A stretch of DNA of 63,128 nt, filler included, from Reticulomyxa filosa (GCA_000512085.1; 14 parts of 14 records of this genome joined end to end with filler, not necessarily neighbours in it), one strand, 5' to 3'; counted from the first letter of the whole stretch, positions 1 through 63,128 are shown. Notes: generated from the sequence alone by a model not told the origin. A program made the numbers and translations.

Positions 1-898
1 TTTTTTTTTTTTGGGAGAAAAAAAAAAAGGTTAAAGAAACCAAATTTTAACAATACCTCACCGATAAGTAAAAAATATAAACATTGCCACTCGGGTCAAT
101 ACGACTGACCAAAAACCAGCCGCAATTTGATCAGAACCTTTTCGTTTATACCAACTTTCTTGCGCGTTTTGTCAATGAAAATTTTTTAAGGTAAAAATTA
201 AAATCTAAAAATAAAAAAGAAAAATTTTTTTTGTGTTACAGCTCAAGTGGGCAGGATTAAAACTAGTGCAAAATATCCAGAATGCACACAGCACATGAGT
301 TGCGTATACGAAAGTCAACGTTCGGCGAAGCGTCTTTCTTACCACTGCCATTGAGCGCCTCAAGAAACGGAAAAAAAAGTAGAACATCCAAGCGAAATTA
401 TGAAGTAAACACAAGGTTGGGACTGCAATTTCCACCACTCGATGTTCATGGAATCGATATGTGTCCATGTTCAACGAATCTTATTTGTTTTGTCGCTGAT
501 GTTTTACGTTTATCTAAAAAATTATGTTCTCCTTGTTCCGACCAAAACAGAGGACGTTGACTGTCTTTTTTGAACTAAATGTAAAAAATTATAGGATAAT
601 ATAAAGTTTGATGTGTACGCACAAGCAAAAAATCATTTCAATTTTGAAAAAATGTTAAGTTAGCGCAAAATACAAAACATCTTTTGCAGATGTCCGTAAA
701 AGAATTTTTTTACGTGAAGAAAAAGTCAGGCTAAATGAAAATTGATTTTTTGTGTACAAAAAGAATGCTATGAAATTTAAAATGAAAATGTTAAACAAAC
801 TAAGCCAAGCAAAGGAAGGAAATCGGTGCTTGAAAAGCCTAGGAAAACTAAGTGGTACAATGTAAAAACAAAAAGAACGCTTGTAGTTGTGTGTTTGT

Positions 899-2540
<1,642 letters not shown>

Positions 2541-3087
2541 TCAATGTAACAATGAGACTAAAATAAATAAGTTGAAAAGTCAAGAAAAATTTCTAAATTA
2601 ATTCACTTTGAATTTTCTGTCAAGATAGGTAAAGTAACGAAATTTGACAATTTAGTTGAGTATTTATGATGTCAAATTGACGTTGATCAATTTAAGAAAC
2701 AGAGTTAACATTTTTTGGGATTAACAATCGCTCAGACAATAAAGGGATGATCCGTTTTTATTAAGTATTTAATCTTTTTGTTCTAGCACAGTACGTTAAG
2801 ATTAGGCCATTGTTCTTGCAATTGATATTTTGATGAACTTTTCAGGAGCAACATATTCTGTTACTCTTTCACTAACTCTCAATAAACACTTATTCCATAA
2901 CTGCAGCGATATGAGTATATAAAAAAACAACATAATAGCTTTTCTCTTGCTATTTTTATATGCAAAGGCGTTTTTTTAAAAATCGGTTCACGTTAAAAAA
3001 GAGTACAGTGCAAAAGTCTGTTAAAAAATAGTCACCCTATTTTCTTTTTCCACTCACTGACTTACCAGCATTTTAAAGTAAACACAG

Positions 3088-5123
3088 ATGGTTGAAATGT
3101 CGCAGTTCATAATTTTGAACAGCAATGTTGAAAATAAATTTCAGCGCTCCATTCCCATGAGCCACTTGGTGACGCCTAACGTTTGGCCATGCACCCTCGT
3201 AGATGCAAATTCGACAAATGCGATCATTGGTCACCAACCATCGACTTTTTCAGTGCAACCAATGGTAATATTGACCCCACAGCAGAGTATGTGTAGTTGT
3301 GAAAATAAATGTCCTGGTGTTGTTCCTCCACGGGAACAGGGCAGCAGTGGTGTCTCTCACAACAATTTGACGTATTCTCAGCTTTATCCCTGCCAAAACG
3401 CTCAAGATTGTGTGGATTTCTCCAAGAAAGGATCAGCATTCCTGATCGGTAACGCGAACCACTTTTCTTTGCTATGCCATGGCAGCAGCATTAATAAGAT
3501 TCCATCAAAGAAAAATTCAGAAGCAGAAACCCCTTTATTATGGAAACTCAACTTGGGATCCTCTACAAGTATGTATACTGAACCTTTCAGGAAGATTGTT
3601 GGCAATATCCATCAAACCAAAAGTAGTGAAGGAGAACATTGGGCAATGCACCATAACACTTATAGTGGGAATGCGTCTGCCAATACTGTACACGGAATGC
3701 AACCGATGTTGCAATGCGAAAGTATAAACACAACCACAGATACTATGAACATAAGAGCAGCCGATTCCAAAAAGATTTCCTTGTGGAATGAAAGTAAAAA
3801 TGAAGTTCTTTTATCCCTGCTCGAGGTTAATCGTGAGCTACAGATCCAAGATCCCGAACAATCGTTGCTGCGGCTAAATATTGGAACTAGTCCAAGCAAA
3901 AATCAATGTCACGACAATAGCATAGCTATTAACCCAACAAGTCTACTAAAAAAAAAAAAAAAAGTGGTCTTGCAACTATTAACAATTTTTACGTATACTT
4001 TTTTAAAAACATTTTTTGTATCAGGAAACGATAGTACAGTGGAAAAAAGTACACGAGTAAAGTGCAATAAAAACAGCGATGTAGAACTGAAATTACCAAC
4101 GAACTCTCCCGCAAATGATTATATAGGCGTAACTGATAAGAAATGGCTATGTAATATTTGCGGAAAAAAATACAAGTACATAACCAATTTGATAAGTCAT
4201 TTTGCAGTACATACTACAAAAGCTTTAGAATGTGGTTATTGTCACAAAGTTTAGTATCTTTAGATAAGGGAGCAGTGGAAATAAGAGAGATAAAATTGCA
4301 CATTTTCTGGACCTTGTCATAAAACATATGTACGTCTCATAAAAGGTTTTCACAAAGGCACTAAAAAAACAAAAAAAAAGGTGTAAAAATTGTATACGTA
4401 AGAGGTTTTGGGTATATGGGATGAACTTTGAACAGAAATTTGGTCGCAAAACAAATTATGTAGAACACTTACGAATACACACAAACGAACGCCCCTATAA
4501 ATGCCGCTATTGTGATAAAAGTTTCAAACAAAATCACGGGTATGAAGCTTGTTTTTACACGAATTCTCAGTACAAAATTTTTTTATTCGTGCTCATCCAA
4601 AAAACCTTTGCGACACTGGTTTTTTTGATCCAAGTTTTTTTTGGGGGCACACATTCCTTTAGCCTTGCATGAAATGAAAAAGACAAATAACGTTTGTTGT
4701 TTTTGTAATGTGTTTGACTAAACAGGTGGAGAGATCATGGTATGTTAGAGGAGATGCAAAATATACAACAAAAAATTTATATAGATTGTGCAGATAAAAT
4801 TTTAGAACTGTACTTTTGCCGTTGTTTCAATTTCTTGAGGAGCAAATTTCTTTTTTTGAGGTTAAAACAAAAAACTTTTGGAAAATTTGTGTGTGAGGTA
4901 CATAGAAAGAATACACACCAATGAAAAGCCACATGTCTGTGATATTTGTGGAAAGCGTTTTACAGTAAGACATAATCTAGTGGTACACAAAAGAATCCAC
5001 ACTGGGGAGAGGCCCTATTGTTGTGAATATTGCAGAAAACGATTCCGCCAAAAGTCAGCTTATAATGCCCATATTAAAAATGTTCACAAAATCACGAACC
5101 AAATGCGATTAAACGCAAAGTAA
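3088..5123 (+). CDS. C2H2 zinc-finger transcription factor (multi-exon, about 5 fingers)
   Basis: [49 protein letters not shown] and [12 protein letters not shown] are Kruppel-type fingers and linkers; low-complexity N-terminus. Confidence 0.9.
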
Positions 5124-5585
5124 AAGGTCTTTTTTTTGTCTTGTTCTGATCATTACTTTTGATTCCATTTTTTGTGCGTTTCAAATTACAAGGTTTTAGT
5201 TTATTTTTTCTTCACCCCGCATTTTTATGATCTTTTTTTAATTTTTATTGAGGACATGGTAGTGTTACTTGGTCCCTATATGTGGGCCTTGTTACTCGAC
5301 CGAGATTAAATTATTGCACAGGCTTGTAAATTATAACATTTTAGTGTTGTATCAAATTGCATAAACTCATGAACACAAGCAATATATGCACCTTTAACGA
5401 ACAGCAAAGTACTTGCTATAATCTAGATCGTAAAATAAATCTTTTAAACTAAATACTCCATAAAAATTACTTGCATGCATACCGACATTTGCAGAACTGA
5501 AAAGTACTTGGATATGTTTGCACAGTGAGCATTTCAAAAAAAAAGGGTTCATTCCCATTCTTTGTGAAGATTACGTGAAGCTTAA

Positions 5586-6476
5586 ATGAGCAAACCAGCA
5601 TCAGGAGGGATAGCGTCTTCACAAGACGCAAACGTGGATAGACGAAATCGTTTGCGTGAGCTAACATTCGAAACCATTGACTTAAAAAACGTTTGTTTTC
5701 CATACTTTTTGGATAAAGAGAACAGAAAGGGACGTATTACTAATCTAATGAAAACAAATAGGATCCTTATTTCCTGCGAAATCATTTAGGATCTTACGAG
5801 TGTCGTCTATGTTTGACATTGCATATGAATGAGGCTAGTTACCTGGCGCACACCGAAGGAAAACGACACCAGCACAATTTAAAACGAAGAGGTGGAGTTT
5901 AAAATACTTTGTTATAATTTCTTTTTAATAAAAAGGATAAAAAATAATGTATTCTCAAAACGGCGAATCGCAAACATTTTTTATTTAGCACCTTTTTTAC
6001 GTTGAGAATACGAAAATAAAACACTGGATTTTATTTCTTTTCAAACAATAGCTGCTCGTAGAGCCAAAGAAGACGCAAATAACCCCAACAAACCAGCACC
6101 TGTACGTTCTAAGATTCTCCCACGCAGAACACAAAAGATTGGAACTCCTGGCTACAAAGTTGTCAAACAAAAAGATGTAAGCACTGGCCAATTGTCTTTG
6201 CTGTTTCGTATTCATTACAGTGAAATTGAAAAAGATTTACAACCTCGACACCGCTTTGTCAGTACATTTGCACAAAAGGTAGAAAGCCAAGATAAAAATT
6301 ACCAGTACGTGCTGTTTGCTGCTGAGCCATATGATACAATTGGCTTTAAAATTCCAAATATTCGAATTGACAAAGATCCAACCAAATTGTTGACACATTG
6401 GAATCCAGACACCAAAGACTTTACACTGCAAATGTTTTTTGAAGCCACTGCCGACAATTATGATAAATACACATAA
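5586..6476 (+). CDS. SF3A2: splicing factor 3A subunit 2 (SAP62/Prp11), 3 exons
   Basis: DRRNRLRELTFETIDL, then DPYFLRNHLGSYECRLCLTLHMNEASYLAHTEGKRHQHNL (U1-type Zn finger, about 5762-5890), then KIGTPGYKV, PRHRFVSTFAQKVE and YQYVLFAAEPYDTIGFKIP. Confidence 0.93.
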
Positions 6477-6928
6477 TAGGCTATCTAATTTGTTCACATC
6501 TTCCAAATAATGAATGTTCCCATGACGTGCTACAATTTTCTGCGAAAGATATTTGCACTAAAGGCTTTAATCTTGCACTTTTTTGATAAAAATTTGAACG
6601 TCAAGAAGAATAGCATATTTTACCACAAAATTTTGACTGATTTCAATTCGTCGAAGTAAAGTTTTATTTGTGCTTTTAATGTTGACACTTTGTCCTAATT
6701 CATCACGTTAAAATTTGTTCAAAAGTTGCTCAAGTTCTTAGAAAAACTATTTTTGCTTTTTTAAAATCCAGAACGCAGTACTGCAGCAATTTTGACTTTT
6801 AAACTTAGCCATGGGAATATGCCAAAAACTACAGCAATCAAAGTGAAATTGTTAAATAATATTAAAAAACATCAGATTTTATCTTTATTTTTAGGAGGCA
6901 AAATAGGAGATGGTGAGAATAGAGCAAG

Positions 6929-8639
6929 TCACTTTTTGGGGGCAACATTTAATCTTTTAAGGATTTTTCGAATATCTTTTGCGTCCAAAGTACAGGCATC
7001 GACGTTGTTATTAGCATTTGTTTTTTGTTGTTTTTTTTCTTGTATACAATATATTTTTTCAAAGTCTTGGTAAAATTGTCGACAAAATTGCCATATAAGC
7101 GAATGCCTTGCAAGATTTGTTCCCGCGGTAATCTTTGTAATAACTTGTTTCCCAATGCTTCCATGCTAAAGTCTTCATTTTTATTGTGAAGATTAGGTTG
7201 TACTTCTTCTTTTGTATCTTTGTGACTTTCCTCAATATTGCAAAAATCTAGCATTTCCATTCGCTCTTCATTTTCGACTATTACAAAGACAAAACAAATA
7301 ATATAAATGGTAGTTGATTTAGATTAATGTTTTAATGATCCAATTTGTTCAAACTTAAGAAGAAGCAGCCACAAGTTTTGTAAAGTTCTTTGCATTGATT
7401 GCATTCACATAAATCGTCCAACCAATGATATCGCAGCCAAATTCCTCCGCCAATCATAGTCATGTCAAAATGTGTATGTTGAAGTTTTGCATTAGTGATG
7501 CAAGTGAATTCATTCCTTTTGTTTGGAATGGTATCCTCACTTTTGACTTCGCCATTCATATTGTCAGTTGATGTCTGCAAATTTTGTTTCACTCGTTTTG
7601 TTTTTGGAGGTTGTAATTCATCATTATGTGCAGATACAGCACAAGGAGAAGGATGCTCTTCATTCGTTTGAGATATTTCGCTCCTTTTTCGTTTTCGACC
7701 AATCGTCAAGTTTTCATCACTTTTGATATGAGTTTCATGAGTATTACTATTCAAACAGTTGTCACTGCTATTGTTATTCAGCTTGTCATCTACATTCGTC
7801 GTTTTTTTAGGCTCGATTCCTTCTTTTTCCATATGGCGATATTGCCACAAGAATGAGCACAACTGAGCACAATCTCTACACACAAAATCTAAGTCTTCTC
7901 TTGTGTCTTGACTTGCAATCAATTCGCGTTTGGTATGCAATGCGTCGACACACTTGTCATGAAACCAATCTTGACATCTGCGAAAAAAAATGCAAATGGA
8001 CAACCAAAAAAAAAAAAAAATTAGCAATTTTGTACTATGTTTCCAAAGGGAGGGAGATATGTGCCAATACGGACATGCACAATAACATATGACTTGTTTT
8101 TTTTTTTAAAGTAAAAAATTGCTATAATGCGAGAAAACAAAAAATTACCTCAAACACTGGATCATGGTGTCACTAGATGGTTGATACCCTTGACGGCAAT
8201 AACAGTATTTGCCAATAAAGTTTTCATTGTATTTATTTTGATCGTTCAGGGGGTCTTTTGGAATTGGACAAATTTCACAAACATGTGAGGGTTTATCTTT
8301 CTTGCGAAATTTTTCGTTGCCACAGTCACAACGAAAGTGCCTTTTTTCCCATAACTCAACAATGTCGTGTTGGAGATGGCAATTCATTGCACAGCCCAAA
8401 CATACACCTGAATACGTCATTTCATTTGTTTCGTCGTTCTTCATACACGTCAAACATGCATACACCGGTTGCGTTAGATAACCTTTTGTGTATGTGCATT
8501 CGTTCAGTCGCTCCTCTCCTGCGTAGGTGGACAAAACTTGAGCTACTTTTTCGTTCTCTGTTTGTGCTTCCAAGAGCTCTGATAATGAGATAGCTTCCTC
8601 ATTGGAGAAATTTGTCTGTAAAATGCTCTCCAAGGACAT
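6929..8639 (-). CDS. UBR7: UBR7-like E3 ligase (UBR-box plus PHD finger), multi-exon
   Basis: CTYTKGYLTQPVYACLTC...GVCLGCAMNCHLQHDIVELWEKRHFRCDCGN, then NKYNENFIGKYCYCRQGY..MIQC and CQDWFHDKC...FVCRDC; the 3' end is uncertain (likely homopolymer frameshift near 7030). Confidence 0.9.
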
Positions 8640-8950
8640 ATCAAGATAATATTAAAGTATGCGAGAAAATTTTTTTCCTGAAAAGGAGAGCAAAGTCAGA
8701 GTTGAACTCCGGCTCAAGTTCCGCTTTCTTATCTTAAATAACTGTAACCAAATATTACATAAAATAAGTTTTTTTTATGATATAAGCTTGATTTTAACTG
8801 AATGAACATTTTTACGTGCTGAGACATTACAAAAATTAAAAGGAGGAACTTTTTTGAACGGGACGCCTTTTTTTTTAGTTGTTACAAGTTTTTCCTTTGT
8901 TTTGGTCTTGTTTTTTTAGTTAATCTCATCTTTATTTTAAAAAGTAAGCT
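8640..8950. promoter_or_regulatory. putative bidirectional promoter for UBR7 and actin
   Basis: Head-to-head start codons only 311 bp apart. Confidence 0.5.
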
Positions 8951-10147
8951 ATGGACGGAGAGGAGGCACAAGCATTGGTTGTTGACAATGGCAGTGGTAT
9001 GGTGAAAGCTGGTTTCAGCGGTGACGACGCTCCACGAGCTGTCTTTCCAAGCATTGTCGGAAGACCAAAACATGAAGGTGTAATGGTCGGAATGGCACAG
9101 AAAGATGCCTATGTTGGTGATGAGGCACAAAGCAAAAGGGGTATTTTACAATTAAAATATCCTATCGAACACGGCATTGTAACAAGCTGGGATGACATGG
9201 AAAAGATATGGCATCACACTTTTTACAAGTTAAATTTTTTATACGTAAAACACCCACAAATTCGCATCTTGTTAACAAAATGTTTTGTTTGATAGTGAGC
9301 TTCGCATTCAACCTGAAGAACACGCAGTTCTTTTGACCGAGGCTCCATTGAACCCTAAAGCAAACCGAGAAAAAATGACTCAAATTATGTTTGAGACATT
9401 TAACACCCCTTCGATGTACGTAGGCATTCAAGCTGTGTTGTCATTGTACGCAAGTGGACGAACCACTGGTATTGTGTTGGATGCTGGTGATGGAGTGTCA
9501 CACACAGTCCCAATTTACGAGGGATACGCCTTGCCACACGCTATTTTGCGTTTGGATTTGGCTGGACGAGACTTGACTGATTACTTGATGAAAATCTTGA
9601 CGGAAAGAGGATATTCTTTCACAACCAGCGCTGAAAGAGAAATTGTCCGTGACATTAAGGAAAAATTGGCTTATGTTGCCGAAGATTACCAGGCAGAATT
9701 GAAGAAAGCTGAAACCTCAAGTGACATTGAGAAAAACTACGAATTGCCTGACGGACAAGTCATCACCATTGGTGCTGAACGATTCCGATGCCCTGAGGTA
9801 TTGTTTTCACCCAACTTGATTGGAAAGGAAAGTGAGGGAATCCACAAATTGGCTTACGAAAGTATCATGAAATGCGATGTGGACATCCGTCGAGATTTGT
9901 ACACAAACACTGTGTTGTCTGGAGGCACAACCATGTTCCCTAACATTGATGTCCGTTTGACCAAGGAAATGACTACCTTGGCTCCTGCCAGTATCCGAGT
10001 AAAAATTGTTGCTCCTCCTGAAGAAAATACAGTGTCTGGATCGGAGGAAGCATTTTGAGCAGCTTGAGCACCTTCCAGGAAATGTGGATCACAAAAGACG
10101 AGTATGACGAAAGTGGTCCTGGCATTGTACACAGAAAATGCTTTTAA
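8951..10147 (+). CDS. ACT: actin (intron 9229-9295; 1-nt frameshift at about 10022)
   Basis: [22 protein letters not shown]...; restoring one A gives [43 protein letters not shown]. Confidence 0.97.
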
Positions 10148-10785
10148 ACTTTCAATAATTGCAGTAACAAAGCCATTTTTGGTTGAAATGTGCAATAATT
10201 GTGTCTGACTAGACTTCTTATTGGCCTTTTGAAAATATTGCTATTGTATATGTTTGTGATGTTTCAGGAGTTGCTAGTTTGAGGTTTATACGATGCGATT
10301 GTTGCATTTGTATTTTTGTTAATTGCAATTGAAATCGTTTTTGTTTTGTTGAAAGGATAAAAAAATTCCGTACTTCATTTGTTAGCAACTAAAATTTTTG
10401 ACAAAATTGCGGATTATGAAATCAAAAAACGAATAACATTGAAACGATATTTGAACAACTCGTTTTATCCAATTTGTTTTAATTTTTTTACAACAGTAAA
10501 GTTATTGTTTCGAGAATTTGCCAATTTATGAACTTGGACTTTAGCTTTTTTAAGAATTTTTTGTGCACGAACATTGTGAAACAAGACAAAGAATAATACG
10601 TAAAAATTCAGGATTAAAATATTTATTTATTAATGGGATTTAATTAACATAAGGACGTAATGTGGGCTTATAAAAAATAATACTGCTTGCAGATGGTATG
10701 ATTAAACAAGGGTTTGCTTACGGCTCGTTTGAACTTTTGACCGACTCTCAAAATACCCTTTTATTTACTATTATTACCCCCAAAA

Positions 10786-11675
10786 ATGAGTCAAGAAGAA
10801 GCCAAGGAAGAAAACAAGACTAATACTGAAAAAAAACCGGAAAAAGTGGAGAAAGGAGACGAAACAGAAGAAGTAGAGGAAGGCAACTGGCTGCCCTTGG
10901 AAAGTAACCCGGAAGTATTAAATGATTTTGCACGAAGAATGGGCTTACCTGAGGACTATGCATTCCACGAAGTGTTTGGATTTGACGAAGAGACACTCGC
11001 GTTCACACCACAGCCCGTGTTAGCGGCCGTTCTGTTGTTCCCTTCCTCCAAGAACATCAAAGCATTCAAAGCCAAGCAAAGAGTGGATATTGAAGCCAAT
11101 GGACAAGTGTTGGATAATAGTTTATTTTACTTATATCAACACGACAAGTTATAACGAACAAATAAAATGAAAACTGTAATTAATAACAAATACGAGATAT
11201 TTAAAAAAAAACTCTTCATTTGAATTGTGATGTTGAAAGCATTGGAAACGCTTGTGGTACGATTGCAATGATTCATTGTTTGAGCAATTCTGTCCCGTTG
11301 AGTGACGGTCCGCTATCAACATTTACGAAGAGCACTAAAGACATGAATTGGATCGATCGTGGCTGGGCCTTGTTAAAAGCCAAAGATATACAAGAGGTCA
11401 GTGATGAAACTGCTGCTAGTGAAGCCAATCAAACCGATACACCCGAACGCACAGATGACACGGATGGGCACTTTATTGCTTTTGTTCAAAAAAGTGGTAT
11501 GCTGTTTGAATTGGATGGGCGTAAAAAATTTCCCATCAATCACGGTGAAACCTCAGAGGAAACTTTCTTACATGATGTTGTCAAAGTAGTCAAAGAAAAG
11601 TTTATGGCTTTGGAGCCGAATAATGTCAATTTCAATTTGATGACATTGTCCCAAGAACAGGCTGAAGAAGATTAA
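10786..11675 (+). CDS. UCHL3: ubiquitin C-terminal hydrolase UCH-L3/L1 (peptidase C12), 2 exons
   Basis: WLPLESNPEV, IGNACGTIAMIH (catalytic Cys), HFIAF and ELDGRK (catalytic His and Asp). Confidence 0.93.
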
Positions 11676-12295
11676 TTGGTTAGCTTTGCTTCCATTTTGT
11701 TCATTTTTTAACAGAAAGGCAATAAAGAAGCTTTTTTTGAATAAATTTTGGTTCATTCGGTTGATGAATGCACATTTTAAAAAAATTCTAGCTTATATTC
11801 CTTCGGCCAAACTTCTAAAATCTTATTTCTTTTTAATACTTTTTGTGCTTTCTTCAAAGTAATTGCTTGTTCGACTAATGAAATAATTTCATAGGTATTT
11901 ACAAATTTTAAGTTAAATTGGTTTTTGTACTAAAAAAAAGCTACCCATCTAGGATAAGGAATAGCATAGCAAGAGCTATAAAAAACGCAACATGCAATTG
12001 TATACGTACACATTTACAACATCATGTTTAAGTATAAGCAACTAACTATAGAAATTTTTTGTGTTCGCACGTTGTTAGTAGTTTGCTTCTATTTTTAAAT
12101 AAGCACTTGGCAACAAGTATTTGAGTCATTGTGATTTTAGTATGAACAATTCGCAAGTTACATAGGCCAAAATTTTTGATACGAAACAAGAGTAAAAGGT
12201 AATTCCATATATTTTGTATATTAAGTAAAGACTGATGTTGGCTCGTAGTTTTTCTTTTTTTGAAGGGTTTTTAAGACAAACTTCACAATATTACG

Positions 12296-15200
12296 ATGAT
12301 TCAACTCGCTTCGACGGCTCTACTTAGCAGCCAAAAGCAACAAGAGGAAGCAGTTGAGTGTTTATGTAATGTATATTTTCTTACTAATAATAGACATCTT
12401 GAAAACAAAAGTCTAACGTTTTGACGTATTCAACAATATCAAATTCAGCTTGTGCAGTCAAAGGATATAAACAATGCAGAGGAATTGAGAGACGCACTAT
12501 TTATGTTTTTTCGGTTGCCGGATATTGCAACATTAGGCGAGTCCGAGCAATTGTTGAAAATGGTTACAAAATATCCAATTGTTCATGATTACATGGAGCA
12601 AGATGAACAAGAAGAACTTCAAGAAATGGCGGCTTTGACAGTTTGTTTTTTTTCAAAATTTATACGTTTTTTTTCATATTTTTTTTGTTTGTGAATAATT
12701 TGGCTTTAAGGTTTCCCTTTTTGAAACTGCAAACGTTGAACATTTTTGTGTTTTGCTCAAAAAATTTGGTATTGACATATCTTATGTGAAATAGGTTCCA
12801 ATCAACGACCAACCTATACACGACACAAAAGATAACGTGACCTATGATCCTGAGGACTTAAATGAGGAGGAAATGTATCAATTGGAAGAAGTAAAAGATG
12901 TAACAAAGATGAAATTATTTGAAGAAATAACAAACGGAAAAAAAGTGAACGGCATGTGTCAGGGTTGTGGATTACCATTGATGTCTGACAAAGATAAGAG
13001 AGGATTAGAAACAAGTAAATTTTGGAAAGGGTATAAACGTGACGTAAGTGGTAGCGAAAGCGGTCACGAATATATTTTCCACAATGGTCTTTGTGTCAAG
13101 TTGCGTCGTTGCAAGGAAAGCATTCGCAACGCGGTTTACACTAATGACGGAAGTAAGAAAGAGTGGCTTTCTATCGATTATAGTGGACATGAAAAATTTG
13201 TATGTTTATTTCATTTTTATTGCATTGTCCCTTTTTTTTTTTTTTTTGAACATTGAAATGTTGGGACATGTGCCACATGTATATGCGATATTGTAATATG
13301 AAACACAACAATATGTTACATTTGATCGGATGGGTTTCTAGCCAGAACATTGCAAACCGGCGTGTTACACCACTTGGGATGAACAATTTGCTCAACAAAG
13401 CCTCCGACAAAACATAATTGAATACCGTCGAGCAGTAAAAGCAGCGATGTATCGTGAGTTGGATCTTGTAGTTTCGTGTCTTTGTATTTTGTTGGTTGCC
13501 ATTGTCGATTTTTAGGGTGTCAAAGAGGAGGAGGGATTGTATTTCATTCGATTCATTCAAAATCCGAGTATAATGCTAACAACACAGAATTCGGACCGCT
13601 TTGAAGGAATTCCTCAAGAATTAAAATATTTAGACTTTCGAGAATTTGGAGTACCTTTGTGGGACTTTTTGATTCAACAAGCCCAAATTCGCCAATTCCC
13701 CAAGTTTTGGGAATTTTTGACGTTTTTCTCATCTACTATTCCAACTCCAAAAATGTTGGACTTATTGGAGGAATACGGGAACTTTTTATTCCCATTGTAT
13801 TCCGAAAGAAATCCAGAATTGATGGATGTATTTACAATTGCTGCAGAGGTGTCCATTTATCCCATCCACACGTGCTTGTACATAGCAGCAATGCCTAGTC
13901 GATATGCTGGAAAGACATGGTCTGACGAATTGATACGCCATTGGACAGACCATTTTATTGGGATGGCGCGAGCGTTGTTATCAAATATTGAAAGTGAGCA
14001 TTTGATGGCTGTAACATTAGAATTACCAAGCAATAGTTATTTCCTCATATTATATACATATACATATATATATATTTATATATTTATATTTATACCTTAT
14101 CGATTTAATATATTCAATCTTTGGCTTTCATATGTGACATCACTAATGAATGTAATATATATGCAAGGACATATAACATACAACAACATTTAGTAAATGG
14201 ACTAACATGCTTTGACATTGCAATAAATAATGAGATGTTGCAATTCTTGCAAGACCCAAGGATTTCAGCATATGCCACAAGTATGTGGCATGAACGCAAA
14301 TTAATCCATCCCATAAAACATCTGGGAGATGAGTTGAATTATTTGGATCAACTAAAACGATTAGTTAAAACTCCCGCCAAATTTTATTACAGTCCATCTG
14401 GATTCAATATTGTTCGTACTGTTCTCTATTTGGTGTATCTGGCCTTGTTTTGTATTGTTACTTACGAATTGCGATACAATTATCACAATCACTTCAACAC
14501 TTCGGAAGTGTTGCTTTGGTGGTTCAATATCGGTCTGGTTCTCTTTGTCGTTTATTCCCTTGGCACCAATGTATGTTTTCTTTGTTTGTATATCCATTCT
14601 CTTTGAGTGAAACTGTGAACCATCTCGTCATTTTGGCCTTTTCCTTTCAGGCAAGCGGTTTCTTGAAGCGTGAATTGAACATTGTGGACGTGGTTTTGGC
14701 GTCTCTGTGGACAATTATTTTTATAATGAGGTTTATAATTCCTGCGGATCCATTGTATCACGAGGTCACGGTCTCAAATACCAATGGAACTGCTGCAACA
14801 AGTCAACGTGAGTTTGATGGGCCAAAGACAAGGAGTCAAACCGTTGTTATTGTCTTTATGACATTATGGTCAATACAAAGTATTCTGATGTGGGCCAAAA
14901 GTTAATCTTGTTTTTTTTTTTAAATGCATAAATCATCGTGCATGTATTTCCTCATTCTTGCAATTTTTTACAGTTGCATTCTTTTTGCTGCGATTAAGAA
15001 CGGTGGGACTGTTAATTCGAGCAATTACAAAGATGATCCAGTACATGGCGGTATGTCTTTTTGTGTCGCTCTTCTCTTTTCAACACGAGAAACATCTTAC
15101 ACGGAGCAAAGTTATTGTGCTTCTTTTGTTTGGATATAGAGCTGGTTGATGTTGGCGTTTTTGTTTTGGATCGGAATAACTCTTGCCAATTATTATATCA

Positions 15201-17073
15201 TTGGTGGCGACTTGCCCGATATACCCTTGATCAAAGTTACATCAGTAGCAGAGTATTCCATTCAAGCTATTTTAGGAAAGCAAAGTTGGTCAAGCATTGA
15301 CTCCACAAATATCTTTTCTCCTCTTCGCTCAGTCATGGTCCAAGGATGGGTCGTCGTCACAGCCATCTTTAGCACATTGATGCTTTTGAACCTGTTAATC
15401 GCCACGTTATCCGCTGCATTCAAAGAGGTTCGAGAGATGGCCCAGTTGGAAGTGAACTTTACTCGTGTCAAACAAAGTGTGTTGGTTTCCTCCGAAGTGT
15501 TAAGTATCTCTTTTCGAAACAACAAAGTAAAACAGCAATCAATATCCACATTTGTCTTTGAAACTGTCTGTGATGTGACTACTTTTTTAGTTCCTTTATA
15601 CCGACGCCGTTGAATTACTTTGCACTTGCATTGATGGGTCTGTGGTTCTTGATTGACACGATTGTCACATTAATTTTCCAACGACGACGTATTCTCAATG
15701 ACTGGGTTAAACAAAATTACACACATTTCTGTTTGTAAATATTTGCTTTATTTTTTTTAGCATACAATTGAAAGAGCAAATAGTAAATACACTAAAAAAA
15801 TTGCTGAATTTGAAAAATAAATCAGTATTTTTCTCCATTGAATCGAAAAGTATTTCGTGCTGGTGATCGGGTGACCTTCCAAGAGTTGGCTTACAAAAAT
15901 GGTGAGCCTGTTGTTGAAAACAAGGAGGCCTATGTGCATGGGTTGAGTTGCAACGAAATTGCAATGATCAAAGTCACCAATGATTTAGTCGAGATTCGCA
16001 AGCAAAACATCAAAAAGGTCCACAAAACAATATTGACGGAAAGAAGTCGCACAGATCAAACTTCTTGTTTTGCGGTATGTTTGACTATTGGGGGGCAATT
16101 TTTTCAAAAATAAAAAAAAATTTGCCAATCACAAACTGAATAGACGAACGAAAGGTTCTATTGCAAATATTGTCGTTTCCAATTTTTAACATCAGACGTC
16201 GGATCAGTCGATAATGTACGAAGACTGTTTGCCATCCATGGAAAACTCTTGGATCCTGACGATTTGTCACAGATTAATAATCAAACCGGTGGTATATTAC
16301 CAGACTACAAACCAAACAAACGAAAAGACGGAGTGGCACAATTATGTCCCGAAGTTTTGTTCAATGAAGGAACTTTCTTTTTCTTTGGCATTTTTTCAAG
16401 TTTGCACTGATGAAATCACTTCCAACATAACATTAAAAAATCAAATGTTTGGAATGATAGTGTTATCGACCATTTCTATGCACAGAGCAACGTAGTGATG
16501 AATGCGGTCGTGCACAATTTTTAGGCGAAGTCTCTTCTTTTTGGGTGTTTATGGTGGTCATGTGGATCCCTCTAATTTTAATGTTGCTCATTCCAGCCTT
16601 TTTTTCTATCTTGGGAGGAGGAGTTTAGTCTTGCTCCATACTTGACTTGTTGGATCTATTATAAAAAATAAGTTGCATAAACAACAAAACAAAAGCATAA
16701 CATTGACAAATAAAACAGTCAGAAGAAGACAAAACGTCCAATCAACAACAACTTTCACTGGTCAAAGAAAAAGGCAAAATCTCGGCGGTTGAAGGAAACG
16801 ATTTATATAGGAAGAAGGTCAGAGCCGTGTTTCGTGAAGAAACAAGCCAATCTCAATTTGTTACACAAATTCGCAAAAGGGTGGAGTTGGTAAGAAGAAG
16901 ATTACAAGATGAAGAGGCGACTGGTCCTCTTACAGATGACTCAATTGCTTTCAGAGCACATCGAAAAGTGAAACGACGCCAAAAATGGACTGATAAAAAA
17001 GAACGACAGAAGACGATTAAAAAGATTGGAAGATACTCACAAAGAATTGGTACATCTTTTTTTTTTGTCTCCG
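12296..17073 (+). CDS. TRP-like cation channel, multi-exon, running to the contig end; start uncertain
   Basis: Pre-S1 segment FLQDPRISAYATSMW, several hydrophobic helices, LRTVGLLIRAITKM (S4-S5 linker), and S6/TRP-like LMLLNLLIATLSAAFKEVREMAQLEVNFTRVK. Confidence 0.72.
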
Positions 17074-17173
17074 NNNNNNNNNNNNNNNNNNNNNNNNNNN
17101 NNNNNNNNNNNNNNNNNTTAATTAATTAANNNNNNNNNNNNNNNNNNNNNNNNNNNNNNNNNNNNNNNNNNNN
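17074..17173. other. artificial contig spacer N44-TTAATTAATTAA-N44; further copies start at 31988, 36445, 40622, 42452, 44151, 47357, 48951, 53886, 54992, 57518, 58948 and 60720
   Basis: 13 identical 100-bp units; the palindromic 12-mer puts stop codons in all six frames. Confidence 0.97.
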
Positions 17174-17282
17174 CCCCCCCCTCGTTGTTATTGTTGGTGT
17201 CAATCATTGTTTTTCGTTGTTCGATCGGGACGTATGTATGTGTGTATATACATATACATATATGCATATACTGTGTTGCAAC

Positions 17283-17881
17283 ATGGAAGCGGACATACCA
17301 CTTTTTTAATATGTTTGTGCATTCGTTCGCACTCCTTTTTTTTGTTTTAATAGTTGTTGTTTTTATCACGTCGTCATATGTATATGTAGTATATATTTTT
17401 TATACATGTGTGCGTGTGGGCAGAATTTGTTAATCAGCTCATTTTGTACCAAAAAAAAAAAGTATACGTATCACTAGCATTTGTATGTCACTCCACTTAT
17501 ACAAAAAAAAAAAACAACAACAAAAACTAATGCTATCCTAAATTGTACATACTGCTTACAGTACACTTTTTTTGTCCCTCCTCCTCTCTTTTTGTCTCTC
17601 TTTTTCAATTTGCTGTGGCTTTAAACAAAGTTGGAAACTGCAAAAAGATGTTGATATGTGTTCCAGTACATCGGGTTTCCTCCCGGATTCATCATCATGC
17701 TCGTTCCCATTTGTCCACCAAACATCGGAGTCTCCATGGTTCTGGGTAGATCTGTTCCCAGTGGTAGAGGAAGAGGCTGCGTCGCCTGCCTTTGTGCGTC
17801 TATATTTGCTCTTTCATTTTTAGTCCTATCATCCATCCCTACCATCATATTTTGAGCACCATTTACTAATGAATTGTTCAT
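17283..17881 (-). CDS. 5' part of a multi-exon gene; possibly a TALE-class homeobox protein truncated by the contig end
   Basis: Low-complexity first exon MNNSLVNGAQ...; later exon KTKKRSANECTNILKKW followed by a GT donor, resembling TALE homeodomain helix 1. Confidence 0.3.
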
Positions 17882-18174
17882 TGTTTATTTTTTCTTTTTG
17901 GCAAATGCCAACAACTACGAATTGAATTTGTTTGCTTTTTTCCTTTTTTTTTACTACATATAAGGAGTTATCATCCAATTATATAATTAAAGGCCTATTT
18001 CAAAAAAACCACATCACAAATGAAATTTTTTTGCTGTAGCGTTGCAATGTTGACATCTTCAAAACGGACAAGAAAAACATTTGACGAAGGAGAGCAAAAA
18101 AAACTCCTTGTTGATCATTCAATTTTTTTGGCTCATCTTCCAATATTAAAAAAGAAAAGAACAAGCCCGACAAC

Positions 18175-19273
18175 ATGACAGATTTTTTCGAAGACGACAA
18201 TACAAACCAAACCTACGAAGAGAGAAACCCATACGAAAATGGGGACGTAAACGACGCGTTTGGTAATGCTGAAGCAGTCAATAATCCCAAAAATGATAAT
18301 CAAGACGACATATTCAATGATGTAGAAGTTCGACAAGACTCTAAGCAACCAGAAGATCAAGAGCCTACTGTCTTCAGGTTCACCCAAAATAATGACAACA
18401 ATACCAACAAAAAAAAAACAATTGACAATAAAAAAAAAATCATTAACACGTATAAAAAAACCTGTGTCATTTTTCCGTAACATCAGCAAAAAAAAAAACT
18501 ATTTTTTTTTAAAATTTTTTTCTTCTCAGCAAATTGTCTGTCCTGATTTGAACACCAAACAAAAAACTTGGATGTTTGATAAACTTTTGGGATGGCAGTG
18601 TAGATAGACCACGAAAACACAAAAACACACAAATAAACACAAACAATGATTGGGACACAGTGTATGGCTGGAATCACATCGCCAAATGTTGGAAGAGAAA
18701 GCCAAACAAGAAAAAGACGAACAAGTTAAAACCTTGACAAAAAAAACATGTTTGAGAGGAATTGATATCACACGTAGTAAGATAACCAAAAAAAAATTGA
18801 ACACAAAATAAAACTCTACAAAACACATCAGGACAAATTACAAAAACAAGCGAAAGATGATATACAAAAATTTCATGATGATCGCAAGAAACGAATAGCC
18901 GAAGCAAAAAAACAAAACAAGTATTTTTTTTGCCTATGTTCTCAAAAAAAAAAAAAAAAAAAGATTGTTTGAATGGACATCTGGCGTCACACAACATCTT
19001 CTCATTACGCCCCCTTTTTTTGTTGTCAAGGGTGACGAGGGATTTTTGATGTTAAAAAAAGTCTTGTCTTTTTAAAACATTAGACTGAAGGAAGAGCAAT
19101 TGCGTGAAGATTTGCAGTCGGTGTTTGAACATGGAACAGTATGGGAACAAGTGTCGAGAATGGTGAATTTGCAAGACTCCACCGAAAATAAGGGACCATC
19201 TGGGGACCAAGAAAGAATGAGAAAATTGCTCATTGATTTGAAAAATGACAAAAAGATAGACAAAAAAACTTAA
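18175..19273 (+). CDS. CLC: clathrin light chain, multi-exon
   Basis: Acidic N-terminus; WLESHRQMLEEKAKQEKDEQ; AKDDIQKFHDDRKKRIAEAKKQN; last exon GTVWEQVSRMVNLQ...DQERMRKLLIDLK matches the CLC C-terminal pattern (WE.V..L.....RM...L..LK). Confidence 0.8.
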
Positions 19274-19643
19274 ATTTTTGGATTGCGACTTAGTTCGTTT
19301 TCATTTTGCACCTTATCAACCCAATGGTTTTGTGTGTCTTTTTTAATTTTGTGTGGATTTGATAACACAGTTGTTTGTGTTATTTGTTTTTTTTGTTTTC
19401 TACAAGACTTGTGGAAAATTAAATCAATTTCAACTTTTTTTTTATATGGCTCTCAAAGGATATTGAATTGACTAACAAATTTTTGATTAAGTGATTCTTT
19501 TTCTATTAAAAAATGGAAGATAGCATCGCAACGTGCTGATATAAAAAATCGACGAAATTGACTCCTTTGCAAGTAGTCGTCACTTTGACGAAGCAAAAAC
19601 AAAAATTTTAAAAAAGGGACTTTTAAAAAAAGCACCCGATATA

Positions 19644-21863
19644 ATGGGAATGTTTTCGGACAAAGCAATTTTCATTTGTTATGTTGCAATACTGGGGTTT
19701 AAATTTTTTGTATTCCTACCCATTTCGCTCTACGTTTTGTACTGGTATCACAAATTTCGTCATGGTAGGTCTTTTCTTAGTGTGTTTAGTTTTTGTTTTT
19801 AATGGTGCATCTTTTTTTTGTTTGTGGATATGTACTACTTAGTTCAATATCTAAAACGACGAAGGCCAATGGATTGTATTTTTCTCTTTTCATTTTGCAT
19901 TTTTTTCACGTGCAGTTACGTTTGACTGGGATTGACTGATTATCAAACTTGGAACAAAAAAAAAAAAAATGGACAATGTTCAGGAAGCGGGCCATCTGAA
20001 AAAAAAAAAAAAACAAAACAAACAAAAAAAAAATAACAAAAGTTCCAAGCAGTTTAGAATATGCAAGGAATGTCCCAATAGTGGTGATGAATGCAATTCG
20101 AACACTGGAAATATTTATATTGAGTGGTGTGATTTGTCGAGCATGGCTGATGACGTACGGATGGTGCAATACAGAACGTATACTAAAATGGGAATGGATG
20201 AAGCAGCTCAATCCGTTTTACAAAGACTGGACATTGAAGTATCGTCAGACGTTGGGCAACGGGCGTTTTTTATTATTTTGGATGGTTGTGTGTTGGATAC
20301 TTTTATTTCTGATTATCAGGTCCGATTGCAAAGTAGAAGATAGGAGGAGGAAGAATGAGGGGGGGGGTGTATATGTGTATGTTCAAGAGTCATAAAGTTG
20401 TAATTCCCAAAAAAAAAAAAATAAAAAAAAAAATGAAAATGTTTGCATAAAATATAAAAACTACAAAGTGTGATATACTTAAGCACTGGATACGAATTGG
20501 ATGTAATGCATGAGAATCTGCTATTACAAATAGAAACCCAAGTAGTGATAATAACATTGTTGGGGATAGCGCTGTGGATCTGTCGCAAATGCAATGTATA
20601 TATTCGTCAGACGTGTGACGTGTTCGACTTGAAAGGGGAAATTACAGTGTTCATTCGGATTTTAAGCATCGAAATGATGATCATTGCACTGTTGCCACAA
20701 TGTTGCTTGCTGCCATATCGCTTGGAACATGGCCTCTACACCCACCGCGAAGTTGTCAATGATAGAAACACCATGCAAAATAGTCACTGGATCCATTGGT
20801 ATCGCACCCACTCGCAAATATCCGACGAAATGGCCGACTATGTCTTCATCTATTACATCCTCAAGAACACTATCCACGTGTTCCTGCTCATGGGCATTAT
20901 CTATTGCAACATGTGGAAGAACTTGCAACGTGCCATTCTTTATGCAAAGTCTTTGCAAAGCACCATTGGGTACATTTTTTGATTGTTGTTTATCACAAAC
21001 ATATAACATGTATATACATGTATATACATATACGTATATATGATGAAGAGGTAAGGGGGGGGGGGGGGGACAAAACAAAACAAAGACAATATGGAGAGAT
21101 TCCGATTATCCCAGCATCTGTGAATACCTACATTTTTTGTCGAAGGATGCGTAGTTGGAAAGTTGGTAGCGTGAATGAGGTATCAACTCAATTTCAAATA
21201 CAACAACAACAACAGCAACAACAGCAGAAAGATATTCGAAATGGGGGTCACAATGATAATGACGACAGTGACATGTACGGACAACACAACGATACCTGTT
21301 GCATCCAAAAGAAAAATCAAAGTGCGACACAGAGATCACAATTGGGGTGTTTGAAAGGATTCGAATATCTCATCACACGTTGCGACGGATTGGAACTGTT
21401 TGCCAACCATCTAGAGTCTGAAAATTCCGTCGAAAACTTGTTGTTTTTAATTGATTATTTGAAGCTTAAACAATTTCTTTCACATTTTCAGTTTGTTTTT
21501 GTTTTGTTTTGTTTTCTCCGCCATAAATAAATAAATAAACAAACAAACAAAAAAATACAATATTAAGATTTTTTTTTTTTTTTTTATTAAAAAAAAAAAA
21601 AAAGAATATTAAATAAAATAACATTTGGATGGAAATTGCCACTATGTCGGAATACGCTGTCATTACATCGGTTTTATCATCAGATGCAACATCGCAACGA
21701 AAAGTGTCCTTTTTTGTTGGAATATTCCCGGCAAATGGCAAATGCATCCACCACATCCAATCCCTTGGGGTTGTATCTACGAAAAAGTAATAGCATTCCT
21801 CTTACAAATGTCTATGACAACAACAGCAATACAACTACTGGCACTACTGTTACCACTATCAAT

Positions 21864-21908
<45 letters not shown>

Positions 21909-22032
21909 AACAATAGCAATAGCAATACATTGCTAAAAGAAGCCAGTGAAGAAAAGAAGAGACGCTGGTGGTGGTCCCCGTCAAGCACAAGTCATAGCAA
22001 TCGCGAGGACACGAGCGAAGAAGAGAAACAGC

Positions 22033-22066
<34 letters not shown>

Positions 22067-23629
22067 TGTGACAACACAACAGCACGGACAAACAAGTGCT
22101 GGAATTGGATTTGATCACAATTGCTGTTATTACGATCGACAAAATTTTTTGGAATTGTTTTTATACTTGTTCGACGAGTTCATTGACAAAGACAATGTAT
22201 CCAACTTTGGCTTGTCTGTTCCCTACATGCTATATGACCAAATCGAAACGGTCATCAAAGAACAGGCTGTCCCTCTTTTGAAGCGTATCCGCGCCAACAA
22301 TCACATTGACTTGGTGCTCAACTCCAATTCCGACCTCCCTCACACTACGCAGTTCAATGACAATGACAATGAGCACGACATAGACATGGTCACGAAAAGG
22401 CTTTCCGCCAAAAAAGAGCCGTATCAAACCAACAAAAGTGAGTTGGAAAAAGCGCAGGTCGACAAGCATGTTGGTCTTGATTTGCCGTTGCAACGCACGG
22501 AGAGCGACAAGCGTGACAACAAAAAGCGCTCCACCAACAAACGCAAGTCCAATTGGCTGAGTGTTCATTACCATATCGACCAAACCACTAATGTCAATTA
22601 CTCGGATGAACTAAGCCAATCTCAAGGTTCTCGTTCGCAATTCACAGAAACGTTAAGATTTTAAAATATCATTAACATTTTAATATAATACATATATATA
22701 TATATATTTATACATAAATATAAAGGGAAAGCAGAATGATCCGAGAATTAACAAATCCACTTCGATCTTCCGTTGACTTTTCTCGTGACAACTCGTCGCT
22801 GCCTTCTTGGGCTGGTCGTGTCCACATGCTGATGACTCCGACATTGGAGGTGATTCCGAGCACCAATGAAGACAAAAAAAGACGAGGCTCGGAGCCACCC
22901 GAGGAGACCAATGGTCAGCTCCAGATCATCGACAGAGTCGGCGGTGATCCTGAAATAGTGTCTTTTCATTTTGTGGATCAAGATCAAAAGGAAAGTGGCA
23001 TTCGCGACCAACCCATGGGCGCTGTGCCCATCGAGCATCACAATAGTGATGTCCCCATTCTCTACCACGTGGCAGATACAATTGAAATGATGACCATCCC
23101 TCCCAACGCCAACGTGCTGCAGTTACAATCACAGCGCGAACAACTCCAAATATCGCAAAAACAGATGGAAGACACTGCGCAAGTGCTTTCGTCGAAAACC
23201 AGGCCCGAACAGAGCAAGAAACATGAATTGCTTATTGGATATGACAGTAATAAACAACGGGGTGATATTCACTTAAATCATTCCGATTATTCAAATAATA
23301 ACAATGATAATAATAATGATAATAATAATAATAATAATAGTAATAATAATAATAACGATAATAATAATAATATGAATAATAGCAGCAATAACAATAACAG
23401 CAATAAAAAAGATGTGACGACAATGGAATGGGATGAAACCAATGTCGACCTGCTATTAAAAAAGTTGGTTCACTTGTTTGACAAAGTGGTAGAACAACTC
23501 ATCGATGCCATGTATTGTGATAGTTACAAACGTTTTATGAACAAAAGAGAGTTTGACCAATGGATTCAATGGGTCCGTGACCCATTTTGTCCTGACGCCG
23601 ATTTACCACCGTGCACTCAGCCTTTCTAG
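19644..23629 (+). CDS. multi-pass membrane protein with a C-terminal RGS domain (7TM-RGS-like)
   Basis: First TM MGMFSDKAIFICYVAILGFKFFVFLPFSLYVLYWYHKFRH followed by YLKRRRP; more TM helices at 20470-20980; RGS motifs GLELFANHLESENSVENLLFLIDY, LFDEFID and LIDAMYCDSYKRFM. Confidence 0.75.
21861..21925 (+). repeat. (AAC/AAT)n coding microsatellite (poly-Asn)
   Basis: Direct reading; a (CAA)n poly-Gln follows at about 22028-22064. Confidence 0.9.
23294..23405 (+). repeat. (AAT)n coding microsatellite (poly-Asn)
   Basis: Direct reading. Confidence 0.9.
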
Positions 23630-24318
23630 TCTTTTTCTTTTTTTTTTTTTTTTTGTGTTTTTAAGAAAGTAAAATTTGACAACAAAAACTTCAAAATAAT
23701 ACAACAAACAATCGTTTCTTTTTTTTGTGGTGTGCGTGTTTTTTTGTTTCGTTTTTTGTTAAAAAAAAAGCAGGGTTTTCTCTTGTGGTTGTGTTTTGGA
23801 AATTAAGATCAACTTAAAAAAAAATTTCTCTGTTACAACGAATGACACAAGAGCAAGAACGCAAATCCCTTATTCATCCTTTTTTTGTGACACTTTGTTG
23901 ATTTGTGTGTTTTGTTTGATTTGATTCGATTTGGTTTAGTTTGCATTTTTTGTTTTTTCGTGCTGTTTTGTGTATGTTTAGCAAAAGAGGGAATTTGTTT
24001 GTTTTTTTTTTTGAATTGCCAATTTCCGCATATGTACAAGGACTATGTAACTTGCCCACGTATAAATTGTCAAAAATGTGGGCTGCAGTTTTCTTTTTTT
24101 GTTCCTTTTTGGTGAGAAAATAAAATTAGTTGTTCGTATTGTTTTCAATCTGGGACAATTTGACAATTTCAAAGATGCGCGCACACATTGTTCTACAGGA
24201 AAGGAAAAATATAACTTGTTTTTTAACCAAGTTTTTTTTGTCCCTACAAAAAAAAATTGAACCTACAAGTTCTTTGTTATCCAACTTTATGTATTCGCAA
24301 AAGATTGGTGAAAGCACA

Positions 24319-27300
24319 ATGGCATTTGTTAGGAATTGGAATGCGAATGGACATACTTACACATACGAGATTTCCAACAAAGACCACGCTGGCCCGACTG
24401 AACGGAGCACCACAGCGTACAAAAAAAAAGGCATAGGCAACAGCAGAACGAAGTTGTGTGGAGGAATGCAGAAAGAAACTGGTGAACCAACAGCAAATAG
24501 CTTCAAAAATAACAAAGACCCTTATGAAAGGGAAATGAAGGTGTTAATGACAATGTGCGACGAGTTTGTTAACGAACAAGAATTGCGACAAACATTGGCC
24601 CAGTTCGAAGGCAACATTCCATTGGTCATTGATCGCATTGTGTCTAAGATTATGTACCAACATGTATAACAACTTTGTACATTTTTCTTTACTTTTCTCT
24701 TAAAAAAGAACAAAAACAAAAAATGGGCACTTGTTTTTATTGTATTAGAGCGCGAACGAAGAAATGGAATCGAAGATTAAAACGGATAATTTTGGAAGAA
24801 GCCTTTCAGCGAGCACCTCACAAAGAAGTGTAAATATGTCTTGAAATTTTTTTTTTTTTTTTGGTTTGTTGAATTTGTAGATTTGCAAGTAAATAAACAA
24901 ACAAACAAAAAAAATAATGACAAAGCTTGAAAAAAATGAGATTGACAACGACCATGATAGCAAACTGGATGAAGTACGATCTAATGTGAAAAAAGAAAAA
25001 GAAAAAGCAGGAGTAGGCGAAATCAAGCTGGGAATCAACTTGCAAGGCTCTTGCACAAATGCGGATTGCTTGGCTGCAAAGGCAACACTACCAGTGTGGA
25101 TAAACCATGGATTTGTGGAAATGTCGTTGGATCCTGAAAAATCCCTACATTTTGCTTGCCCTGATTGTCGGAAGGAGACAGTGGATTCGATTACCAAGAT
25201 AGTGATTTATAATGCAGAACACTCCATCCACGCAAGTGGAGACACGCAGCCTGTGCACGATAATCATTACCAATGCTCGTACACAATTAAGCCTGGCCTT
25301 TCGTATAAAGTGAAGGCCTCGAAAATCAGACAGCATGCAACCAGCTTGGAAGATTTGAGAGAACGGAGTGAACAGGCAATGAACAGCGTCGAGATAACAA
25401 ACTTGATAGTGAAGTTAGAAAAATATGAAATCACAGTTGTGAAACCACCCAAATTAAAAGGCAATGATCGCTTGCTGGAGAAGATTCGAAGCGATTACAG
25501 TGGCGATTTTAATCAGGCATTTGATATTGGACGCTTCACCATTTTGTGTGACAATCCAACCAAATTGCAGACCGCTGTGGTCGTCATGAAAAACGCAGAG
25601 GAGTTTAATTTGATTGTGTCCGAAGATAAAGATTTCTTTGACAAACAATCAAAAACACATCATCGCTTTCATAACATTAAATTATATGTTCCAAAGCATG
25701 ATGTCTATATTGAAATGCAAGCCACTTTGAAAAACTTTACAACATTGGAAGGATATACTGTCATTGAAAATCCGAAATTAAGCCATTTGTTTTATGAACT
25801 TATCAGGGCATGGAAACCAGATAATTCATCAAGAGAAGAGGAATTGAAACAAGCGAGTGATAAAACTTTGACCAAGATCAACGATGTCATTTGTGAGTGG
25901 ATTAACGAAAGCGAGATCAAAAAAATTGCCAATCGCTACAAACCGCACTCGGATATTGGGATATTAAAGCCACCACAACTGAATAATAAGAGTGAGTTAA
26001 AAGACATTGACACCGATGTGCCTTTAAAATTGGCGCAATTTTTGTATAATCAACTTTGCACATTCAGTCCAACAAAATTGAAAGGCAAAGCTATTTATGT
26101 GATTCTGTTTGAATATTACAAGAAACACATTGTAAGTGAAAAACATTTGGCAACTTGCTTTGAGGTTGCATCCACTTTGCAAGAATCAAGAAAGCAAGAA
26201 CTTGAAGAGGATGTGGCAATATTGCAAGCTCTTAGTACATATACACCTTTGCAAGCGAACAACTATTTTTATACCGACAATGATGATCAACCTGATCATG
26301 GATTTGATTGCTATCAACATGTCATTGAATTTTTAGAAGAAAAAAAAGATGAACAACAAAGACAAGTGATGATATTACAAGGGAATTCCGGATCAGGGAA
26401 AAGCTTGTTTTGTCGTTATTTGGAGGAGCATTTGTGGAGCAATTATATCAATGGCTTGACAAAGTCCATTCCTGTTTACATTTCATTGCCAAAATGCTAC
26501 AAAAAAGAGTACGAAAGTGATGTTATTGCACATGCATTACAAGTGAAACATATTAGCAAGGAAATGATAGAAGTCATCCGCGAACAAATGTCTTTTATAT
26601 TGATCATGGATGGGTTTGACGAGATATTTGATGCATATAGCAAAACAGATTGCAATGAAAAATTTTTTTACAATCGCTTTCATTTAAATAAATGGCATGC
26701 AAAGGTTATTCTTACTTGTCGAAGTCATGTTCTAAATGAAAATAATACTAAATCGACTTTAATTGGATCTAACTCCAACAATGCCACTGCTATGATTTAT
26801 TTGTGGCCATTTTCTTCTCAACAAATGCATGGTTATATTGAAAAATTTGTAAAACTGAGAAAAAATAATGCAAACAATGACAATTGGACAGTTGAGCAAT
26901 ACGAAGAGACTTTAAAGAAGTATCGAAATCTGCACAAAATTGTGCAGGAACCATTCTTGCTCCGTCTCATCTTAAGCGTACTACCATCTTTAATTAAACG
27001 ACATCATGTTGGTGCCAACATTTCAAGGGCACAGGTATACGAAGCCTTTAATGAACAGTGGTTCGATCATCACATTCAAAATATTTCCACAAAATTGGCG
27101 GAATTACGAATACAAACCAATATCAGGAAGATGAAATTATCACTTCAAAGCTATTGCCAAGATTTAGGATTTGATATGTTTTTGCATGGAAATCAAGTCG
27201 CAACTGAAAATAATTTGGAGGATGAATATAAAACCGAGTCACTGAGGACAAAAGATATTTGGGAAAAATATTTTAATGGTGACAGTGTGGCCAAATATGT

Positions 27301-29743
27301 ACTTCGAAAAGTTGGTGAAAACCAATACACATTTTTGCACAAATCATGTCAGGAATATTTTGCGGCACATAAAATTATTTGTGATATCCTTTCATGGAAA
27401 CAACCTACCTTTGATGATGACCATAAGCAATTTGAAACACAAATTCAGCAGCAAAGTATTAACTGCAAGTTATTGAACGAAGAAAATGGAATTATTCAAT
27501 TTATCGTCGAAAGACTTCGAGAAAAAGATTCTGCTTTTGATAACTTGGAATATAAGCTATTTCAAATTATTGAAGCGTCCAAAAATCTTAATACTATTAA
27601 TATCGCGGCCGCCAATGCAGTAACCGTGCTCAATTCAGCCAGGATTAACATACATCACAAAGATTGGAGTAATATCAAAATTCCCTATGCTATACTCGAC
27701 AATGCCTTCCTGGAAGGGACCAATTTTGCAAACGCAAATTTGAGTAATATAAGTCTTGCTCAGGCATTCCTTAATGAAACTAATTTTCAAAATGCTGATA
27801 TGACAGGCATATACTTTGGAGAACATCCAAATTTGGAAGGACATTCAGGAAATGTGACATCAGCATATTTTTCGCCAGATGGACAAACCGTTGTATCATG
27901 TTCATGGGACAAAACAATTCGATTATGGGACGCGGATTCTGGACAAGAGTTACAAATATGGAAAGGACATTCCGATACTGTCACGGAAGCACAATTTTCA
28001 CCAGACGGCAATACTATTGTATCATCCTCATGGGATAAAACAATTCGGTTGTGGGACGTCAAGTCTGGTCAAGAATTACAAAAATGGAAGGGACATTCGA
28101 ATTACGTCTCTGGAGTGCAGTTTTCTTCAAATGGTCTTACCATTTTGTCTTGCTCTTTTGATAAAACAATTCGAATATGGGAGGTGGCGTCTGGAAAAGA
28201 GATTCAAAAATTCCAAGGGCATTCAGAAAGCGTCAGAGCAGCCCAATTTTCTCCAGATTGTAATACTATTGTGTCATGTTCTAACGATAAATCGATTCGA
28301 ATATGGAATGTCGCATCAGGGCGAGAATTACAAAAACTCGTAGGACATTCAGCAAATGTGTTAGATGTTCAATTTTCTCCTAATGGCTGCTTTATTGTAT
28401 CTGCGTCTGAGGATCAAACCGTTCGAATTTGGGATATTATGTCCGGGCAACAACTACAAAAATTGGAAGGACATTCAGAAGGTGTTACAGCTGTACAATT
28501 TTCACCAGATGGAAGAAACATTATTTCGAGCTCGCTTGATAAAACTATTCGGCTTTGGGAGGCACTTTCAGGTCGGGAAATCCGAAAATTTGAAGGACAT
28601 TCAAACGGCTTTCGAGGGCACGTTTTTCACCCGACGGTCGTATTATCGTAACATGTTCTTTTGACAATACTGTTCGATTATGGGATGTGCCATTACACGG
28701 AAAATCACAAAAGGTCGACGGACATTCAAACTGGGTAGGAGGGGTACAATTTTCACCAGACGGAAATACCGTTATCTCGTGGTCATTTGACAAAACTATT
28801 CGAATGTGGGACGCGAAAACAGGTAGAGCAATACATAAATTTGACGGACATTCACGGTGCGTTTCACAAGCACAATTTTTTCCAAATGGACATACTATTG
28901 TATCTTGTTCATATGACAATACAATTCGATTGTGGGATGTCGACTCGGGTCGAGAAATCCAAAAGTTAGACTTGCATTCTGCTCCTGTCGGTGTAGTTGA
29001 GTTTTCGCCGAATGGTGAAACACTATTATCTTGTTCGTATGATCAAACACTTCGATTATGGGACACAACGTCCGGACAATTGGTACCAAAAATAGAAAGG
29101 CATTCCAAAATAATTTCAGGTGCACATTTTTCACCTGATGGCCTTACTATTCTGTTGTGGTTCGAGGATCAAGTTGTCAGAATATGGGACGCTACATTAG
29201 AAAGAGAAATCCAAAAAATTTGAAGGACATTCTAATACTATTTTATGCGCTACATTTTCACCAAATGGGAAAATGATTGTGTCTTGTTCGGATGATGAAA
29301 CCGTTCGATTGTGGGACGTAGAATCAGGAAGAGAGATACGTAAATTGGAAGGGCATTCCAATTATGTAAATTATGCTAAATTTTCACCTGATGGTAACAA
29401 AATTGTATCATGCTCAAAAGATAAAACAGTTCGATTATGGGATGTCTCTTCAGGAAGACAGATACAAAAACTGGAAGGCCATTCAAATTCTATATATGAA
29501 GTGCACTTTTCTCCGGATGGGCGTTCAATTGTGTCTTGTTCCCTTGATCAAAGCGTTCGATGTTGGCAATTGGAAACAAATTCAGCTTTAAGTCTTGAAG
29601 CACCGGCGAAATTGAAATGGCAGGCCGGCATCCAAAACTGTGGTTTGTCAATGGCAAATAGTATTTGGAAAGGAGTACGTGGCTTGAAAAGCCAGCAAGC
29701 GCTACTTATAATGCAACGTGGTGGAACCTTGCAAAAAACTTAA
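24319..29743 (+). CDS. NLR-like STAND protein: CUE/UBA-like + Cys4 Zn domain + RelA/SpoT-like nucleotidyltransferase + NACHT + pentapeptide repeats + 14 WD40
   Basis: Exons approx. 24319-24663, 24750-24831 and 24926-29743. Motifs KLKGNDRLLEK, DIGRFTI, KDF, HHRFHNI and IEMQATL (25442-25730); Walker A GNSGSGKS (26381); Walker B ILIMDGFDE; ILTCR; FLHKSCQEYFAA; pentapeptide repeats about 27660-27820; GH-WD repeats 27835-29570. Two 1-nt frameshifts at about 28618 and 29217. Confidence 0.88.
27835..29570 (+). repeat. 14 tandem WD40 units with a 126-bp period
   Basis: Consensus xGHSxxVxxxxFSPDGxxIVSCSxDxTIRLWDxxSGxEIQKL repeated every 42 aa. Confidence 0.92.
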
Positions 29744-30647
29744 ATCCATAAAATTCTCTGATTTTGTTAAAAACGTCCATTTTTTTGTATATTTTGCAGG
29801 AAAATGTGTAATTATTGCTTGCACATTTTTTGTTACGAGATACATTTGAAAAATAGCTGTGTTTTTTGCAGCATTTGGGATAACCCTGTTTTGTACAGTC
29901 ATTTTTGCTACTAAATGTCATTTTACGAAGACAAGCAACTTCAAATATAAATGAAAATCTAGATATCATGAATTGATAAACTTTTGAATGATAAAATTAG
30001 TGTTTCACGCATTTTTAGTTTACATAGAACAACACTGAAAATAATAAATACGTATCAAAAGGGGAAATTCGTTAAAAAATTAACACTGTATCTCCAAAAG
30101 CGACACGATTAAAGACAAACAAAAGCAATAATTAAAGCAATAACATTATCCCTAAAAACCTATTTTTTAGTGAGAGAATAACTTAAAATTAAAAAAAAGA
30201 GAAAATCTGAGTGTCAGCTGTGGCTCGTCGAAGCTTGTTCTGACGAAAACGGTGTGTAACGTATGAACTTATTCGAAAAATGTTACTGCCTAAACAAGGA
30301 CATATGCATCTAAAAAAATAGTAATGCAACTTTTAACCAACCGTATCAATTCAGGTTGTAGACTAACAAAAAATTAACCTTTTTATTTTCCTAAACATTT
30401 TATTCGTTCATTGCCGAACAAAAAAGTAATACAAAAACTGAATTGGAGAATGCATCAAATTTTCGGTTTCTAAAACGTCTCTGTTGAAGACTTTTGGTCA
30501 AAATTCTTATTTTGCTTAAAGATCATTCTGAAAAAGCAAAATTGTGGACATTGGCAAACATATGTCTGTTGAACGTATTGCGACACTAGTGCATAAAGAG
30601 GAGCAAGCAGATTGAAAAAGAGGGGAGGAAAAAAACCCAAAAAAAAG

Positions 30648-31778
30648 TTAAACAAGTTGACAGCCACATTGGCTAGTATTTTCTCCTTGCGGTGAAATAT
30701 TGGCGACAGGTTTAACGTCTTCCAAAAGTGACGGTGAGTCTAATATTTTTTCAACTAATTCATTGAACGCATCTGTTACTCCTTGTCTAGTCTTTGCCGA
30801 AGCTTCAAAAAATAGCATCCCATTAGCTTCAGCAAATTTGCGTCCTTCATTCCGAGATACTGTTCGATTTTTTCCTAAATCGATCTTATTGCCTACCAAC
30901 ACCTGTTTTGTTTTTCATTAACAAAAAATTGAATGAAACTTTTCTAAAAAAAGATAATGCATAACTTAACTTTAATGACGTTACTTTTTGTTGTGAACAA
31001 GTCGACTTCTTTTAGCCATTCTTTTACATTCTCAAATGTCTCTTTTCTTGTTACATCGTACACTTTTTTAATTCAAACCAATCCGTTTCCAATGTTTTAT
31101 CCATTTACACATCATATATATTATGTTTGTATAGAAAATTAATCACCAACATACAACTTTATCAAAAAAAAGTTTTATTTCGTCAGAATAAAAATAGCAA
31201 TTCATTTATTTAATGTAATTGTTTGAAATGCTGAACGCACCTAATATTACTCCTTGTGCGCCCCGGTAATATGCGCTGCCAATCAAACAAACAAAATTTA
31301 AAAGAAAGAAAAACTTTTATTCGTACATAAACATTGTCATGTATGGATTGACAAACTCTTGATTTGTAAATGTAACAAAAGAAACCTGGTGAGTGTTCTA
31401 AATCTTTCCTGTCCTGCAGTGTCCCAAATTGTTAGTTTGATTCTTTTCCCACGGACAGCTACTAATTTTACTTTTAAGTCCACTCCGATTGTCGCTCTTG
31501 AATCTTCATCAAACTCTTCTGACGTAAACGAAAGCTTTTTGTTTACGTTTTTTTTGAATTCGTCTTCCTTCCTTTTTTTGCAAACAAAATGTGTGCCTTA
31601 CTCGTCAAACTCATACCAGAAGACATGTTTTTCCAACTCCACTGTCGCCAACCTATACCCGAAAAGCAAAAACGCTATTCTAAAAAAAATAATTCCATTG
31701 GTTGTTTTAATTTGTTTTATTTGTACCAACCAACAGAAGTTTGAGAAGATGATCGTGAGTAGCACCAGGAATGGCCAT
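30648..31778 (-). CDS. RAB18: Rab18 small GTPase with several short exons
   Basis: [76 protein letters not shown] and C-terminal CGCQLV. Confidence 0.9.
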
Positions 31779-32489
31779 AATCTATGTGAATTATATTAGT
31801 TTTATATTAGCTTTTTCGCTTCCTTTTTGAAAAATTAAACAAGACGTACCACAAGTCTTTTTCTTGTCAAAATCAAATTTAAAAAAGATTCGCAAAAATT
31901 TCTGTGGTTTTTTTGGTGCTGTTTTAATTCAAACAAGAGTAATCCGAAATATTGTCCGCAGAGAATGTTCCGTCGAGGCAAAAAAAANNNNNNNNNNNNN
32001 NNNNNNNNNNNNNNNNNNNNNNNNNNNNNNNTTAATTAATTAANNNNNNNNNNNNNNNNNNNNNNNNNNNNNNNNNNNNNNNNNNNNCAGTGGAGGTTCT
32101 ATTGAGACAATAGCACATATATACTTATATGTTGAACATAAAAGAAAGGAAAAAATTTTACCTTATGGTGCACAGTTTTGCAATGCAACGCTCGTATTGC
32201 ACAACCACAACAACAAGTAGTGCAGTCATCCAAGTTATTCAATAATTTGTGCACTTTGTTCCGTTTCAAGCTCCACACGTATACTATAAGCAATCCACAA
32301 CCAAAAGATAATGTCTATAATGAAGAAACAATAATAAAAAAAAGATAACTTAGCAACATGATATGGCCGACGTGTAGATTTGCTGTCACTTGAATTGTTT
32401 GTTATTTGTGATGGAACATTTAAAGTATTGTTGCCAGTGAAGGATTTGTAATGTATATTTGCTGGTGTTTGTGTCGGAGCTGGGGCAAA

Positions 32490-33583
32490 TTATGGAGGTA
32501 AGCGAGTCTGTTGGTGTCCATTGACATGCGGATGTTGACGGCTAAGTGCCATTGGATGCCATGTATTGGAGAAAGCGCCCCTTTGCACAAATAGAGAATA
32601 GACATCACGGCCGACTTCAATAAAATTACTCATCGGTTGCGTTATGTCCATATCTCTAATTTGCGCCAGCAGCGCTTCTATCGCCTTAATGGCATAGAAT
32701 GAGCAATTGGACACTAGCGTGGACTTTTCTTCACAATTTGTGCCGGTTGCAGCTGGTCGAACAATGTGACCAAATCTCCATCGCCGTTTGTCCATATTTT
32801 ACTTAGCACGACACCATACCATTGCAATCTGTGTTATCGTACGATACAAACAATTTTTTGTTTGTTTTTAAAAAAAAAGACGAAAAAAACAACTTAACAT
32901 TGCAGACTTGGCCAACACTTGCGACATCTGGCGAAGTTGTGTGCGTCAATGATAAGGCCATTCGCAAACGTACTATTTTTTTTTTTGAAAATTTTTTTTT
33001 AAATCCAATAAATCATATATGTAATCCCTTCTCACACTTACTATCTCTTGCCATAAGTAAATATACAATTTTTTTTAATGAACATTTTTTTTTCCATTTG
33101 ATCTTTCTATTACCTGTATGACAGTTGTTTAAATGTCAATTTGTAAAAAGTCGTAGATACAGTCGAAGTTGATATGAACGTACTCACGACCGGCGTTTTG
33201 TTATGTGAACTCTTAGATTTCTTTGGATCGATCGGCAGCATGTTTTGTGAGATACGTATACTTTCGCTCTTGAATTGTATTGACTCCTTATTGAACATTT
33301 GCACCAATGATACAGCTGTAAAGCTGTTGACTTGTGGATATTGTGCAAGTCTCCATGTTATCAATTTCGCACATAGTTGATTAACGTATTCAATGATGTT
33401 TTCAATATGTTTATATTGTCGTGATTGTCCAAGTGTGTTTGTCCTTTCGTTAAGTTCACCACCGAATTGAGTAGATTCATTGTTTGCGCTTGGCACCACC
33501 ATGAGCGCATTTAATACATGTATTGCCACAAATACCAACGACAATTTCATGCTGCTGCGAGTAACCAAGAGTTTTCCATTCAT
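32490..33583 (-). CDS. uncharacterised multi-exon gene or pseudogene; may extend to about 34570
   Basis: Two open, GC-richer minus-strand exon-like ORFs (33583-33110, 32795-32490) separated by A/T-rich intron-like DNA; no family recognised. Confidence 0.3.
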
Positions 33584-36017
33584 ATTTTCTCCTCTGTTTG
33601 CCCCCTATACTCCTGTTGGACACAATGAAACGGAACGACATCAAATGAGCAATAAATCCACTTTAAGATAAAAAAGAATTTTGTGGCAAACGATTTGTGG
33701 AAATACTGAGTTTATTGGAAACATTTAATTTGCACTTTGTTTTATGCACATTCACCATGGTTCAAGACAGACAAAAAAGTTGATATTTTTCTCATTTAAA
33801 AATTTTCAAGTTAATTACAGCCTGCTCACATAAAAAGGCTGAACAAGATAAAAAAAAATTTCCAATAAAAAAAAAGTGAAATGAAAAAAGCAGGATCAGT
33901 GATGTTTTCTAACAAAAGCAAGTAAAAGTGTGTTCGTAGCCTCTGGGCATGCAAAAATGCACATCCTTCATACGATTAAGTTTGTGATGCATTGCGGAAT
34001 TGAATCGTTGCCTGTCACATAAAGCAATGGTGAGATATTGACAAAAACTTTTTTGCATTCATTCGATATTACTAATGTCAAAAGTATCTATGGTACACAA
34101 CATACAATTTATTGATTTGTTTTTGTTTGAAATTTAAAGAAATCGCAATACCTGTGTCGCCATTTCAGTACTTGTCTATGTGTTTGTGTATTGTGTATAT
34201 CGCAATCGTTTTATACTTTGTTTTGTTTTTTTGATTGAGTGATAAAAGAGAGACCATCTCAAAAAAATTGATTGGGTGCCCTTTGATTTGTAGACAAGTA
34301 AACAAGATGTGAAGCTTTTTCAAAAAAGATACCTGAACAACTCGAAGCACTTGCAAAAGCGCTTGTCATTTCATTACGCGTTCCAGCAGGACTGCCATTT
34401 GAGGTCGTTTTTTGTGAGGGTATATAGATCCAATCGATGGGTATGTAGTGTTGCAGCTGGACCATGACGAATCGTCACTGAGACAAATACCAGCGGCTCC
34501 ATGGTATACATACAATGATTTCACTCTCGTTAGCAAATGTATATCCTTTTGTGCAAGAAGATCTCATGTTCATGATTTGAAAATGTTCTCAAAACACATC
34601 AATTTGTTCTTGAAATAAACAGAAGGTATCATGATCTTAGTTTTTTTTAACTTTAAAAGTTTGAAATTTCGCACTTATTTAGATGCGCAAAAGACTTTAA
34701 TAAAATTTTTGTTATGAAATAATGTTTTCAAAAAAAGATTATAAAATTTACTTTAAAAATGACTGTATTTGCTTTATTCTGAAAAAGTGTTTCAAAAAAG
34801 GCTAGCTCATTTTTTGCTTCTTGTCTTTTTGTTAAAACTTAGAATAGATGCTGTGGTTTTATACAAAAGTGAAAGAATAATCAAATTTGCATGGCATACT
34901 GTCTAAAGAGACAGCTACAAGAGATTTTTTTAAAAAAACAAAGTTAAGAACAAACTCCTCTTGAAGTCTCCATATTTAATTCAAAGCAACCAACCACTGC
35001 GAAGATGATATTCAAATACAGAAATTGGTGTGCATACGCCACAAACCCTTGCAAATCTCTGAATTTCTTTCGTGTAATCATCAATTGCTGGTTTTATAAT
35101 CTTTTGATCTAATAATTATTTTTGTCTTTGCGTAATGAGCGATCTTTAAAAAAGTATATTTTTTTCAATATTCATTATCCAAAAGTGAACAACTATGCAG
35201 CTGACCATTTTATGAAAAAAAAATTCGACGTAAAGTCCAAAGATAAGATATTAATGCATAATGAAAGAACAACAATATTATCTCGTACTCAAAATTATCC
35301 GGGAATAAGAGTTGTATTTGCAGAACGTCATACTTGCAATACACAGAGATTGCATTTCAAAATCACTTGGAGTTTTCGTTGTCATTGTGCTTACTTCATT
35401 TTCGCTTATGTAATAAGTGATTCATGGATTCAGTTGCGTCTATAAAAGCAATTATTCTCGAAAATTTTTCTCCTGCTTTTGACTTCATCAATACATTATG
35501 ATTTTGCTTTCGAAAAGGGGATATATTTTTACTCACTTTTTCAAAACAACCATTTCATTAAAAATGAATGGAATAATTCTTTGTAGATTTGCCAAAATTG
35601 ATATAATCATAGAGCAACTCAAAACATTTATTGCCGATTCTAATAATATCATTTTCTTGTTTTTCGATCAAAATGTACGTAACTTTAGAAATCAAGATGG
35701 CCATCATTTATATAATTGAACAATTGATGACTGAGTAATTATGAAGCAATCAGAGTTTAAATTGTCAAGTCAGTATCCATACTTGCCATCGAAGAAACTA
35801 GAAAATTTCACATGTTTAAGTTTCATCCTTAACATTTTTTTCAATAAACGAGTTTTCTTGTTGTAACTTTTGAATCTAGTCCTATTTCTTAGAACAAGTA
35901 GTTTATGAAAATAAGAGACAAAGCAGTACAAATTGGGGATAAAAACGTACTATACATATATCTGAACAAACGGTCAGATCTAGGTTCTGCAAAAAAAAAA
36001 ATATTTTCTGATTCTGC

Positions 36018-36299
36018 ATGTCTGGGGACATGGAAGACGAAATATTGTCTTTCTTGATAAATTTACCTGCACACATGAAACCGGAACAGGTAGAGGCATT
36101 GTGTAAGATACTTCGTGATGATCAAGACTGTACGTGTATGGAAGACGTTACCGAACTAACAGAAAATGACTGGGAAGAAGTGTTTAGCAAAGTGGAATTA
36201 AAAACTGTAACAAAAAAAAGATTGTTTAACGCCATCAAAGACATGTCTAAGAAACGAAGCATTCCAACTCCTGTCGAGTATGTTCTATGCACTGTGTGA
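36018..36299 (+). CDS. N-terminal SAM (sterile alpha motif) domain protein, 5' fragment
   Basis: EILSFL...LCKILRDDQDCTCMEDVTELTENDWEEVFSKVELKTVTKKRLFNAIK matches the SAM helix pattern; truncated by the contig end. Confidence 0.6.
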   Translation: MSGDMEDEILSFLINLPAHMKPEQVEALCKILRDDQDCTCMEDVTELTENDWEEVFSKVELKTVTKKRLFNAIKDMSKKRSIPTPVEYVLCTV

Positions 36300-36749
36300 T
36301 ATTGAATAGTCGAACAATGAACAAACAAGCAGCATTAAAAAAAAAAAAACAGAATCACAGAAGTTGTATTGGTCTCCAAAATCGTAAAAAGCATAAACAA
36401 CGCTTATGTGACATTGAAGGTATCTTTATTATCTATACTGTAAANNNNNNNNNNNNNNNNNNNNNNNNNNNNNNNNNNNNNNNNNNNNTTAATTAATTAA
36501 NNNNNNNNNNNNNNNNNNNNNNNNNNNNNNNNNNNNNNNNNNNNAAAAAAAAAAAAAAAAAAAAGATGAAGAAAATTTAAGGCTTAAAAAAGTTAGTTTA
36601 ATTTCCTTCAGCACCAAAAAAATATTTAACACACCATAACAACTTACATTGAAGTAACTCAAGACGAGTGTCGCAAGAAGGAATGCATCAGCACCAATTA
36701 TCTTATTACTACGAATAATATGACACAAGACAAAGAAAAGAAAGGTCGA

Positions 36750-37598
36750 TTAAGATTCTTCGTCCTGTTTCAAAGGTGTCAATTCCGGGCGTTTGTTGGA
36801 AGCAAGAGTATCCTTGCTCGTCATGGTAGTTCTGGTACTGGCAACAGAATTGATTTTGGAAGAGCGAGTGTCAAAACTGGAGGATTCAGAGACGGTGCTT
36901 GTCGTCTTATTGTCTTCTTTTAACTCGTCGGTGTCTTTGTGAGCCATTGTTTGCATTCTTTCTACTTTCAATAGAAACTTTATCCCCCTTTCTGCCAAAG
37001 CTTTGTCAATTTTATTCTTCAACAATGTTTTCATTGCCATTTGTTTCATATTCGACACTTTTCTTACCAATAATTGAAACTTGTTATCTCCAACCATGCA
37101 AAGTTCATTTGCCAAATTATTTTCTGTCAATTTCTTTGACACCTGATTTTTTTTTTTTTTTCCAATTTATCTTTTTTATTTATTTATTTCAATTGCATAA
37201 CACTCCTTCCCCCCTTTTTTTTTTTGATTGGGTATATGCATATGTAAAACCGAAATACGCTACATAATTGCTTGTTGGCAAGCTCCAGAGTTTGTTTTTT
37301 TCAATCCCTTTTTCATTCGCTCCAAATCACACACTCAAAAAAATTGTTGATTTATGCTTGTTTGCTTTTATACACTTGTATACATTACTTGCATTCCAAT
37401 TTGCTCGGTTAGCTCCCTTTCAGTGAAACACAGACAACAGCACGCACAGTACTTGTTTGCGTTTCCCACTGTCCAAACGCCACAACAAAGATAATAGGCT
37501 ATCCCCAATCTTTTCTTCACTTCTGCCGAAAATATTTCTTTCGCATTGAGAACCTCTATCGTTATCACTAAACGCTTTCGCTCTTCTCCTTTGCCCAT
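36750..37598 (-). CDS. uncharacterised small protein with a Cys cluster and internal repeat, 2 or more exons
   Basis: ORFs 37598-37368 (YYLCCG...YCACCCLCFTERELTEQIG) and 37142-36750 (KKLTENN...NKIDKALAERGIKFLLKVE) separated by intron-like DNA. Confidence 0.45.
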
Positions 37599-38313
37599 TT
37601 TATATTTTTTTTTGTTAAGTGTGCCTTTTTTTTAACAAAACTTTTACAAAAAGACAACACGCTTGTTCTTCGTGGGCTTACAACTCACTATAAATATATG
37701 TGAAAAATCTAAAATAGCATTATAATTTTACCTACACATTTTTGCACATATTTTCCTCAATCTCTATCATAAACATATTTTTTTTCATTTCTTTTTCTCC
37801 AAAAGATAAATCCATTTCAACGTATTGTTTTGTCAGATCTTTTATTTTCACTCTTTAGACAAGAAGCCAAGTAAGGGCAAGCTTTAATGAACATAAACAA
37901 TATTTTTAAAACAAAAATTAAACATGAAATAGAGAAACTAAGGTTGGTAACGTAAAAAAGTACTTCATCATGTTAATTAAAAATGATCTCTGCAGTTCTG
38001 TGTCAATAGTTGCAGATAAACCCAACACTTTAAAAAATAGCTTAATGAATTAATGACAATCTTTTGGTTTCTTATGAAAAACAATATATTGAAGATGATT
38101 GAAGAGTCTGAAATTTTCAATGATTAAGAAAAATTTGAAGACTACAAATTCATTGGCTCTTCTTTATCTCTTTACAATGTATTTTAAGATGTCCATATTG
38201 ACGGATGAACAAAACCAATTCTCGTTAAAGGAGAGGAGGAAGAAAAAAGGAAATGTTCGAAGCAAACAAAACAACCAACAAATAAAGAACCATAGATACA
38301 ATCACCAGCCAAA

Positions 38314-40585
38314 TTATGTGTAAATATAGATGGAGGCATTATTGGGGTCTCTGCTAAAGTACTCTCTATTGATTAACTCGGCAATTCTTTCATGGATTTG
38401 TTCAGGTTGGGGATAGAAGCGATACGTTAACTGTTGAATGACCTCGCCAATTAATTGGGGATGTTCAAGTCTTTTACGTGCCTTCATAATCCGTACTAGA
38501 CAAGCATCAATCAAGAGTTTTCTTTCATTTATCACCGCAGAATTATTTTCTTGTCTATCTTCATTTGTGATCCGTTTGACACCTGTGGGAATACGGATCA
38601 TTCGTCGTGACGGATTAAAAGCTTTGTTGACACAAATGCTTTTTTTTTTTTTTTTTAATGTATACGTAATATTAATATATCTTTTTGCTGTGTATATGCA
38701 CATCAACAAAAAAAAATATATATATATATATAAAAAAGGTTACGAAACGTATCTTCCGGCTTATATCCTTTGGATGGCTGCTTTAAGAGAATGGGGAATT
38801 GTCGAGAACACAAAGGCTTGAGTTGTGACTTGACAAGATTGGGGTCACAGTTTAGCATCTTGGTGACATCGATGATGCGAATGGACTCGATCTGATTGAA
38901 GATCAACAATATGCATCCTTGCAAGACACTGACTTGCAAAGTGACCATTTTATCACTTTCGGGGAAATAGCTGTTGATTTCCAAAGAGCTCAAGTCGTGT
39001 AACCACGACAGCTTGCGCTTCTCAAACAAACTGGAAAAGTATTCCTCAAATACTTTGATACCATATTGCATCGAACGCGGAAGCGTTATACCCAAGCTGG
39101 GAAAATTGGGCCAAAATCCACACGTCAAAACATGTGGCTCAAATTCATACGGTAACTCACGTCGATGATCTTTCATATACCGTTCAAACTTGCCGCCATG
39201 TTCTACACTACGTTCCATGTCTTTTAGCATGCCTTCCAATTTCGATGTGAATTGTGCACCACAACGGAGCTTTTATATATGTAATGTATATATATATATA
39301 TAAACAAATATGTATATATTTACTGTTTTGTGTATTTTGAGACAGTTGAGACGACACAACTTTAAGTTTGGTGACAAAGTGCTTTTCGGCATGATCGTTG
39401 ACGGATTTTTTGGTCAACAGTCGCTTCGCTAGTAACTGTTTGTAAAACTCTAAGAATACATCTTTGTCATTGACATAAGCAAATACTTTGACAATTTGAT
39501 CTAATTGTTGAAACAGTTCATTTTCCGACGTCAATTTGTTCCCACTGTCTTTGCGTAACAAATAGTCGGTGTGCGCTGCCAACAGTTCTTGTATACTAAG
39601 GCCTCCGTTCAATGGACGATTCACAATATGTGTATAACCCTTTTTTTTTTTTTAAAAAAAAAAAAAAAAGGAGTATATATCGAGACATGTTTTTTTTTTT
39701 TTTAAATTAATTAAAAAAAAAAAAAAAAGGCAAAACAAAACATCTTTGAGTGCTTTATTGAAATGAGGGTGATTCTTAAAGCAAGTGGTAATCATAGAAT
39801 CATGCAAAGTGTACAAAGCGGTTAAACGGGACACCAATTGGTCCGATGTCTTTTCCTCGACACATTGACGAATAAGTTCGTCTCCTTCATGTTGCATCCT
39901 TTTGCAAACTAGTTTGGCAATGAATGGCAATCGACTGGGGACCAATGAATACAAATGATACAATCGATGCAAATCCTCTTTCGATTGATTGGCTACCATC
40001 GCATATACGCCACTCCGTTCCTGCTTCAGTAACTTTGTCTGCGGTCCTACCAGCAGTACCGCATATAGCGTCTTCAGCAGTTTCTCATGTGTCGAATGAT
40101 GAAGATATGCAAATTCGCGTTCTTGTTCTTCAATCATTACTCTTTCCGCCTTTTATATATATACATATATATGTATACATATATATGATATGTGAGCGTG
40201 AAAGAAACATATCCCTCTCTCTCTCTCTCTTCAGCGATGGTTAACACTTTTTTGTTATTGTTAATGATTATTGTTGTTGTTGCTGTTATTATTTATTATT
40301 GTGACAAACTTGCTTCAAATAAGCGGCGCAGTCAAATGACTCCAGCCATTGACTGGAGAGCTGTAAGTAATACTGCTGGGTTTCGTCGAGATACCCCTTT
40401 TCAAATTCTTTGTAACCGCCCATTTGGTTTTTGTATTTGATCGGCACATTTTTGTAAATCTGGCTATGTGTGTCCTCACCCGCGCCGTTGTTATGAGCGT
40501 CTTGGATTTGTTGTTTCATTGCCATGCTGTTGCTTGCGTCAATGAACATCTTCACAAAGTCTTTGATCACTCCTCGATTTTCCAT
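38314..40585 (-). CDS. CUL1: cullin (CUL1-like), 5'-truncated, multi-exon
   Basis: YVNDKDVFLEFYKQLLAKRLL, EGMLKDM, VLTCGFWP, KRKLSWLHDL, and IDACLVRIMKARK (neddylation Lys) ... LINREYFSRD. Confidence 0.92.
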
Positions 40586-41513
40586 TATTTCAAGATGGCT
40601 ATTATTATAATTATTGTTATTNNNNNNNNNNNNNNNNNNNNNNNNNNNNNNNNNNNNNNNNNNNNTTAATTAATTAANNNNNNNNNNNNNNNNNNNNNNN
40701 NNNNNNNNNNNNNNNNNNNNNTTTTTTTTTTTTTTTTATGTTGCAAAATACGCAAATAAAATTGCAAAAAAAAAAAAAAAAAAAATTGTGACACTAACAT
40801 ACAACACAACATAACTTAATTGTGCAAACAAAACTGACAGGACTTTTGTATGCTTTACCCACGCCGTTGCCGAAATATGTGTCGGGTCTATTGCCCAAAG
40901 GTATATGAAATCATTTGTCGATGCCCCTGCCCTTCCTATGAAGACCAGAAATTTGAAATAACTGAACGGTTTGCGGACAGACGCATCACTACGATCAATG
41001 CTGACACCGCCCCGCAAACTGAAATGCAAATGACAACGTAACATTGCAAACGATCACAGGAAGTGATCATTTGTTTCTATGTGGATCAAAAAAAAAAAAA
41101 AAAATTGAGAATTGGGAAAAAAAAAAAATTAGCTAATGAAACGATCACGTTTGTGTGTATTTCAAAATTTTTGTTTCGTGAAACATTTACCATATATATA
41201 CTACTTTTGTAATATTTTTTGTTGGTTTATTTGCCAGTGTTGTTGATGGTTTCAACCGTTAATATTTTTTCCTTCTAAAAAAAAAAGTGGCCACTGCGTG
41301 ACATTTCCATATAATTGTGAGAAAGTTGTACAATCTTTAAAAAAAAAAAAAGTGCATTTTTTTTTCCTCTCATCCAACTAATTTTCTCAAATCCTTGAAA
41401 GTTACCTGTTGAAAAGGTATTTAATAATTGAAAACAATAATAAAAAAGCTAAAAGTTCAAACACCAGCGAATTGGGAAGGAAAAAAAAAACTACCAATTC
41501 AAAATGTCAAAGA

Positions 41514-42400
41514 CTATTCTTTAGGCCTTTTGGTACGAATCTCCGGATTTAATGCGCAAGTGTCAGCAGTGTGGTTGTACTCTTTGGAAATAGGAAACAG
41601 ACACCATTTGCACAATGCATCTAAAAAATGTTGATCGATTTTTGTTCTATCAATCGACTCTTGAACAACGATCGTCACCTTTAATGTTTGGGCTCGACTT
41701 TGATCACAATGTTCAGTAGAGGTCTTATTACTGTTGTTATTAGTTGTGCCACTAGTAATACTATTAGTAGTTGCATTAGTAACAATAACAGTAGTATTCG
41801 TGTTACCTCCGTTCTTTGTCCTATGTTCCAAGTTTGGATTATTTTTAACGTTTATGTGTACATATAATATACATTTACATATATATATATATATATGTAT
41901 ATTTCTGTTATAAATCAATTTTAAAATACATACACAACAAACACAAATACATAAACTCGCACTTCTTTTTTGGTGACTCTTTTCGTGCATCTTTTTCTTT
42001 TTTTGCGAGCTTTTTGGTCTTAGGTGTAGTATTCTTTTTACTCTTTTTTTGGATCTTCTTTGCACTTTTCTTTTTCGTTTGATCAACCTTAACCTGAGGC
42101 TCGGCCTCATCTTGATTGGATTCTCTTTTATGTCTGCTCTTTATTTCTTTCGTCTTTTCCACTTTTGTCTTGTTGATTTTAGTCTTTTCCTTTTTTCTAA
42201 AACAATACCCAAAAAATTAATTTATATACACATGCATATGCATGTAAATATGTGTGTATACATATTTGTACGCATAAAAAAGAAAAAGGTCTACACAAAC
42301 TTACTTGTGAGATTTGTTGGTGGTACTTTTTTCCTTTTTTCGGGTTTTGCCATTTGGTTTACTACTAATATAATTATATGTGATTGCAACCTCGCATGAA
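41514..42400 (-). CDS. Lys-rich uncharacterised gene, 3' fragment
   Basis: Exon-like ORFs 42162-41908 and about 41850-41514 separated by TA-repeat introns. Confidence 0.35.
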
Positions 42401-43149
42401 ACACTAAAGAGTTGACATATTTGTACCGACTCCAAAAAAAAAAAAAAAAAANNNNNNNNNNNNNNNNNNNNNNNNNNNNNNNNNNNNNNNNNNNNTTAAT
42501 TAATTAANNNNNNNNNNNNNNNNNNNNNNNNNNNNNNNNNNNNNNNNNNNNTATTTGATTGCAAGTATTTAACGCTTGCCTCACATTTTTTGATTTAAAA
42601 ATTTATCTTTTTTGTGTGAATTGTGCTTTTTTTGAATTTTTCTTTTGATGATAATTTTAATTCCCACTCCAGCTCAATTGACTTCTTTATAGCCAAATCA
42701 TACTCATCGTAAAAAATTTTTGCACTTTAATATTTTAAATCTAAAGGAAAGCGTGTTAGACTGTGCGGAATAGGGATTGATTCTTGTCACTGTTGGGAAA
42801 AAAGACTTGGGGTGGTGTTATGTAGGAGTAGATGAAAAAAAGAATACGTATAACATGAAGATAATAAAGACAATTGCGAGAAAGAAAAAGAAAAGAACTT
42901 GCATTGCAAACGTTTTTGTATCATAACCAATGTAAGAGAAAACGTATTTTCCTCCATGTTTGATTTTTTTTTTTCATTTTTCAAAGGCCTCGCTGCAATT
43001 ACAATTGAAAATATTGATAAAGCAACGAAAAAAACATTAGAAGATTTAAGTCGTTGTTATTATTTTTGTATATTGTAGCTGGTGGCATGGGCTGTACATA
43101 TTTTTTTTCGTCACTATTTAAAAAAAAAATATTCACGGGTTCAGTTCAC

Positions 43150-44150
43150 TTTCACCAATACTTTGAAGGTGTTGCCTCAATAATATTGGACGTACACATT
43201 ATTTTCAATTTTCTAGCATCTCTCCAATCTCGAAAGGGTTTACCTTGATGCGCATAGCGTTTTATCAAGAAAGTGGATTGTGTACTAATTCCGCATCATA
43301 AACATCGTGATGAATGATATCGTTATTATTTTCCCATGATTTCGGCGTAAGACATGCCTTAAAAGTTCCATATGTGAGATATTCATTTAATCGGTAATAC
43401 AAGCACAGCGCCGAAGTCGATTGTGTGTGTAATTCAAATGCACTGGGATCTTCACTTGCACGAAAAAGGACACCAGTGTTTATTATTTTGCCTTTTTTTT
43501 TTAAAAAAAAAAGGGTTTATTATTTTTTTAAAAAAAGTGATAGTCGAACCGTTTCTATAAAACAATTGCCCCTTTTTCTTTGGAAAAAAACGAGACCATT
43601 TCGAAATTTTTCTAAATATCTGTTCTCTCTCCCTTTCATCCGCGATGACAACATTTTTGCTATAATGCTTTCCTTCCAAATCAAATACGAATTTGCCAGT
43701 GTTTACTGTTGGGGACAGTGTTTCGTTCATCAATAACCCGCCACCGTATATGAGTACATCTTTGATTAAAAGACCATGTCCATGAAGGGACTCCTTCCAA
43801 TATTGTTGCATTGTATTTTTTTTAAAAGTTTCAAAAAAACTTGTAGTGAGAGCCCTTATTCGACAACCCATCACAACTCATGATATTGACATTCGTTATA
43901 TGAATCATCAACGACTTAGCAGTGTCCAAATAAATTGAAGCAATATTGTGATGTATAATTTTGAAAAACTGAAGCGACGATAAGGTGTTAGGCGACGACA
44001 ATCTACCATTTTTGCAACGTACAACAAATAACTCCTTTTCAACAAGGACTATCCAATACTGGAGATTGTCCGCCATGTTGTATATGTAAAACGTCTCGTG
44101 GTGATTCAAATTCTCCTTATCTGTCGTTACCTCACTGATCATTCCCAAGT
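43150..44150 (-). pseudogene. heavily degenerate pseudogene, possibly an XRN1/XRN2 5'-3' exoribonuclease
   Basis: Frame-shifted fragments ILEGVPSWTWSF (cf. XRN YY.GVPSW.W.YP) followed by KFVFDLEGKHYSKNVVIADERE (cf. F..DLNGKK..W..V.LLPF.DE) in the expected order. Confidence 0.33.
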
Positions 44151-44844
44151 NNNNNNNNNNNNNNNNNNNNNNNNNNNNNNNNNNNNNNNNNNNNTTAATT
44201 AATTAANNNNNNNNNNNNNNNNNNNNNNNNNNNNNNNNNNNNNNNNNNNNAAAAAAAAGTGGTTTGCTTTTCACAGCGTACACTTCGCAAAAAAAATGAG
44301 TTTTTTGCTCGGATGCTGTGCATCTTTCAATAAAAGAAAAAAGAAATGGGGTAAGGCCCCCCGTCTCCGCAAGGAGAAATCATGGTTTGTTAAATCTATT
44401 TTTTTTTTTTGTTGACATTATCAATTTGATGTGCTTTTTCTATTACAGCCGCAGCCCTCTATCAAAAAAAATAAAATATGTATACGTTCCCTACCTCCAA
44501 AGAAAAGCTTCAGGGGTCGAAGCCAAACCAGCATTCAAAAAAAAATAAAAAGGTTTTTTTTTTTATTTTATTTTATTTTTTTTAATAAAAAGTATGTTTG
44601 TGTTTTGAATAGGCATGCCCCCATCAAAAAATTAAAATATTTGTATACTCCCCTCCCTTTGCCAGAAAAAAAAATAATAGGAAAATTGAAATGAGAGCTT
44701 TTAGCTCAAACGCAAAAGTATATTTGTTTTTTGTTTGTTTTTTTTAAATAAAAAATTTACTTTTATGAATGTGCAAATAGGAATCAAGGTCAAATCAAAA
44801 TTTGAAAGTTTTTTTTATTTTTTATTTTTTATGTATATTTTAGA

Positions 44845-45250
44845 GGAAAAAAATAGGTGGGGAAATGATTGGAAAAATATGGGGAAAATTGTTTGGGAAA
44901 AGATGGTGAAATGTTGGGAAAAGATGGGAAAGTAATTGGGAAAATAGGGTGAAAATATGATAAAAATATTGGGAAAATATAGGGAAAATAGTGGAAAAAT
45001 ATGGGAAAAAAGATAAAAATTTTATTTAAGAAAAATATAGAAAAATGCATATAAATTTTATTTAAGAAAAATAAAAAAATTAGAATGGAAAAAATAAAAG
45101 AATGAGAAAAAAAAATGAGAAATGTTGAAAAATTAAAAAAAAAATGGCAATTTGAAAAAAAAAAGATTAAAAAGAGAAAAATAAAAGAGAATAAAAAGAG
45201 AAAAAAGTAAAAGGGAGAAAGGGGTGGAAATGAATAAAGAGAAGAAAGGA
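44845..45250 (+). repeat. purine-skewed degenerate GGGAAAAT(A/T) tandem repeat and low-complexity tract
   Basis: More than 10 GG(G)AAA units and almost no C over about 400 bp. Confidence 0.75.
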
Positions 45251-45299
45251 GCTTGCGTTGGACCTGTTATGATAATTGTTTGTGGCCAGCGCCAAAGTT

Positions 45300-47356
45300 T
45301 GCGCTTTTTTCATGACGTCCGCATAACACTTGTTCGTTGGCGCATGTAGGTCACAGTTCGACGTATTCTTTATCAACACAAAAATTGGGAACTCGTGCGG
45401 AAACGGATTGTGTGCGTACGCACATTAGAAACTTTGAATCTTGGTCATTGCTATGTGGAACGGTTGGACAAGATTCTTTCAGTTCAAGCCCGGAAAGTTG
45501 GCTCTTGCTTTCAGACAATGAAAGAAATCTCAGTGAAAAGAAAAAAAGAAACTGTGGCAATACGCAAAGTAGAAAAGTATGGTGTCGCAACGGCGACGGA
45601 GAAGGAGTGAGAAATAGCTTGCTATCAACATAGATATACAAGAGTCTGGTGCTGTACCAAGTCAATAATTATCCGCAAAGATGGCGTCGAAGTGCGATTT
45701 CAAACTTCAAAGAACAAGAAAAAATCTACTGTTAAGAAAATAGCGCAAATTATTAGTGTTGAAACTGGTATTGTGCGTGCCCACATTCGCGACTTTGAAT
45801 TTTTAATCGTGAGTATGCTGCTGAATGAGGAATCGTTAGTGCCGCCAGAGACGAAAGCAAGTTCGTCAAGAAGAAAAAAAAGGTTGGCATATCGTACGAA
45901 GTGGTGGAGGACTTGTGACGAAACTCCGTTAACACAGTGGCAAGCAAGAAAAAGATGGGTAGGAGAATGATGAATAGAAGAAAAAAAATAGCAAGTACGT
46001 ATTGCTTTGAATTTGTTTTTTTAAATAATTAGTCAGATGAATTTGTTGAGTTTTGCTATAGAATTGTCCTTCATAACTAGAAACGCGCAAAGTCGCCACT
46101 CGCGGGCGTGGACCAACTTCATATATCGCGCCACAATGGAAAACTCTAAATGATCGCGGCAATTTCAAGCAGTAACAGTTCGAAGCATTGTAAAGAGCGT
46201 TGGCATCAACACAAGCGCACAAAAGTTTCTACGGATAATAGTTGGCGCAGCAAAGCACCAAAGAAGGTGTCGAACTGCGATCTATAGGCGCCAATGAACA
46301 TTGAAGACTTGGTCGTTATGAAAATCGCTCTAATTTTGATAACGCAAAGATTGAGCATTCGTGGTCGTGCGCGCACATTCGCAACTTGTGTTTTGGGCCT
46401 TGAGTATACTGATGGGAGAGGCCTTGAGCTCGCGAAACATTGGACATTGTTAATCGGTGAAAAAAAAAGAGAGCTAGTTGTATTTTCCGAGTCAGTCGAT
46501 GCAAAATTTGTGTGCCTTGCGTTTGTCGAACAAACGCATGTTGTCTTTGCCGAATTGCCTCCGTGATCAACTACGTGTTGGGTAGCATTAAAAAAAATCA
46601 AGAAATGGAAGACGAAGAATGAAAGAGCGTGAACATGGTTAAAAAAATAATCGACATTGCGATCGAGTAACAACTACATGGGGAGAATCATCCTATGTAA
46701 GAACGCTTTGCCGAAACTCCAAGACACCGGCAAGAAAGAAGAGAAAGAGGGGGATAATGATGAGAAGAAGAGAAATAATATCAAGCCAATATCAAGTCAG
46801 ATTTGTTTTAAAAAAAAAAAAACAGTTGGCTGGCTTTATTGCAATTTGTTATTGATTTGCCCTTTATGTCTCGAAACGCGCAAAATCGCCACTCGTGGAC
46901 GTATACTAACTTCAAGTAGCCGCCCCCCCCCCCCAATGGAAAGTATAGCAGTGATGGCACGAAGTATTTCAAAGAACTTGTTTACCATCCAACGTAAACA
47001 GACACCAGTTTCTGGTGCTGTGTCACGCCAACAATTAGCGGCAAAGATGGTGTCGAACTTCGAGCTACTGGTGCCAACGAACGAACAATGGAAACTCGGT
47101 CGTAGTGGAAATGGAGCGTCAATTGTATCAACTCAGGACAACAACGAAACTGTCTGTGTGCGTGCGCACATGCGCAAATGTTGGGTTTTGAACCATGAGC
47201 GTGTTTTGATGGGAGAAATGGTAAGCTCGCAGTCAACGTTGATTATTGATAATTGGTGAATAGAGCGAGTTTGTTGCATTTTCTGGCTCAATCACTGCAA
47301 GGGTCGTTTGTCTTGCGTTTGTTGGAACAAATGCATATTATCTTTATCAAACTGCG
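45300..47356. repeat. CpG-rich degenerate tandem duplication, probably a decayed coding repeat
   Basis: The block starting about 46080 aligns with the block starting about 46873 (GAAACGCGCAAARTCGCCACTCG...); the motif GTGCGYRCSCACAT recurs at about 45412, 45773, 46367 and 47158. Confidence 0.6.
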
Positions 47357-47456
47357 NNNNNNNNNNNNNNNNNNNNNNNNNNNNNNNNNNNNNNNNNNNN
47401 TTAATTAATTAANNNNNNNNNNNNNNNNNNNNNNNNNNNNNNNNNNNNNNNNNNNN

Positions 47457-47799
47457 GACATTTTAATTCTGAACATCTTTTAACAGCTGCAGAATAAATA
47501 GCAATGTTTTGAGATGAACTCTCCTTGAGATATTGAAGGATCTCTTTATCAGATTCCATGTTTCGAAGTAACGATCGTTCATGTTGTGATTCAGGGGACG
47601 GTGCTGTTTTTGATAATGCGCCTTGTTGTCCCTGTAGCTTTTTCATGTATTGAGTCATTTGATGCTGTTCGTTCAGTTTGATTTGATGTGGGTTGGATTG
47701 ACGAAGTTGTCTTATAAGAATACAAGGAATGAGGTTCCAGATTGGTCTCTTGTTTAGCTTTCCTTGTCTAATACCAGCTCTTTTGAGAGTTATGATCAT
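47457..47799 (-). CDS. N-terminus of a PPR-like protein with an Arg-rich, mitochondrial-type leader; truncated by the contig end
   Basis: MIITLKRAGIRQGKLNKRPIWNLIPCILIRQLR...NIAIYSAAVKRCSELK resembles a PPR first helix. Confidence 0.5.
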
Positions 47800-48636
47800 G
47801 TTGTTTTTTTATTATCAATTTTACTACTTGAACTTTTCGAACCCTTTAACTAAAAAATTAATGATGGATTTCAAATTTAAATACATTAATTGAAATTTGT
47901 TGATGCCATTTGTAAAATACTATTTTTGGTGTTCCTTCGTAACAAATAAGTAGGCACTTAATTTTTTGGTAACAATTTGCATTGTTTTAAGCAATTAACA
48001 TCTTTGCCCAAAAATATAATGTTTGGAAATAGTATAACAAGAGGTGTTTAATGTGAATGGCTGATATGATGGAAATTGATTGTTTTGTAATAGAATATTG
48101 CTTGAAAATAATAAGTTCAAGAAAAAGAAAAAGGAAGCAAACAGACTCAATGTCAAAATTTTTGAAAACTGCCTAGAATTTATGATATCATTCTGATTTG
48201 ATTTCCTTCTTTTTGATTGGGATGTTTCATAAATTGTTTAGGACAAATCACTCTTATAGGCTTCTCCCTTTCACGTAACTGCAAGTATCATGTTTTTTAA
48301 CAGAGCATTGATTGTTATTTTCTTTCAAATACTTCATTAAACGTTGTTTGCCAACTATCGGTGTATCTTCTTGATCATCACGCTCATCACAAGTTAATTC
48401 TATTGCATTGTTCGCAATTTGCTTACATAATTTGCTTTGTTTATTCGAAGTTTCTACTCAATCTTTGTTGCACCAGCCTTCTAGCAACAGGCTGTTAAGC
48501 TTTTTTCTTTTTTTTCTATTTGAAACATTAACATACTAAACATTAAATTTGAAATTTTCACTAACTTTTTAGTTAAAAAGTTCCAACAAAAACTAAACTC
48601 AAAGTTCAAGTTTTGAATTGATCATTAAAAAAATAA

Positions 48637-48950
48637 ATGACAACAATGATGATCATAGCTCTTAAAAGAGCTGGTCTTAGACAAAAAGAGCTAAACAAGA
48701 GACCAATCTGGAACCTCATTCCCTGCATTCTCATTAGACGATTTCGTCAACCCAACACATATCAAGCCAGATTGGACGAACAGCACCAAATGACTCAATA
48801 CATGAAAAAGCTACAGGGACAACAGGGTGCATTATCAAAAGCAATAACTTTCCCTGAACACAACATGAGTGATCGTTACTTCAAAAAATGGAATCTGATA
48901 AGGAAGTTATTCAATATCTCAAAATGAGTTCTTCACAAGACATCACTCTC
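48637..48950 (+). pseudogene. inverted paralog of the 47799 gene carrying a frameshift and a nonsense codon
   Basis: 1-nt deletion at about 48859 (GAA-TCA to GAA-CA) and CGA to TGA at 48870 relative to the partner copy. Confidence 0.7.
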
Positions 48951-49050
48951 NNNNNNNNNNNNNNNNNNNNNNNNNNNNNNNNNNNNNNNNNNNNTTAATT
49001 AATTAANNNNNNNNNNNNNNNNNNNNNNNNNNNNNNNNNNNNNNNNNNNN

Positions 49051-49847
49051 GTTTGGGTTTGGGTTTGGGTTTGGGTTTGGATTTGGGCTTGAATATCACG
49101 TTCTGAAATGCCAATCGTTTCGAGCAATTCGTGTAATGAAAGACTCAAATATGATAGAACACCATCCCAAAGAAAATGTTCTTCATCTTCGAATGGAATA
49201 GTATACACATCGATTTCAAATCCATCAATCTTAATATTCTTATAGTTCGAGTCTTTGACATCCCCCACCAACTGAGAGAACTGCTGTGGCTTCCTATTAC
49301 TATCCTTCTCAAAACAATGAGACATAAACATGAAAAGAGTCAAACATTTTCTTTTACATTTTTCGAATGAGTTTTCCGACTTTTTGATTAATTGCGAAAT
49401 CACGTCGTCATTTTTTGTCTTTTTTTTTTTGCACTGTGATTTCACCTTCTCTATGTATTCATTACAATAGAAGAGCTGCTTCTCCAGTAGGAGAAATTCC
49501 ACTGCTGCCAGTTCATAGCAAATCCCTTTCATGTCGCGTCTGGTTCTTGAGCCGTTGTATCTTGTCACACATTCAAATAAATGCTTGTTTGTCTCTTGCA
49601 GATCCGCTTCATTCATTTCATTCTCTTTCATCGCATCTTCAAGACTATCCAAAACATCAAGAAAAGAATTGGTTTCATTAGTGCAATCCTCTTCCAAAGT
49701 ACCCATTCTTTTCGCATTATTCTTTGCACTTCCATGCCATTTCTCTACTTTCTTTTTCAGATTTTTACGCCAAGCTTCATTTCCGGCTGCTTCGAATGCA
49801 AACGTAATGGATTGCAATTGCGGATCTGAACAAGGTGCTTGAGACAT
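49051..49847 (-). CDS. uncharacterised alpha-helical protein, 3'-truncated, with a (QT)n linker
   Basis: Open frame of about 265 codons from MSQAPCSDPQ. Confidence 0.6.
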
Positions 49848-52800
49848 TTTTTGCAAGTTTATCAGATTATTTATTTTTCAATGTGCATGTCAAACTTCTT
49901 CATGAGTTCAACTTTTGACATTTTTTGCTTGGTTTTGTTGTTTTAAAATCAACTACTACGATACAATTCTTTTCTTGTGTGTAACCCTCGCAGTTTTGAA
50001 ACATAAAAGAAAAAGAACAGATAATCATTGAGGTGCTGAGATTATATGAACAAAAATTCATTGAACACTTGGTAATTTGCCAGCAATAATTTGTTCAAGA
50101 GAATACCCAAAATCCGCGATTTTTTCGAAGCATAATTTTTTTCATGGCACAAAATTTTATTGAAATCTTTGTTTTCATTTTCTTACTATAAAACTAAATG
50201 AAAAGGATTATCGCTCTTTTGTCCATTCTCATATTTGTTTTTTTTTAAAGTCAGATCAAAGTCAACCTTGATTGATGGTGGTCCTTTTTTAATTTTTTTA
50301 AGCATGTTTTCTTTTTTTTTTCAAAAAGGCTTTATGGTTTTAGTTAACAAAAAAAAGCAATTTAATAGAATATTTGCTTCCTTTTTGAACAAAAAAAAGG
50401 GATAACGTAATTTTTTAAAATAAATCACTTTGGACAGTACGAACAATCAATAAAAGACAAAATGTTGATAATTTGTGCATTAACCAGTCTTTTAGTTTAC
50501 AAAAGCCTTGCATCGGGCATCATGGAAGACAAATTACTTGCAGCAGACTAGTTTTGTCTTTTTTTTTTATATAATTTTTTTTTATATTGTATGATACAAG
50601 TGTTAGTTTGTGAGATTTTCGATCTGGTTAACCAATTAGAGATTGAAGATATATAAGGATTAAATATGATCCGCTGAATATTCACAATTTATAATAAATA
50701 ATTTTATTAGTAATTTAAATGTAATATTTTCATTATCATTGAAAATGAAATTTATTTTTAGGATATACGATTAACTGAATTATACATTATCAAAGTAGAT
50801 GATAATGTATATGAAATTTATGCATTAAATTTATGAAGCTGAAAAAGAAAGATAATGATAAATATGTTATTAATTTATGTTATGATCCAAGAAAAGGTAT
50901 CATTTGTATTTTGGAATAATTTAATTATTGTTTGAAAAGTTTAATTAAAGACAGTAAGTTGATATTAAATTTTTTTTATTTTATTGAATGCAAGCATTTA
51001 ATTATTGTTTTATTTTACTTTTGTTTAAAAAAGCTGCGTTCAATGTTTTTTAAAGAATTCAGATACTCAGATCATGAAGTTCCAGATTATCAACATTCAC
51101 GTGATTATGTTTTGTTTCAGCGATTTAAATGGAATTAGTATATATATGATAAGAACAATAATATTAATGATGCACAAAAAGAACTTCTACCACAAAACGG
51201 ATGACAATCTACAAACATTGCTGTATTGTTATTCCGATAATAATATTGATAATTTTTGTGATTTTTTCGCAGTTAGTGCTATAGAATAATTGCAATGTCT
51301 ATATTTTTTAAAGGTCTTTCATTGACTTACAAATTTTCAATGCAAATCAAAACATACAAAAAATTGAAACTTTTTTACAATCCAATTTTTATTCAAGATT
51401 AGCAGCCTATTCACAACCCAATTTCATTTTGTGCTAGGCAAATATTCACTTTCAAAACATGAACAATTACTGTCCCCAACACGGAATCTCTTCAACACTT
51501 TCTTATGTACAATGAAAGATAAAAATGTGACAATCAATTTCACTTACATGTAATGTTTTCTTTTGAAAAAAAGCTAAAAGATTGTTCTTTAGAGAACATG
51601 AAGATGCTTTTTATTCACCTTTACGACTTGGAGAAAATAATGTATGTGATTACAATAGATTTAAACTAATTTCTGACCCTCTCATAACAATTTTTTTTGA
51701 AGGGGAAATAAAGAACTTTTTTATCACAAATTGTTTTTTAAGCAGCGATCAAATAATCTCCTAGTTTGTTCAAATTCCGCAGTGTGCAATGACTGAGATA
51801 GATATATCAAATCAGCTTGACTGTCTGAAATATAATTTCGAGGATACAAATACAGTTAATCGTTTTTCTTTGGTCATTTATAAGTAAATTTATTTGATTT
51901 TGTGTTAGAATCAAATATTTATCTATCACAAACCTGAAAATACTTTGAAAAAGTCATTTAACAAAAACATAAACATTATTTTAGTTTAAATCTTTAGTAA
52001 GAGTGCTATTAGTGCTTTGTGTAATATATTTATATTTGTGAAAGTCCATCTACTTATTTTCCATTAATTTTTCTATAGATAAAATGTCTGTGCTTTTAGC
52101 TCCATTATTTTTTTAACAAATGTTTTGTTTGAAGTGAAACCGTTCTTACGATTGTTTTTGTTTTTAGTTTTTTGATAAGCTAAAACATCTTATTTTAAAC
52201 TTCTGAATATTAAACAAATTATATTTGCAAGTAGAAAGGGAAAACACCCACTTTCTGATTTTTTTCCTTCTCAGTCGTTAACATTATTTTTGCTTAATCA
52301 CAAACATACTGTTAAATTTTTTTGGATCAACAATATTTTTGTGAAAAGTTCCACTGTTCACAGAGAAACTCAAAATTTTTCAAATCTAACAAAGTCAGAA
52401 AAAAAATTTGCCATGCTATTCTCTTTTTTTTTGCACTTTTTACAATCAACTTTTGGCACACTTGTCCAAGAAGAAACAAGATAAACAAAAGAAAAATTTT
52501 GAAAATTTTCATAACAGCCTTAGACAATGACACAAACGCATTTCTTGCATCATAAAGATTGACATTGAAAGCTCACTTTTATACTATTTTATATCTATAA
52601 ATGTACCAAAGTAATCGTAAACATTGACGTTTTTGAATAGAAATATTTAATTCTACCAACTGTTTCACTGTTTTACAGTTTAAATATTCGCAATTGTTGT
52701 CGTTGTGTTGTATTCCACGTTTTTTGTATTCACTATGTTGTAATTCGTATCAGCAGTTTTTGTGATTCATTTCACCAAAAGTTAATCTTTGTTGACAATC

Positions 52801-53357
52801 GAAAACAAAAAGGATTTTTTTTTTCTGCTATTCATTAGCTTTCTGAACTTTTAAGTCTTTTTTAACAAGTTATTTAAACCTGAGTAAAATGAATAGCTAC
52901 ATTCCAGTAAAAGTTTATTGATGTAGAGTGAATGCTCAAATATGAAATAATTGCAATTGTTTTGTTTAAAAACATAATGCTTTTTTAAGGGAAATAAGAT
53001 TTGCATTCATTTCCTTGACTTTTCCACTTATTCAACTTTGGTTACTTTGGGATTCTGTATTTCTATCGCATTTGTTCATTTTAATTTTTACAATGTTTGG
53101 TGCAATTTACAGATATATTCACGACTTTACTTTTTCATATATAAACTTTTTTTTAGAAATATTAAATGTTGCTATCTATACTTTCAGTAACTTAAGGCAC
53201 TGAATAGTCAAACATGCATTGAAATTATTCAATTTACATTTCAAAATATTTAAATTTTCAAGTAAAGAGATTACTCAACTGGGCAAAACAAAGATTATTT
53301 GAAAAAAAACAATCATTTTCATTGGAAAATTGGAAAAAATAAAGAAATATGATGAAA

Positions 53358-53885
53358 TTATTTGTGGAGCCTATTAAATGGTTTTGGATTGATATTTTTG
53401 ATATCATCTGGAGATAATTTAATACCGTAAATTGCAATTCTTCCTGCCCCACCTTTATTTCCATAAAGTTGATTTCCTCCAATACATGTAATAGCTCCAA
53501 AAGTTTGTTCCAGTGTATTTGGATGAGGTTGAGATTGACATTGCAATTCAATTAATATTGATCCTCCACTTCCACCACCAACTCCCAATCCATCACCTCC
53601 ATTGGACTGAATCGAGCCATGATTGATCAATTGTTGTTCAATTATCAGTTCAATTATCCCACCACCACTTCCTCCACTTCTTTGACGTTTATATTCGCTG
53701 TCTTCACTTCTTCGATGGTCATGTTTATTTCCACCGCTTCCAAAATGAATTTGTTTCAACAAAGTCTCTTCTCCATACATTTCTCCACCTTGTCCACTAT
53801 TTCCTTCTCCTTTCGTTCCATATCCACCACCACCTCCATTTTTACCCTTTTCCGGGACCTTCATTCATTGGATATCCCAATTTTG
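53358..53885 (-). CDS. glycine-rich repeat protein, C-terminal fragment
   Basis: GGGGGYGTKG...GGEMYGEETLLKQIHFGSGG...GGSGGGIIELII...GSIQSNGG...GGGSGGSILIEL...GGAGRIAIYG. Confidence 0.75.
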
Positions 53886-53985
53886 NNNNNNNNNNNNNNN
53901 NNNNNNNNNNNNNNNNNNNNNNNNNNNNNTTAATTAATTAANNNNNNNNNNNNNNNNNNNNNNNNNNNNNNNNNNNNNNNNNNNN

Positions 53986-54991
53986 AAATTAAGATAATTC
54001 AAACACAATTCAATACACTTGATGATAAGGAATTAATAGAATATTGGTTGAATTTATTACAGTATTTGTGTATTTCAACAGAAACTTCAGATGTCGTTGT
54101 CCAATGCTACAGACAAGTTTGTAAGAGAGATATTTGGACGTATGCAAACTTACTTTGTGTGATATCAGTGAAATTAAATGAACAACAATTGGATGATGTT
54201 ATTGAATTCTTCATGAATGGACTTGTTGACAAAGATAAAGATATGCATAAAAGATGTGCAGAATCAATTGCAAAAATAGCATTGACATTGAATGAGAGAC
54301 AATTAAATAAAGTGTTTGAATGTTTGATGAATGCCTTTGAGAGTGGAATAATTACAATTTGTGATGATTGTGCACACGCACTTGCAACGATTTCATCACA
54401 ATTGGGAGGAAAACAGTTGGATAATGCATTCCAATGTTTCATTCATAGGTTTCCTTTATATATCTATAATGATGGTTATTATACAGATGCGACTCAATTT
54501 ATAATGAAATTGAAAGAAGGACAGTTAGATCATGTCTTTAAATGTTTGATTGGTCAATTATCCGATGAAGAAGAATACGATGGTGTTCGTATACAATGCG
54601 CAGAATCAATTGGAAAAATCTCAATGAAATGGAATGAAAAACAATTGATCGATGCTTTCAATTCTTTAATAGATATATTTGTAGATGCCTCTTGTAGTGA
54701 GTCTGAGGCTGTACATGAGGCAATTGCAGCAATTACAGTGAAATTGCCTGAAATTCAATTCGATAATGCTTTTAATTATTTAATTAGTATATTAAATTGT
54801 GAGAAAAATGCATATTATCCACTTTATATTATTGCACGAAGATTGGATGAAAAACAAATGAACATTGCATTGAATTATTTTATGGATAAGATAAAGGATA
54901 AAAATGAACATCAAAATATTCGTATCGATTGCATTCAAATAATTGAGGAAATTTCAAATAAATGTAATGAACAACAATTGAATGAAGCTTT
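53986..54991 (+). CDS. HEAT/ARM-repeat protein, internal fragment
   Basis: About 40-aa repeats LNEQQLDDVIEFFMNGLVD..CAESIAKIALTLNERQL...VRIQCAESIGKI; open frame of more than 300 codons running to the contig end. Confidence 0.8.
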
Positions 54992-55091
54992 NNNNNNNNN
55001 NNNNNNNNNNNNNNNNNNNNNNNNNNNNNNNNNNNTTAATTAATTAANNNNNNNNNNNNNNNNNNNNNNNNNNNNNNNNNNNNNNNNNNNN

Positions 55092-55412
55092 CACACACAC
55101 ACACACAAACTTAATAAAATTTCTTCGTTTGTTAATTCCACTCCAAGTGCTTTCTTGCTACTTCCATTTGGGAAAAGACACTTTTTGCTGCCGTTCTTAA
55201 TATGGGCTATGTGATATTCAGATTTGAAGCCTACGATTATATTTGTTCCAGAAAATAACAAACACTGTGGCTTCTCGGGCAGCACAATGCTTTGCTTTTT
55301 TTCTAACATTGTTTTCCATATTTCTCCTAGAGGTACTCCGCCAGATCTTGACACCTTGTTAGCATTTCCTTCTGTACATATACATATATGTATATGAATA
55401 TGAATATATATT

Positions 55413-55453
<41 letters not shown>

Positions 55454-55971
55454 GTATGTTGAAGAAATTAAGGATCTCTTCTCAACGTATCCATCTGTAA
55501 ACGAGTAAAGCCTTTTTTGTTCCGCAAGCGATCAGTGGCGGCTCTTCTGGACTGTGTTGCCATGGCTTAGAATATGCCACCGCACTACATTTTTCGGCTA
55601 ACTCACATAGCTTTGTAATTGTTATTTTCACAGTGCCTCCCTCTACGTTGTTCAACGATCTCAGGTCGAAATTACAATTTATACTGTAGAAACATACTGT
55701 CTCATCCACCAACGCTATCAACAGATTGTAATATTCTATTATGCACAGCTGCGTCAATACTTTACTGTAAAAGTTTCGCTCTTCGCAAACTAACTTGTAA
55801 TTTAGTCGCTTTGGCGCTTTACTTGTTGGCACATACACTCTCAGTGCCGAGTCACTACAAGCCTACAACTATTGCCGTTGCAAACATACTCAAGCATTTC
55901 ACTTTGAATTTCGCGTCATCAAATACTGTGTTTATGTCAAACAGAGGAATGGGCACTTTCTCAGGAAGCAT
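55092..55971 (-). CDS. CNH-domain protein (Vps39/Vam6/TGFBRAP1-like), 5' fragment with a frameshift at about 55860
   Basis: MLPEKVPIPLFD...VKCLSMFATAIVVG(C)SDSALRVY, LTQLCIIEYYNLLIALVDETVCFY, IACGTKKALLVYRW and VLPEKPQCLLFSGTNIIVGFKSEY. Confidence 0.72.
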
Positions 55972-57140
55972 TTTATTTTTTTCTTCTTCCACAATCTGTG
56001 AATTAAGGATTAAGACAATTTAAAAAAAGGTCCACAATGTCAATATTGTCCCTTACCCAGTTTATTTTTTGGAGAACTGTCAAGTTCAGAGAAAAAAATT
56101 TCTTTTTAAATATCAGTGTTTATCGTAATTTTTCAAATAATCTTGAATTTTTTTAAACATTTTGATATTTGAAATTTTGTCAATTAGCACTTGAACAAAT
56201 TTACCTTTTTTTAGATATTAAGGCTATAACCTGTGCAAAACTAGTCATGTTTGACAACTTATCCTGAACAGGATATAGTGCGCATATAAAACAACAAAAA
56301 CAAGTGCAAATTGTTCAAATCACACAAGCAATAATTGTTACAATTAATAAAAAAAATCAAATGTTTAATTGTAACAAAAACCAAAAAATGCCAGTATAAA
56401 TAAGTGCAAGTGTGGATATTTATTGTCATAATGCAATTATTACATTGTCGATTGTTATCAATCGAATTATCAAAGTAATTTTTTTACAAAAAATCCAAGT
56501 ATTCCACAGAAGCAAATTTTATTATACGTACAATTGCTAAAAGATATTTTAAAATACGTTATTTTATACAGCTTAGTATAATAAACATTTCTGATTTGAA
56601 ATATTGTATGCAATTACTACGTCGATCCCAAAGTTCAATTAAAATGACTTTATTAGACTATTTACTTTTTATTTTACATTGTTATTATTATAATGGCAGC
56701 AATCATAAATTGATTAAGTTCGTTTGCGATTCATATTTGAATTAATATTGACTTGAATAAATTTTATCATGTAAGTAACTTTCAACAAGTTAACTATTTT
56801 TAGTGAATAAAAAATGCTTTAAACAAAAAATTATATCACAATAAGAAAGCATATCCACTAAGTTTTCCGACATTAATACTGAAATATCACCATTAGCACA
56901 TTGGGATAACTGTCGTTAGAGAAAGTTTCAATTTTTTAAGTCTTTATTTGTTTATTTCAAACATAGTCGAATGTTAAGGAAAAAGACAGCCATTCAATGT
57001 TATAAAAAAGGCTCAAAAAAAATATGGATATAACAAAAAACAAATTTTTTTTCATTGCTTTCATCCCTCAATAGAACTCGTCATAAGTTACATAGAACCG
57101 TTTTTCAAAAGCAAATTTATTTTTTTTTTAGTTGGAACAT

Positions 57141-57431
57141 TTATTCCTTTTTGAAGCCAATATTTGTGGGTGCCGTATGTTTTTTCGATACTTTGCGGTG
57201 TGTATTGGAATTTTCTTTGAAGTCGTCATCTTGTTTTTCGTTGCCAGCCTTGGCCTTGTTATTGATAGCATTCGCCTGATCCTTGTTATTGGCAACATTA
57301 GCCTTGGCTGCCGTACTTGGCGTTGGATTATCATCCCAGCTATCCGAGTCACCTCCAACCCCACTTTCGTCATCATCCTCTTCATTATTGAGCTTTTTTT
57401 TTGCAACCGAGCCTTTGTCATACCACGACCT
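57141..57431 (-). CDS. last exon of an unknown gene (acidic/low-complexity tail)
   Basis: A frame missing from the ORF track reads SWYDKGSVAKKKLNNEEDDDESGVGGDSDSWDDNPTPST...TNIGFKKE*. Confidence 0.5.
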   Translation of the reverse strand, partial: RSWYDKGSVAKKKLNNEEDDDESGVGGDSDSWDDNPTPSTAAKANVANNKDQANAINNKAKAGNEKQDDDFKENSNTHRKVSKKHTAPTNIGFKKE

Positions 57432-57478
57432 TTAAGTGTTATTGTTATTGTTAAAATAAGAGAGAGCACAGCTTACAA

Positions 57479-57517
<39 letters not shown>

Positions 57518-57617
57518 NNNNNNNNNNNNNNNNNNNNNNNNNNNNNNNNNNNNNNNNNNNNTTAATTAATTAANNNNNNNNNNNNNNNNNNNNNNNNNNN
57601 NNNNNNNNNNNNNNNNN

Positions 57618-58947
57618 CAAATGGACCCCTTTGGAGTGTGTTCGAAAAAATTTAAGGGATAATTCACCGTTACTTGGAGACAATTACATGATTAGTCGTC
57701 ATTGCATGATAATCAGTGAACTTGAGCACTCCTGGCAAGTGTTGCTGGACCAAGATGTATTGAAGTACGACAATGAGTTTTTATTTGGAAGTTGCTTCCC
57801 TGCAGATCGGCTCACAACAATAACCAACTATAATCACCTGAACAAAATTATCAGCTGCATGGAAGGTGGCAAAACAGTGGTGATGTATAATCTCGAAAAC
57901 ATACATGAAAGTTTGTATGACATGTTAAATCAAAGGTATCAAAAGAGACCCTCTGGACAGCCCTATTGTCGGGTGGCTTTGGGCAGCGAAAGCAGAGATT
58001 GCTATGTCAGCGAAAAGTTTAAACTGATTATCATTGTTATAAAGTCCGTCGCCTACTCTCCAGAAATGCCCATTGCGTTTTTGAACCGCTTTGAAAAGCA
58101 GCTTATTTCGTACGAAAGCTCGCTGCAACCAGAGATTCGAGAGCGTATCCCGGCAATGCGAAACAGACTTTGCCAAGCGTTTGGAGTGAGTGATGATCAA
58201 TTGAGTGAATTGTTTCCTGGATTTTGTGATGACACCATTCCCTCGGCACTTTCTTGCATATTGGCAGACGAAAAATATGAGGAGCTTAAAATAGAACAAT
58301 ATACGGAGCCAGAGGAAGAGGCAAAAACAGAGACAGTCGACATCCGAGACATAGAATTGAAGATGTTAAAACTGTTTCGACCAATGTGTCGATCGGAAAA
58401 ACTCATCGAATTAGCAATTCAAAAAAAATATCCTTCCAGCGATGATCCAGCACAGCTAGAGCATTTTCCCGCTCTTGTATTATTTTTTAAAAAAAAATAA
58501 TATCTTTATATGATCTATACATATCACAAATACTTTGTATATAACAGAAAATGATCGTTGACGAACATCACGACAAATTTGCTGAGCAAATGCTGATGGT
58601 GTTGACACTGGACTTTGAATGTAATCTTAGCAAAGAGTGGCATGCCGATTTATTAAAAGTCGAAGACTATAACAAGGCAAGTGACTTTGAAAAAGCCGTG
58701 GAAAATATCTTCAGTGTTAAATCGGACAAAACCCGATTGATGTTGCAATTTCGCTACAAATTGCAAAACCAGACACAGTTTATCCAAGTCAAGCATATAC
58801 TCCAAAAAGCCCATCACCGATATCTCAAGTCAAAGAATAAGGCATTGCAAAAGGTGGTCGTTTTCATCGTCCATATCGACAAGAATGTAGTGAATGAATC
58901 ATTCCCTTTGATATTTTCAAGAAAATGGAAATACGTATACATGGACT
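57618..58947 (+). CDS. RNF213: RNF213 (mysterin)-like AAA+ ATPase, internal fragment
   Basis: FGSCFPAD...NKIISCMEGGKTVVMYNLENIHESLYDMLNQRY...YCRVALG...CYVSEKFKLIII...PIAFLNRFEKQ parallels RNF213 GSSFPKD/CMETG/LYESLYDALNQ/LINRLEK. Confidence 0.82.
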
Positions 58948-61900
58948 NNNNNNNNNNNNNNNNNNNNNNNNNNNNNNNNNNNNNNNNNNNNTTAATTAAT
59001 TAANNNNNNNNNNNNNNNNNNNNNNNNNNNNNNNNNNNNNNNNNNNNAAATTCATCTAACTGAAGATTGTTGTCCATCAGTTTTAACTTACTAGAGAAAA
59101 AACTCTCTACAGTACAAAAAAAAAAAGTTATATGTTCTCCAACAGATATTCTTTAATTTGAAAATACAATAACAAAAGATCTGGCGATAGTCCTATCAAA
59201 AAAAATGTTTGCTTGAATGTAATTAATTATTTGTTTTTGGCAGTCATTGATTATATTCTTTTTCTTTAGTTTCAACAATTTACAAAAAAAAAAAGGGTTA
59301 TGTTCGTGTTATTGGAACTGAAACAACAGAAGACAAATATCAAGACTAAGGACAACAAGTATAGAGCGAGTATCGATTATATCAGACTTTTATTTTTAAT
59401 TTGAAAAAAAGATTGATAAACAGTTTCTTTTTTAAAGAAAAGAAATAGTGTAATTGAAACACTATATACAAAAAATTCTTTCTTCAATTTGTTATTTTCA
59501 ATATTGCTTTTCATACAAATAACAAATTAAAATGCACTATTATTCTTTTTAAACTTTCCAAAAAATAAGAAAGAAAAAATGATTTAAATCTTTTATGGAG
59601 ATTATTTTGCACTTTCGAAGAAAAAAAAAAACTTTAAAAAAGATTTTTTACAAACAATTTTGAAGTCAATAAAATTTTGTGAATTAGAAATGCAAAAGGA
59701 GTCAAGGCGGTCAGAACATAATGAAGAGTACCTTGCAACTTTGTTCTTATATATTTTTTTATTTTTTCAATAAACATATTCATTGTCTTTTTTTTAAAGC
59801 GCGTTATGTACTTATTTGCTGGTGCTATCTAACTTGGTTTGGATGCTCACATTAACCTTGCATCATAAAAAAAATTTTCAAAACAACTTTCATTCATCTT
59901 TCGTGTCAAATGGTCTATACTTTATTTTGACAGAAGATGACAAATCCTCTAAAAAATCATAAAAGTTATTCTTATAAAAAACATAATTTGCAACACATTG
60001 CTTTGAAACTTGCGGACATGATAAACAATTCCAGACGATATAAGCTGTTTATCATCAAAAGAGTAACATTTTATCCTTTAAAAAGCAATCAATATTGCTT
60101 ATTCACTTTGGCTTTGTTTCGGATAAATCTGCTACTTTTTAGGGTTTTCCTTTTCCGCCCTTATCAAATGGGCGCTCATTTTTCTGACAAGATATTGGGA
60201 GCCCTTCGTGGGAAAAGAGATTTTTGTGGTTGGAGCTTGTTAGTCAAGACTATTTTCCTGACTAGTCAAACTCTTTCTTGAGTAGTCAATTTTTCTTGAC
60301 AATCAAAATTCTTTTCTCCTGACCAGTCAAATTTTTTTTCACTGTAAATATCTGTGAAAAATGTCAATTGCTTTTACTGGTTTTTTGAAATAATTATTCA
60401 AAAAAAAAAATTTCTCTTTGTTTGGAACAGCATAAGCCTATTTATTTTTATTATTGACTTTATAATTTCGTGAAAGAAAAATCGATTTCCCATGAAACCA
60501 GAAAAATTCGTTCATCACTTTGACTCAGACAAACAATTTAACGAAATAATACGTTACCTGAATTACACCCGCATTTCCGCAAAAAAAAAGAACAATTATT
60601 TAAAAACATATGACTAAGGATACACGCTTGTCCTTGTCAATACAACTTGTTTTAACAAAAAACAAAAAACAACGAACCATTTAACAAAAAAAGAAACGAA
60701 CAAAAGACAGTTTTTGTCANNNNNNNNNNNNNNNNNNNNNNNNNNNNNNNNNNNNNNNNNNNNTTAATTAATTAANNNNNNNNNNNNNNNNNNNNNNNNN
60801 NNNNNNNNNNNNNNNNNNNATTTATTTGAAAGGTTATACATTCTATTTTTTTAGCTAGCTTTTACAGTATGCCTTCTTTTTTTAAAAATTTATTAAATCT
60901 ATATCAAACTGTAAAGAAAAAATAATCCATTTAACAAAGGTTTACACTTGTGTTTAAAAGAATCTTTTATGTGTAATTTACCACTTGGTGGTCTTTATCA
61001 CAGCATGAATGCGCTTATGCATTGATGCAATAAGCATATCAAACAAATCACATTAAATCTAGTACTATTGCTTGATAAACTCATCAAATAGCTAATCTTT
61101 GCTTGAAAATAGTCTATTTTGTAAGTACTGCACTTGGTAATCAACCAAATGTTCTCAATTGAATTCAGATCTTGTTTTGCCACGTTTCGCATAGAATTTC
61201 CGTACAAAAGCATTTACAAAGCTATTCCCTTTGTAAACTTACAACAGTGCTTCCACATAATACTTTTTACTTTCTTCTGTGTTTATTGTTCGTTAAATAC
61301 TTTAACATTAGTCAGTATAATTAATTTTAAACTTTTTGTTTGGTAAGAGAGTTTTTTGAACATTGAATTTTTCAAACACAAGATGAAAAAGAATGATGCA
61401 TAACTTTTCAAATAAATACAAGATACAACATAGATGAAAGATAGTATGTAATTTGTTTTATGTATCTACAAAATTTCAATGAACATATACAAATTAAATA
61501 CTAAAAAAGCTAAATTTTTTTGGTTGTATAGTTTTTCTTTGCAAACTACTGTGCTTGTTTCGCTTGCATTTGATCGTTTGCCTTTTCTTGTCTTTGTACG
61601 TAAAAGAAAGTTTTACTTGATACAGATACACCATAAACACACTTTTGTAGAACTCGGACAGCCAAAAAAAAGCAAAGGAAGACAAAAGCAAAAAGAAAAG
61701 ATGAAATTTGGCGGCGCCACGATGTTACTGAGGCGCCGCCTTATCTCACTTTTTCTTTTTCGCTTTTTCCTTAATTTGCTTTTTTTTTAAAATTCTTTTT
61801 AATGCCTTTATTTGCTTTGACAAAAATACTTTTATGTAGTGCATTGATTCATTTTTTAAAGTACTGTTTCCGTTTACATTGATGCAATAACTACAGTACG

Positions 61901-63128
61901 TTGCAAAGAAAACTGTCCGGTAATTGCACTGGCTCTTTGTTCATCGTTTCAATCAGATTATTGTTGATATATGCGTTGATAATAGAAATATTGTCGAAAT
62001 TTATAGATATACCCAGATTTGTATTTATGGTGGTCTTTGTTTGTTTCAATTGTTTGTTAAGGTTGTGTTTGCCACTGTGCTTGCTGCAATATGACGTGTG
62101 ACAACCCAGTTCCTTGATTTTTGCTTGGCCTTTGTCATGTCGGATCAGCCAATACTTTTTCAAGCTAAATACATGTCTTTTAATAACGAAGAACGTGTAG
62201 TTAAGGGCAAGGTATCCATTTCCCCATTTTTTTAAACTAATCCTTGTACTGTAGTCCACGAAGTATGTTATTTGATACGTGTAAAAAAAAATGCCATTGA
62301 GGGCATAGTCGCACTATTATTACTTTTTACACGTCTTTTTTTTGTCGTGAGGGTCTACCTTGAACATTATTACCTCGATTTGGGTTACTTGCACGAGACA
62401 GCTATCCAAACACAAACAAAAAGAGATTGCGATAAGTCGATAGGAGATTTTCACAACTGTAACACTTCGAAGTAATCGACATCCACGAAAAAGAAAAGGA
62501 GATGAGAACAATCTCCATAGCTTCGCTTCAGAACTCTTTGACATGTCCGTTTCATCCAATGATTGTTTCTTTTTTTTTCTTCTTTCAAGCCGTGAGGAGA
62601 ATAACAAAAAAGAAGATTTGTAAATAGATCCATCAATTTCTCTGGGCAACATATGATACTGTCTTTTAATAATATGTCGATGATGCAAGTGGTTTTTTTT
62701 TTACGGTCAAACACGAATAAATCCTTATTTTCACTTTTCGTGACGTAACTAGTCCTTTTTGTTTTAAAAACTTGAATAAAGCAAAAAACCAATCTTCTTG
62801 ACAATCTAAAGGACAAAATATTGAAATAATTATGAAAGATGATAAAAACTAAATTCAAAATTATATTTAAAAACTATCTCAAGAATATATTATAGTCAAT
62901 TTTCAATGTTTCAAAGACTTCTTTATCAAAATATAATCATGCCATTGTGTGATAAGATCAATATTATAATTTTATCATAAGAAAATTATAAATTTTGTTT
63001 TTCTGGCCACTTTATTAGTAATATTAATGCTATAAAAAATGAATAATTCTTTTTAAATATTATTTTAAATTCTTTTTAGTTATTTCAGAAAAGTTGGGAT
63101 GGTCTGAAAGATGGTCGCAAAAGCTGGA

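Follow-up and report, generated by a model that had tools for sequence, protein, structure and literature searches.

What enzyme, if any, does the NACHT-WD40 receptor gene RFI_29183 of Reticulomyxa filosa carry ahead of its NACHT domain, and what could that enzyme make? The source names the product only 'hypothetical protein' or 'NACHT domain-containing protein'. A reading made from the sequence alone had proposed that a RelA/SpoT-type synthetase lies there as the effector of a protist immune receptor. We followed up this proposal in the window, i.e. the whole stretch of 63,128 nucleotides, filler included, in which 14 parts of R. filosa records are joined end to end.

Architecture of RFI_29183

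Translation of the main ORF (24917-28651, + strand) reveals an N-terminal four-Cys segment, the RSH motifs and the NACHT motifs, and every RSH-like and NACHT motif that the sequence-only reading had listed was found where it had been placed. The parts of RFI_29183 follow each other in the order CUE/UBA-like module, Zn beta domain, RSH domain, NACHT, pentapeptide repeats and 14 WD40 repeats (Table 1). The neighbours in the same sequence piece are an RGS-like gene and an exon of a Ras-family GTPase, and no immunity or hydrolase gene was found beside RFI_29183 within the window.

Table 1. Features of RFI_29183 (positions counted from the first letter of the window)
Feature	Position	Strand	Basis
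Probable upstream exon, CUE/UBA-like three-helix module	24433..24663	+	Paralog BLASTP, Pfam CUE, PDB profile
Putative phase-0 GT..AG intron between CUE-like exon and main ORF	24664..24925	+	Sequence inference
Zn-binding beta-rich domain, unclassified fold, aa 24-129	24986..25303	+	Paralog alignment, model
Predicted Tas1/Apk1-like RSH synthetase (nucleotide pyrophosphokinase) domain, aa 130-349	25304..25963	+	Profiles, models, paralog conservation
Helical linker, RSH to NACHT	25964..26365	+	Helices in model; median 61% paralog identity
NACHT NTPase core, aa 484-645	26366..26851	+	Pfam PF05729, translation
Pentapeptide-repeat segment, NACHT to WD40	27689..27823	+	PF00805 E 3.4e-6, 26.9 bits (cut-off 20.2)
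Fourteen 42-aa WD40 repeats in three frame pieces	27833..29596	+	Pfam WD40, three-frame translation, TRF
First frame change, T homopolymer in WD40 repeat 7	28623..28627	+	Sequence; repeat continues in next frame
Second frame change, A homopolymer at boundary of WD40 repeats 11/12	29213..29218	+	Sequence, three-frame translation
C-terminal tail and stop codon	29597..29743	+	Translation

To begin the stretch at 24319, as the sequence-only reading had done, proved sensible, since ORF 24130-24669 encodes a module with homologues at the N-termini of 27 paralogs (BLASTP, E down to 3e-13). In-frame candidate start codons are present at 24319 and 24466, the latter being the Met conserved among paralogs. 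Pfam CUE was matched by 13 of the 28 members of the alignment of this module (best E 2.3e-4), and its profile found the UBA-like region of USP25 as the top match in PDB (E 0.066); the exon is tentatively described as CUE/UBA-like. The putative intron that would join it to the main ORF begins with GTATAA after codon 24661-24663, contains a T-rich tract and ends with AG at 24924-24925, an earlier acceptor being excluded by the in-frame stop at 24890.

The Zn beta domain, whose cysteines are C46, C51, C81 and C84, is kept in 55 paralogs, with two of the Cys invariant and the other two nearly so. It was modelled with eight strands at pLDDT above 90; no Pfam match and no PDB sequence match was obtained for it, and its structural matches are weak (VIA-align, Z<=6.2).

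The NACHT domain matches PF05729 with E 1.4e-8 (35.2 bits, cut-off 26.7) and has intact Walker motifs (A GNSGSGKS, B ILIMDGFDE) as well as the motif FLHKSCQEYFAA; the NACHT-associated region extends to about 27688. The protein displays three features of an NLR, or STAND NACHT-repeat protein: a NACHT with Walker A and B, C-terminal repeats and, directly upstream in the effector position, the RSH domain.

Pfam WD40 matched the repeat array with E 2.7e-75 (9e-30 for the last frame piece) and TRF found in it a 126-bp period with 70-76% matches. Fourteen repeats would be enough for two seven-bladed propellers, and the variation within the gene is centred on unit positions 7, 9, 10, 18, 25 and 35. 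Both breaks in the WD40 reading frame, which cause the stops at 28649-28651 and 29221-29223, are single-base frame changes in homopolymer runs and not introns. The repeat register is strict over both of them, and every downstream repeat is intact. As the changes fall in the sensor repeats, this copy could be a pseudogene or could carry assembly errors.

The RSH domain, its fold and its kinship

The core motifs of the RSH domain lie at nt 25442-25730: KLKGNDRLLEK (aa 179-189), DIGRFTI (203-209), KDF, HHRFHNI (248-254) and IEMQATL (265-271). Pfam RelA_SpoT (PF04607) matches RFI_29183 with E 0.002 and 18.8-19.1 bits, below its gathering cut-off of 27 bits. Paralogs were also counted, as had been proposed, and R. 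filosa was found to hold a family of at least 68 NACHT-WD40 members with an RSH domain ahead of the NACHT, many of which are partial gene models in the database. Among the 58 paralog domains on which the conservation counts rest, 57 match PF04607 at E<=0.1 (best 3.9e-7), and a precomputed PF04607 match exists for the paralog P0001.

The key residues are retained in nearly all of these domains: K181 and R206 in all 58, R185 in 55, K189 in 56, Q268 in 57, H290 in 54 and Y293 in 55. The catalytic Asp and Glu were indeed retained, as the sequence-only reading had stated (D203 58/58, E266 57/58). The predicted roles of these residues comprise ATP binding by the basic residues, Mg binding by Asp203 and catalysis by Glu266, and 55-58 of the 58 paralogs keep them. 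The motif residues of RFI_29183 align to those of Tas1, RelP and RelQ; relatives at 20-30% identity share these K, K, D and R residues without exception and have E and Q at least 90% conserved. Within the protein, conservation is highest in the RSH core, with a median paralog identity of 80%; the Zn domain has 57%, the linker 61% and the two NACHT segments 58% and 51%.

The Gly-Tyr of the acceptor loop (G-loop), which reads GYRD in the wider family and GYSG in Tas1, is not kept in RFI_29183, where H248-H249 takes its place. His occupies position 248 in 57/58 paralogs; at position 249, 50 have His and 7 have Tyr. Hence the domain may differ in its acceptor specificity and possibly also in its activity.

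According to two AlphaFold2 models (pLDDT 80.5 and 86.7), aa 130-349 adopt the RSH synthetase fold. The best 50 Foldseek matches were all RSH synthetases, headed by Tas1 (E 3.5e-7). In a VIA-align scan the top 11 chains were likewise all RSH (Z 8.4-13.8, generic NTases <=8.1); Tas1 reached Z 12.8 over 172 residues, although this comparison cannot tell Tas1 from SAS or Rel, whose Z values lie within about 1 of each other. Profile homology and fold searches together show that the resemblance to RSH motifs is not a product of chance, and they support the proposal of an RSH-synthetase-type domain N-terminal to the NACHT-WD40 receptor. Neither of the computational outcomes that the sequence-only reading had named as refuting it, a lack of RSH or pol-beta NTase fold matches and a lack of Asp/Glu conservation among paralogs, was observed.

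The profile of the paralogs has a sole RSH match in PDB, i.e. Tas1 (E 0.011). A bridging profile (A6) was made of 31 distant relatives, some of which exceed the PF04607 cut-off, and hhalign joined the paralog profile to it with 99.8% probability (E 3.8e-29). Searched against PDB, the bridging profile placed Tas1 (3.7e-30) 18 orders of magnitude ahead of the next chain, YwaC (6e-12), which was followed by RelP (7e-9), RelQ (3e-7) and Rel (3e-6). Judged by these profiles, the domain belongs to the Tas1/Apk1-like clade and not among generic RelA/SpoT (p)ppGpp synthetases. In this respect the sequence-only reading, borne out as to the RSH fold, is refined. Tas1 makes (p)ppApp, depleting ATP (PMC10083569); with the domain placed in this clade, the guess that it synthesises (p)ppApp and depletes ATP has a better foundation than that of ppGpp signalling.

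Three bacterial relatives (P0109, P0127, P0146) carry eCIS_core, and the unrelated metagenomic protein P0137 has the architecture Ank-RSH-NACHT. In RFI_29183 no delivery domain (PAAR, MuF, LXG, eCIS) and no cognate immunity gene was found; its RSH domain sits inside a NACHT-WD40 protein.

Proposed function and competing explanations

Based on our observations, we suggest, with a slight preference over all other readings taken together, that RFI_29183 is a STAND/NLR receptor with a Tas1-like output, in which nucleotide pyrophosphorylation drains ATP. The two WD40 propellers would bind a ligand, and oligomerisation driven by the NACHT would then release or assemble the N-terminal enzyme. With ATP as the donor, this enzyme would pyrophosphorylate the 3'-OH of a nucleotide, and the acceptor would most likely be an adenine nucleotide, as it is for Tas1. 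Accumulation of (p)ppApp and the fall of ATP would arrest or kill the affected part of the syncytium. The Zn beta domain, located directly upstream, may act in cis to keep the enzyme inactive; CapRel and the Tas1-Tis1 pair are known examples in which such an enzyme is autoinhibited or has its active site occluded. If this is true, the receptor would have an enzymatic effector output comparable to what TIR NADase or PNP_UDP effectors provide in other NLRs.

An active RSH domain might, on the other hand, make a signalling nucleotide, e.g. (p)ppGpp, read by downstream factors, and not act by substrate depletion. This option is discussed in fungal reviews (PMC10197012) and agrees with the fold and with the complete set of donor-ATP and Mg motifs, and the structural Z to the (p)ppGpp-making SAS and Rel is as high as that to Tas1. 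We nevertheless find it improbable, as Tas1 is far closer in sequence through the bridging profile and is the only direct match. Moreover, the ExQxRT and GYxSxH of (p)ppGpp synthetases are not retained in the R. filosa family, which has EMQATL and HHRFHN, and a receptor for such a signal is not known in this lineage.

The domain could also be a tRNA 3'-CCA pyrophosphokinase like CapRel, FaRel2 and PhRel2, by which translation would be shut down once the receptor fires. CapRel and FaRel2 are barely seen by the sequence profiles (E 0.12-0.18, versus 1.5e-28 for Tas1), and the insertion that Tas1 has ahead of the HxxYE helix is present in part, a sign of kinship with the Tas1 clade and not with CapRel/FaRel2. 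These points leave the tRNA explanation with a low probability, even though CapRel (7ztb) gave the longest aligned stretch in VIA-align (183 residues, Z 12.0) and toxSAS enzymes with tRNA activity have the same fold (PMC11782079). The change in the acceptor loop would agree with an acceptor that is not a nucleotide, and tRNA, as a universal target, would serve in a eukaryote as well.

It is similarly unlikely that the domain is a pseudo-enzyme, i.e. a nucleotide-binding or structural module for oligomerisation or effector recruitment. RFI_29183 does fall below the Pfam threshold, the acceptor-loop Tyr is lost in 51/58 paralogs, and the window is without an adjacent immunity or hydrolase gene, which would perhaps be expected for a constitutively dangerous enzyme. 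However, in an NLR autoinhibition makes an immunity gene unnecessary, and the donor-ATP, Mg and catalytic residues are all kept in 55-58 of the 58 paralogs; since these residues are kept and conservation peaks in the RSH core, an enzyme fits better than a scaffold.

Least probable of all is that the family is a lineage-specific STAND expansion with another, non-immune role and that RFI_29183 is a decaying pseudogene: its WD40 array contains two frame changes and many database paralogs are partial models, but changes confined to homopolymer runs, followed by intact, in-register repeats, fit an assembly error or a very recent change, and NACHT-repeat families that are large and diversified and have toxic-type enzymatic N-termini are the hallmark of fungal and bacterial conflict systems (PMC4986451; bioRxiv 10.1101/2022.07.19.500537).

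The reading as an ATP-draining receptor may be extended, although an immune or allorecognition role of the R. filosa family is a conjecture by analogy with other NLRs. It is possible, but we consider it rather doubtful, that the expanded NLR repertoire of R. filosa, and perhaps of other protists such as the source of P0137, has as its execution domain a Tas1-like adenosine 3'-pyrophosphokinase encoded by the eukaryote itself. If so, (p)ppApp synthesis and ATP collapse would constitute a eukaryotic innate-immune or allorecognition output, and R. filosa would have the first (p)ppApp synthetase of any eukaryote, an enzyme that probably came from bacterial polymorphic toxins.

Comparison with known systems

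The closest solved protein by sequence is Tas1/Apk1, the (p)ppApp synthetase toxin of the Pseudomonas aeruginosa T6SS (PDB 6ox6). It has in common with the R. filosa domain the block K-x3-R-x3-K-I-x2-D-Y-x-G-D ... D-[IL]-x-R-x-T-I, an E-x-Q that R-T does not follow, the H-x2-Y-E helix and, ahead of this helix, part of the insertion. The identity is only about 17-19% and the acceptor loop has H-H versus the G-Y of Tas1. Whereas Tas1 is a bacterial effector that is secreted, is linked to PAAR and is neutralised by the separate immunity protein Tis1, the R. filosa domain is internal to a eukaryotic NACHT-WD40 protein.

RelQ/SAS1, RelP/SAS2 and the exported SaSAS (5ded, 6ewz, 6fgk, 8vx3) share the single-domain synthetase fold (Z 10.9-13.8) and the positions of the catalytic Asp and Glu. 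These SAS enzymes, however, are free-standing, bacterial and often tetrameric, contain GYxSxH and ExQxRT, and show similarity to the R. filosa domain only through bridging profiles. In CapRel (7ztb), a fused toxSAS-antitoxin of phage defence, an RSH toxin domain is part of a single-chain immune sensor and is held inactive by another domain of that chain until a trigger arrives, as we propose for R. filosa. Nevertheless, CapRel is small, bacterial and devoid of a STAND NTPase, its target for pyrophosphorylation is tRNA, its regulatory pseudo-Zn-finger is C-terminal, and the similarity is marginal (E 0.12).

The HET-E/HET-D (HNWD) proteins of Podospora resemble the R. filosa proteins in joining a NACHT to a long array of 42-aa WD40 repeats, which are highly similar and vary mainly at a few positions, and in forming large paralogous families in a syncytial organism. 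Their effector is a HET domain and not an RSH domain, and allorecognition, which is conjectured for R. filosa, has been genetically demonstrated for them.

The novelty claimed in the sequence-only reading was overstated, as RelA_SpoT is listed among the fungal NLR effector domains (Dyrka et al. 2014, PMC4986451) and RelA_SpoT-NACHT-WD40 is a listed, though rare, class of fungal NLRs, accounting for below 1% of annotated N-terminal domains, with 17 cases in Sordariales (PMC4986451; PMC12258605; PMC10197012). The fungal and R. filosa proteins, both known from sequence alone, follow the same tripartite logic with the same three domain families. In fungi such proteins are rare and are detected by Pfam, whereas the R. 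filosa family, from a different eukaryotic supergroup, lies mostly under the Pfam cut-off and has additional CUE-like and Zn beta modules and a pentapeptide segment. The RSH-NACHT-WD40 combination was thus known before only through sequence surveys of a few fungal NLRs; what is new here is that it is Tas1-like, rhizarian and greatly expanded.

The RSH domain and its closest relatives

The resemblance of aa 130-349 of RFI_29183 (nt 25304-25963) to RelA/SpoT homologue (RSH) synthetases is real, and three independent lines point to it: family models, profiles and structure. The Pfam RelA_SpoT model matched RFI_29183 itself at 18.8-19.1 bits (E about 0.002), i.e. below its 27-bit threshold, and 57 of the 58 paralogous R. 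filosa domains at E<=0.1 (best 3.9e-7); a PF04607 match is precomputed for one paralog. The NCBIfam and PADLOC models gave no match to the RSH domain. A profile of the 58 domains (A1) had a sole RSH match in the PDB, the Pseudomonas aeruginosa toxin Tas1/Apk1 (6ox6, E 0.011), and among 1.84 billion representatives it recovered about 40 distant relatives (E 1e-10 to 1e-3) in addition to fragments from R. filosa. An alignment of 31 of these relatives (A6) matched A1 in hhalign with a probability of 99.8% (E 3.8e-29, 179 columns) and, when searched against the PDB, found Tas1 (3.7e-30), YwaC (6e-12), RelP (7e-9), RelQ (3e-7) and Rel (3e-6).

AlphaFold2 models of aa 130-349 (pLDDT 80.5) and aa 20-349 (pLDDT 86.7, pTM 0.80) were both used as structure queries against the PDB. 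RSH synthetases made up all of the top 50 Foldseek matches, with Tas1 first (E 3.5e-7). VIA-align, which scanned 48,161 representative chains with no involvement of Foldseek, placed RSH proteins in all top 11 positions, with Z-scores of 13.8 for SAS2, 13.3 for Rel, 12.8 for Tas1 (172 residues), 12.5 for RelQ and RelP and 12.0 for CapRel, while generic nucleotidyltransferases reached only Z<=8.1. The sequence-only reading had staked its RelA/SpoT-type effector on a hit to an RSH or pol-beta nucleotidyltransferase fold, and the top matches of both Foldseek and VIA-align are RSH. We regard the RSH fold and its fusion to the receptor as nearly certain.

In sequence, the R. filosa family groups with Tas1/Apk1 and not with the (p)ppGpp synthetases. 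RFI_29183 and Tas1 have in common the block K-x3-R-x2-E-K-I-x2-D-Y-x-G-D ... D-[IL]-x-R-x-T-I (KGNDRLLEKIRSDYSGDFNQAFDIGRFTI in RFI_29183, KSRERAMQKINNDYKGDPTKIKDLARNTI in Tas1) and a catalytic strand E-x-Q that lacks the R-T found in canonical enzymes (EMQATL and EIQVNS, respectively). The strand is followed by a helix with H-x2-Y-E, and the Tas1-type insertion ahead of this helix is partly shared. According to PMC10083569, Tas1 converts ATP to pApp, ppApp and pppApp and kills through depletion of ATP and ADP. Three of the distant relatives (P0109, P0127, P0146) carry eCIS_core domains and belong to the bacterial polymorphic toxins, which fits the catalogue of Apk1 homologs, as this includes DUF4157-marked effectors of extracellular contractile injection systems (eCIS) (PMC12691689). 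Several distant relatives (among P0109, P0125, P0129, P0130 and P0141) carry tandem Tas1-like domains, two per chain. Fusion partners of the Tas1-like relatives comprise eCIS_core and a calpain-type protease (P0109), DUF285/BspA-like repeats (P0130, P0135), and TPR and C1 domains (P0141).

Gene model, accompanying domains and paralogs

The main ORF (24917-28651, plus strand, 1244 aa) is identical to RFI_29183, named in source databases only as 'hypothetical protein' or 'NACHT domain-containing protein'. All strings quoted in the sequence-only reading were recovered at their places by translation of this ORF (see table). Bacterial contamination is ruled out, since the contig of this piece (17174-31987) is eukaryotic and rich in AT, and the neighbours, an exon of the Ras family and an RGS domain in two halves, are eukaryotic as well. 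The upstream neighbour is apparently an RGS-domain gene (21360-21527 and 23402-23626, plus strand), whose N- and C-terminal domain halves match Pfam at E 0.007 and 0.017; the roughly 1.9 kb between them consist of coding sequence of low complexity (poly-N/Q/T) or of introns. At 30648-30902 on the minus strand, an exon encodes the C-terminal third of a Rab-like GTPase of the Ras family (PF00071, E 1.4e-14).

Coordinates of features in RFI_29183 and retention of RSH residues among the 58 aligned R. filosa paralog domains
Feature	Position	Strand	Basis	Kept in paralogs
Four Cys (C46, C51, C81, C84)	near N-terminus	+	translation	
RSH-like motifs	nt 25442-25730, aa 176-271	+	translation	
K181				58/58
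R185				55/58
K189				56/58
D203				58/58
R206				58/58
E266				57/58
Q268				57/58
H290				54/58
Y293				55/58
GNSGSGKS, ILIMDGFDE, FLHKSCQEYFAA	NACHT region	+	translation	
First frame change	T run 28623-28627	+	sequence, frame translations	
Second frame change	A run 29213-29218	+	sequence, frame translations	

The deposited model RFI_29183 is wrong in three ways, and our analysis corrects it. With its start at 24917, it lacks a conserved upstream CUE-like exon; a false 'intron' laid across the first homopolymer frame change deletes one WD40 repeat; and termination at the second costs it three repeats and the tail. Neither the stop at 28651 nor that at 29223 marks an exon end, as the 42-aa WD40 unit runs on without loss in the adjacent frame. 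The introns of the public model were rejected within the WD40 array, because at both sites the repeat register carries on exactly in the neighbouring frame (checked by placing an X at the first frame change and joining the frames directly at the second). Read in this way, the array comprises 14 repeats that strictly keep their register, which would suffice for a pair of seven-bladed propellers, and ends in a tail of 48 aa. Searches were run on exon 1, on the main ORF and on each of the two downstream WD40 pieces individually, never on a joined sequence. Across the 14 units (27833-29596) the scaffold is almost invariant and variation clusters at unit positions 7, 9, 10, 18, 25 and 35, a pattern resembling that described for the repeats of fungal HNWD NLRs.

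ORF 24130-24669 does not represent a gene of its own, as 27 paralogs have N-termini homologous to its 78 C-terminal residues (A5). The CUE model matches 13 of the 28 members of this alignment (E down to 2.3e-4), and in the PDB the segment matches the UBA-like region of USP25 (E 0.066); it is tentatively a CUE/UBA three-helix module, which a putative phase-0 GT..AG intron (24664-24925) would join to the main ORF. Residues 24-129 form a beta-rich Zn domain, modelled with confidence and kept in all full-length paralogs (A4). It gave no Pfam match, no meaningful sequence match in the PDB and only weak structural matches, the match list of the joint model being filled by the RSH domain, and its Atlas feature neighbours were all eukaryotic clusters without names. 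Complex prediction for the Zn and RSH domains scored 0.16, which speaks neither for nor against docking; autoinhibition of the enzyme in cis by the Zn domain is no more than a hypothesis. The RSH domain is followed by a helical linker, a NACHT core that exceeds the Pfam cut-off, a pentapeptide segment and the WD40 repeats.

The paralogous family is large. In a length-restricted search, at least 68 clusters (90% identity), all from R. filosa, share aa 120-470 at 54-75% identity, and the representative search adds many shorter fragments. The paralogs differ in the length of the region ahead of the RSH domain. P0001 (RFI_08856) has two Zn domain copies there (aa 24-114 and 392-497), so this module duplicates independently of the enzyme. 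In P0063, an R. filosa 'vcbs repeat-containing protein' whose annotation lacks NACHT, the Zn-RSH unit (aa 704-921) is preceded by some 580 unrelated residues at the N-terminus, and weak transmembrane-like Pfam matches fall at aa 389-550; this paralog may be anchored in the membrane, or its model may be a chimera. An RSH domain ahead of NACHT also occurs outside R. filosa, since the metagenomic protein P0137 (locus L001 2745-6257, ENA contig) combines ankyrin repeats with a Tas1-like RSH domain and NACHT, and constitutes a second, independent-looking architecture of this kind. A homolog search with P0137 recovered only itself.

Predicted activity and its alternatives

The nucleotide-binding and catalytic motifs are intact. 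The same two Lys, Asp and Arg occur without exception in relatives that are just 20-30% identical, and Glu and Gln are at least 90% conserved there. On the other hand, the acceptor loop is altered: it reads G-Y-R-D in the wider family, GYSG in Tas1 and H-H-R-F in RFI_29183, and its Tyr (position 249) is kept in only 7 of 58 paralogs, for instance P0017, P0036 and P0044. As the donor motifs are kept, the donor-ATP chemistry looks intact, while the acceptor of the predicted enzyme is uncertain.

Based on established NLR behaviour, we suggest that the WD40 propellers would bind a ligand, that NACHT-dependent oligomerisation would follow, and that the N-terminal domain would then be activated. By analogy with Tas1, the closest characterised relative, the output would be pyrophosphorylation of an adenine nucleotide at the expense of ATP, with (p)ppApp as the product and a collapse of ATP. 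We hold an adenine nucleotide as acceptor to be possible, though somewhat doubtful. The domain might instead make a signalling (p)ppGpp-type product, which the grouping away from (p)ppGpp synthetases does not favour, or it might pyrophosphorylate tRNA 3' ends, as do CapRel, itself among the structural matches, and FaRel2, from which the partly shared Tas1-type insertion points away.

An immune or allorecognition role, proposed by analogy, seems an even bet or slightly better. Immune receptors across life often kill by destroying essential nucleotides, as do NLRs with TIR NADase or PNP_UDP nucleosidase domains. The rival reading is a non-immune role, or that RFI_29183 is a pseudogene copy; the latter turns on whether the two frame changes in the WD40 array are real lesions or assembly errors. 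The domain could also be a pseudo-enzyme scaffold, in keeping with its altered acceptor loop. However, the RSH core has the highest median identity among paralogs of any part of the protein, at 80%; the Zn domain reaches 57%, the linker 61%, and the NACHT region 58% and 51% in its two halves. This pattern argues for a constrained enzyme rather than a relic. We judge catalytic competence of the RSH domain to be rather probable.

Relation to known NLRs

To our knowledge, RSH-type effectors on fungal NLRs have been listed for a decade, never characterised and seldom noticed, and essentially no immune system has been described in the foraminiferal lineage. Our literature search found no paper joining Reticulomyxa with NACHT. 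The RSH domain offers a concrete, easily expressed test of alarmone-type pyrophosphokinases as eukaryotic immune executioners, and the family, hosted by a giant syncytial foraminifer, adds a rhizarian data point on how often eukaryotes built NLRs from parts of bacterial conflict systems.

The kind of architecture is already known. RelA_SpoT was reported in 2014 as an N-terminal effector of fungal NACHT-WD40 proteins (PMC4986451), later surveys list such NLRs as a canonical but minor class (PMC12258605, PMC9815663), and they have been termed 'minor yet intriguing' and uncharacterised (PMC10197012). What is new here is the Tas1-like subtype, the additional CUE-like and Zn beta modules, the presence in a rhizarian and how far the family has expanded. 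Beyond the fungal examples, the R. filosa family provides at least 68 members, a visibly stronger constraint on the RSH core than on the rest of the protein, and a specific tie to the ATP-depleting toxin Tas1.
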